Assembly (NCBI GenBank): GCA_038087875.1
Contig: CM075996.1
Span: 2,854,001 to 2,918,000 of the forward strand
Direction: 5' to 3'
Length of the DNA stretch: 64,000 bases
DNA from: Malacoraja senta
Lineage: Eukaryota
A program made the translations under genes and the position numbers. Within the stretch, counting starts at the first letter, position 1. Every line of letters begins with the position of its first letter. Below, in pieces: positions 1-64,000 of this stretch. The notes below the pieces were generated by a model. It made no database searches. It saw only the letters and a program-made list of their open reading frames with translations, and was not told the DNA's origin.

Positions 1-97
1 TTAAACTTATCTCGACACCCTAGCAACACTCATTTAAAAAATGTAAGATAAGACAGTTTCTCCTGCAACAGCCCCGACAATAAAAATAAACCCTTAC

Positions 98-227
98 CTT
101 CTTTCTTCCTTGCAGCTGGCACTTTTGTCCCTGTCTTTTGAATTGCTCCTTGTTGTTGACTTCTGCTTCCCACGGCCACTGTACAATTCCCCTTGTTACT
201 GGCCATATTGGATTTGACTTGGCCTAC
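98..227 (-). CDS. DLGAP5: Probable DLGAP5 fourth coding exon (divergent linker); gene continues beyond the window start
   Basis: ttcacacag acceptor in phase 0, open frame VGQVKSNMASNKG...PAARKKE, G|gtaagg donor. Weak sequence similarity, so the call rests on splice sites and phase. Confidence 0.7.
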
Positions 228-1530
228 CTGTGTGAAACAGCAAAGAATCAAATTAGTGGCATTCAGCCCCTCAACCCCGTTCTTCCATTCAACAAGATCA
301 CGGCTAATCTACTGTACTCTTCTCATAATCCTTTACTCTCTTAAAGAGAACCCCAACAATGCCTGGTTTGAATGAATTCAATGACTAAGCCTTAATTGGG
401 CAGGATAACTCCAAAGATTCAGCCAGAATACAAATATTTCCATCGCAACCCTCAGGCATACTTCTTGTTCTGACTCCAATTCCTAGTTCTAAATTACTCA
501 ACCAGGGAGAGCATTTTCAATCCATGGTGGTCTATGCTTAATTCCAAGTATTCTAGCCTTATATCACAAAGCCATCTATATTCACCAGATCTACTGGATT
601 AATTTAATCTACTCCATGTCACAATGTCAGAACATAAATTAGCTAAACATGATTTTCCTGACATAAATCTATGCTAATATTGTCGTTATTCATTCTCTTT
701 TTTATATCATCGTCGGTCCTAGCATTTTCTTAAACTACAGGTTTGAATTCTACTTTTGTCCCTTCTTAAATAGTGGGATTGTAGTAGAATCTACTAAATC
801 GCACGACAGAAGGCAAAGAACAAACGACACTTAGCTGAGCCCGACACCTCGTGCCTCTTTTATTCCAGAAGCCTCTTTTACCTACATCCTTACCAATCAT
901 AACCCGTGTGCAGATAAGGCCAATTAGTGCACCTGAGCTTGCAGTTGTTATTGAGCTCTTGTGGATGGACATTGTCGAGGCTACTGGCGAGTCGTCAGCG
1001 GTAACAGGCTGCATGCAAAACCAACGTGGGCGTGAAGGCGCCACACGATCACGTTTACAACCCTCTAATCTATAGGACCCATTCCAGAACACCCCCCCCC
1101 CCTCATTTTAAGAATGTACGAATCCTTCTTACTAGCTACTGATTTAAAAAAAAATCCTGTTGGGATCGTGTCTTAAATGAATTTCATGTGAAAAAGTCAA
1201 ATAATTTAATCCAAACACCTTAATATCTCACCCAAACACCCATATCTTGATTAGTACGAGTGTCATGGGTTATGGGGAGAAGGCAGGAGAACTGGGTAAG
1301 GTAGGAGAGATAGATCAGCCATGATTGAATGGCAGAGTAGACTTGATATGCCCAATTCTGCTCTTCTTATTTATGACTTAATGGTCCTATTCAACTCATT
1401 TTTCTTTCACTAAAGCCATATCAACCATATTGTAATCTATATAATGTTCAGGGACATTAACTGAGAAATTTCCAAACTGAACAGCAACATCAGAAGTCGC
1501 AAGAGCCCCATCTTTTTGATAAACCTTTAC

Positions 1531-1623
1531 CTTTGGAGCTACAAGTCCAGGCCCCGTTGCTGTCTTAGGCACATTTTTTGCCATTGATCTTGTTACCCTC
1601 ATTTCAGTAAATGGCAATGTTGC
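1531..1623 (-). CDS. DLGAP5: DLGAP5 third coding exon
   Basis: Poly-T tract plus cag acceptor; 93 nt, phase 0-0. ATLPFTEMRVTRSMAKNVPK... contains the DLGAP5 R(V/I)TRS motif. AAG|gtaaag donor. Confidence 0.85.
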
Positions 1624-3281
1624 CTGAAAAAAAAAGAACAAATTACAATTACAAAGTAAATAGCAACTCTGCTTCATTTAATCATTAACAATATGTATAC
1701 ATTGCTAATGAAAGGTAATTTATCCCTTGCGCTAAATTATCTTCAAACACAGGCACAATAACAAGTTTTCAACAAATTTGCATCCAAATCTAGTCTCGTT
1801 ATATTGAAATGCAGTTTTAGAATTGCTAATATACACTGGACATATAATGTGAGCCATACTGCAAATAAACTGAAAAATCAACAGCTGGTTAGACTCAAAT
1901 TGCAGAGACCACAATAAGCAAATCTAATACACATCTAGGAACCATCCAATTAATTCCTAAAAATAACTCAAGTGAATGCAGTAATTATAAAAGGAGAATG
2001 TTGGCATTCTTTGTTTCTGGCACTCTCCGGATCTTTATTTCCAAGTAGGAAAAGCTGTGAAACACCAAAGACCACATTTTGTTCCAATTGCCTATATTCT
2101 TTGTGCAAGCCTTATTTGCCTCACTTCAACTTGGAAAGCAACGTGAATTGGACAAGCAAGGTCAAATAAGAAGAACACCATCTGAACGAGCAAATTCTAT
2201 GATTTATTGAGCTGTTAGCTTATCTTTACATCCTCAATAATGGTCCAAAATCGATCACCCGTGGTTATAATTAACATTTGAAGCAGCATCAACCGTCATT
2301 TGCTTTGGAGAAAACTTTAAACTTGTATCACCCTCGGCATGCAAGTATTTGCTAACTTCCCTTCCAAAAAGTCCACAACTACTTTTAGATCGCATCCTTG
2401 GTCGTCAAAGGGAATGGAACACAATTTTCAATAATTTCTGACATTAATTTATACCAGGGGTTTTTGGGTACATCAATACATTCCTTCCAAGCTCTTGCTC
2501 AGGACATGCCACCCACATCTGCTCACCGCACAAACCATCATGCAGACATCAGCCAACAGTTCCATTGAAGGACTTGTATATTTTTTGGAAACATGGAAAC
2601 ATAACACCCATCAACAATCTGTTCCCCACAACATCTTCCTGGCAAGTGTAATGTCTGCCTGTAAGTGGTATAACTTGGTGATGGAACACACAAACCCTGG
2701 CCATCAAGATTTATTTGTATCAGCTTCAGTCTCGTCACGTGGAAATAAACTACAGCCAAATCCCAATCTAAATGCAAAGTTGAAGAAACCCATTAAAGCT
2801 ACTCCGGGGAGAGGTAATCAGCCTCTTGACCCGAAACGTCACCCATTCCTTCTATCCAGAGATGCTGCCTGTCACCAATATCACCAATTTTCAGTCACAC
2901 AGCATAGATGGCCACTTCAATCATTTAGCACTCATTTACACTATTGGATCAATGAGGTGGTATTACCGTATTACCTTCGTACCATCAAAGGTTTGTTGTT
3001 CAGTTTGTTTCTTATCAGTTGTAACCGAGTCAACAAGATGTACTTTGCCTCTGTGCTGATGTTCACAGACTTTCAAGGAGTCCCTTCCAACATAATTCTC
3101 TCCAAAGCTACCATTACCTTTCCTTTATACATTCTATCTTTGATGCAATGCCACTAATTCTCAGTCACACAGCATGAATGACCACTCCAATCATTGAACC
3201 CAAGGCAAGCACCACCATCTTCCCACGAGTCACAGCAGATGACTACATTTGCAAAGATGCTCCAATGCATGAACACCGTAC

Positions 3282-3475
3282 CTTCTCTTTGGATTTTGGT
3301 GGCAGAGGTTTTAAATCCCGGAATGGGATCGGGTCCGGCCTATAAACCCCAACCCGAAAGATAGGTTTGTGGTGCTCGCGTTGCGCTTTCAATTTCCGGA
3401 GGGCCTTTTCCTCCTTGTAGCGTTGCAGCATCGCCAGACGAGAAGCTGCTGCCGGCTCCTTAGCCTGGCAGGGTT
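3282..3475 (-). CDS. DLGAP5: DLGAP5 second coding exon (microtubule-binding region)
   Basis: ttgtag acceptor, G+AA=Glu in phase with the previous exon. RLAMLQRYKEEKALRKLKAQREHHKPIFRVGVYRPD matches DLGAP5 RKQMLQKYKEEKQLQKLKEQREK...IFKVGRYRPD. AAG|gtacgg donor (phase 0). Confidence 0.93.
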
Positions 3476-4660
3476 CTACAAATGCAAGAAGATTAAGCAA
3501 CACAAGCCGTAAAAAATTAAAAGGTTCTTCTGCATACAGTACTGTAGGAGACAAGACTTTTTACGTTGCTATAAATGGCACTGGAGATAAAGGAACAGAG
3601 CAGAACACCACAATCAGTACCTTTGAAAAATGAGACATGACCTTAGGCTTTGTCTAGAATGCTGCAAGGTGCCGAATTTGATCAAAAATCTGGTACAGAA
3701 TGAAGAACCCATTCATACCCATCTATAATTTTTGTCACAGTTTAGAGCATGAAACCCATTAGAACCAAGCTTAAATGGTTATCTGCAGAGATATCCAATT
3801 AGCCCATTCCCCCACTTAATAACCCTAGCCTCGAAAGTTATATCCTCTAAGTGGCAACCTAATTTCTATACGAAATCTTAGACCATCACCACTTCCAACA
3901 TATTCATAAGCATCAAGTTCCAGGACTTATCTCTTGCTGCATCAAAAAACGTTCACATCTTCCTTGTATCGTTTGCCCAGAATCTCAAATCCACATTCTA
4001 ATTACCCAGTTTGAAACCCAAGATGCTTTGATAATTAAAGACAAAGTACCAGATTAATTCAGCAGGAATCTATAGTCACACCGCACTATAATAGTCTATA
4101 ATTCAGCAGGTCACACCGCACATATGGAGAACATGGGACAGATTGGGTCAGTCAGAAGGGACAACGTCTAAATTATCCACGTTCTCTAGAGATGTAGCCT
4201 GATCTGCTGAATTACTCCAACACTAACTTTTCTTGCAAACCAGCTGCAAGAAAAGATAGCAAATGGGCGGCTTGAATGTGCAGTTCCTGCCTGGATTAGT
4301 AACCTCTCTTCAGAGTCTTGCACATTAACTCTCATATTCATGCTCTCAGAAATCCATTAGCCACCCACCACTACCCTCCCTTCCCAAACATCACCCACTC
4401 CCCACCACCCCCTCCCTAACTACACATCCTCCTACCCCCTCCACCCACTTCTCCCTCCCACCCTCCTACCCCCAGCCCGCCTGCTCCGATATCCACTCCA
4501 ACCCACCACTACCTTCCCTTCCCAAATATCACCCACCTCACTCTCGCTCCCAACTTGATGGATTTAAGAGAGAGTTAGATAGAGCTCTAGGGGCTAGTGG
4601 AGTCAAGGGATATGGGGAGAAGGCAGGCACGGGTTATTGATCAGCCATGATCACAATGAA

Positions 4661-5340
4661 GGTACACAAAAATGCTGGAGAAACTCAGCGGGTGCAGCAG
4701 CATCTATGGAGCGAAGGAAATAGGTAACGTTTCGGGCCGAAACCCTTCTTCAGACTGATAGGGGGTGGGGAGAAGAAAGGAAAAAAGGAAAAAAAGGCGA
4801 AGGAGGAGCCCGAGGGCTGGGGGATGGGAGGAGACAACCAGACGGCTGATGAAGGGGAGGGGACAGCAAGGGCTAGCAGAATTGGGAGAATTCAATGTTC
4901 AAGCCCCCAGGATGTAGACTGCCCAAGCGGAATATGAGGTGCATTTTCCTCCAATTTACGGTGTTGCTCGCTGTGGCCATGGAGGAGACCCAGGACAGAG
5001 AGGTCAGATACGGAATGGGAGGGGGAGTTGAAGTGCTGAGCCACCGGGAGGTCAGGTTGGTTATTGCGGACCGACCGGAGGTGTTCGGCGAAACGATCGC
5101 CAAGCCTCCGCTTGGTCTCACCGATGTAGATCAGCTGGCATCTAGAGCAGCGGATGCAATAGATGAGGTTGGAGGAGATGCAGGTGAACCTCTGTCGCAC
5201 CTGGAACGACTGCTTGGGTCCTTGAATGGAGTAGAGGGGGGAGGTGAAGGGACAAGTGTTGCAGGGGAAAGTACCAGGGGAGGGGGTGGTATGGGAGGGA
5301 AGGGAAGAATTGACAAGGGTCAATTGACAATGAGATCCTT
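4661..5340 (-). mobile_element. Penelope-like element, 3' part (GIY-YIG endonuclease plus terminal repeat), in DLGAP5 intron
   Basis: ORF FTCISSNLIYCIRCSRCQLIYIGETKRRLGDRFAEHLRSV...HF (GIY-YIG). Inserted into a CR1 3' tail, flanked by ccatga(t/c)cacaatgaa at 4646-4660 and 5343-5358. Confidence 0.85.
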
Positions 5341-5424
5341 ACCCATGACCACAATGAATGTTGGTGCAGGCTCGAAGGGCCAAATGGCCTCCTCCTGCAC
5401 ATATTTTCTATGTTTCTATGTAAC

Positions 5425-5590
5425 TCTCCCCTCTTCCTTCCCCCCACCACCTCCCCCCACCACCTCCCACCCTCCCTCCTCCCTCCCTCTCCCCCCCCTT
5501 CCTCCTCCCTCCCACCCACCCCACTTCCTCCCACCCACCACCACCACCACCGCGGCTCCCCTCCCCTCCCCCTCCCCTCCCCCCCCTCAC
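5425..5590. repeat. C-rich low-complexity tract (G-rich on the DLGAP5 sense strand); a similar tract lies at 4360-4550
   Basis: Directly visible. Confidence 0.85.
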
Positions 5591-5762
5591 CCGCGGCTTC
5601 CTCAAGGATGGGCGGCTCGAAGCGGCGGCTCTTGCGGAAGGCGACCTGGCGGTTCTCCTTCTGGGCGACGGAGCGGCGGCGGGCGCGCTTCACCCGCAGC
5701 GCCTCGGTGTTCAGCCCCGCCGTCTTGTAGCGCTCGGCGAAGCGGCTGCCCGCGGCCTCCAT
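5591..5762 (-). CDS. DLGAP5: DLGAP5 (HURP) first coding exon
   Basis: gccgccATGG Kozak at 5762. Translates MEAAGSRFAERYKTAGLNTEALRVKRARRRSVAQKENRQVAFRKSRRF..., matching the DLGAP5 N-terminus (SxFAxRxxK...RKSLSQKENR, KEN box). Ends at G|gtgagg donor (phase 1). Confidence 0.9.
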
Positions 5763-5939
5763 GGCGGCGACGGCTCCTCTTCGGGGGGGCTTCGGCTCTC
5801 GGAGCTTCGGGGGGGACTCGGGTCTCGACTCTCAGGAGCTTCGGGGGGGACTCGGGTCCCGACCCTCAGGGGCTTCGGGCGGCCGAGTGGGGTGAGGCGG
5901 ACCGGGCAGAGCGAACCTCGCGAGCGGGGGATCGTCAAC

Positions 5940-6220
5940 AGCATCAATGAAGTGAAGGGAATGGGTGACGTTGGCAACCGCCGTCCGTTTTGAATCTCTC
6001 CACTCCCCATTGGCTAATCCCAGGCGCCTCCCTCGCTCCCGATTGCTCCATTCCTCCCCGGCAACGCGGGCGGCGACCAATTAACGCGCAGCCCCATCAT
6101 CGCCGCCCTTCGATTGGCCGCTGGTCCAATGAGAAGCTGAGAGAAACGCACCGCTCTGATTGGCCCCTGCACACCGTCCAATGACGCACGAGGGCACGTC
6201 AACAGTGCATTCTGATTGGA
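5940..6220 (-). promoter_or_regulatory. DLGAP5 promoter: CpG-rich, CCAAT (NF-Y) cluster and CHR-like element
   Basis: CCAAT/ATTGG at 6009, 6077, 6113, 6126, 6159, 6178 and 6215; TTTGAA at 5989-5994; CpG-rich from ~5590 to 6400; no TATA box seen. Confidence 0.75.
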
Positions 6221-6221
6221 G

Positions 6222-6380
6222 GGAAACCGGGGGGGGAGGGGGGAAGGAGGGGAGCACCCGGAGGAAACCCACGCAGTTCGGGGCAGAACGTGCCAACTCC
6301 GCACACACAGCACCCGTGGTCAGGATCGAACCCGGGTCTCCGGCATCGTGAGGCAGCAACTCTACCGGCTGCGCCACCGC
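6222..6380 (-). mobile_element. HE1/V-type SINE head next to the DLGAP5 promoter
   Basis: Reverse complement of gcggtggcgcagccggtagagttgctgcctcac...ccgggttcgatcctgacc. Confidence 0.8.
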
Positions 6381-6619
6381 ACACTTCCGAAGCACCGCTA
6401 GCCCAGAAGGTTTTCTTCCGTGCATTTGCGTAGGGAGGAACTGCAGATGCAACCGAAGATTGAACCGAAGATCTTCGATCCTTTTGTTCTGCTAGAAGCA
6501 TTACGAAGCTGGAGAACGGACCCTCCAGATGGACACGAAATACTGGAGTCTTATCGAGTCCACATCATAAGATCAAAAACGGTTCAGCCATAGTTGGACA
6601 CACTTCTCGGCATCTGCAT

Positions 6620-7385
6620 ACATAGAAACATTGAAAATAGGTGCAGGAGTAGGCCATTCGGCCCTTCGAGCCTGCACCGCCATTAGAATATGATCATGGC
6701 TGATCATCCAACTCAGTATCCTGTACCTGCCTTCTCTCCATACCCCCTGATCCCTTTAGCCACAAGGGCCACATCTAACTCCCTCTTAAATATAGCCAAT
6801 GAACTGGCCTCAACTACCTTCTGTGGCAGAGAATTCCACAGATTCACCACTCTCTGTGTAAAAAATGATTTTCTCATCTCGGTCCTAAAAGACTTCCCTC
6901 TTATCCTTAAACTGTGACCCCTAGTTCTGGACTTCCCCAACATCGGGAATAATCTTCCTGCATCTAGCCTGTCCAACCCGTTAAGAATTTTGTAAGCTTC
7001 TATAAGATCCCCCCTCAATCTTCTAAATTCTAGCGTGTACAAGCCGAGTCTATCCAGTCTTTCTTCATATGAAAGTCCTGACATCCCAGGAATCAGTCTG
7101 GTGAACCTTCTCTGTACTCCCTCTATGGCAAGAATGTCTTTCCTCAGATTAGGGAGACCAAAACTGTACGCAATACTCCAGGTGTGGTCTCACCAAGACC
7201 CTGTACAACTGCAGTAGAACCTCCCTGCTCTTATACTCAAATCCTTTTGCTATGAATGCTAACATACCATTTGCTTTCTTCACTGCCTGCTGCACCTGCA
7301 TGCCTACTTTCAATGATTGGTGTACCATGACACCCAGGTCTCGTTGCATCTCCCCTTTTCCTAATCGGCCACCATTCAGATAATA
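6620..7385 (-). mobile_element. CR1 LINE 3' end (RT C-terminus and 3' UTR)
   Basis: RDLGVMV...KKANGMLAFI...LVRPHLEYCVQFWSP and LSYEERLDRLGLYTLEFRRLRGDLIE...RTRGHSL...FFTQRVVNLWNSLP. Confidence 0.92.
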
Positions 7386-7714
7386 CAATGGCATCTTGCG
7401 CTTCTTGTGCTTCTTGTGCGTAGTGGTGGAAAGATTCGGTAGAAATAGGGCCGCGACTTGGACGCTCTTTCCTTGACCCCAATGCTGGAGTAACTCAGTG
7501 GGACAGGCAGCATCTCTGGAGAGAAGGAATGGGTGACGTTTCAGGTCGAGAACCTTCCTCAGACTGAATCAGGGAGGACCTTCAGGCGGGTATGAAGCAC
7601 CACGATACCACGTGGTTCATGACGTTAGTACGGGTGTCAGCGATTATGGGGAAAAGGCAGGAGAATGGTGTTAGGCGGGGGATATAGATCAGCCGTGATT
7701 GAATGGAAGAGTAG

Positions 7715-8018
7715 ATTTAGTTTAGTTTAGAGATACAGCGAGGAAACAGGCTCTTCGACCCACCGGGTCCGCACCGACCAGTGATCCCTGCATATTAACA
7801 TCCTACACAAACACTAGGGACAATTTTTACATTTACCAAGCCAATTTACCTTGATACCTATACGTCGTTGGAGTGTGGGAGGAAACTGAAGATCTCAGAG
7901 AAAACCCACACAGTCATGGGGAGAACGTACAAACTCCGTACATACAGCACCCATAGTCGAACCAGGGTCTCTGGCGCTGCAAGAGCTGTAAGGCAACAAC
8001 TCTACCGCTGTGCCACAG
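7715..8018 (-). mobile_element. HE1/V-type SINE (other minus-strand copies near 11570, 13795, 14385, 21490, 31665, 32360, 42728, 43320, 49052, 52726, 60015, 62990)
   Basis: Reverse complement of the consensus, with (tttag)n at the left end. Confidence 0.85.
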
Positions 8019-8859
8019 TGCTGACCATGATGGGCCGAATGGAGTAATGTTGCTCCTATCACTTATGGACGTATGAACCATACCCACAGTGTACAGTTTA
8101 AAACTACAATGGAGCGATTGCAATGAATAATTGGAGATCGACTTCTGGGACCAGCACACAGGGTGCTGCCTAGCTAGTCCTGTGCAATAACACAATGACA
8201 CAACAATAAATAAACAATAAAACAATAAATCAGCTAAGCCCCTCTGCCCAACCCATTTCTCCCACTATCCTGCCCCCTTTCACCTCCCAACCCTGGGTTC
8301 CTCCCTCTTCTTCTGAAAATAGGTGCAGGAGTAGGCCATTCGACCCTTGAGCCATCACTGCCATTCAATATGATCATAGCTGATCATCCAAAACCGTTCC
8401 TGCTTTCTACCCATATCCCTTGATTCCGTTAGCCCTAAGAGCTACTGTATACCTAACTTTCTCTTGAAAACATCCAGTGAATGGGCCTCCATTGCCTTCT
8501 GTGTCTTTTTTGCATCTGCAGTATAGTTGGTCACAGAGTCATACAGCGTGGAAAGAAGCCCTTCAGCCCAACTCGTCCATTCTGACCAAGGTGCCCATCT
8601 AAGCTAGTCCCATTTGCCTGCATTTGACCCATAGCCCTCCAAACCATCCATGTACCTCTACTACAATCAGTCTGAAGAAGGGTCCCAAGCTGAAATATCA
8701 TCTATCCGTGTCCTCCCGAGTAGCTGTCTAGCTGTCCAAGTGTCATGCACCAATTTAGATTTTTACGCATTTTGCAAATAACATGTAGTGAGCTTTATCG
8801 TAACCCCCAACACAACCTCACCACTGAACTACTATGAACTTTGCGTAAGACTAAAACAC

Positions 8860-9605
8860 AAGGAACTGCAGATGCTGGCATCTTGAGTGAAAAACAAAGC
8901 AACTCAGCGGGTCAGGCAGCATTTCCGGAGGACATGGAAAGGTGACATTTTAGGGTCAGGATCCATCTTCAGTCCCATTGTATTCCGACTCATGCCTGCC
9001 TTGGCTTACGCGATCTCCTGGTTTCCCAACATTTTAACTCTCCTTCCCATTCCCATACTGACATTTCTGTCCTGGGCCTCCTCCACTGTTAGAGTCAGGC
9101 CACATGCAAATTGGAGGAACAGAACCTCACATTTTGTTGGTAGATACATAATGCTGGAGTAACTCAGCGGGTCAGGCAGCATCTCTGGAGAGAAGGAATG
9201 GGCGATGACCCAAAACCCAAGAGTCTACCTTCGATTTAAACCAGCATCTTTAGTTCTTTCTTACTCATATTTTGTTGCGCAGCTTACAACCCAGCAGTAT
9301 GAATATTGATCTGTCTAATTTCAAGTAACCCCTGCACTCCCTCTCTTCCCCCCTCCCCCACCCCAGTCATCCTAAAAGTTCTCCTGTTTGCATCCCTGTA
9401 TCTCCTTGTTATCACCCCCAGCCCACAATGGGCTAAAATGGACTCCACCCTTCCATGGTCATCTGTTGCCCACCCTGCTTTTTTCTGGCCTTTTCTTATC
9501 TCCAGTTACCCCCCACACTTCTTTCAGTCTGATGAAGGGTCACGACACGAAACGGCACCCATCCTTTTTCTCCAGAGATGCTGCCTGACCCCCGAGATGC
9601 TGAGT
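8860..9605 (+). mobile_element. Degraded Penelope-like fragments, with a further terminal-repeat unit nested inside
   Basis: HFNSPSHSHTD-type coding remnant at ~9010-9140 and ~9270-9330; terminal repeat with ctgatgaaggg...gaaac at 9529. Confidence 0.65.
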
Positions 9606-10377
9606 TTAGTTTTACTTTCATTCAGAGACACAGCACGGAAACAGGCCCATCGGCCCACCGAGCCAATTAGCCTATAAACCTGAGGTAGACACAAAATGCT
9701 GGAGTAACCCAGCGGGACAGGCTGCATCTCTGGAGAGAAGGAATGGGTGGCCTTTCGGGTCAAGACCCTTCTTCATACTGAAACGTCACCCATTCCTTCT
9801 CTCTAGAGATGCTGCCTGTCCCGCTGAGTTACTCCAGCATTTTGTGTCTACCTCTGATTTAAACCAGCATCTGCAGTTCTACAAACCTGCACTTCTTTGG
9901 AGTGTGGGAGGAAACCGAAGATCTCGGAGAAAACCCGCGCAGGTCACGGGGAGAACGTACAAACTCTGTATAGTCAAGCTCCTGTAGTCAGGATCAAACC
10001 TGGGCCTGTGGCACTATAAGGCAGCAACTCTACCACTGCAACATTGTGCCGCCCTACTCCAGCACGTTGTGTAAATAGTAATCACCCAACATGTGATATA
10101 TTCTGTTCCATTTTATTCTGTGCAGGATTCACACGTTGTGTCCCTCACCAGCACATCGCCTGGAGTCTGAATATATACAAGAGGTAAGATTTGTATCTTA
10201 CAGTGAAACTTAAAAATGGAGCTCTGGGAATAACAAAACACAACATTGTTTTAGCTGGAAGGCAAACAAAAAATACATCAGACCAGAGAAGGTGCATGAA
10301 GTTAAAGCAACTTTTGCATGTGTTTTTTAAGATGTCATACCACTGACAAGGCCATTACACATATTCCTATCCTTAAT

Positions 10378-10672
10378 TAAGAATAAGGAGTAAGCCATTT
10401 AGAACGGAGACGAGGAAACACTTTTTCTCACAGAGAGTGGTGAGTCTGTGGAATTCTCTGCCTCAGAGGGCGGTGGAGGCAGGTTCTCTGGATGCTTTCA
10501 AGAGAGTGCTAGATAGGGCTCTTAAAAATAGCGGAGTCAGGGGATATGGGGAGAAGGCAGGAACGGGGTACTGATTGGGGATGATCAGCCATGCTCACAT
10601 TGAATGGCGGTGCTGGCTCAAAGGGCCATATGGCCTGCTCCTGCACCTATTGTCTATTGTCTATTGTCTATT
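10378..10672 (+). mobile_element. CR1 LINE 3' tail
   Basis: FFSQRVVSLWNSLP coding remnant; 3' UTR ending (ctattgt)n. Near-identical copies at 28685-29005, 44432-44728 and 53984-54263. Confidence 0.85.
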
Positions 10673-10764
10673 AATTGCCTTTGCCAATGTGGTGGTTTGT
10701 GGTCTTCCTGAATTAATGCTTTTTTTTTGATGGAGGTTCCCCCACAGAACTATTTTAGACTATA

Positions 10765-11560
10765 GATTTCAGTTCAGTTTAGTTTATTGTCACGTGTGCC
10801 GAGGTACAGTGAAAAGCTTTTTGTTGCATGCTAACCAGTCAGCAGAAAGACAATACATGATTACAATCGATCCATTTACAGTGGATAGATACATGATAAG
10901 GGAAGAACATTTAGTGCAAGGTATAGCCAGCAAAGTCCGATCAAGGATAGTCTGAGGGTCATCAAAGAGGTAGATAGTAGTTCAGCACTGTTTTCTGGTT
11001 GTGGTAGGATGATTCTGTTGCCTGATAACAGCTGAGAAGAGACTGTTCCTGAATCATTACACTTTTTACACTTCTATACCTTTTCCCTGATGGGAGAGGG
11101 GAGAAGAGGGAGTGGCTAGGGCGCGACTCGTCCTTGATTGTGCTGCTGGCCTTGCCGAGGTAGCGGTGTAGATGGAGTCAATGGAAGGGAGGTCGGTTTG
11201 TGTGACGGTCTGAGCTACGTCCACTGTTCACTGCAATTTCTTGCGGTCTTGGATGGAGCTGAATGAATGAATGAATGAATGAATGAATACGTTTATTGTC
11301 ATTGCACAATACTGTGCAACGAAATTCCATTGCATCTCCTCCGGTTATAAAATACAAACACGACAACCATTGACACATATGTACACTTATTTGTAAAAAT
11401 AATAAATAAGTATTTTAAAAGAATTTTAAAAGCTGTTCCCAAACCAAGCTATGATGCATCCCGATAAAATGCTTTCTGCCTTCTATGGTGCATCTGTAAA
11501 AGTTGGTGAGAGTTGTAGGGGTCATGCCAAACTTCTGAAGCCTTCTAAGGAAGTAGAGGC
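10765..11560 (-). mobile_element. Rex1/Babar-type 3' fragments
   Basis: RLYFLRRLQKFGMTPTTLTNFYRCTIE (11415-11606 ORF) and a typical 3' UTR ending in aataaa plus short repeats. Confidence 0.75.
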
Positions 11561-12044
11561 GGAGATGCATGGCAAAAACAGGCCCGTCGCCCAACCGAGT
11601 CCGCACTGACCAGCAATCATACCGTTTACTAGCACTATCCTACCGACACACTAGGGTCAACTTACGATTTTTACTGAAGCCAATTAACCTACAAACCTGC
11701 AAGTCTTTGAAGTGTGGAGGGAGACCAGAGCACCTGGAGAAAACCCACGCAGGTCACAGGGAGAACGTACAAACTCCGTACAGAGAGCACCCGTAGTGAG
11801 GATTGAACCCTGGTCTCTGGCGCTGTGAGGCAGCAACTCTACCGCTTCTCCGCTGTGCTGCCTTTATAAATGCCCTGGGAAAATATTGGTTTAGTTTAGT
11901 TTATTATTGCCACGTATACCACGGTACAATGAAAAGCTTTTTTATTGCGTGCTATCCAGTCAGCGAAAATACTATACATGATTACAATCGAGCCGTCCAC
12001 AGAGTACAGATATAGGATGGAAGGGATGATATTTAGCCTGGCGA

Positions 12045-12260
12045 CAGCGGTGGGGCATTAGCTGCGGTGGAGTCTCGGTGGCAGTGAAGTCTCGCAGCGG
12101 CGGTGGAGCCTCTCGTGGGGGTGGAGCCTCGGCAGCGGTGGTGCCTCGTGGCGGTGGTGGAGCCTCAGTGGCGGGTGGAGGGTCGCAGCATAGGGGCCAA
12201 GGCGGAGGTGGAGCCTCGTGACGGCGGTGGAGCCTCGTGGCGGTGGAGCCTCGTGGGTTG
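12045..12260 (+). repeat. GC-rich degenerate tandem repeat
   Basis: About 8-9 copies of gcggtggagcctc(gtg). Confidence 0.85.
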
Positions 12261-15200
12261 CGGGTGAACCGCCCTGAGAGGGAGTGGGGGTAGAACACTG
12301 GAGGACGTGGAGTGGGGGGGGGAGGGTGCGGCGGGGCCCTGAGGGGGGAAGGGGAACAATGAGCAATAGAGGACTAGGCGTGGGGGGGACCGCTGTGAGG
12401 GGGGGTGGGAGAACAGAGGAGGAGATAGCGCGGGATGTTTTGTAACTTTGTCAGCACCGTTTATGGGCGACTATTTGTATACCTTGGGCATGCAAGCAAA
12501 GAATTTGACTGTGTCATGTCACATGTGTCAATGTATTCCAATCCGTTCCAAGTCCCTGGAAATTCATAACCTTTGGTGTGTTTGATGTAGCTATCTCACG
12601 CTGCCAATAATCACACTGCACTGCAGATGGGGCTATTGGCTAACTTGTGGATACTAAGTCAATTTAAAAAAGTTGGAAATGAACTGCAAATTCAGGTTGA
12701 TACCAAAGATAAACACAAAGTGCGGAGGTAATCAGCGGGTCAGGCAGCATCCCTGGAGAAAAAGGATGGATGACGTTTTGCGTTTGGAGCCTTCTTCAGG
12801 CAAACATTTCAAAAAGGTAGACACAAAATGCTGGAGTAACTCAGCGGGACAGGCAGCATCTCTGGAGAGAAGGAATGGGTGACGTTTCGGGTCGAGACCT
12901 TCAGACAGACTCGGGTGAGGGAAATCTAGAGATATGGAAGGGTAAGGTGTGAAAATGGCAGATTAAAGCAGATGATGCTCAAGGAAATGTAGAATTGTTC
13001 ATTGTTGGCTGAGGGAAGGTGACAACGATGATTTAAATTAATCAGCGGGGCAGTGAAACTAGTTGGAGAACTAAGATGGGGGAGGGACGGAGAGAGAGGA
13101 AGCAATCTGCAGAGAAGGAATGGGTGACATTTTGGATCGAGTCCCTTCTTCAGAGACATTTGATAGAATGAATAATGAGTAATTTGGGAAATTATATTGC
13201 CAGAATAATTTATTGAAGAAGGGTCTCGACCCGAAACGTCACCCCATTTCTTCTATCCAGAGATGCTGCCTGTCCCGCTGAGTTACTCCAGCATTTTGTG
13301 TCTATCTTCGGCTTAAACCAGCATCTGCAGTTCCTTCCTACACAAGGAATTGCAGATTCTGTTTTTTTAAACAAAGCGAAGTGCTGGTGTAACTCAGCGG
13401 GTCAGGCAGTATCTCTGCAGGACATGAAGAACAGTGAATTAGACAGGTGACATTTTGTGCCGGGATCACTGTATCTCGATGCCCGTGACAATTATACTAC
13501 TGCAATGACAGGGAATATTCAGCAGATGGTGCAGTTGCTTTGGGGATGTGGACGAGACATAGCTTTGTAATTCCTGGTATTTACATCAATCAGATGTATA
13601 GATGATAGATTTACATCTATCATTTAAAATTAACTCACAGTAATGCACTCACAGTAACTCACCATAATGCATCAGGAAAGAGGGAAGTTCTGATGCCAAG
13701 CTTTATTTATTTAGCTGAGCCTCAGTTCTTCAGGGTTCAGAATTCGATAGACGTAGGAACAGCTAGTAGATTGGGCAAGGACAGAAACGAGTTCTGTTTA
13801 GAGATACAGTGTGGAAACAGGCCCTTCAGCCCACCGACCAGTGATCCCCGCACACTTACACTACCGTACACACACTAGGGACAATTTTACATTTATACCA
13901 AGCCAATGAACCTACAAACCTGTACGTCTTTGCAGTGTGGGAGGAAACCGGAGCACCCGGAGAAAACCCACGCAGGTCATGGGGAGAATGTACAACCTCC
14001 GTACAGACAGCACCCGTAGTCAGGATCGAACCCGGGACCCTGCAGCTGCAAGGCAGTAGCTCTACTGCTATGCCACCGTGCCGTCGTGTTCAGTTCAAAT
14101 ATGTAACTGTGAGGGCACAGACCTTCTGATCCAAGGAAAATGCCTGACATCTGTTTCAGACAAGGATGATGGATGCCAAACGCTTGCCCCTATCCAATAC
14201 TGCAGCTGGCACAGTTTTTGGTGCCAACTATGGATCAGCTGTTGGCAACTTTGTCTCCGAGACAGAAATGCGGTTCACATCCCATCCCATCCCATCCACG
14301 AGAAGTGATTCTCTGGCATGATACCAAGTTCAAGAAAAATGACATTAACTGCTGGAGCATCTCAGCGGGTCAGGCAGCATCTTCAGTTTAGTTTTGACAT
14401 ACAGCGCAGAAACAGGCCCTTCGGCCCACCGAGTCCGTGCCGACCTGCGATCCCCGCGCACTAACACTATCCTACACAAACTAGGGACAATTTAGAATTT
14501 TACCAAGCCATACCTGCTCGTCTTTGGAGTGTGGGAGGAAACCAGAGTGCTCGGAGAAAACCCACACAGGTCACGGGGAGAACGTACAAACTCCGTACAG
14601 ACAGCACCCCTAGTCGGGATCGAACCCGGGTCTCTGGCGCCGCAAGGCAGCACCGTAACAACATCCATCGAATTCCAGAATCTCTGGAGAACATGGATCG
14701 GTGTCGTTTAGGGTCGGAATTCTTCTGAAGACGAGCCGGAAGAAGGATCCGTCCCGAAAATGCACCTATCCATGTTCTCCAGAAATGCTGCCTGACCCGC
14801 TGAGTTACTCCAGCGCACTCTTGCACTAACATGGACTTGTTCTCTAATTGTGTTTTTGCTCTGATGTCTTGATTTGCACAGTCTTTTTCTTTTCACTATC
14901 TACTATAATTTATGTGCAACTTTCTTTTGATTCTAAGTAGACACAAAATGATGGAGGAACTCAGTGGGTCAGGCAGCATCTCTGGAGAAAATGAATAGGG
15001 GAAAGTGAAACTAGAGGGAGGAAAAGGTGTTGAACATATCAAAGCTGGCACCAAACCAGATGGCCAAGGAGCCAAAGTACCTCATATCTCTTAATATTTG
15101 TTTTTACATAGTTTTATTCTCTTTAATCTGTACTCTATCTCTGCAGCTCTCTATTTACCAATATCACCTATCTATCGAGATTGTTATCATTTTTTTGTCT

Positions 15201-15334
15201 CTCTGTCCCTCTACTTCTCTCTCTCTGTCCAATATATTTCCATATCTTTCTATTGATCATCTATCTATCATCCCTCTCTCACTCTATGCCTTTCTCTCCA
15301 ATTCATACATTATCATCTCTTATCTCTAATATCT

Positions 15335-15694
15335 CATTCATCGGCGAGACCAAATGTGGACTGGGCGATCGTTTTGCTGAACACCTTCGATCAGTCCACC
15401 TGGACCTACCTGATCTCCCGGTTGCCAAACACTTTAATTCCCCTTCCCATTCCCACACTGACCTTTCTGACCTAGTCTCCTCCAGTGTCAGAGTGAGGTT
15501 AAACGCAAATTGGAGGAACAGCATCTTATATTTTGCTTGAGCAGCTAACAGCCCAGTGGCATGAGTATTGACTTCTCTAACTTCAAGTTACCCCTGCACT
15601 CCCTCTCCCTCCATCCCTCCCCCACCCAAGTCGCTCCAGGTTCCTGTTCTCACCTAGCAAATAACTATCAATGGCCTGTTTCCTTTATCATCAT
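15335..15694 (+). mobile_element. Penelope-like 3' fragment, interrupted; its tail resumes at ~18930-19115
   Basis: FIGETKCGLGDRFAEHLRSV...HFNS. The 3' UTR breaks at ...cctttatcatcat and resumes as tactattttggatatctttcattc. Confidence 0.7.
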
Positions 15695-16389
15695 CAGTGC
15701 TGGATTTAGATAAAGAGAGGCCCTAGGCTGTTCCACTTGTGAGGCCCCTCCCAATCCCCCACCTCCACGACTAGAGGAAGATGGAAGAGTCCACCAGATT
15801 GACACCGATTTTCAGCCGAGCGTGGCCAATGAGATAAGGGGCTGGAAAGCTGCGCTATTTATTTATTGCCTGTGCTAGTGTTGAGTTATCGGCTTAAAAC
15901 ACTATTATTCTGAAATGGAGGGCAAAGAAAATTACTGAAGGGTTGTTTGGAGACTACAGTGCGTTGTGACAGCATATGTAAGAAAGGCCTATGACAGTGT
16001 CAAAAATATTATACACCTTGCAGGGCTCTCACTTAACTTTTTTTCTCTGTTGTCAGCCGGGCAACCTTGGCAGCTTTTTAAGTTGCCAAATGGCAGTTTA
16101 GGTGTTCATTTAAGACGGCTTGCATGACGCGTGTGATAATGTGCTCGGACGAAGTGTGTAGTTACCAGTCGGAATTATACTCAATGAAGCATTCACATAT
16201 TATTTCTGCTTCAAATAAAGTCACAAACTAAACATATTCACCAATCAAGACATGATATATACCACAATGACCTGCAGCAAAATTATAATACAGCATCTCA
16301 ACTCTTTTTACACGTGGCAATGAATGCAATTTCTATTATTTCTTTCCACTTCCAAACAAAAATGTGGTTGGATTATTCAACGTATGATC

Positions 16390-16830
16390 AACCTCGGTGA
16401 GACCAAGCGCAGGCTTGGCGATCGCTTCGCACAACACCTCCGCTCGGTTCGCAATAACCAATCTGATCTCCCGGTGGCTCAACACTTCAACTCCCCCTCC
16501 CATTTCGAATCCGACCTTTCTGTCCTGGGCCTCTTCCATGGCCAGAGTGAGAACCACCATAAATTGGAGGAGCAGCACCTCCTATTTCGCTTGGGCAGTT
16601 TACACCCCAGCGGTATGAACATTGACCTCCAATTTCAGGTAGTCCCTGCTTTCTCCTTCCCTTCCCAGCTCTCCCTCAGCCCACTGTCTCCGCCTCTTCC
16701 TTTGTTCTTCCCGTCTCCCCCACCCTCACATCAGTCTGAAGAAGGGTCTCGACCTGAAACGTCGCCTATTTACTTTGCTCCATAGATGCTGCCTCTCCAG
16801 CATCTGAGTTTCTCCAGCATTTTTGTCTAC
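16390..16830 (+). mobile_element. Penelope-like element, 3' fragment
   Basis: GETKRRLGDRFAQHLRSVRNNQSDLPVAQHFNS...LHPSGMNID, followed by the terminal repeat. Confidence 0.8.
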
Positions 16831-17545
16831 CCATTCACACAAGTTCTGTTATCCCACTTTCCTCACCCACTCCCTACACATTAGGGGCAATTCTACAGAG
16901 ACATGTTAACCTACAAAGCCAATGCATCTTTGGGATGTGGGAGGAAACCCACACGCTTGCAGGGAGAATGTGCAAATTCAACACAGACAGTGCCCGAGGA
17001 CAGGATCGAACACAGATCTCTGGCGTGTGAGGCAGCAAGTCTACCAGCTGTGCCACTATATTTTGTTTTCCAACACACACAAAATGATACGTTTATAACT
17101 TTGGTTACTAAAAAAATGAAAATATCCATTTTCAGTCTTAAATCTCCAAGTGACGCTATGTCCCCCCTTTACAGCTACTGTATGTTTTAATTCAGTTCAA
17201 GACTATGGGGCAGTACATTGGCCATAAAGTTGCTGCCTAAAAGTGCCAGAGTCCCAGAATTGATCCTGAATATGGGTGCTGTCTGTATGGAGTTTGCTCC
17301 TTTTCCCTTTGATCGCATGGGTTTTCTCCGGGTGCTCTTGTTTCCTTCCACATTCCAAAGGTGTGCAGGAACCTATTTCAGACCCAACCCAAAACGTTAT
17401 ATTTTCCTTTTGTCCAGAGATTCTGTCTGACCTGTTGAGTTACTCCAGCTTTTTGTGTCTATCTTCAGTTTAAACCAGCATCTGCAGTTCCTTCCTACAC
17501 ACACGATACTATACGATAGAACTTTATTAATCCCAAGAGGGAAAT

Positions 17546-17750
<205 letters not shown>

Positions 17751-19180
17751 ACACCGTTTTGTTTTCTCGTTTATAACATTGTTTACAGAGTACTATCTTT
17801 ACATATTCTGTTGTGCTGCTGCAAGTAAGGATTTCATTGTCTAACTGGGACGTGAGAATAAAACACTCTTGACTCTTGAATTACATCGCTAATGTGTGGG
17901 ATAGAACTAGTGTACGGGTGATCGGTGGTCGGCATGGACTCGGTGGGCCGAAGCCCGTTTCCACGCTGTATCTTTAAATTAAACACTAAAACCAGAGGGA
18001 GCCTAAAGAAGGGTCTCTACCCGAAACATCACCCAATTTCTTCAATCCAGAGTTGCTGGCTGCTCCATGGAGTTCCCCCGCACAATTAAAGCATGGAATA
18101 ATCTTCACCCTACCATAGTTACCCAACCAGATGCAACTAAATTTAAGGTAGCTCTTTTTTCCCAAGAATCCTTTTTTGCTTAAGTCCAAGAGTCAAGAGA
18201 GTTTTATTGTCATGTGTCCCAGATAGGGCAATGAATTTCTTGCTTGCTGCAGCACAACAGAATATGTAAACATAATACAGAACAGGAGATAAAAGTTCAG
18301 TGTGTTTATATACCAGACACCATATATATACACAATAAATAAACAGATAAAGTGCAATAGGCTGTTATTGTTCAGAGTTTGGAGTTTGGTGATGGACCCT
18401 CCACCACCTCCAGTTTAAATTCCATTGAGTATATTTTTGGAAGACCAGGAAACCAGAAGCAAGAGTTACTCCAGGGTGTTACTCCAGCTCCAGGGAGTGA
18501 TTCTGCGTTGGTTTTCAGCGGTCACGGCGAGGCGGCGACCGGACAACAATGGCAGCCAGATCTTCCACAATTCAAAGCGAGGGAGAAAGTGCCCAGCGCC
18601 GACCAGTTGCCGTGGCAGTGCGCATATGCAGGGCGGCCGATGATGTGCTGGCCATGGTTGTGCGCATGTGCAGGGGGAGGATGTGCTGGGCGCAGCATTG
18701 CGCATGTGCAAGGCGGCCTGCTGTGCCGGCGGATGAGGAGCGAGCGGAGAGCGGAGACCCGGCGGCCCGGACACGGATACGGATGGTGGGCGGAGATGGA
18801 GAGTGACAGAGAGAGAGATAGAGAGGCGGGCCCGCTCAGAGTTGAATGGCAGGTGTCCTGCCTTGGCCAGAGGCCCCCTAGATTTTGAGGCCCTAGGCTT
18901 CAGCCTATGAAGCCTAGTGGTAAATCCATCATTACTATTTTGGATATCTTTCATTCATTTGTTCTATATCTCTCTACATCACTGTCTATATCTCTCGTTT
19001 CGCTTTCCCCTGACTAGTCTGAAGAAGGGCCTTGACCCGAACTATCACCCATTTCTTCTTTCCAGGGATGCTGCCTGTCCCGCTGAGTTACTCCAGCATT
19101 TTGTGTCTATCTTCATTATAATCTATCACTTTACATCTGTGTGTCTATCTTTTCATCCGTTCATCTCTCCATTCATTCAT

Positions 19181-21131
19181 TACCCTGAACCAAAACCTTC
19201 CGAGCGTTTCCCAATCAGAAACCTTGGATGAACTTTGAGATCCGCACTCTTCTGAAGTCCAGACACCGGGCATTCATGTCTGATGATACAGTGGCCTACA
19301 AGGAGTCCAGATACGACCTTGGTAAGGCCATCAAAAAGGCCAAAAGGGACTTCTGCTCCAAACTGGAGGAAGAGACTGATGTTTCGCCGGCTGTGGCAGG
19401 GCCTGAATGCAATCACCTCTTACAAGGCGAAATCAGGAGGCAGCTCGAATGTCGGCGAAACATCACTCCCTGATGAGCTCAATGCGTTTACGCACGCTTT
19501 GATAGGCGAGAACACCGATGTGCCTTGCCGAGCCCCCATTCGCTGTGATGGTATTTCAGTCTCAGTCACAGAGGCCGACGTCAGGAAATCCTTCAGAGGG
19601 GTGAACCCTCGAAAAGCGCCTGGACCTGATGGTATACCTGGTCGTGTTCTAAAAACCTGTGCGGACCAACTGGCTGGAGTTTTTACAGACATTTTCAACC
19701 TCTCACTTCTGAGGTCTGAGGTCCCCACCTGCTTCAAAAGGGCATCAATTATACCAGTGCCCAAGAAGAGTAAGGTAACATGCTCAATGACTATCGACCT
19801 GTGGCACTAACGCCTGTGGTGATGAAGTGCTTTGAGAGGTTGATCATGACGCAGATCAACTCCTACCTCGACAAAAACCTGGACCCACTGCAGTTCGCTT
19901 ACCGCCACAACAGATCAACGGTGGATGCGATCTCGCTGGCCCTCCACTCCACTCTGGACCACTTGGACAACAAAAACTCATATGTCAGGCTGTTATTCAT
20001 CGATTACAGCTCGGCATTAATACAATCATCCCCTCCAAGCTGGTTACCAAACTCGCAGAACTGGGTCTCTGCGCATCCCTCTGCAATTGGATCCTCGACT
20101 TCCTCACTCTCAGACCACAGTCTGTTCGTATTGGGTGGAAATGTGTCAGACTCGATAACAATTAGCACGGGAGCACCTCAAGGCTGTGTGCTCAGCCCCC
20201 TGCTGTACTCACTCTATACTCATGACTGCGTAGCCGGACATAGTGCGAACTCCATCATCAAGTTCGCTGACGACACCACTGTTGTGGGACGTATCACTGA
20301 TGGGGATGAGTCAGAGTATAGAAGAGAGATCGAGCAACTGTCCCATATGGTGCCAGCACAATAACCTGGCCCTCAACACCAGCAAAACCAAGGAACTGAT
20401 TGTGGACTTTGGAAGGAGTAGGATGGGGACCCACAGTCCCGTTTATATCAACGGGTCGATGGTTGAAAGGGTCAAGAGCTTCAAATTCCTGGGCGTGCAC
20501 ATCTCTGAAGATCTTTCCTGGTCCGAGAACAATGATGCCATTATTAAGAAAGCACATCAGCGCCTCTACTTCCTGAGAAGATTACGGAGAGTCGGTTTGT
20601 CAAGGAGGACTCTCTCTAACTTCTACAGGTGCACAGTAGAGAGCATGCTGACCGGTTGCATCGTGGCTTGGTTCGGCAACTTGAGTGCCCTGGGGAGGAA
20701 AAGACTACAAAAAGTAGTAAACACTGCCCAGTCAATCATCGGCTCTGACCTCCCTTCCATCGAGGGGATCTACCACAGTCGCTGCCTCAAAAAGGCTGGC
20801 AGCATCATCAAGGACCCACACCATCCTGGCCACACACTCATCTCCCTACTACCTTCAGGTAGAAGGTACAGGAGCTGAAGACTGCAACGACCAGGGTTCA
20901 GGAATAGCTACTTCCCCACATCCATCAGGCTATTAAACCTGGCTCGGACATAACACTGAACTTTACTAGCCAATACTGTTATTTGCACTTTATCAGTATA
21001 TTGACCATTGTGTATATATTTATAGAATGCCTTGTAGTAAATGCCTACTATGTTCTGTTGTGCTCAAGCAAAGCAAGAATTTCATTGTCCTACCAGGGAC
21101 ACATGACAATAAACTCACTTGACTTGACTTG
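19181..21131 (+). mobile_element. Rex1/Babar-type non-LTR retrotransposon, 5'-truncated, frameshifted RT
   Basis: [104 protein letters not shown]. Ends aataaa...(acttg)n. Confidence 0.92.
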
Positions 21132-22239
21132 AGCCTGTGTTGAATAGGCCAATACATTTGCACCCACTGCATGAAATGGAATTCTAAGCCCCTGATATTC
21201 TAAATCTCTGATTGTTCACGGACTTTGTTTCTGCATCTGCCCCTAGGAAGCTGTAACATGTTTCATCTGGGGAACTAGTTGATGCATTTCAACCATTGAA
21301 TTTGACACTCTAGTAGGATTTAAAAGACTTTTGGATAGGCATATTGATATGCGGGGAATGGAGGGATAAGGATTATGTACATGTACTGTAGATAAGTGAT
21401 GGTCTTGGCATCATGTTCAGCAGAGACATTGTGGGCCGAAGGGCCCGTTCTTGTGCTGTACTGTTCTATGTTTACTTTAGTTCAGTGTGCTTTAGTTTAG
21501 AGATACAGCGCGGAAACAGGCCCTTTGGCCCACCAGGTCCGCCTCAAGCAGCGATCCCCGTACACCAGCACTATCCTGCACACACTAGGGACAATTTATA
21601 ATTTTTACCAAAGCCAATTAACCTACGAACCTGGACGTCTTTGGAGTGTGGGAGGAAACCGCAGCACCTGGAAGAAAACTCACACTGCCACAGAGACAAA
21701 CTCCACACAATGGTAGACAGGATCAAACCCGGGTCTCTGTTGCTCTAAGGCAACAGCTCTACCACTGTGTCACTGTGCCGCCCAAAGTGCATGTTCCATG
21801 TACAAAGTCTGGTTAACAAACATAATCTAGCCATGTCACCGTGTTAGTTATCATATAAAGACTGTACACAAAATACCCTACTCACGGATTAGTACTCTGA
21901 CTGATGAATAATGTATTTTTCATTAATCGTTGACTTTCCCTCAGAACCCAGGGGATTTGCTGGTTTTCTGTCTCTTTTTTTCTTGTTCTCTCTCCCGCTG
22001 ATGTGCCTGTAACAATGTTATCCACCGTCAGTTCTGTACCATTGCTGTTATGTGTTGAACAGCATAGATAAAATGCCTGAGGCCCACACCGCACCTTGAA
22101 AGAGTAGGGGGTGCAAGAAGCTGCCGGGTGAGAAAAGCAGAGGAAGGGATGTGATTAAAAACATGCAGCTTTCTAGAGGAAGAGAGGATTGAGACAAGAA
22201 GTCGTGGTGCCTTGGGGAAAGAAGAGTGGAATGGCATGG

Positions 22240-22592
22240 ACCCCGAATCTGAGGAAGGATGTGCTGGCGTTGGAGAGGGTTCAGGAGGAGAATAATCCCA
22301 GGGGTGATTGGGTTAACGTATGATGACTATTTGACAACACTGGGCCTGTACTCGCTGGAGTTTAGAAGGATTGGGGGGGGGGGGGGGGGGGCTCATTGAA
22401 ACTTACCAAATCATGAAGGGCCTGGATAGAGTGGATGTGGAGAGGATGTTTCCACTCGTGGGAGAGTTTAGAACCAGAGGGCACAGCCTCAGAATAATAG
22501 GACATTCCTTTAGAAAGGAGATGAGGTGGAATGTCTTTAGTCAGAGGGTGATGAATCTGTGGAGTTCATTGCCGCAGATGGCTGTGGAGGCT
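22240..22592 (+). mobile_element. CR1 LINE fragment
   Basis: LIETYQIMKGLDRVDVERMFPLVGEFRTRGHSL...QRVMNLWSSLP. Similar fragments at 24085-24580, 37955-38260, 51385-51825 and (minus strand) 61240-61665. Confidence 0.8.
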
Positions 22593-25500
22593 ATCCCCAC
22601 TTTGCCATCCATTCCCTCTCCCAAGACCGTTTCCCTCTTCCACATACCTCCACAATCCTCTTATTCCTCAAGAGTCAAGAGTGTTATATTGTCGTATGTC
22701 CCAGCCAGAACAATGAAATTCTTACTTGCATTCTTGGGGGATTCTTTTTCCCCCAAATCTCTTTGTCTCTCTCTCTCTCTCCCTGCTACCCATTACCTTT
22801 CCTACATTCCCATGTTTATCTCTGAATCTTCTCCCTCACTTGATCTTCTGCATTGCTTGCGACCCTCTGTCTCCCTTGGTGATTACGTTGCACCCTTTAC
22901 CCTGTATCTGTACACTGCGGACGGCTTGATTGCAATCATTTATAGTCTTTTCGCTGACTGGAAACACACCTCCAGATTCAGGGACAGTTTCTTCCCAACT
23001 GAACCATCCTATTGCCAACTGGAGAGCGGTCTTGACCTCCCATCTACCTCAATGGAGCCCCTCAGACTATCTTTTATTGGAGTTAACTGGACTTATCTTG
23101 CACTAAACGTATTCCCCTTAATCTCTATCTTGGATATTTTGTATGATCTAAGTTCTCAATTGTAATCATGTATAGCCTTTTCGTTGACTAGATAGCATGC
23201 AAGAAAAAGCTTTCCACTGTACTTTGGTACATGTGACAATAATAAACTAAACCATAATACATTTTTTGTAAACCCCTTTGATGGTGGAGGGCTCACTATT
23301 GTTAAAGTTCATTTTCTTAAAACAGACAACTAACAATAAGTTAGGTAAAACCAACATAAGCTTTTACTGATCATTTAGCCAGCGAGAGTGCTAGGAGATA
23401 CAAAGTCAAGTATACAGCAGATACTTAACTCCTCCTAGTTAACCACTCTAATGAATGCAGACATACAGCATCTTTTATAGTATTTCGGAAACATAGTCAC
23501 ATGTTTATACAGAGTTGCAGCAATGACGTCTAACATATCAATCACAGCTCTACCCATTCAAAACATGCTTGTCACTGATACAATATGCTATGGTTATATT
23601 GATCACAAACTTTAGTCACGAAACCCCCAAATAACAGGAAGTTAGTCAAAGGTCTATCATCTGCAGTACCTTCTTAAACAATGTAAGGATCCTTATCAAT
23701 TGCCACGTTTCAGAAAGCTTATCCTCTCTTAAGGCTTGTGTTTACAGAAGCCAGACCCTTCTCAGCAAGTACATCCCCTCTCATCATTGTCAATATCTTT
23801 TGCTTGGTCACAACAGGAAGCAGCTTGGATACAGTTTGAATGCTGGCCTCCAATTTCCTGATTACCCAGCCCTTCTACACAACCCAAATTTCAAAGCTTC
23901 CATTTACTCAGAACCCAAAACCCAAAGAAGTCAAATTAATCTTTACTTAATAAACTACATTAAATATTCCATTATTGACTAGGATATGATCACTATGCAT
24001 GTTGGATAGTGTCTTCTGCACAGTCAACATCTTCATGGTTCCTTGTTGACTTTAAAGAACTTTGGGACATCCAGAGATTGTGAGGGGGGGGGGGGGGGGC
24101 GCTCACTGAAACTCCCCAAACAGTGAAAGGCTGGATAGAGTGAAGAGGAAGTTTCCACTGGTGGGAGAGTCTAGGCCCAGTGGACACAGCCTGCAAATAA
24201 ATGGACTTACATTTAGAAAGAAGATGAGGAGGAATTTCTTTAGTCAGAGGGTGGTGAGTCTGTGGAACTTTGCTGCAGAAGGCTGTGGAGGCCTAGTCAG
24301 TGGAAGTCTGAAGAAGGGTTTCGGCCCGAAACGTTGCCTATTTCCTTCGCTCCATAGTTGCTGCTGCACCCGCTGAGTTTCTCCAGCACTTTTGTCTACC
24401 TAGTCAGTGGATATTTTTAAGGCGGAGATTGACAGATTCTTGATTAGTACGGGTGTCGGGTTATGGGGAGAAGGCAGGAGAAACGGGGTTAGGGGGGAGA
24501 GATAGATCAGCAATGATTGAATGGCAGAGTAGACGTGATGGGCCGAATGGCCTATTTTGCCCCTATCACTTATGAACGCATGAAGAATTGGAAGTTTTGC
24601 TTTCTGCCAACGCAACTCTGCCTCGTATCCCGTGGTACTTTTAACTTGCGCCTTTCATCTTTGGAAGTGGAGCGCTCCCAACCGCTGAGGAGTCAGAGGG
24701 CTGTCAGATACCGTCAGAAAGGAAAGGTTAAAAATAGAACTCTGAACAACAGGGGAATTTTAAAAGCTAAAATATTAAACAGGAAAGAAAAATCTTCTGC
24801 GGTGGAGTTTAAAGATTTTCATCCTCCAAGCAATTCTAATCACTTAATAAACCATTGATTTTTCACAGCAAAAGAATAAGGAGAAAATCTATATTGAGTC
24901 TTCATCTACGTATTCCTGTTGTCCAGGGGTGTGAGAATAGGGAACTCACTACCTCAAGGAGTGATTGAGGTTAACAGTTTTTACCTTTTTTTAAACTTAA
25001 GAATCCTTGGAGACGGTGCAGAGAAAGTCCATGGGGTTGCTAACTGGGAAACGTGGGTTAATCTCGAAGGAAAGATTGAGCAGGTTGTGTTAATACTTTC
25101 AAGCGTTTAAAAAAACATGAGAGCGACCTTACTGAAAATCTGTAGGCAGGAACTGCAAATGCTGGTTTACCACATAGATGGAGGCAAAATGCTGCAGTAA
25201 CTCAGCGGTTCAGGCAGCATCCCTGGAGCAAAGGAATTGGCGACGTTTTGGGTTGAGACCCTTTTTCAGCCTGAGAGTCTGCGCTGTATCTCTAAAGATT
25301 AAAGCCTAAACTAAACTAAACTAAGCTTAAACGGGGCATCTTGGCTGGCATGAATGAGTTGGGCCGAAAGGCCTGTTTCCCTGCTGTACGACGCTATGAC
25401 TTGAAGAAGTCGACTCTCATCAGCGAGACACAGTTGAACAAACACTGCTTGTTATATCCCACACACACACACACAGGTAATAAGAATCAAACAGCACCCT

Positions 25501-25789
25501 TGGCTCCAGCCTGGTGGATAAATAAAGAGCCGGCTTGTGTTAGCTGCAGAAACTTGTAAATAATTTGCACATTTGAATGAGTCCTGCGATCCATGTATAG
25601 TTCCAGCAGAGTCTATTATTGCTACTCAGTGATTCCCACTGCTTTTCCCAGAGGTACATCTTTCTCTTTTGTTTGCTTCCACACTGCATCATGGTGGCAG
25701 CAGCTACCGTACATCAAACTCAGGCAACCTTGACTCTGGGGAATAGTCATCCCCTGTGCAAGAATAACATCCATTAAAGAGGTGTGTAT

Positions 25790-25823
25790 GTCTGAAGAAG
25801 GGTCTCGACCCGAAACGTCACCC
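25790..25823 (+). ncRNA. Minimal hammerhead-ribozyme-like motif in a Penelope terminal-repeat unit (representative of >20 copies)
   Basis: CTGAAGA (25792) - A - GGGT CTCG ACCC stem-loop - GAAAC GTC. Helix III is reduced to the palindrome ACGT and helix I is weak. Activity not demonstrated. Confidence 0.55.
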
Positions 25824-27058
25824 ATTCCTTCTCTCCAGAGAAGCTGCCTGTCCCACTGAGTTACTCCAGCATTTTGTGTCTATCCATTAAAGAGACATGG
25901 TTATAACAAGAACAGGCAAATACATTGCCATAAGCTGCTTAATTAAATTTGCCATTGAGTTGTTTTTAATTGTTATCATTATTTTACTTAATGGTGAACT
26001 CCCACCAACATCTACAATATCGTTTATTAAGTATAAAGTCATTCAATGGAATGGCAATTAAAATGCCATGAATCCAGATTTAGATTAAGGTAATAATGTT
26101 CACCCAGTGTGTAACATGTACAGCCAACTTCTAAAACATTTTTTAACTTTTTAATTTTCTGCCGAAGAAGGGTCCCGACTTGAAACGCCACCTAGCTGTG
26201 ATCTCCAGAGATGCTGCCTGACCCGCCGAGCTACTCCGACAATCCGTGTCGTTTTTGTTTGTAAACCAGCATCTGCAGTTCCTTGTTTCTGCGGGTGAGT
26301 CGCACGTGCTTGAATCAGAGTGTTGTGGGTTCATGCCTCAGTCTAGAGTCCTGGCTGATTCTCTGGTCTTACCGCACTAGAGACCCGGGTTCAAATTCTG
26401 ACTATGGGTACTGTCTGTACGAGATTTGCACGTTCTCCCTGTGACCGCGTGGGATTTCTCCGGGTGCTCCGGCTTCCTCCCGCATTCCAAAGACGTGCAG
26501 GTCTGAAGGTTAAATGTGTCGGAACGAACTGCAGATGCTGGTTTAAACCAAAGACAACCACAAAATGTTGGAGTGGCTCAGCAGGACAGGCAGCATCTGT
26601 GGATAGAAGGGAAAAGGCAGTCTGAAGAAGGGACTTGTCCCTGTTCCTTTTCTCCAGAGATGCTGCCTGACCCGCTGAGTTACTCCAGCTTTTTATGTCT
26701 GTCTTCGGGTTTGTAGGTTAATTGGCTTCTGTAAATTGTCACTCGTGTGTAGGATAGAACTAGTGTATAGGTGATCGCTGGTCGGCATGGATTCAGTGGG
26801 CCCAAAGGGCCTGTTTCCACGCTGTATCTCTAAACTAAACAAGTGTAGTCGTGAAGGAGTGTTGCTCTGATGGAGTTGCCATTGTTTGGTTGGGATGTCA
26901 AAATGAATCTCTTGCTCATGATATATTGGCACAAGATGGGGTAGAGGATTTACGAGTCATAGTCATAGAGTGATACAGATTAGAAATAGGTGCTTGAGGG
27001 GTACTGACCTGAGGGGTAACTTTATTATACAAAGGGTGGTGAGTATGGAACTAGCCAC

Positions 27059-27228
27059 TCTAAACTCCAGCACGGTGTCACTGTGTCGTTCTAAACTCTA
27101 GACTGTGTCACTGTGTTGTTCTAAACTCTAGACTGTGTCACTGTGTCGTTCTAAACTCTAGACTGTCACTATGTCGTTCTAAACTCTAGACTGTGTCACT
27201 GTGTCGTTCGAAACTCTACCACTGTGCC
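27059..27228 (+). repeat. 30-bp minisatellite, ~5.5 copies
   Basis: Unit ctaaactctagactgtgtcactgtgtcgtt. Confidence 0.92.
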
Positions 27229-27944
27229 CCCTGATCTATTGAATATTTCCACGATTCTCTGTCACTGTTACATTGGTGGATAATCTCATCTGGGTCCAGT
27301 GCTTAGTTAAAAACCAGATTCCCTCCAGCTGTCCACCACAGCCCTTTCTTTCATACCATGGGCTCCTTCTAATTTCCCGGTTGTGGATGTTACTGGGCCC
27401 AGCATTGACTGTGGCGTCGAGTGCGTGGGAAGATTGTTCCTCATTTAGCTTTTAAGACGCGCGTGGTTTCTCCTCACTGGACAGGATGAGAATGAGATTT
27501 TGTAAAAGCTTGTGAGGGTGTTCTCGCTGTTGACTTCATCTCCTGCTGTTCTCCCCCCCCCTCCCCCATTTCCCCCCGAACCTTAATACTACTTTTGATT
27601 TACCATGCTGCAAAGAAAATCCAGAGACCCGGCTGAGAGAAGATGCAGTTGCTAAAATCTGGTTGGATCTGTGGAATGGGAGAGAGAAGGAGAGGTAGGG
27701 AAGAAAAGGTTTATTTAGGTGTTGGTTAAGATTGTATCCAGTGCTAACCAATCAAACCAGTCAACTATCCCAAGACCAGTTCAGTCTGAAGAAGGGTTTC
27801 GGCCCGAAACGTTGCCTATTTCCTTCGCTCCATAGATGCTGCTGCACCCGCTGAGTTTCTCCAGCATTTTTGTGTACATCCCAAGACCAATGATGGCCTG
27901 CTCTATGTCCCTTGATTTCCTTGATTATCATTGCTTTTTGCATA

Positions 27945-28380
27945 TAGAAACATAGAAAATAGGTGCAGGAGTAGGCCATTCAGCCCTTCGAGCCTGCACC
28001 GCCATTCAATATGATCATGGCTGATCATCCAACTCAGTATCCTGTACCTGCTTTCTCTCCATACCCCCTGATCCCTTTAGCCACAAGGGCCACATCTAAC
28101 TCCCTCCTAAATATAGCCAATGAACTGGCCTCAACTACTTTCTGTGGCAGAGAATTCCACAGATTCACCACTCTCTGTGCGAAAATTGTTTTTCTCATCT
28201 CGGTCCTAAAAGACTTCCCCCTTATCCTTAAACTGTGACCCCTTGTTCTGGACTTCCCCAACATCGGGAACAATCTTCTTGCATCTAGCCTGTACAACCC
28301 CTTAAGAAAGTTGTAAGTTTCTATAAGATCCTCCCTCAATCTTCTAAATTCCAGCCGAGTCTATCCAGTCTTTCTTCATA
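27945..28380 (-). mobile_element. CR1 LINE 3' end
   Basis: DLIETY...RTRGHSLRIRGKSFRTEMRK...QRVVNLWNSLP; close to the 6620-7385 copy. Confidence 0.88.
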
Positions 28381-29330
28381 GACTTCTTCTATTCATTTCT
28401 CCCAAGTACCATCTATATCTCTCGTACCCCTTTCCCCTGACTCTCAGTCTGAAGAAGGGTCTCGACTCGAAACATCACCTATTCCTTTTCTCCATAGATG
28501 CTGCCTGACCCGCTGAGTTACTCCAGCTTTTTGTTTAGTTTATAGTTCAGTTTACTTTAGTTTAGAGATACAGCACAGAAACAGGTCCTTGGACCCACCG
28601 AGTCCACACCGACCAACAATCCCCATACACTAACACCACCCTACACTGGGGACAGTTTTATGTTTACTCCAAGCAGTTCCAAAGATTGTTAAGGGCTTGG
28701 ACACGCTAGAGGCAGGAAACATGTTCCCGATGTTGGGGGAGTCCAGAACCAGGGGCCACAGTTTAAGAATAAGAGGTCAGCCATTTAGAACGGAGACGAG
28801 GAAACACTTTTTCTCACAGAGAGTGGTGAGTCTGTGGAATTCTCTGCCTCAGAGGGCGGTGGAGGCAGGTTCTCTGGATGCTTTGAAGGGAGAGCTAGAT
28901 AGGGCTCTTAAAAATTACGGAGTCGGGATATGGGGAGAAAGCAGGAACGGGGTACTGATTGGGGATGACCTACTCCTGCACCTATTGTCTATTGTCTATT
29001 GTCTATTCACGGGGAGATGATACCAACTCCGTATGGACAGCACCCATAGTCAGGATCGAACCTGGGTCTCTGGTGCTGTAAGACAGCAACTCTATCGCTG
29101 AGCCACCGTGCCGCCCTATTTTGTGTCTGTTTTCGGTTTACACCAGCATCTGCAGTTCCTCCCAACACAAACCAATTAATACTGTACATGAATACATTCA
29201 AGCCAAACTCAAGTATAATAGGTAGAGCAGAGAGAAAAGATACAGGGTGCAGAATACAGTTCTCAGCATTGTTGTGTAACAGCTCCAGTGAAAAAGTCGA
29301 ATGAAAAGTATAGCGCATGAACAGGTACAA

Positions 29331-29627
29331 GGGCAGCACGGTGGCGCAGCAGTAGAGTAGCTGCCTCGCAGCGCCAGAGACCCGAGTTCGATCCTGACTA
29401 CGGGTGCTATCTGTACGGTGTTTGTACTTTCTCCCCGTGACCGCGTGGATTTTCTCTGGGTGCTCCGGTTTCATCCCACATTCCAAAGACGGGGATTTTG
29501 TAGGTTGATTGGCTTTGGTAAAGATTGTAAATTGTCCTTAGTGTGTGTAGGATAGTGTTAGTGTACGGTGTTCGCTGGTCAGCGCGGACCTGATGGGCCA
29601 AAGGGCCTGATTCCGCGCTGTATCTCT
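29331..29627 (+). mobile_element. HE1/V-type SINE
   Basis: Same head, central domain and tail as 30752-31068. Confidence 0.88.
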
Positions 29628-29763
29628 CAACAAACAGGCAATAAACATACACTAAAGAGGAAAGGATACCACATACAAAATACTTACACAATACATACAT
29701 GCAAACATACTTACATAATATGCTCCAACCACTTACTCTGTGAAACAATTAACGGTCTATTGT

Positions 29764-29946
29764 AGGTAGACAAAGGTGCTGGAGAAACTCAGCGGGTGCA
29801 GCAGCTTCTATGGAGCATAGGAAATAGGCAACGTTTCGGCTCGAAACGTTGCCTATTTCCTTCGCTCCATAGATGCTGCTGCACCCGCTGAGTTTCTCCA
29901 GCACTTTTGTCTACCTTCGATTTTCCAGCATCTGCAGTTCCTTCTT
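29764..29946. mobile_element. Palindromic Penelope-terminal-repeat insertion with long flanking duplication
   Basis: 29764-29916 is a near-perfect inverted repeat centred on cgtttcggctcgaaacg. aaacaattaacggtctattgt is repeated at 29743-29763 and 29947-29967. Confidence 0.8.
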
Positions 29947-30751
29947 AAACAATTAACGGTCTATTGTTCCTGATACAGACAGAAGCCTCGGTTAAAACGG
30001 ATTTTGTCCACTATAACCAAAATCCATTATAAAGAGGTCTGTAACAACGAGGGTAGACTGTATGAACATCATGTGTCCTACATGTATAATGCTTTATGAA
30101 AGACCTTGTCTATCCAAATTCCTAGCCATACCAGACACAGATACATGATCTAAGCGACATTTGAAAAGCAAATTTGGACGGTTTAAATGCTCTGTGATAT
30201 CCTGTTGTTTGATGGATTAGTTTGGAATACTTAACACATTTCCACGCTGTTTTGGAGATTAAAGAAAAATGATTACAAGCGGAAAACATGGCCATCAACA
30301 AAGGTTTTTTGCCTTTATCGTTTGATGTGAGCGCGCTTTACAGCAATCACAAGATCCGTCACTTTAGAAGAGAGCCACAGAGTCTCACAGCACGGCATCA
30401 GGCCCTTCGGCCCATCTCGTCTATGCCAACCAAGATGCCCCATCAATGCCACTTCCATTTGCAGACATTTGACTCATATCCCTCTGAATCTTGCACATGT
30501 CCACATCTACAGTGTTATTGTGCCTGCCTCAAATGCTTTGTCGTTCCATCTACCCAGCACCTTTCGTGTGAAAAGCTTACCCCTCAGATCAGATACTTAT
30601 TAAATCCTTAAACCTATGCCCTCCCGTTCTTGATTCCCCAACTCTGGGGGGAAAAAGATTGTGTGCAGTCAGCCTGTCTGTCCCTGATCAATTTTCTACT
30701 CCTCTATAAAATCGCCCCTCAGCCTCCTAACGTTTCAGAGTAACAACATCC

Positions 30752-31068
30752 GGGCAGCACGGTGGCGCAGCGGTAGAGTTGTTGCTTTACAGTGCCAGAG
30801 ACCCGGGTTCGATCCTGACTACGGGTGGCGTCTGTACGGAGTTTGTACGTTTACCCTGTGACCTGCTTGGGTTTTCTCTGGGTGCTCTGGTTTCCTTCCA
30901 CACGCCAAAGATGTGCAGGTTTGTAGGTTAATTGGCTTCTGTAAATTGTTCCTAGTGTGTTGGATAGAACTAGCTTACCAGTGATCGCTGGTCGGCATGG
31001 ACCCGGTGGGCCGAAGGGCCTGTTTCCACACTTTATCTCTAAGTTAAACTAAATTAAACTAAACTAAA
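30752..31068 (+). mobile_element. Full-length HE1/V-type tRNA-derived SINE (representative of ~30 copies)
   Basis: Pol III A box (tggcgcagcgg), B box (ggttcgatcc), central ggtttcct.ccacac domain, CR1-like tail gggccgaagggcctgtttcc...(ctaaa)n; aacatcc on both flanks. Confidence 0.9.
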
Positions 31069-33600
31069 CATCCCAGTCTGAAGAAGGGTCCCAACCTGAA
31101 ACATCACCCTTTTCCTCCAGAGATGCTGCCTGGCCCGCTGAGTTACTCCTGCAGTTAGTGTCTAAACATCCCTCTCCTGTACAGTATGAACTGGGTTAAA
31201 TTTGCACATAAAATTGGCACCGAGTGTGGGTGTCAGAAGGCCAGGTGCATTAGCCAGCTATATTTGAACAATTTGTGTTGATGAATGAATGGAAATTCTC
31301 TAGTTTATTCAGAACAAACAATATTTGCTTTAGCCATGAAGATATACACAAAAGGCTGGAGTAACTCAGCAGGACAGGCAGCATCTCTGGATAGAAGGAA
31401 TGGGTGACGTTTCGGGTCGAGACCCTTCTATTCCGCTGAGTTACTCCATCATTTTGTGTCTATCTTCGGTGTAAACCAGCATCTGCAGTTCCTTTCTACA
31501 CATTTCATTTGCTTTACTTGTAATCTCAACAGAAAACAGAATATATACTTTATATAGTTATATAGATATCTGTTGAGCCTTAATAGGTTGAAACAGCTTG
31601 GGAGAATCTTCCCCAATTGTCCACTATGATGTTTCATTTACTTTAGCTCAAGTTTAACAAGTCCTTCGGCCCACCGAGTCCATGCCATCGATCACCGTTC
31701 ACGCTAGTTCTATGTTATCCCACTTTCTCATCCACTCCCTACATATTTGGGGCAATTTGCAGAGGGCCAAATGACCTACAAACCCGCGCGTCTTTGGGGT
31801 GCGGGATAAAACGGGAACCTCCCGGAGAGAACCCGCACGGTCACAAAGAGAACGTGCAAACTCCGTACAGACAGCGCCTGAGGTCAAGGACCTGTGTGCC
31901 TTGCGCTGTGAGGCAACAGCTTTACCAGCTGCACCACTGTTTGCCGTAGGACAGTACCACCATCTCCCGTCTTCACCCCACTCCTCCAGCATTCCACCGT
32001 TGGTCCCACTATCACGTCACAAATTGTGCACTTAACTCTACTGCAATAAAGATCGGGAGAGGGTGCCTGAACTCAAGAATCTCCTCTTCTCCCTCGGTGT
32101 ATCATTACAGCAAGTTATAGATCGCTTTCCTCCCACACTCCAAAGACATACAGGCTTGTAGGTGAATTGGCTTGGTACAAGTGCAAATTGTCCCTAGTGT
32201 GTGTAGAATGTGTGGGGATCGCTGGTCGGTGCGGACTCAGTGGGCCGAAGGGCCTGTTTCCGCGCTGTACCTTCTGAACCTTCTGAATTTTGTAGTCGGC
32301 AGGGCAGTACTCTGCATATCGCCAAACTTGGACAATTTAACATTTTTATCAAGCCAATTAAACAAGCCAATTAACCTACAAACCTGTACTTCTTTGGAGT
32401 GTGGGAGGAAACCGAAGATCTCGGAGAAAACCCACGCAGGTCACGGGGAGAACGTGCGAACTCCATACAGACGGCACCCGTAGTCGGGATGGAACCCGGG
32501 TCTCTGGTGCTGCAAGCGCTGTAAGGCAGCAACTCTACCGCTGTGCCACTGTGACTGTATCTTTAAACTAAACTAAACTAAGCAGCAAGCCAACATCACA
32601 CTTTCACTGCCTGTCCCGCTGAGTTACTCCAGCATTATGTGTCTACCTTTGATTTAAACCAGCATCTGCAGTTCTTTCCTACTACATCACACTTTACCAT
32701 CAGGCAACATCTAAGGACTTCTGTGACTCAGCTAATTTTATAAGGATTATTACTCTTCCCACAGAGCCCGTCTCCTAACAGCTTTTGTGTGTATACAAGT
32801 GATCAGTGGCTTTTTTTCCTGCTTCAGAGATCGGGGAGGAATATTCCCTCTAAGATAGAACTTAGGTTCAAATGACAACAAATAGATTGTATCATTGTAT
32901 CATTGTATCACTCAAAGTGCTGCAGTATACTCAGCGGGTGAGGCAGCATCTCTGGAGAAAAAGGATGAGTGACGTTTTGGGTCGGAACCCTTCTTCAGAC
33001 CCTAAATGTCACCCGTCCTTTTTCTCCAGAGATGCTGCCTGACCCGCTGAGTTATTCCAGCACTTTTTGTCTATCTTCAGTATAAACCAGCATCTGGAGT
33101 TCCACTCTGCACAATATTCCCTCGAAGGTTGAATAAACTGTTAAAAGGAGAACTTTATAAAAAATAATTGGTTATGTTGTTGGTTCGGAAATGACACTGT
33201 AGGACTTGTGAAAGGTCACAATACCTGAAGTCAACCTCTGGCCGAAATGCGAAATGCAGTTACTTTATAATGAAGGTCCTTCCATAATCTAGGGTACTGT
33301 CCAATTCATCTCTACCCCAGCTCGGACATTCAAGAGAAAGTTAGATTTAGCTCTTAGAGCTAACGGAATTGAGGGATATGGGGAAAAAGTGGGAATGGGG
33401 TACTGATTTTGGATGATCAGCAATGATCATATTGAATGGCAGTGCTGGCTCGAAGGGCCGAATAGCCTACTCCTGCTCCAATTTTCTTTGTTTCTTTGTT
33501 TCTATGAAGGACCATGGGGAAAGATTGGGATAAAGATTTGGATAAAGAGGTGTCACTAGTCTGGGCACACGGAGGGTGTATGGAACGAGCTGCCAGAGGA

Positions 33601-34570
33601 GGTAGACACAAAAAGCTGGAGTAACTCAGTGGGTCAGGCAGCATCTCTGGAGAGAAGGATTGGGTGACGTTTCGGGTCAAGACCCTTCTTCAGACTGAGT
33701 CAGGGGAAAGGGAAACGAGAGATAGAGATGGTGATGTAGAGAGATATGCAACAAATGATTGAAAGATACCACCCCATCTGCCATCACATACAACATATAA
33801 TCCTCCGACATTTTCGCCACCTCCAACGGGATCCCACTACTGGCCACATCTTCCCATCTCCTCCCCTTTCTGTTTTCCGCAGAGACCGCTCCATCCGTAA
33901 CTCCCTGGTCAATTCGTCCCTTCCCACCCAAACCACCCCCTCCCCGGGTACTTTCCATGCTACACTTGTCCGTATACTTCCCCCCTTGACTCCATCCAAG
34001 GACCCAATCAGTATTTCCAGGTGGGGCAGAGGTTCACCTGCACGTCCTCCAACCTCATCTATTGCATCCGCTGTTCTAGGTGTCAACTGCTCTACATCGG
34101 TGAGACCAAGCGTGGGCTTGGTGGTTGCTTCGCCCAACACCTCCGCTCAGTCCGTACTAACCAACCTGATCTCCCGGTGGCTCAGCACTTCAACTCCCCC
34201 TCCCATTCTGAATCTGTCCTTTCTGTCCTGGGCCTCCTCCATGGCCAGAGTGAGGCCCACCGTAAATTGGAGGAGCAGCACCTCATATTTTGCTTGGGTA
34301 GTTTACACCCCAGCGGTATGAACATCGACTTCTCTAATTTCAGCTAGTCCTTGCTTTCTCCCTCCTTCCCCTCCCCCTTCCCAGCTCTTCCACAAGCCCA
34401 CTGTCTCCGCCTCTTCCTTTCTTCCCCCCCCCGACATCAGTCTGAAGAAGGGTCTCGACCCGAAACGTTGCCTACTCCTTTTCTCCATAGATGCTGCCTC
34501 ACCTGCTGAGTTTCTCCAGCATCTTCCGTCTTCTTTCGATTTTTCCAGCATCTGCAGTTCCTTCTTAAAA
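33601..34570 (+). mobile_element. Penelope-like element with inverted terminal-repeat segment at the 5' end, GIY-YIG remnant and 3' terminal repeat
   Basis: 33601-33765 is reverse-complement terminal-repeat sequence. Then YHPICHHIQHIILRHFRHLQRDP...FRRDRSIRNSLV and FTCTSSNLIYCIRCSRCQLLYIGETKR (frameshifted). Hammerhead-like core at 34442. Confidence 0.85.
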
Positions 34571-34796
34571 ATCCAGAAAAAACCCGTCCATTTTGTGGAG
34601 CGTGCAAACCAATGCCCGATGTGATGGTGTATCCTTATTCAACAACTCACATTCTATCTAAGACAGACACAAAATGCTGGAGTAACTCAGCAGGATAGGC
34701 AGCGTCTCTGGAGAGAAGTGATGGGTGACGTTTCGGATCGAGACCCTTCTTCAGACTGAAGATCTCTGGAACTTCCTGGAAACAAGTCTGAAGAAG

Positions 34797-35093
34797 GGCG
34801 GCACGGTTTGTGCAGCAGGTAGAGTTGCTGCCTCACAGCGCCAGAGACCCGGGTTCGATCCCGACTACGGGTGCTGTTTGTACGGAGTTTTGCACGTTCT
34901 CCCCGTGGGTTTCCTCTGAGATCTTCGGTTTCCTCCCTCGCTCCCAAGACGTACAGGTTTATTGACTAGGTATAAATGTAATATTGCCCCTAGTGTGTGT
35001 AGGGTTGTGTTAATGTGCGGGGATCGCTGATCGGCGAAGACTTGGTGGGTCGAAGGGCTTGTTTCCGCGCAGTATCTCTAAAATTAAACTAAA
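34797..35093 (+). mobile_element. HE1/V-type SINE
   Basis: Same consensus. Confidence 0.85.
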
Positions 35094-35209
35094 AACGAAA
35101 GGGTCCCAACCTGAAACGTCACCTATCCATGTGCAGGACGCTGAGGGGTAGTCATATCGAGGAGGTCACAGGTTTGAACGGTGCTAGTAAACAAGAACTT
35201 AAAAACTCA

Positions 35210-35835
35210 TAAGGTCATAAGCGATAGAAGAAGAATTAGGCCATTTGCCCCATCAAGTCTGATCCACCGTTCAATCATGGCTGATTTATTGCTCACTCTC
35301 AAACCCATTCTCCTACCTTCTCCCCATAATCCCGGACACCCGTACTAAGCAAGAATCTATCCATATCTGCCTTAGAAATATCATTGACTTGGCCTCCACA
35401 GCTGCCTGTGGCAATGAATTCCACAGATTCACCACCCTCTGACTAAAGAAATCCCTCCTCATCTCCTATCTAAATGAATGTCCTTTAATATTGAGACTAT
35501 GACCTCTCCCACTAGAAACATCCCCTCCACAACCACTCTATCCAAGACTTTCATTATTCGGTAAGTTTCAATGAGGTCCTCCCCCATCCTTCTAAACTCC
35601 AGCGAGTACAGGCCCAGTGCCGTCAAACGCTCATCATAGGTTAACCCACTCATTCCTGGGATCATTGTTGTAAACCTCCTCTGGACCCTCTCCAGTGCCA
35701 GCACTTCCTTCCTCAGATATGGGACCCAAATTTGCTTACAGTACTCCAAATGTGGCCTGACCAGCGCTTTTAAGAGCCTCAGCATTACATCCCTGTTTTT
35801 GTATTCTTGCCCTCTTGAAATAAATGCTAGCATTG
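35210..35835 (-). mobile_element. CR1 LINE 3' end
   Basis: LVRPHLEYC...LERVQRRFT..IPGMSGLTYDERLTALGLYSLEFRR. Confidence 0.88.
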
Positions 35836-36774
35836 AGGCCTCAATTACTGCCTCAATGGCATGCAACTATTTGACCTTGCTGCGCTCTACAATAATATTA
35901 TAGCTGATCTTGTGCCTCATTTACTTTGCTGCTTCTTCCCGAGACCATCGGATTCCTTTGCTATCAAACTGAAGCTTGATTATACAAAAGCATCCAGGAT
36001 TCTCTGGAAAGAGGTCCAAAGGTTAATAAGCTTCTGCTTCAAGGAGTTCCGTTGATTAATGTCTGAGATCTTATTCTGAGACCATGCCCCATAGTTCTCC
36101 ACTCTCCAGCCTGTTGTCATCTACCTGCCAACCTCAGCAGTTTCTATTCCCTTTAGTATTTGCTCCAGATAACAGAAAAAAATCATAAAGGGAGTAGATA
36201 GGGGGAATACTGGCCGGCGTGGACTCGGTGGGCCAAAGGGCCTGTTTCCACCGTGTATCTCTAAAGTTTAAAAGTCTAATATCTTTGTCCCAGGCTAGAG
36301 AAATCAAAAGCTGGAGGGCATGGATTTAATGTGAGATTTAATATGGACGTTTTCCTCACTTAGAGGGTGGTGAGTATATGGAACGAGGTGCCAGAGGAGC
36401 TGGTTGAGGCATGTGCAAAAGCAAGAACGAAGAGACATTTGGACAAGTACATGGATTGGAAAGATTTAGAGGGATATGTGCCAAATGCAAGCATTTATGA
36501 CTAGATTAGATGCAACATCATGGATGAGTTGGGCTGAAGGGCCTGTTTCTCCATGCATCTACTGTAACTTGATATAAGATGAACGTATGGCACAGTGGCG
36601 CGGCGGTAGAGTTGCTGCTTTGCAGCGCTAGAGACCCGGGTTCGATCCTGACCTCGGGTGCTGTCTGTAAAGGAGTTTGTATGTTCTCCCCGTGACCTGC
36701 GTGGGTGTATTCAGTGCGCTCTGTGGAATTCTCTGCCTCAGAGGGCGGTGGAGGCAGGTTCAAGAGAGAGCTAG

Positions 36775-36998
36775 GTACACAAAAATGCTGGAGAAACTCA
36801 GCGGGTGCAGCAGCATCTATGGAGCGAAGGAAATAGGTAACGTTTCGGGCCGAAACCCTTCTTCAGACTGATAGGGGGTGGGGAGAAGAAAGGAAAAAGG
36901 AAAAGGAGGAGGAGGAGCCCGAGGGTTGGGGGAGGGGAGGAGACAACCAGATGGCTGATGAAGGGGAGGGGACAGCCAGGGAAGGAATAAACTGTTCC
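36775..36998 (-). mobile_element. Young Penelope terminal-repeat insertion inside CR1 inside SINE
   Basis: Nearly identical to 4661-4870; 15-bp direct repeat tcaagagagagctag at 36760-36774 and 36999-37013. Confidence 0.85.
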
Positions 36999-39040
36999 TC
37001 AAGAGAGAGCTAGATGGGGCTCTTAAAGAGTCAGGGGATATGGGGAGAAGGCAGGAACAGGGTACTGACAGCCATGATTACAGTGAATGGCGGTGCTGGC
37101 TCGAAGGGACGAACGGCCTACTCCTGCATCTATTCTCTATCGTCTCTGGTTTCCTCCTAAATTCCAAAGACGTGCAGGTTTGTCTGTTAATTGCCTTCTG
37201 TAAATTGTCCACAGCACGTACAGTTGATCGCTGGTCGGTGCAGACTCGACGGGCCGAAGGGCCTGTTTCCATACGGTAGCTCTAAACTAAACTGTTAGCA
37301 TGTTTTATTATTTTGTCCAGATATTTCTTGCAGAATGATTTTGTACACTTGGGGGTGGGCTTTTGATACGTAGATGGGTGTGACATATAGCAGATTAGAC
37401 TAGCGAAACCACAGGGAGTGGTTAGATCGACTGGAGCCGGCAGGAGAGAAGGAATATAGTTTTTTTTACCAGTTCAGATAGTAAGAACGGGAAGCTACAG
37501 TTTGTATAAGAATAAAGAGGATCTGGTATTTCACATCTTTGTGTTTACAACAACTTCAATAAAATATCAATGAAACGGGAAATAACGACTGGCAGATTTG
37601 TTTTCTTATCTCCTCCCTGCCTGTGGAGTAATGTCAATGGAAAGGATTGAAGTTCCATTACATTGTGTTCTAACAGTAATTCAGTCACCATTAATTGCAA
37701 CTCTCTTGCATTTTCTTTTTAATTTCTTGGGTTGCTCTCGGAAACAGAATTGTCCCATCCAATAGTGTTTAGTTGTTGACCCGGTCAAAGGGAGGGACCA
37801 GGTGGAGATTGGTTGCACTTATCGATGCAGTCATAGAACGCACAACACAGGGACAGGCCTTGAGGCCCGCAATGCCTGTGCCGAACATGATGCCAGGTTA
37901 AACAATGGGAGGAGCAATTCCTCATAGGCTGACCTCTGGTACCTCATGTCAAAATGTGAAAGGCCTGGATAGAGTGGACGTGGGGAGGATGCTTCCCCTA
38001 GTGAGAGAGTCTAGGACTAGAGGGCGCAGCCTCAGAATAGAAGAAGATGAAGAGGAATTTCTTTGGTTAGAGGATGGCGAATCTGTGGTGGAGGCCATTG
38101 GGTGTTTTTAAGGCGGAGACATGTTTGGTAAGGGTTTCAATAGTTATGGGGAGAAGGCAGGAGAATGGGGGTTGAGAGAGAAAGATAGGTCAGCCATGAT
38201 TGAATGGCAGAGTAGACTTGATGGGCTGAATGGCCTAATTCTGCTTCATGTTATGAACATGAAGATAAGGTCAAGACAGGTGCCTTTGGCTTCTCCTCTG
38301 TGGGTGAGGGGAGAGGGGGTGGGATAGGGCTGGTGGTGGTGGTTGTTGGGGTGGGTGGAGGAGAGCATGGGAGAGAGGAAATATTGTTTGAAGAAACTTG
38401 TAGAGTGGGGAGGAGAGGAACAGCGTACTTTCCCTTTAAAATGAATCATTTTTGCAATCTCTACTGGTCCGTAGCAAGGGCGGAATTGTGGATGTAAATT
38501 CATGTGTGGATGAGGCACACAATTCTTTATTGAATATTCGATTTTTTTTTTTTAGCAATTCCGTTCTGACTGTCCAGTATAGCCTCACTCCAGCTGGAAG
38601 CAGCGTGTTGCAGTGTTGAAGCTAAACCTTTTCAATCAAGCCAGCCTGAATTAATCACTTTCTTTTAAATGCCAATAAAATCCCAGCTTGCTGCAGGAGC
38701 TTCCAATAGCAGCATCAGCCCTTCTCTCTCTCCCTCTGTGTGTGTGTGTATGTGTTTGTATCTACGTATTACACACACATCTACATGTGTATACAGATAC
38801 GTGTATGGGTGTCATGTGTGTAGCAGAAATACGGAGAGCGAGAGAGAGAGAGAGAGCAAGAGGGGGAAGATCGAGAGAGAGAGGCAGCCGCCGAGTCTAT
38901 AAGTGGAGTTAGCTGTTCAGCACACAAGCAACCCACAGCACTGCAGAACGAACAGCACCGATATTACATTCAATCCTCAAATTTTCATTAGAGGGGATAT
39001 TTACTTGGCAAGAGAATCCATTTGTGGGTCAGCCCTGGAG

Positions 39041-39063
39041 ATGGAAGCAGCCTTTCTGCTGAG
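39041..39063 (+). other. Candidate first coding exon end of an unidentified gene (MEAAFLL-)
   Basis: gagATGG Kozak; AG|gtatga donor; TATAAG at 38898; lies in a ~1.2-kb transposon-free stretch. Confidence 0.35.
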
Positions 39064-39499
39064 GTATGAGACGTTTTTTAACCTTGTTTCTTGAGGGGAG
39101 GAAAACCAAAAATCTTTCTCTGTATGCAGTATAAGCATTGGTGTCTGTCTGTGTCTCTGCGCGTGGACTTAAAGCTGCAACTTAGCTTTCTCAAATAAAA
39201 GGAATGGTTTGTGATTCAAAGAATCGAGTAAGACACAACGGCTCTGTGTGTATTGGAAGAGAGCTATGGCAAAAAAAATGTTTTTAATAACAGAGAAATA
39301 AAATCATCGGCAGAGAGGGGGGGGGGGTGGGGAGAAATGAAAGGAATATACATTTGTCACCGTTATCTGACATGGGATCTGTTTGGTGAAGCTAGTCTTC
39401 ACTCACTAGATTCACACACAGTGAACATTTGGTGGTTTGCAAATTTGCAAGTCTTAAGGGCTTTGAAAACTGTCAGTGCTGCACCTTTGCAAGAAGTGA

Positions 39500-39613
39500 T
39501 GTGTGTGTGTGTGTATGTGTATATGTGCGAAAAAGAGAGTGTGTGTGTGTGTCAGTGTGTGTGTGTGTCAGTGTGTCAGTGTGTGCGAAAGAGTGTGTGT
39601 GTGTGTGTGCGAA

Positions 39614-39649
<36 letters not shown>

Positions 39650-40020
39650 AGTGTGCATCAGTGTGTGTGTGTGTGTCAGTGTGTGCGTCAGTGTGTGCGT
39701 CAGTGTGTGTGTGTGTCAGTGTGTGCATCAGTGTGTGTGTGTGTGTGTGTGTGTGTGTCAGAGTGTATGTGTGTGTGTGTGTGTGTGACAGTGTGTGTGT
39801 GTGACAGTGTGTGTGTGTCAGTGTGTGTGTGTGTGTGTGTGTCAGTGTGTGTGTGTGTGTGACAGTGTATGTGTGTGTGTGTGTGACAGTGTGTGTGACA
39901 GTGTGTGTGTCAGTGTGTGTGTGACAGTGTATGTGTGTGTGTGTGTGACAGTGTGTGTGTGACAGTGTGTGTGTGTGTGTCAGTGTGTGTGTGACAGTGT
40001 GTGTGTGTCAGTGTGTGTAT
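39500..40020. repeat. Complex (GT)n microsatellite with ca/gaca interruptions
   Basis: Directly visible; ends ~200 bp before the gap. Confidence 0.95.
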
Positions 40021-40220
40021 GACATGGTATTAGTGAAATGTTAGTACTGTTGCATCGTACCTCCATCAAAGTAAAACAGAATCCCTCGATATTTAATCCA
40101 ATCTGATGATTGCTTGGGTGAAATATATTGCAGCAGTCTTTTGCTCGGTAATTCAGGGGCACAGCCTTGCATTGGAACTGAGCATTTGAGAAAACCATTC
40201 AGATTTACCGAGTTAGAATT

Positions 40221-40420
40221 NNNNNNNNNNNNNNNNNNNNNNNNNNNNNNNNNNNNNNNNNNNNNNNNNNNNNNNNNNNNNNNNNNNNNNNNNNNNNNNN
40301 NNNNNNNNNNNNNNNNNNNNNNNNNNNNNNNNNNNNNNNNNNNNNNNNNNNNNNNNNNNNNNNNNNNNNNNNNNNNNNNNNNNNNNNNNNNNNNNNNNNN
40401 NNNNNNNNNNNNNNNNNNNN
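40221..40420. other. Assembly gap (exactly 200 N)
   Basis: Run of N. The round size suggests an unsized scaffolding join. Confidence 0.98.
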
Positions 40421-40730
40421 ATGGCACGGGGGGGGGGGGGGGGGCGCAGCGGTAGAGATGCTGCCTTACAGCGCCAGAGACCCGGGTTCCATCCTGACTA
40501 TGAGTGCTCTCTGTATGGAGTTTGTACTTTCTCCCCATGACCTGCGTGGGTTTTCTCCGGGAGATCTGGCTTCCTCTCACACTTCAAAGACGTGCAGGTT
40601 TGTAGGCTAATCGGCTTGGTAAAATTGTAACTTGTCCGCAGTGTGTGTAGGATAGTGTTAGTGTGCGGGGATTTCTGGGCGGCGTGGGCCCGGTGGGCCA
40701 AAGGGCCTGTTTTCCGCGCTGTATCTCTAG
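40421..40730 (+). mobile_element. HE1/V-type SINE abutting the gap, with a poly-G run in the head
   Basis: Same consensus. Confidence 0.85.
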
Positions 40731-40996
40731 ACTAATCTACATATCAACTAATAACAAAATTGAGAGCTATTGGCACAATAGTGTACAAATGAGGGCGGAA
40801 ACGTCAACATTTTGTTTTCCTCGGTGAACCCTGCAGAACATGTGCGAGATTAGATAGGGGCTGGTGGCCTGGCAGTTACAATGACATCCATACACAGTTA
40901 CAATGACATCTGCCTCTCCTATCATGCAAAGACAATGGACTCCAGAGTCCAATGGACTTTGGCAGGGATTCCTCAACTTCCAAAAGCAAGGGGCGC

Positions 40997-41290
40997 TTAG
41001 CTTAGAGATACAGCGCAGAAACAAGCCCATCGCCCACTGAGTCCATACCGACCAGCGATCCCAGCACATTAACACTGTCCTTCACGCACTGGAGACAAGT
41101 TAGACTCATACCAAGCCGATTGACCCACAAACCCGCACGTCTTTGGAGTGTGGGAGGAAACCGAAGATCTCGGAGAAAACCCACGCAGGTCACGGGGAGA
41201 AGGTACAATCTCTGTACAGGCAGCAGCCGTAGTCGGAATCGAACCCTGGTCTCTGGCGCCGTGAGGCAGCAACTCACCCGCTGCGCCGCC
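40997..41290 (-). mobile_element. HE1/V-type SINE just downstream of the CSNK1E 171-nt exon
   Basis: Reverse complement of the consensus. Confidence 0.88.
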
Positions 41291-41371
41291 TGGTGGTAAA
41301 TAGGAACGACCATGATGCCGCGATTACCCGAACGGAAAGCAAACGGCCATTACAATACCGGCGGCACTCAC

Positions 41372-41542
41372 ACGGGTAGCTCTTGCACAACACTTCGATG
41401 GGAGTTGACATCTTTTTCTCACTGATGCGCTCGTACTTCTGCCGTTTAGTGGCCGCTTTCAGTCCCTGCCATGGCAACGAGCCCAAGTTAAAATACATCA
41501 GGACGTAACCCAGTGACTCCAGGTCATCACGGCGACTTTGTT
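41372..41542 (-). CDS. CSNK1E: Casein kinase I epsilon, fifth coding exon (171 nt)
   Basis: ccacag acceptor; [58 protein letters not shown]|gtgagt donor; phase consistent with the upstream exons. Confidence 0.96.
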
Positions 41543-42399
41543 CTGTGGAGATTTTTGTTTTTTCATTTTAAAAGTCAGGAGCCAAGATTTAATTCAGAGT
41601 TACTAGCAATGGCATTATAAGGGACTCTCTAAACTCACAAACCAAAAGCATCTCTCAATTTCCCCCCAGTGCAACAGAATATAACACTTTGTCACATGTG
41701 ACAAGTCACAGTGAAATTCTTTGCTCGCATACCTTGACCAAGGTATGCAAACAGTCACACATAAAGGGCACTTACAAAGTTACAGATCCCCCCCCCCGTC
41801 CCTCTTTTTGTTCTCCACCCCCACCCCTCCATTGTTCTTCACGCCAGTTCCACCACCCCCCTCCCCCCAACGCCAGGTTCTCACCATAAGAACATAGCTT
41901 CAAAATTCTCTGTGCTTGTTGTTCTAGTACATGCCTCCTCTGGCAGCTCCTTCCATATACCCACCATGGTGGTTCATTAAAACCTAGAACAGTACAGCAT
42001 AGCAAGACTCTTCGGCCCACAATGCTTGTGCCGAACATGATGCCAAATTGAAAACTGAGCTTAAAAAACTTTAAGCTTAAGATTTAAAGCTTAAAGTTCA
42101 AACTTAATTAAGTTCAGTTTGTTAAGGTGGCCTGCTCCCTCCATAGTCCAATTACAGCATTAATCATGGACTCTTTCTTCCCCCCCCCCCCCCAATTCCC
42201 ATCTCACACACACACAAGCTCCCTCCCCAGTCATTGAAGATCTGTCTTCCTCCAACCTTCTCGTCCCACCACCCACCCCCACCTCCAATATTATTGCCAG
42301 GAACTGCAAAGCTACTTCTGTGCAGGTATTGCAACGTGTAAAGTCGCCGGTTGCAACTCTAACTCACCGACCGCAGCGTGCGAGTCACCGATTGCTTAC

Positions 42400-42628
42400 C
42401 GATGCCCAGATGGGTGTTGATGGAGGCGTACCGCGCCGTGCCAGTCAGGTTTTTGTTTTCCCGATATGGGATGTGCTGGTGAGTCCGCGCGTCGCGATAT
42501 TTCTTGGCCAGGCCAAAGTCGATGATGTAAACCAGATTGCCCTTCTTGCCCAAACCCATGAGGAAGTTGTCTGGTTTAACATCACGGTGGATGAAGTTTT
42601 TGGAATGAATGTACTCAATTCGACTGAT
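42400..42628 (-). CDS. CSNK1E: Casein kinase I epsilon, fourth coding exon (229 nt; HRDVKPDN catalytic loop, DFG)
   Basis: ctccag acceptor; [77 protein letters not shown]|gtaagc donor. Confidence 0.97.
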
Positions 42629-44974
42629 CTGGAGAGACGGCAGTGAAGAAAGACAAAGGAATTGTACATCAGTGATTAACATTGGAGACGCACCACGTTT
42701 GGCGGTCTACTACGGCCAGATATTTTTTAGTTTAGTTAAGAGATACCGCGCAGAAACAGGCCCCTCGGCCCACCGAGTCCGCGCCGGGGAAACCGAAGAT
42801 CTCGGAGAAAACCTGCACAGTCATGGGGAGAACGTACAAACTCCCTACTGACAGAACACTAGTCAGGATCGAACCAGAGTCTCAGGCGCTGCAAATGCTC
42901 TAAGGCAGCAACTCCACCGCTGCGCCTCCGTGCCGCCGAAATGCCCCAAAACCGAACAATTCTTACTTGCAGCAGCACAACTGGTTGCAAACACAAAGTT
43001 CAACAGATAATATTAAACAAAAAGCTTAATAAATTAAAAAAAAACTCAATAAAATACAATAACAACACAAAGCCAAAGGTCCCTAACTCAACCCAGGCAG
43101 TTTGTTGTTTCGTTGGAGTTCGTAGTGTTCAATAGCCTGATGGTTGTTGGGAAGTAGCTCGTTCCTGAAACAGGAAGCCAATTAGTTTTCAGATCTAAGG
43201 TACACAAAAATGCTGGAGAAACTCAGCGGGTGCAGCAGCATCTATGGAGCGAAGGAAATAGGTAACGTTTCGGGCCGAAACCCTACTTCAGACTATTCAG
43301 AAATAGTTTTCAGATCTATTTTAGTTTAGTTTAGAGATACAGCACAGAATCAGGCCCTTGGGCCCACGCCGACCAGCGATCCCTGTACGCGAGCACTATC
43401 CTACACACACTAGGGACAATTTACAATTTTACAGAAGCCAATCAACCTGCACATCTTTGGAATGCGGGAGGAAACCGGAGAAAACCCATGCAGGTCGCGG
43501 GGAGAACCTACAATTTCCGGACAGACAGCACCTGTCGTCAGGATCGAACCCGGGTCTCTGGCACAGAATCAAGTCTACACCACCATTGTCTGATCTATCT
43601 CTCCCTCCTAACCCCATTCTCCTGCCTTCTCCCCATAACCCCCTGACACCCGTACTAATCAAGAATCTATATATCTCTGCCGTAAAAATATCCACTGACT
43701 TGCCCTCCACAGACTTCTGCAGCAAGGAATTTCAGATTCACCGCCCTCTTTTCATCCTCTGCTGTGTCCCATTATCGCCCTCTTTCACCCCCCTGCCTTT
43801 TATTTAATTTCCCTCACCTCGGTCACAAACTTCCCTTTTTGTTCCCTTCTTCCTCTACATTTTAAATCTCAGCGTGCACTTCTGCCGGTCACAGATGCTG
43901 CCTAAACTGCTGAGCATTTCCAACAATTACTGTTCTCGTTTCAGATCGGCAGCAGAGATTTTTTTTATTTGCGTTCAAAATTTGATACGTAATCTGGACA
44001 TTTTAAAGAACTGACAACCCACGGTTCCTCATTTGTTCAGTTTAGCCCCTGTGAATCCTTGCTTCAGTTCCTTGTTTTTTCAAACACTACTTAACTTGTG
44101 CCAGGACAATGAGAAATCGAAAAGAAAAATCAGCTGCATCTCACGCCAAAAAACCTGCGATGGTCAACATGAAATTGGACACTTAGTTTGGAGATTTAGC
44201 ATGGTAACAGGTCCTTCGGCCCACCCAGTCCACACTAGTTCAATGCTATACCCCACTTCCTCACCAATTTGCCTACATTTGCACACTTCTTTGGCGTGTG
44301 GAAGGAAATCAGAGCAGCCCGCGGGTCAAAAGGAGGATGTGCAAACACCACACAGACAGCACCCAAGGTTAGGATCAAACCCAGGTCGTTGGCGCCGTGA
44401 GGCAGCAGCTCAATGGTTCCATCAACCCTTCCCCAGGGGCCACACACAGTTTAAGAATAAGGAGTAAGCCATTTAGAACGGAGACGAGGAAACACTATTT
44501 CTCACAGAGAGAGTGGCGAGTCTGTGGAGCTCTCTGCCTCAGAGGGCGGTGGAGGCGGGTTCTCTGGATGCTTTCAAGAGAGAGCTGGATAGGGCTCTTA
44601 AAAATAGCGGAGTCAGGGGATATGGGGAGAAGGCAGGAACGGGGTACTGATTGGGGATGATCAGATTGAATGGCGGTGCTGGCTCGAAGGGCCGAATGGC
44701 CTACTCCTGCACCTATTGTCTATTGTCCCCATTTTCCAGTTGCAATGTTCAGATTAGTTGCACGTTGGGGGTCAAGGAAAGAGCGTTCACGTCGCGGCCC
44801 TTGTTTCCACCAATCATTCCACCACCAACGCACAAGAAGCGACAAGACAGACACCGTTGCACGCAGATGCCGGGAAGCGTGCTCAGCTCTGGCTGAACAG
44901 CTTCTAATCTTGTGTGCGTGGACTCGACAAGAAGCAGCTGCAAGTTACGAATGAGTCGGAATGAACATCCATAC

Positions 44975-45123
44975 CATCTGGTCTGCCAGGAGCAGCACGG
45001 TCTTTAGGCTGAACTTGCGCGAGCAGAAGTTGAAGAGGTCTTCGAGACTGGGCCCGAGCAGCTCCATCACCATCACGTTGTAATCGCCTTCTGCGCCGCA
45101 CCATTTAATGGACGGGATCCCAA
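44975..45123 (-). CDS. CSNK1E: Casein kinase I epsilon, third coding exon (149 nt)
   Basis: ctgcag acceptor; [53 protein letters not shown]|gtatgg donor. PSIKW is epsilon-type. Confidence 0.96.
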
Positions 45124-45689
45124 CTGCAGGCAAGAGAATCGAAACATCAGTCCAAACACATAACCACCGGGCAAACGTGTCGGAAGGAAATGCAGATGCT
45201 TGTTTACGCCAAAGGCTGGAGTGACTCAGCGGGACAGGCAGCGCCTCTGGATGATCGGTGGAGTTTCGGGCCGAGACCCTTCTTCGAATGGGTGACGTTA
45301 CGGGTCGAGACCCTTCGAAGGGTCTCGACCCGTAACGTCACCCATTCCTTCTCTCCAGAGGCGCTGCCTGTCCCCGCTGAGTCGCTCCAGCATTTGGCGC
45401 CTAACCACCAAGCAAAGTACCAGGTTAACAATAACATAATCCTGCTCAATTGGAAGGAAATCAGCAGTTGTTATAATTGACCTCCTCTTGCCAGGAAACT
45501 ACACTTGGCCGACGACGGTGGTGGCTGCAACTTGCTGACAACACACCATTTGCACATGACCCAATTGTTCCGTCCGTGTTAGCAACGCGTGCTGGTGACT
45601 CAAGAACTGAAAGATGTTTTGCTACTGCAGCAGGCAGGCACAGCTCATACACACAATAGCAAATCTGGCAAACACCAGCAGCAACCACT

Positions 45690-46295
45690 TTATTTATTTA
45701 TTATTAAATATTTTTATTAGAAGCATAAACACATAGTAGCAACGCGGTTTGTTTACCAATTACATTCACACAAAGCTTCTGTTCTTTTTTATAGAATTTT
45801 TGAAAGATAGAACTGAAAAGAATGGTCTATAAACTAATAGAGAGGGAGGGAAGAAAAACAAGAAAAACAAACCAAGAAAATTACCGATAACAATTTTGGA
45901 GATAGGTCCGTAGATTATAAGGCGTAGTTTTATTCATCCAATCCTAAGCTCGGGCTTCAGTCCAGTTCCTGTGTTGAACCAGTTTACCTCTTTAAAAAAT
46001 CAATAAATGGAGACCATACTCTAGCAAATAGTTCTGGTTTGTCAGTTAAGACAAGTCTAATATTTTCCAAGTGTAAGGTCTCAGACATTTCTGGAATCCA
46101 CATTTTAATTGTGGGGGTTGTTGGGTTTTTCCAAAATCTTAGTATTCATTTTTTCCCAGTTATTATACCGTAATCAAGAACATTTATTTGATTTGTTGTA
46201 AGTTTTATACTTTGTTCTGATGTTCCCAATATTATTAATTTTGGATCGGGATCCAACTGAATATAAACAACCTCAGAAATAATTTTACAATTTTA
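45690..46295 (-). mobile_element. L1/Tx1-like LINE 3' end
   Basis: AT-rich; minus-strand ILRFWKNPTTPTIKMWIPEMSETLHLE remnant; ends in aataaa and (taaa)n. A similar 3' UTR-like stretch lies at 52270-52720. Confidence 0.6.
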
Positions 46296-47269
46296 AAGCA
46301 ACCACTTTAGACGAGATTCAGTATTGTGCTCACATTCACGTACACAGGTGGTGGAGCAACCGCCTCGCAGCGCCAGAGACCTGGGTTCGATCCTGACTAC
46401 GGGTGCTTGTCTGTACGGACTTAATACTTTCTGCGGGGGGTTTCTGCGAGATCTTCGGCTTCCTCCCACACTCCAAAGACCTCCAGGTTTGTTGGTTAAT
46501 TGGCCTGGTATAAATGTAAAATTGTCGCTAGCGTGCGTTGGATAGTGTTAGTGTGCGGGGAAATCGTTGGCCAGTGCAGACTCGGTGGGCCGAAAGGCCC
46601 GTTTCTGCGCCATATCTCTAAACTAAACCATTGCAGCAGGAACACGAGAGTACTGCTCAAACGTCTTAAAAATTGCGTGTAGTCACACAAGTCCATGTTC
46701 ATAAACGCTGCTCCTCTGAAGATGCAAGTTAAAAGTACCGCGGGAAAAGCTGGAGTATCTCGGGGTGCCGGCGTGGGGCATCTCTGAAGAATACAGATAA
46801 ATGACGTTTTGGGTGGGAAATTTCTTCAGCGTATGAAGGTCCTGACCCAAAGTGTCACCCGTCCATGTTCTCCAGAGATGCTGCCTGACCCACTGAGTTA
46901 CTCCAGCACTCTGTGTCTTTTAATGTATAAAACTGCTCAAGCACCAGACCAATCTAAATCTGGACCGAGAGTGCCCAGTCTCCTCGTAAAGAAATTAAAG
47001 CTTGACAGTAGAGTCAAGCAGCATGCACTTGCAAATAAACCTACTTGTCCATGCCAAGTTTAGAACTCACACAAGGCAAATCTGCTCCAGATCTTTATCA
47101 CATTTCTTTGGCCCATGTTCAGACCAGGGCTGAATTCCAGAAGGCAGAAGAGCAACTTTGCTTGACTTGAAAGCCAACATTTGAGCAAACAAGGAGGGCT
47201 GCTGGCATCCTAACCAATATCCTAACATCCTAACCTAACCATAACCAAGATAGACATAGCAGAGGGAGA

Positions 47270-47835
47270 CATAAATGCTGGAGAACTTCAGCGAGTGCAG
47301 CAGCATCTATGGAGCGAAGGAAATAGGCAAAGTTTCGGGCCGAGACCCTTCTTCAGACTGATACGAGGGTGGGGGGGGGGCAGGAACAAGAAAGGAAGAG
47401 GTGGAGCCAGTGGGCTGAGGGAGAGCTGAGAAGGGGAAGAGAAAGTAAGGACTTACTAAATTTAAAGAAGTCAATGTTCATACCGCTGGGGTGTAAACTG
47501 CCCAAGCGAAATATGAGGTGCTGCTCATCCAATTTGCTGTGGGATTCACTCTGGCCATGGAGGAGGCCCAGGACAGAAATGTTGGATTCGGAATGGGAGG
47601 GGGAGTTGAAGTGCAGAACCACCGGGAGATCAGGTTGGTTATCGCGAACCGAGCGGAGGTGTTGGGCGAAGCGATCGCCAAGTCTACGCTTGGTCTCACC
47701 GATGTAGAGCAGCTGACATCTAGAGCAGCAGGTGCAATGGATGAGGTTGGAGGAGGTGCAGGTGAACCTCTGCCGCACCTGGAAAGACTGCTTGGGTCCT
47801 TGAATGGAGTCAAGGGGGGTGGTAAAGCGACAAGT
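47270..47835 (-). mobile_element. Penelope-like element, 3' part (GIY-YIG), in CSNK1E intron
   Basis: ORF QRFTCTSSNLIHCTCCSRCQLLYIGETKRRLGDRFAQHLRSV, followed by the terminal repeat. Confidence 0.85.
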
Positions 47836-49518
47836 GTCTCTGGAGAGAAGGAATGGGTGGCGTTTTGGGTCGAGACCCTGCTTCAGAACCCGAAACGTCA
47901 CCCATTCCTTCCCGCTAGAGACGCTGCCTGTCCCGATGAGTTACTCCAGCATTTTGTATCTATCTTTGGGTTAAACAAGCATCTGCAGTTCCTGACCTAC
48001 CCTAACCTAACGTCGCATCCTAACTTATCCAAACCAACAAGCATCAAAAAGGGAAACTTCTGTGTCTGGAATCATAAATTACACAAAAGAAGTCCATTGT
48101 GATTATTGAACACCAATCACAGTAGCCATGGACAGTACCCCCCCCCCCCCTAAACTCCAGCGAGTACAGGCCCAGTGCCATCAAACGCTCACAGGCCCAT
48201 CCACCAGCCTCCAATGCTGGAGGGAAAACAACCCAAGCTTATCCAAGTTCCTCTTCTCGCAAATGCACTTTGGTTTCATCAGTTCCGACACATCCATCCT
48301 CTTACAACACCCCAAGCTTCAATTAGCTTCAGCCTGTTGAAATTCACACCCAACATTAAACAAGACAAAAAAGACCAAAGGCAACTTTACACTGCACCAC
48401 GGTGGGGACATTTGGTCAATTGCAAACAGAAACTTTCAAGAGGCGGAGAAAAGCTACTCTCAGCCGAATCTCACAACTAATCTTCACAGTTCAAAGTGAT
48501 TTCACAGCTGTGTCTCCATTACATTGGTTTCAGTTTGTTCTTCATTTGGACTCGCCCAAGAAATGAAGAGTGCAAGAGAACAACACGAGGCATTTGTGTA
48601 GGAAGGAACCACAAATGCACGTTTACACCGAAGATGGACGTGAAATGCTGGAGTAACTCAGGGGAGACTGGCAGTATTCTCTGGAGAGAAGGAATGGGTG
48701 ACGTTTTGGATCGAGAGACTGAGGCATTTAACTTTTTCAGAGAAGCAATTAAACGAGTGACAGAAACACAGGATGGATTTTCCAGTGACTGGTGGTCCGG
48801 TCCCTACTTTAAACAGGACAAAATTACGAGAGTGCTCTTGAAATCCCCCAGTAAATGTGGCGCCTAGGCTGGGTGAGGCGGCCGATCTCTACCTCATCGG
48901 GACCTCTGCGGCCATTAGGACGGTCAAATCTGCCCCGCCGGCAGCTCTGTTCCTATAGCCGACTTCTGAACCAAATTTGCAAGTCGCTATCTTGCCTCCC
49001 ACCGAAGGACATGAACCTCCTCAATACGGCAAGGCTCAGGAACCAAGGGTGTTTAGTCTTCAGTTTAGAGATACAGCTCGGAAACAGGCCCTTCGGCCCA
49101 CCGGGTCCGCACCAACCAGCAATCCCCGCACACCAACACTATCCTACACACATTAAGAACAATGTACATTTATACCAAGCCAATTAACCTACAAACCTGT
49201 ACTGCTTTGGAGTGTGGGAGGAAACCGAAGATCTCAGAGAAAATCCACGCGGGCACAGGGAGAAGGTACAAACTCCGTATACACACTCGGGATCGAACCC
49301 AGGTCTCCGGCACTGCAAGGCAGCAACTCCAGCACTGCATCACCAAATTTGAAGAAAATAATCAGCGGTGGACCTGTAATTGTGTAGGTGTGAGGGAGGC
49401 AAACATTTGTGGTTGGATGGCAGAAAATGCAACAATACAGGTACAGGCTGTGAAAGGCCAGAGACAGTGGTCACATTTTCACTCCAGGCTGGTCTCCACT
49501 CACTGCTCCCAGACTCAC

Positions 49519-49629
49519 CTCCTCCTTGCATCATTTTGTAAAACTTGCTTTCAATGTGGAGCTGTGGGTGTTTCGTTTTGACACATTCCAACTTTATTGC
49601 AACTTCTTCTCCAGTAGCTATGTTTGCAC
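49519..49629 (-). CDS. CSNK1E: Casein kinase I epsilon, second coding exon (111 nt)
   Basis: ttttcag acceptor; (G)[37 protein letters not shown]|gtgagt donor. ANIA and KFYK are epsilon-type (delta has TDIA and KIYK). Confidence 0.95.
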
Positions 49630-49728
49630 CTGAAAAACAGAGGGGGGGGGGGGGGGAGAAGAAGAATGTAAAAGAACGACTTGACCTCTCTTGGACCTTC
49701 TCCTCCCATCCCAAAACAGAGCTCACAA

Positions 49729-50107
49729 CCAAAGATCCTATAGCAAACAAGATAGTGCACTCCTGCTAAAACCAATGGGCTGACGTGTAGTACGCTACGG
49801 AGCGGAATGTCGGCCATTTCAGTAAACCCGACTTTGTAAATCCCTCTCGCAGTGTAATCAGCGTTGCGGGGGATCAGTTTGCGTGTGTGTGAGATATAGT
49901 GTTAAACGGATTATTCATAATTCTGTTAATTCATAATTCTTCTATTTTTTGTTAATAATAATTAATTTTGTTAGTGTCAATAAATTATAATTCTGTTAAT
50001 TTTCTTTTTTTAATGTTTTTTTTTAATTTTCTTTCAAGTTTTAAAAAATAAATTCTTGTGCCGTGTTTGAGTTGATGTTTGTATTAAACTTGCACTAGGA
50101 TCTTTGG
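49729..50107. mobile_element. Probable MITE, unclassified
   Basis: Perfect 12-bp inverted repeat ccaaagatccta ... taggatctttgg enclosing CpG-containing and AT-rich sequence. Confidence 0.55.
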
Positions 50108-50324
50108 ATAGCAGTGCGGAAACGGAAGCCGGTTACGGAAATGGGGCCAAAGATTACCCGTGACCCTAGTACCTCTTTTTCAACGAGTGGGCTATCTTTG
50201 CTCACAACGGAGGGGGGAGGGAAGGAGGCATCGGTATGCGATAATAATCCATGCAACAAGCATGTAACCCCCCCCCCCTCCATCTCTCTATCCCTCCCCC
50301 ACCCGTCATACCAGCTTCAAAGAC

Positions 50325-50750
50325 ATATCTACAAAATCCTGATCCTCACCTACAAAGCCCTCAACAACTTGCCCCCCCCCCCTTATCTCACTGACCTCCT
50401 CTCTCCCTACCAACCCTCACGGTCCCTCAGATCCACATCAGCTGGTCTCCTCTCCACTCCGAAATCAAACCTCTGCACTTTTGGAGGCAGAGCCTTCTCC
50501 AGGGCAGCTCCCAGGCTCTGGAATTCCCTCCCACAACTGGTCCGAAATTCTGAGTCCCTCACCATCTTCCAGTCCCGCCTCAAGACCCATCTCTTCACCT
50601 CTGCATACCCTTAGTCCCATGTTCCCCTCCCCTTTGCATCTCTGTCTTACTGCTCTATTTTGTTTTGTTTATTCTTGACTCTCAATGTAAAGCGACTTTG
50701 AGTCCTGAAAAGCGCTATATAAATAAAATGTATTATTATTATTATTATTA
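50325..50750 (+). mobile_element. L2 LINE 3' end
   Basis: YKILILTYKALNNL.PPYLTDLL..YQPSRSLRS...FGGRAFSRAAPRLWNSLP...LKTHLF; tail gtaaagcgactttgag...aaagcgctatataaataaaatg(tat)n. Confidence 0.88.
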
Positions 50751-53700
50751 TATTGAGACCCATTATCTGTACCCGTTCTCACCTAGGCCACAGCTAACAA
50801 TGGCCTGTTTTCTAATCATCGTTACTTTTTTGCATCTTTCATTCATTTTTTCTATCCCTTTACATCACCGTCTATATCTCTCGTTTCCCTTATCCCTAAC
50901 CCTCGACCTGAAACATCACCCGTTCCTTCTCTCCAGAGATGCTGCCTGTCCTGCCGAGTTATTCCAGCTTTTTGTGCCTGGATAAAACCTGTGGCGCTAA
51001 ACAATGCAAGCTCAAAACGAACAAGCAATTTATGTTCACAGCTGGCCGAGTTAGATTGGCGAGACTGTTTAAACTGGACCCGTGGCCTTATAACTATAGA
51101 AAAAGGAAAAGAAAACACCAAGATCCTAAGGGACAATTACTGTGGTTTCTAGGATTAACCTCGGCTGGGAATTTTTTGCCTGACTGAAACGATGAATAAT
51201 ATCAAAGACCACAGTCCATCAGTTCCACAGTGGGATAGCACCTTCAGTACGCAGCAGAAGCTGAAAGTTGCAAGCTAGCTTCCGAAGAGTTTGCAAACAA
51301 AGTCAGAAAGGGAATCCAACCATCTCCATTTGGCCCTCAAATCCACCAGCGAGAACCTCAGTGCAGAAGCTATGTCGTTATATAATAATGAGCATTTGAC
51401 GGCACTGGGCCTGTACTCGCTGGAGATTAGAAGGTTGAGCGGGGACCTCATTGAAACTTACCGAATAGTGAAAAGCCTGGACAGAGTGGATGTGGAGGGG
51501 ATGTTGCCACTGGTGGGAGAGTCTAGGACCATAGGGCATAGTCACAGAATAAAATGACGTGCCTTTAGAAAGGAGGCAAGAGGGAGTTTCTTTAGTCAGA
51601 GGGTGGTGAATCTGTGGAATCCATTGCCACAGAGGGCTGTGGAGGGCAAGTCAATGGATATTTTTAAGGCAGAGATTGACAGATTGTTTTAATTAATACG
51701 GTTATCAGGAGTTATGGGGTGAAGGAAGGAGAATGGGGTTGAAAGGGAAAGGTAGATCAGCCATGATTGAATGTAGTAGACTTGATGGGCCGAATGGCCT
51801 TAATGTGCTCCTACAACTTAAGAACAATGCATTTCACTTCAGGAGGGAGCCCCTTTTGCAACATATTTCCAGTTAGGAGAGAAAAAAAAGTTAACTGCAG
51901 CCAGGGCTAATTCTGTCACAAAAACAAAGTGTAAAAACTAGAAACTGCAGATGCTGGGTTACACAAAAACCGCAATGTGCAAGAGTAACTCGGATCAGGC
52001 AGCACCTCCGGAGAACATGGATAGGTGATGTTTTGTTTCAGAACTCTTCTTCAGGGTGATGGTCTGAACACAACTGGTTCCTCCAGCACTTTTGGTCTAT
52101 TTGCTCGAAATTCCAGCATCCACAGTCACGTCTCCCTTCAGGGTGAATTCTATGCTCATTTCTTGCACAACACCAACGAATCTACCCAACTATTCCCTGC
52201 CACACAGCTTCTGCTGGGATGCCATGGTGTACTAACGGAAGCAATGTGATAGCTCATTCATGACTGCACTTTATTTTATTTTTTATTTAATTATTTTATT
52301 TCAAACAGAATAAACGAATAAAAAGCAAGTGTGAAACAGCATACAAAAAACTAAACAAGAATATTTATAAAGTGTCATAAACAATATCTATAAATAAATG
52401 AAATCGTATGTGTCCGAAAAGGAGCAGGAAGAAGCCAAAGCTTATTAATTCCCACCCCTTATTCAACTGCTTATTCATCCGATACAAATTTAGCAGCTAT
52501 ATGTACACCAGCAACTATATGTACACCAAATTTACATTTATACACTAATCAAATACTTACAAAGCCATACAAAAAAAGAGAAAAAAAGAAAAAAGAAAAG
52601 AAAAACCCCTCATATACTATACAGTATCTCTTAGTCATATATACAACCCACCACCCTATAATCACCCTTCCCAATACAATCAGTATAACAAATATCCTGT
52701 TCCAGGAGATAAAACGTAGAGGATGTTTAGAGATACAGCGCTGAAACGGATCCTTCACCCCACCAAGTCCATGCTGACCAGTGACTCCCATACACTAGCC
52801 CCATCCTATGCACTAGGGACAATATATATATATTTTTTACGGACGCCAATGCTCCTAGAAACCTGCACATCTTTGGAGTGTGGGAGGAAACCAGAACCGA
52901 TCCGGGGAAAACCCACGCAGGTCACGAGGAGAACGTACAATCAGCACCAGTAGTCCGGATCAAACCCACGCCTCTGGTGCGGTAAGCCAGCAACTCTACT
53001 TCAGCGCCACCGTGTTATCCTGCGATCACAGGAACAGCCTGCGGAAAGGGCAAGTCTTGGCAAGCAAGTCTGACTAGATAACTTTGTACTAATTGCCAGT
53101 CCAGTAATATTTAAGATGTAGGCTCTACTGGTACTGGCAAAGCATCGAGTTTCACTTTGAACAATCACAACTAATAGTATTAGCCTTTTCAAAGCACAGC
53201 AGCTGTCATTGTGCTGAAGAAAATGAGAAATCAGAATGAAATTAAGATAATAGTATATAATGCAAATTAAAGTTTTCAACAAAATAAAGATGCCAAAATA
53301 CATCCTGTTAATGATATCAAATGCTAATTTCCCTCCAGAGTTAAGTGGCTGTGAATTTAAGAGCCACTCTGGACAAATGAACACCAGAATCTATTCTTGA
53401 CACTACAATGTAGTAACTAAAAGGGTCTTGCACTCTTGTCCAAAGTGCTGGAGTAACTCAGCAGGTGAGGCAGCAGGTGTGACGTTTCTGGTCAGGACCC
53501 TTCTGCAGTCTGAATGAAGGTCCCGGCCCAAAGTGTCACCTACCCATATTCCCCAGAGATGCTGCCAGACCCGCCGAGTTACTCCAGCACTGTATCCTTT
53601 TGTGTAAGCCGGCATCTGCAGTTCCGCGTTTCCAAAGTTAACTTCTAATTTTAATGTTCGCTAATTGAAATTCCTTTTGTCCTCCATAATAGTACTGGCG

Positions 53701-55541
53701 AGTTTAAACTACCAACTACTCCAGATTCCAATCTTAACTGATGTTCGACCCAAGAGTTTATATGGGGACGTTTTTAAATGTTTTATCTGGGGAAGAATAT
53801 TATTTTCTTGCACAATAGCAATGTTTCTCGTTTATCTGGGCTAACAAAGTTACCTTACAGCAGCCTTAGATTTCTATGCACACAACTATGTTCTTTTGGG
53901 AACAAGTAGCTGCAGATGCTCAGTTACAAAAAAAAAGACAAAGTGTTGGAGTAACTCAGCATGTCGGGCAGCATCTCTAGAGAACGGGGCCACAGTTTAA
54001 GAATAAGGAGTAAGCCATTTAGAACGGAGACGAGGAAACACTTTTTCTCACAGAGAGTGGCGAGTCTGTGGAATTCTCTGCCTCAGAGGGCGGTGGAGGC
54101 CGGTTCTCTGGATGCTTTCAAGAGAGAGCTAGATAGGGCTCTTAAAAATAGTGGAGTCAGGGGATATGGGGAGAAGGCAGGAACGGGGTACTGATTGGGG
54201 ATGATCACTGGCGGTGCTGGCTCGAAGGGCCAAATGGCCTGCTCCTGCACCTATTGTCTATTGGGCCATGTGATGTTTTTAGGTTGCAGTGATTTTTCTT
54301 TTCTTCAAATGTTTTTTTTTTTTTTTTAAACAGAATTTGTGTAAAGTTTGATCTTCACATGTCTGGCCCTCCATAACCGAGGGACGACCTGTATTTACCC
54401 CACAACCACGTCTTCGCTATATCCTCGACACCAGTGATCATCTTTCAATAGTACTTCACAATCCTTCAGGATATTCTTTAAAAAAAGGCATGGAAGGTGC
54501 CATGAATGCAAGATTCCCATAAAACATCTTTATTAACAGTGCGATGCCAGGGCTGGTGGAGGCAGATGTGATAGTGGCATTTAAGAGGCTTTCAGATAGG
54601 CACATGGATATGCAGAAAATGGAGGAAATATACAGATGACAAACAGGAAGAGATTAGTTTAACTTCACATCGTATTCGGAATGGGCATTGTGAGCTTGAA
54701 GGGCCTGTTTCTATGCTGTACTTTTTCATGTTTAGCAGATATCCAAGATGCACAAGGAGAACTCCGTCCTTTTTTTTGCCATGGACCACAGATGAATATA
54801 AACCAGAGAAGAGGGGTCTAGCTTATCTAAAAAGGATGAAAGTGTGACAGAGTGCCGAGGTCATCCTGCAGAGGGTCAGTCTGCTTTAAGGCCTCGAGTC
54901 CTACCATGGAACTTGTGGAACACAAACCTACTTCTTTGGACTTCTTTGGAGGAAAGGGCAAAAGACTTTTGATTTGTCCACTTTTGTAGAGAGATTCAAT
55001 CGGTGACCCAAGTCGCATAATTTATTTAAGCACAAGAATGATTCACAGAAACATAAACAGGTGCAGGAAGAGGCCATTCGGCCCTTCGAGCCAGCACTAC
55101 CATTCATTGTGATCATGGCTGATCATCCACGATCAGTAACCCGTGCCTGCCTTCTCCCCATATCCCTTGATTCCGCTAGCACCTAGAGCTCTAAGATTCC
55201 ATTCCCTAGCACAAAGAAAACACGCAGATAGTGTAGCGCATTCTAATAATTTGTCACGGAGATGTCAAAATTTCTATCTCAGATCACAGAAATAGAAACC
55301 CAAATGAATGGCGTGAGTCACGAACACTCAATGAAATGTAAAAATAAGTAGTTCTAGAAGGAACTGTGGGAGGGAGCACACACCCACAGTGGGGACTAGT
55401 TGCATCTATCCACGTCACATCTTTCATTTATATAATACTCTAATATTTAGTCAGATATACACTTCTCTTCTCCAAGAAAATAAATTAGTTTGACACCAGG
55501 TCTCTCCATCTTTCTCCCTCCAAAGAACTTCTTTAATAACC

Positions 55542-55843
55542 GGGCGGCACGGTGGTGCAGCGGTAGAGTTGCTGCCTCACGGCGCAGGAGACCCGGGTTC
55601 AATCCTGACTATGGGTGCTGTCTGTACAGAGTTTGTACGTTCTCCCCCCGTGACCCGCGTGGGTTTTCTCCGGGTGCTCCAGTTTCTTTCCACACTCGAA
55701 AGGCGTGCAGGTTTATAGGCCAATTGGCATGATAAAATTGTAAATTGTCCCTAGTGCGTGTAGGATAGCGTTAGCGCACGGGGATCATGGTCGGCGCGGA
55801 TTCAGTGGGACGAAGGGCCTGCTGCCATGCCGTATCTCTAAAT
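55542..55843 (+). mobile_element. HE1/V-type SINE
   Basis: Same consensus. Confidence 0.88.
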
Positions 55844-57242
55844 TATTTAAAAAAATCTTTGCCCAAGAATTTGACCAGCAGTTTCAATATCCACCAGTAT
55901 AGAAACAAAGAACTGCAGATGCCAGTTAATACACAAAAAGACCCAAAGCGCTGGAGTAACTCAGCAGGTCAGGCAGCATCTCTGGCAAACATGGACAGGT
56001 AACGTTTCGGGTCAGGAGCCTTCAACGGTTACTCCAGCACATTGCCATTTTTTTGTAAACCTGCATTTGCAGTTCCTAGTGTTCCAACATCTTGTGTGGC
56101 ATGTGCAACATGTTTTGATTGATGCATTAAGCAATTTGTAGGAGCTATTTAAGATTCTCTGCATTATCTATTCAGGTTTTGTAGATTCAGAATAGAGATG
56201 GCTTCCTAATGTGAATCTTTTCAGGGAACTCTGTTTACTTTTTGTATACCTCAGAAATTTGTTCATTCACCGAATATGTTCAAGACAGATTCATGGTTTT
56301 CTTGGGTACTAAAGGGAACTTGTTCCATTTATGTGTAGGAAGGATGCACAGATGCTGGTTTACACTGAAGATCGACACAAAAAGCTGGAGTAATTCAGCG
56401 GGACAGGCAGGATCTCCGGATGGAAGGAATGGATGGCATTTTAGATCGAGATGTCTGAAGAAGGGTCTCAACCCGAAACGTCACCAATTCCTTCTATAGA
56501 GAGATGCTGCATGCATCGTTCCATTTATGGGCCACTATTCAAAGTCTGAAGTACTACCATGCAGACTACAGAAGTCAAGTCAAGTCACTTTTATTTCTAT
56601 AGCACATTTAAAAAACAACTCTCGTTGACCAAAGTGCTTTACATTGGTGGAGATACTAACTAGAGAAGCACCAGGTGATTCTTCATCACCATGATCTTTG
56701 AACACCAATATTGTTCTGGACGACCGTGGGTTGTGATGGGCAACATAGTAATGAAGAGATGCTGCAAAATTGAATATGGGGAGCAGTTAATATCAGCAAG
56801 CCTTGGCCGTTAACGCTTGCGGCAATTGTTTGGGGCTATATGTAGAAGACCTGCACGATGGAGTTAATCAGCCACCCGTAATCTTACTTGGACTCAAGGG
56901 GTTTGAAGAAGGGTTCCGACCTGAAACATCACCTTTTTTCCTTTCCTCCAGAGATGCTGCCTGACCCGCTGAGTTACTCCAGCATTTTGTGTCTATCTTC
57001 GGTTTTAATCCAGTATCTGCAGTTCCTGCCTACATACTCAAAGGGTTATATTGCCCATTCTCAGAAAGTAGGCTTTCTCCATAATAAGCTCATTTCACAG
57101 AATCATGGGAGTCCTCAAAGTAATAAAGCAGATCATAAAAAGTCATATAATTGCTGAATTACCATGAGCCAATGACTGGCTAGAGAAAAGGCAACTTTTT
57201 TGGCATTATCTAGAGCAAGTTTCAATTTGTCTTCTAAAACGC

Positions 57243-57722
57243 AAACTTCCCACGCATTAAAGCCAGGTGATTTATTTAGTTCCTGTAATCAAGAGACTTT
57301 GGGTAGCGATTCAAACTGTGGGGAGTTCTCGTGTACATAAACAGATGAGTGTACAAGCCCAGACACACCGCAAAAGGATACCACCGCACAAATCGTTACT
57401 GTACAATATGGTACTGTACAAATGGGGCGGCTTGGTATAAATGTAAAAAAAATGTCCAGTGTGTGTGTGTGAGTGTTAATGTGAGGGGAACGCTGGTCGG
57501 TGCGGACTCGGTGGGCCGAAAGGCCTGTTTCCACGCTGCATCTCTGAACTAAACTAAACTTCCACACATTAAAGCCAGTGATTATTTAGTTCCTATTCAT
57601 GTGACTTTGTGTAGCGATTCCCACTGTGGCGAGCTCTCTTGTACATCAACTGATGAGTGTACAAGCGCAGACACACCGCAAAAGGATACCATTGCATAAG
57701 TCAGCAATTGTTACTGTACAAA
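57243..57722 (+). repeat. Diverged direct duplication (~165-175 bp) flanking a SINE 3' fragment
   Basis: 57243-57420 and 57557-57722 share aaacttcc...attaaagccag...tagcgattc...gatgagtgtacaagc.cagacacaccgcaaaaggatacca...gttactgtaca. Confidence 0.85.
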
Positions 57723-57749
57723 TTGGATTACTCACAGTTCCACGAACTT

Positions 57750-59065
57750 GTGAGAGAATAGGAATGACAAAAATAGTAGAGTTAAATATGCGTGGCTAAA
57801 AGGTTGATGCAGGGATTCCGATTTTGTTGGAGAATTGGGATCTCTTCTGGGAAGAAGTGACCTGTACAAGAAGAATGGGTTGCACCCAAATTAGAAAAGG
57901 GAAAAGGAAACGCAGCGGTAGAGTTGCTGTCTCACAGCGCCAGAGACCCGGGTTTAATCCTGATTATGAGTGCTGCCTGTGTGGAGTTTGCACGTTCTCC
58001 CCGTGACCTGCTGGTTTTTCTCCAGGTACTCCGGTTTCCTCCCACACTCCAAAAGACGTACAGGTTTGTATAATAATTGGCGTTGGTAAAGATTATAAAT
58101 TGTCCCTAGTGTGTGTAGGTTTGTGCTAGTCTACGGGGACGGCTGGTGGGCATGGAATTGGTGGGCCGAAGGGCCTGTTTCCATGCTTTATCTCTAAACT
58201 GCATTACAGACAGGCAGGACCTCGGGCCATAGATGGGCACTTTATGGGTGGGATACTGTAGCTATTAAAGAATCATGGCCAAGTGAAAGACAGGACTGGC
58301 AGCTTAATGTTCCAGGATGCTGGTGTTATAGGTGTGATAGAAGTAATGGGAACAGCAGAATGGGGAGTTGCATTTTGGATTTAGGAAAACGTGGCAATAT
58401 TCTGAGATGCAGTTACTGAGGGAACATTCAGTGAGGCTTTACTGGAGGAGCTGAGAAATGGGCGGCACGGTGGCGCAGCAGTAGAGATGCTGCCTTCGAG
58501 CGTTGCAGCACCAGAGACCAGGGTTCAATCCCCACTACGGGTGCCGTCGGTACGGAGTTTGTACGTTCTCCCTGTTACCGCATACCATATTCGGTTTCCT
58601 CCCACACTCCAAAGACGTACAGGTTTGCAGGTTAATTGGCTTGGTACAAGTGTAAATTGTCCCTTGGATGGTGTTAGTGTGCGGGGAAAAGCAGGTTGGT
58701 GCAGACTCGGTGGGCCGAAGGGCCTGTTACCACGCTGTATCTCCAAACCAAACAAGGAGGCTGCAATCACTTTGTTGGGATTGCACTAAAGCCCCCAATT
58801 AGAGGAATTCATATGCAGGGAAATTGTGGAGAGTTGCAAGAATGGTAGAGGATTTTAACTTTCCTAATTTTTGACTGAGACAACCATAATGCTAAGTGTC
58901 AGAGGGGTGAAATTTGTTAAGTGTTCCAAAAATCTTCCTCGGGCAATATAATGGACCCAACTCAGAGGGCAAAGCTTGATTTTGTTTTGGGAAATAGGGC
59001 AGGGAAAGTGTGGCTAGTGGGGAAGCATTTTGGTATCGGTGACCATAGTTCTATTAGTTTAAAAA
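57750..59065 (+). mobile_element. Old CR1 5' region remnants (ORF1 esterase end and ORF2 AP-endonuclease), interrupted by SINEs
   Basis: Degraded NWDLFW..LYKKNGLHP, QDWQLNVPG..YRCDR, DFNFP, LDFVLGN and HFGIGDH motifs. Confidence 0.6.
58460..58752 (+). mobile_element. HE1/V-type SINE inserted into a CR1 remnant
   Basis: Same consensus. Confidence 0.85.
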
Positions 59066-60322
59066 CACGCCACCCTACAGTTTTTAAATGTAATTTAAAA
59101 TAGGAACTGCAGGTGCTGGTTTATACCAAAGATAGACACAAAATGCCAGAGTAAAGGGGAGGCCATTTAAAACTGAGACGAGAAAAAACGTTTTCACCCA
59201 GAGAGTTGTGAATTTGTGGAATTCTCTGCCACAGAAGGCAGTAGAGGCCAATTCACTGGATGAATTTAAGAATTAGATACAGCTCTAGATATGGGGAGAA
59301 GACAGGCACGGGTTACTGATTGTGGATGATCAGCCATGATCACCATGGATGGCGGTACAGGCTCGAAGGGCCAAGTTGCCTCCTCCTGCACCTATTTTCT
59401 ATGCTTAAATCGGAAGGTCAGGCAGCATCCCGGGAGAAAATGGATGGGTGATGTTCTCTGGAGGAAATGGATAGCTGAAGAAGGGTCCAGACGCAAATCC
59501 TCACCCATCCATTTTCTCCAGCGATGCTGCCAGACCTGCCGAGTTACACCAGCCTACAGTTTCCTCCATTAGACAGGAACTTATAGCACCAATAACATGC
59601 ATTCTCAACCAAGAAATCGTACATTGCTGTGTTATAAAAGATATAGGAAAGCACTCAACACATTCTTCGAAGACAAGGAGGAAGTGTTTTAAAAAAAAGC
59701 AAGATCTGTTGCCGAGCAACAAAGAAATGAAAGATATTTCCCTAATTAATGACTTTTGAAATCCCGGTTATACAGATGGAAATGAAAGACCCAAGGGCAG
59801 AGACCAGTTCAAACCCCAATGTTATTAAACTTTGTGTGGAACACCAGCCAGTTTTAGGACAAGTTGCAACATGTCTAGTTAACTGTACTTCTGCACCAGC
59901 TTATTAAGGGATTCTAAATATCCTTTCAACTGACCATTAAAGACTTCATTAGCATAGTAAAGCAAATCAAAAGTCTTGTTTTATTCTGCTTCTATAACAC
60001 TTTGTGACCACGGTGTTTAGATTAGTTTAGTTTAGAGATACAGTGCGGCCATCAAGTCTGCACGACCAGCGATCCCTGCACATTAACACGACCCTGCACA
60101 CACTAAGGACAATTCTTTTTACATGTTACACCAAGCCAATTAACCTACAAACCTGCACGTCTTTCGAGTGTGGAAGGAAACCGGAGCACCCGGGGAAAAC
60201 CCACGCGGTCACGATGAGAAGTTACAAACTCCGTACAGGCAAGCACCCATAGTCAGGATTGTGCATGGGTCTATGGCGCTGCAAGGCAGTAGCTCTACCT
60301 CAACGCCACCGTGTCACTCTAA

Positions 60323-60976
60323 AGCACCTGTCCCACTTACGTGTCCTTGGCACGCTAATTATGCGACCTCGTGGTCGCGTTGAGCCGCGATTACATTCGA
60401 CCGCACAGCCGTCTGGAGCGCGTGACGTCATTTGAAGATGGGCACAAAATGCAGGAGTAACTCAGCGGGACCGGCAGCATCTCCAGAGAGAAGGAATGGA
60501 TGATGTTTCGTGTCGAGACCCTTCTTCAGCCCGAAACGTCACCCATTGCTTCTCTCCGGAGATGCTGCCGGTCCTGCTGAGTCACTCCTGCATTTTGTGT
60601 CCATCTTCGATTTTCTTGGCCCCGCTCTGGGAGTAGAAGTGGGGGCGGATCCGGACCGCAACGGCCGTGAGCCCCAGGCCGAGTTCGGCGATCGTTTGCC
60701 TGCTTCTGCTGCTGTTGGAGGTGAGACGTTGCATCGCGCCAGGGTCTTGGGCCTGTCCCACTTTGGCCGTCAGTTCCGCGACAGGCCGTTAGCGCGCGAA
60801 GATTTTGTTCGCCACAAAAAATTTCGGAGCCCCGCGCGATGTCTCGCACAACCACATACCCCTCCGCGCTTCTCAGTGGGACCGGCCCCGCGCGGCCATA
60901 CGATGCCCGTGCGCCTCAACGCGACCATGAGGTCGCGTAAATTGCGCGCCAAGGACACGTAAGTGGGTCAGGCCCT
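60323..60976. mobile_element. PIF/Harbinger-type MITE with ~60-bp TIRs and internal cargo
   Basis: Left end cctgtcccacttacgtgtccttggc...gcgttgag mirrors right end ctcaacgcg...ccaaggacacgtaagtgggtcaggccct; flanks TAA and TGA. Confidence 0.78.
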
Positions 60977-62383
60977 TGAAGCACTTCATAGCCTATGAGT
61001 TTAATACTTCAGTGCTGGGAGGGAGTTTTGACAAACAACAACGTCCACATCAGTTGTTGGAGCAGCACTGAAGGACAAACGTTAGCTAAGCTAGCAGATA
61101 ACTCAGCTCAACAAAAGCTTCGATTGTGCCAACTTAATGACTCCCCTTGAAATTGTAAACCAAGGTCTCATTGATACTTTGGAAAAATTCCACCCATTAG
61201 ATAACATTTAATTTTCCCCCAAGCAGCCTACAAGTTCCAGGAGCAGAATTGGGCCATTCGGCCCATCAAGTCTACTCTGTCATTCCATCATGACTGATCT
61301 ATCTTTGTCTCTCAACCCCATTCTCCTGCCTTCTCCCCATAACCCTTGACACCCGTACTAATCAAGAATCTATCTCTGCCTTAAAAATATCCATTGATGG
61401 CCTCCACAGACTTCTGGGGCAAAGAATTTCAGATTCACCACCATCTGACTAAATAAATTCCTCCTCATCTCCTTCCTGAAGGAATGTCCTTTAATTCTGA
61501 GGCTATTACCATTCTGTCCAAACCTTTCACTATTCTGTATGTTTTCAATGGAGTCCCCCCCTCATTCTTCTAAACTCCAGTGAGTACAGGCCCAGCGCCA
61601 TCAAACGCTCATCACGCATTAACCCACGCATTCCTGGGATCATCCACGTCAACCTCCTCTGGACTACCCTTTAGAATGGAGACCGAAAAAGAGTCCAATC
61701 CAAAACATCAAGATCTTTTTTTTATTTCGAGTTCCGATTCCCTGATGTAATACTAACTTCACTGATGTGAAAATTAAGAAAAAGCAAACTGACCAGTTTT
61801 AGTGAGGCACATACATTGCGAGTTTAGCTCTGGCTTTCGACCCGCTAGAATTATTATTGAAAAAATATATTTTTTTTTCTCCTTCAGATAATGAGGTAAT
61901 CCAAGTTTCAGAAAGAAAATCAATTGGATTTTGATCAAAAAAGTTATCTGAATAAGGGTTCCTACCTCTCCCCTGACTCACCCCAAAACGTCACCCATTC
62001 CTTCTCTCCAGAGATGCTGCCTGACCCGCTGAGTTACTCCAGCATTTTGTGTCTATCTTGGTATAAACCAGCATTTGCAGTTCTTTCCTACAAACTTTGA
62101 TCAACACTTTTTCTGGCTTTGACGAAACATGTTGGCAACATCTGAGAATTTCATTATGTTTTGCAAGCTGCAAAACCAGTTCCAACAAACGTGCCTGATC
62201 ACTGCAAAGGAATGTCAAGCTTACAAGCAAGCTCCCCAATAGAGACGGATCTGGCTAAAATATACCCCGGTAAACAAATGGAAAGCTATAAACTAGCATT
62301 GTACAAGACCTCATGTTGTTCTGCATCCCTAGCCCGAGCTGTACCGAATTCTTAATGTTTGACTGCATTACCATCACCATTAA

Positions 62384-62669
62384 AGGGGCTGTCCCACTGT
62401 ACCAGCTAATTCAAGAGTTCTCCCGAGTTTCCCCCGATTCGAACTCGGAGAATTACGGTAATGGCCGCTCGTTGGAACTCGGGGCTCTCGTGGACATTTT
62501 TCAACATGTTGAAAAATCTTCACGCGTTTCCCGAGTACCTGCCGTTAGCGTTACGAGCCGCTAAGAGACGTCCCGAGCTCTGACGTACATTCTACCTGCT
62601 TACCACGCGTTTGATTTTTTTAAAACTCGGGAGAGCTCTTGAATTACCATGTACAGTGGGACAGGCCCT
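62384..62669. mobile_element. PIF/Harbinger-type MITE
   Basis: 19-bp TIR AGGG(G/C)CTGTCCCACTGTAC with one mismatch; TAA on both flanks; no ORF. Confidence 0.8.
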
Positions 62670-64000
62670 TAACAGAATCAGAGACAGACACAGATAGCTA
62701 GAGAAACTCAGCAGCTCAGGCAGCATCTCTGGAGAAAAAAGGATGGGTGACGTTTCGGGTCAGGACCCTTCGTGAGACCCAAAACATCACCCATTCCTTC
62801 TTTCCAGAGATGTTGCCTGACCCGCTGAGTTACTCCAGCACTTTGTGTCTATCTTTGGTATAAACTAGCATCTGCAGTTCCTTGTTTATCTCAACATAAT
62901 CAGGTTTTGTGGTTGAAAGACACCACTGTCGAGAACTTGGGAGGGAGGTCGACTTAATTACTCATTAACTCATAGAAAAGAATTGTTTTTTTTAGTTCAG
63001 AGATACAGCACAGAAACAGGGCCTTCGGCCCACCCAGTCTGCATCGACCAGCGATCCCCGCACATTAACACTATCCTACAAACACACAAAGGACAACTTA
63101 CATTTATACCAAGCGAATTAACCTACAACGTCTTTGGAAGGTGGGAAGAAGCCAGAGCCCCTGGAGGAAACCCACACGGTCCCAGACAGTACCCATAGGT
63201 AAAGAATACCAAATCTTACCCTTTTGTCAGGATCAAACCAGGGTCTCTGGCGCTGTATGGCAGCAACTCTACCACTGCGCTACTGTGTAGGAAGGAACTG
63301 CAGATGCTGGTTTATCCCAAAGATAGACACAAAATGCTGGAGTAACTCAGCAGGACAGGCAGCATCTCTGAAGGGAAGGAATGGGTGACGTTTTGGGTGG
63401 AGACCCTTCTTCAGACTACACCACTGTGCCGTCCCCTTCTTGACACAAACACTCATCTATGCCACCAAAGGTAGACCACGGCTGTTGTACACATCATCTA
63501 TAAAGTGCACTGCGGTGACCTGTCTGGGATTCACGAAACAAACACACTGTACAAAATCAAGTCAGCATCTCGTGCAGTTCAAATGCCAAAACCTCAGGCT
63601 GCTAAATCACATTGAAGGACCAGCAGACTTCAGATGAACTTTGAAGTAAACTGATAGCAGTGGCAAGCAGAAGCGAAAGCAAATTAAGCTTACGCAAGAT
63701 TTGGCAAAAGTCAATCATGTGGAAAAACATCCAACAGGTTGCAAGGTCTGCCAGTTCCGCATCAAAGTGCAGAGTGTGCAAGATCAATAGGGTTTTACTG
63801 CAAGATACACACACAATTCTAGAGTAACTCAGCGGGTCAGGCAGCATCTCTGGAGAAAAGGAATAGGTGATGTTTCAGGTTGAGACCCTTCTTCAGACAA
63901 AGTTTGTGACATGAAACAGCCCCCATTCCTCCTCTCCAGAGATGCTGCCTGACCCGCTGAGTTACTCCAGTATTTGTGTATATTTTCCGTGTAAACTAGC

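Follow-up and report, generated by a model that had tools for sequence, protein, structure and literature searches.

The hammerheads of Penelope-like elements (PLEs) have been described as carrying an extra A and a 2-bp helix I (PMC4209133), and 5'-truncated and inverted insertions of endonuclease-positive (EN+) Neptune-type PLEs (PMC8557442, PMC3846280) share with the elements analysed here a reverse transcriptase (RT) with a C-terminal GIY-YIG domain, a CX4CxxC linker, a partial-tandem pseudo-LTR (pLTR) with a hammerhead, an optional 30-40-nt tail, a head-to-head inverted copy and target-site duplications (TSDs). According to PMC11167929, the PLE protein nicks the two strands and starts copying from two internal positions close to the beginning of the ORF, using a template RNA that the hammerhead has left uncut; PAc, the Poseidon element of Anolis described there, has in common with what we propose below this uncut template, and with our copies two adjacent 3' ends separated by the tail, shortly downstream of the hammerhead. 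Non-LTR retrozymes (bioRxiv 10.64898/2026.07.22.740005; see also PMC7229834) resemble the units studied here in being non-coding, pLTR-derived, dispersed monomers with a type I hammerhead.

We analysed 64,000 nt of Malacoraja senta DNA (GCA_038087875.1, CM075996.1, forward-strand positions 2,854,001-2,918,000; hereafter the window), in which an earlier note had proposed a separate, retrozyme-like family of short hammerhead units moving on their own. We find that retrotransposition did produce these short units, each a copy of the terminal module of a very abundant Neptune-type PLE, and that they are probably by-products of this parent element and not a self-spreading ribozyme family. The flanking direct repeats reported for four of them are exact in all four cases, at the positions reported, and enclose inserts of 94, 100, 99 and 106 nt, the fourth of them in minus-strand orientation (hammerhead positions are numbered by the established hammerhead consensus):

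24292..24304, no strand: left TSD of unit 1, 13 bp, exact repeat
24305..24398, plus strand: short unit 1, 94 nt, young subfamily, from the A of TCAGT (-3 from C3) to 3' site 1, by sequence
24308..24335, plus strand: minimal hammerhead motif of unit 1, C3 to H17, by sequence
24399..24411, no strand: right TSD of unit 1, exact repeat
25769..25781, no strand: left TSD of unit 2, 13 bp, exact repeat
25782..25881, plus strand: short unit 2 of the second subfamily, with core 25792-25819; element sequence from -2 to site 1, preceded by 8 nt of filler
25882..25894, no strand: right TSD of unit 2, exact repeat
27767..27778, no strand: left TSD of unit 3, 12 bp, exact repeat
27779..27877, plus strand: short unit 3, 2-nt filler, then element from -5 to site 1; core 27786-27813
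27878..27889, no strand: right TSD of unit 3, exact repeat
43183..43318, minus strand: short unit 4 (43198-43303) with its 15-bp TSDs, exact repeat

The predicted cut of unit 1 falls after 24335, within the unit. TSDs adjoin short units above chance (25/100 versus a shuffled mean of 0.6 under a tightened criterion; the looser initial criterion gave 119 versus 62-68 in the control), with a modal length of 14 bp. The claim of more than 20 core motifs on both strands was borne out by a fuzzy search, which retrieved 36 in the window and none in each of 10 Markov controls; the core positions given were accurate to within about 15 nt, and the core at 13214 has a mutated C3. Several of the cores cited are not free units: those at 4753, 16736, 34442, 36866 and 47356 sit behind a Penelope 3' UTR, with GIY-YIG coding sequence listed adjacent to four of these five. 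Further copies in the window are:

4658..5338, minus strand: 5'-truncated parent copy, young subfamily, with GIY-YIG end, UTR and unit; limits approximate
26163..26285, plus strand: tailed unit, older and degenerate, with a broken core and no visible TSD
26620..26705, plus strand: unit with internal deletion, one arm of a head-to-head pair
29725..29940, no strand: head-to-head pair, one arm ending at site 1, the other tailed; 21-bp TSD; limits approximate
33901..34572, plus strand: parent copy, 5'-truncated, in which the GIY-YIG coding end is followed by a pyrimidine UTR, the terminal unit (core 34442) and a tail
47260..47890, minus strand: parent copy, 5'-truncated, keeping the GIY-YIG end and the unit (core 47356) and adjoined on the 5' side by an inverted unit; limits approximate

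The unit in the copy at 4658..5338 is nearly identical to the short units, and an inverted copy adjoins the copy at 33901..34572 on its upstream side.

Mobilisation by the local GIY-YIG Penelope family, as the earlier note had suggested, is supported: ORF-bearing copies contain this module as well and share the ends of the short units. The unit comprises the terminal ~95 nt of the parent element, or ~130 nt with the known tail, and its 3' ends are fixed at two places, site 1 (322 of 610 copies) and site 2, the tail (202). A partial tandem with a period of 3,944 nt (L301) shows that a pLTR is present, and the module that forms the 3' end of ORF-bearing copies is there also the 5' UTR of the full-length ORF, whose first ATG lies about 163 nt after C3. 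This ORF has a 1,019-aa frame with an RVT_1 match (E 5.7e-6, below the Pfam cut-off) and continues past a frameshift, and the upstream copy holds RVT_1 and GIY-YIG in one frame (E 2e-5 and 6e-4, below the Pfam cut-offs). A single ORF with RT and C-terminal GIY-YIG, a 30-40-nt tail at one end and an inverted truncated copy are thus found as in EN+ PLEs. In PMC8557442, a CX2-5CxxC linker ahead of GIY-YIG separates Neptune from Penelope and Poseidon, which are without it; the L301 linker reads CX4CxxC, and by this motif, which Nematis has as well, the parent would be of Neptune type. An initial label of 'Poseidon' was dropped because the linker motif disagrees, and the same motif sets the clade apart from PAc (PMC11167929, in the portion available). 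Two further differences from that portion are that the hammerhead and both 3' sites lie here in a ~165-nt 5' UTR and not in the ORF, and that it holds no discussion of run-off copies.

A PLE-type minimal hammerhead motif is indeed present, with CUGANGA, GAAA and UH in every subfamily consensus, together with an extra base after A9, G10.1-C11.1 and a palindromic helix III (ACGU). The extra A and the short helix I, raised earlier as caveats, are both described features of PLE hammerheads; the motif shares with the minimal ones of PMC4209133 the catalytic boxes, the extra base between 9 and 10.1, G10.1-C11.1 and the palindrome at 15.2-16.2, and differs in a predicted helix II of 4 bp and a helix I of only 2 bp (as in D. 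virilis). Stem II does stay paired across variants (U-A to U-G, with loop changes), but the changes are one-sided: only U-A/U-G and A-U/G-U exchanges were seen in the helices, and two-sided covariation was not found among the subfamily consensuses. Nor are core nucleotides conserved in excess over the rest of the unit, downstream positions being equally invariant. A search of the window against Rfam at E<=1 gave no hit to a hammerhead family, predicted single-strand folds do not give the hammerhead fold and are no more stable than shuffles (z 0.39 to 0.92; -1.07 with the tail), and the predicted hammerhead dimer fold reaches about -13 kcal/mol versus -24 to -29 for the predicted optimum.

The 5' ends are not spread randomly, so one of the outcomes that the earlier note had named as refuting did not occur. 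About half of the copies that reach the edge just before the hammerhead stop there: 72 of 132 at-risk copies end within 6 nt of its first base, a hazard of 0.091 per nt at 0 to -5, compared with 0.025 and 0.017 in the 3' shoulder, 0.015 at -6 to -15 and 0.004-0.009 elsewhere. Since 28 long copies picked by hand served as references, a copy whose subfamily is not among them may have been called short in error; upstream sequence was compared by anchored alignment, all-against-all BLAST being too noisy and bridged by neighbouring repeats. Exact genome-wide counts show 10.6, 20.3, 18.3 and 15.4% of copies lost at the four bases upstream of -1. The edge is about 6 nt wide with its genome-wide maximum at -2, and a single-base start at the Inr A proved too simple. 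The accessible parts of PMC8557442 and PMC3846280 contain no description of such a fixed 5' edge before the hammerhead.

A sharp upstream edge with a downstream shoulder is what the end of a template predicts. With modest confidence, we favour the explanation that the units are module copies with a 5' pile-up before the hammerhead, made by internally primed RT running off an uncut transcript, in which the hammerhead of the short copies would be a passenger. Reverse transcription would begin at internal priming sites some 95 or 130 nt into the element's uncut RNA and continue until the enzyme reached the 5' terminus and ran off, and the edge likely marks the start of the parent element's RNA, as judged from the pattern of copies; TCAGT at the edge fits an initiator (Inr) consensus. 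Priming in the upstream pLTR would yield short run-off copies, priming in the downstream pLTR long, randomly truncated ones, and a dimer priming both nicks may give head-to-head pairs, with host end-joining trimming a few bases and adding filler. Local filler DNA is seen at unit junctions. Counting against this explanation, the edge is several bases wide and not a single base at the Inr A, and transcription of D. virilis Penelope starts about 120 nt before the hammerhead, ahead of an intron, whereas the start proposed here adjoins the hammerhead.

Head-to-head pairs comprise 68 mixed (one tailed, one untailed arm), 18 site1-site1 and no tail-tail pairs, of which 13 were expected (p about 1e-9). 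The arms are of the same subfamily in 17 of 19 classifiable pairs versus 5.7 when shuffled; descent of both arms from the same RNA molecule was not supported, arm-to-arm identity not significantly exceeding the same-subfamily background (0.879 versus 0.857, p 0.14, n=15). The share of short and inverted copies differs between subfamilies (p 0.002, stratified sample), which also counts against run-off.

The most serious alternative, which we nevertheless consider doubtful, is an ordinary 5' truncation hot spot. In this case the template would extend further upstream, and either the TCAG-T-CTGA palindrome or the beginning of the C/U-rich UTR tract would make the enzyme stall, fold back or be joined to the target. 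The edge coincides with this palindrome, centred on -1, and with the end of the long pyrimidine tract that lies directly upstream in all subfamilies; the peak is several bases wide, inverted arms share the edge position of the short copies, and haplotypes are common to short and long copies. Within the tract, however, where stalling would be expected, the hazard is at background (0.008 per nt, -16 to -50), and junctions with neither overlap nor filler begin exactly at the A (L168, L169, L179). The foreign base before AGT is also more often G (2,002) than A (1,655) or T (1,300), an excess that counts against a hot spot and is compatible with a copied cap; junction chemistry could be the source of so modest an excess, and a lone G filler occurs in only 2 of 64 TSD-defined junctions.

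It is improbable that some short copies form a non-autonomous, SINE-like tier with ends not defined by the ribozyme, a variant of the earlier note's idea in which an internal promoter would drive transcription of the copies themselves and renewed mobilisation would occur in trans. In its favour, the two priming sites both lie within the unit, the Penelope promoter of D. virilis is internal and TATA-less, pLTRs in cis suffice for mobilisation in trans and units exceed RT-bearing copies by over a hundredfold. Against this, a test of 77 variants showed no enrichment among short or inverted copies at p<0.15 (five variants confined to these copies have p>=0.19), and only 0-38 nt separate TSD from unit in 64 junctions, which were chosen as near the unit. 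No short-only variant was found in 304 copies, short copies are letter-identical to the ends of long ones, and the two commonest 88-nt haplotypes occur in long, short and inverted copies (6/15/3 and 3/9/1).

True non-LTR retrozymes, in which the hammerhead would cut tandem transcripts into monomers or circles that are reverse-transcribed and inserted, are largely refuted and very improbable, and the earlier claim of a separate family is not supported. The catalytic boxes and the ACGU palindrome survive in every subfamily consensus, and rare head-to-tail junctions or arrays exist (4/507, the L303 array and 'goes back' joints), but the cut site lies inside the unit, ~30 nt from its 5' end and 65 or 100 nt from its 3' end, so that the units are not bounded by it as retrozymes are. 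The predicted cut site itself shows no excess of 5' ends (0.005 per nt, 5/203), the cut-site pattern was matched 466 times and a longer control pattern 283 times, and of 15 cut-site matches inspected only about 2 were clean starts. The intact motif is kept in 67 of 232 copies, with G12, retained in 73%, decaying as a CpG. Two or more consecutive complete hammerheads, as in retrozymes, were absent from the seven tandem arrays in 1.02 Mb of sampled genome, none of which holds an intact core; the GAAA box of the L303 array is mutated. Since haplotypes are shared with the autonomous element, giving no sign of a separate lineage among 304 copies (minor ones may exist), and the sampled ~1 Mb holds no intact-core tandem array, the term retrozyme is not supported. 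Tandem candidates on C18 turned out to be segmental duplications.

Derivation of the short copies from RNA spliced at a 3' splice site is just as improbable: the core follows a pyrimidine tract with CAG at its end, and the D. virilis intron ends at helix I (PMC4209133), but we found no intron-less junction of the one form searched in 1.94 Gb, no GT..AG joint at the edge among the 15 joints listed (a further 546 exist), no donor GT in the young subfamily and no upstream exon between TSD and unit.

Under the favoured run-off explanation, the copies argue at genome scale that the template is not hammerhead-cut RNA, give a precise predicted RNA start and would show in the head-to-head insertions two priming sites used one per strand, which bears on how PLEs build pseudo-LTRs, tails and inverted ends and on the role of the hammerhead. 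It is a speculative and rather unlikely extension that PLEs make LTR-style strong-stop cDNA, with priming in the 5' pLTR, run-off at the cap and a jump to the identical 3' pLTR. If so, long copies and partial tandems would result from the jump, each short unit would be a strong-stop product integrated without it, the transcription start would be marked in hundreds of thousands of copies, and some units may spread again as a mini-SINE tier. The copies are also a warning for motif scans, which will score a very large number of dead Penelope stumps as ribozymes or retrozymes. The same boundaries recur as loose ends in contigs of other organisms.

The short units that the earlier note had read as retrozyme-like are ~95-nt terminal modules (~130 nt with a tail) of a Neptune-type Penelope-like element (PLE), and what it had seen of them holds: its four flanking direct repeats are exact (4/4), and its more than 20 core motifs amount to 36 fuzzy cores in the window versus 0 in 10 controls. 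In our motif we find the catalytic boxes, an extra base following A9, G10.1-C11.1 and the palindromic ACGU, all listed features of PLE minimal hammerheads, as well as a 2-bp helix I like the one of D. virilis (PMC4209133). A unit HMM gave 726 matches across an unselected sample of 1,024 kb, large contigs carrying 34-72 per 100 kb. Scaled up to this 1.94-Gb genome, which by its repeats appears to be of shark or ray type, this gives a copy number around a million; 37,961 copies (genome-wide, summed) match one exact 29-base core pattern. In the window (G000:C20:2854001-2918000), which is also filled with many LINE 3' ends and SINE copies, the units are interspersed with other repeats within and next to a protein-kinase gene:

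42359-49765 (minus strand): exons of the protein-kinase gene (Pkinase match), presumably casein-kinase-1-like, with several units in its introns
19256-20878 (plus strand): frameshifted reverse transcriptase (RT) of a non-LTR retrotransposon (RVT_1, E 1.6e-18)

We expressed the distribution of 5' ends as a hazard per nt, with position 0 at C3 of the motif (C of CTGAAGA) and the predicted cut between +27 and +28, in 242 of the 507 copies anchored across 1,024 kb (leaving out 235 that were inverted, 18 in tandem and 12 of insufficient length), using 28 hand-picked references against which chance matches lengthen ends by 1-2 nt. The hazard was 0.006-0.009 from +52 to +31, 0.005 (5/203) around the cut site (+30 to +26), 0.008 from +25 to +16, 0.017 from +15 to +6 and 0.025 from +5 to +1, then 0.091 (72/132) from 0 to -5, 0.015 from -6 to -15 and 0.004-0.008 further upstream, a profile whose shape was unchanged in the 197 least diverged copies. 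The ends are thus not defined by the ribozyme, since the hazard is flat at the cut and the ends concentrate at 0 to -5 instead. Genome-wide, a pattern for +28 starts gave 466 matches versus 283 for a +25 start, a control that is 3 bases longer and includes a CpG; upon inspection, ~2 of 15 +28 matches were clean starts, the remainder being deletions, point changes or inversions, compared to 1 of 15 control loci. The motif is intact in only 67 of 232 copies, and within its core G12 is conserved least (73%, CpG decay); no excess conservation of the core was found, as downstream non-core positions are equally invariant. Inserted copies lose the motif by neutral decay, while it probably matters to the parent element, because the masters have kept it.

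TSDs flank 25 of 100 short copies (control mean 0.6), 8 of 91 copies ending within the unit (control 1.0) and 2 of 44 long copies (control 0.25). Genome-wide counts agree with the hazard: native TCAGT occurs 18,695 times, and non-native bases, whose counts take in point mutants and inverted junctions, occur 4,016 (-2), 6,896 (-3), 4,957 (-4) and 3,397 (-5) times. By eye, long copies made up 22 of 30 TCAGT loci, compared to 5 of 30 for class -2 and likewise 5 of 30 for class -3. The foreign base at -4 was more often G (2,002) than A (1,655) or T (1,300) despite AT-rich flanks, a hint, not proof, of a copied cap. At 64 TSD-defined junctions (of 210 pattern-selected loci) the TSD mode was 14 bp and 27 lacked filler; many of the longer fillers are copies of nearby DNA. 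Loose ends at matching boundaries also occur in contigs of other organisms.

In copies found through the GIY-YIG protein, the stop codon is followed by a pyrimidine-rich UTR and then by the unit module, which ends at one of two shared points, ~+93 (site 1) or ~35 nt beyond (site 2, with the tail); 8 of 10 such loci extend past the core and 2 break off within it. At L301, a truncated copy lies upstream of a full-length copy (period 3,944 nt) that has module and tail, then an ATG at ~+163 and an RT and GIY-YIG ORF interrupted by one frameshift. Its linker contains CX4CxxC, a mark of Neptune or Nematis not in Penelope/Poseidon, according to PMC8557442. Because GIY-YIG-found copies end in the module and L301 has it before the ORF, the unit is the core of the pseudo-LTR (pLTR), forming the 3' end of every insertion and the 5' UTR of the mRNA. 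The two tail-separated 3' ends correspond to the pair of internal sites at which PAc was shown to initiate in vitro, and insertion of PAc was unchanged by hammerhead mutants (PMC11167929). Judging by its sequence, the tail resembles a duplicated site-1 region, which may offer one putative binding site per enzyme subunit. Three further features concern these elements:

L301:4850-4905: a copy of TCCAGCAT before each of site 1 and site 2, able to pair with the upstream AUGCUG
L301:4824-4950: a 41-codon upstream ORF across unit and tail of the young subfamily, stopping just beyond the main ATG; its frame is not maintained in the other main subfamily
G000:C20, ~87 kb past the start of the window (block C20 287288-287464, minus strand): an internally deleted element (single copy in 824 kb), in which unit and tail lead into the ORF's first ~45 nt, fused there to the 3' UTR and a second unit

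Reverse transcription would run off at the 5' end of the element transcript, leaving short copies with a fixed 5' edge. We lean towards this origin of the short copies, since a template end is expected to give an edge that is sharp upstream and has a shoulder downstream, and TCAGT at the unit edge fits the initiator consensus. Run-off is also favoured by the start site that the pLTR carries in other PLEs (PMC2377424). Less likely, the same edge would reflect a hot spot for stalling or fold-back, located at the palindrome or the tract. That short copies form a self-propagating tier is improbable, and the self-moving separate family of the earlier note is not supported by the two commonest exact 88-nt haplotypes, which are common to long, short and inverted copies. 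Clustering of 304 young copies, left from 338 once 34 with gaps were removed, placed all three classes in every cluster, in unequal proportions (p 0.002), and no variant confined to short copies had support among the 304. That the units are true retrozymes is very improbable, given the flat hazard at the cut and the absence of an intact core from all 7 tandem arrays touching the unit in 1.02 Mb; tandem intact units define retrozymes in bioRxiv 10.64898/2026.07.22.740005 and occur in non-LTR retrozymes, whereas the units here lack them in 1.02 Mb. The supplements of that preprint include chondrichthyan families, and arrays of the present family may be among them. A head-to-tail neighbour lies downstream of 4 of 507 copies. 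The insertions are real; the retrozyme reading is not supported. A splice-site origin of the edge is likewise very improbable. Tandem pieces were observed at the following locus, and C20 carries comparable 66-nt arrays beyond the window:

L303:430-1035 (G000:C2090, minus strand): a head-to-tail array whose 66-98-nt pieces belong to an older unit subfamily and whose GAAA box is mutated

We counted 121 adjacent head-to-head pairs in 824 kb. With 35 set aside because an end was broken, 86 were scorable: 68 joined site 1 to a tail, 18 showed site 1 in both arms (decayed tails may account for some) and none had the tail twice, versus 13 expected. Of 19 classifiable pairs, 17 had both arms from a single subfamily. 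PLEs with a tail at just one end are already known from PMC3846280 and PMC8557442; new here is the count of tail combinations. We infer that mixed pairs fit a dimer priming at one site per nicked strand, and they also fit fold-back with subsequent cutting at site 1. The type of family, its tail, its inversions and its hammerhead were likewise known, and the fixed 5' edge of short PLE copies was not found in a literature search that covered few subscription papers; such copies are a useful, testable clue to PLE copying.

The window also holds copies of a dispersed repeat; the HDV-like CPEB3 ribozyme model matches its 5' end at 35.0 bits, equal to the gathering score:

44756-44840 (plus strand): first copy
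7409-7480 (minus strand): second copy

With two more in the sampled DNA, four copies are present in 1.02 Mb; their homology begins at the G run, and the repeat is possibly a retroelement headed by a predicted HDV ribozyme.
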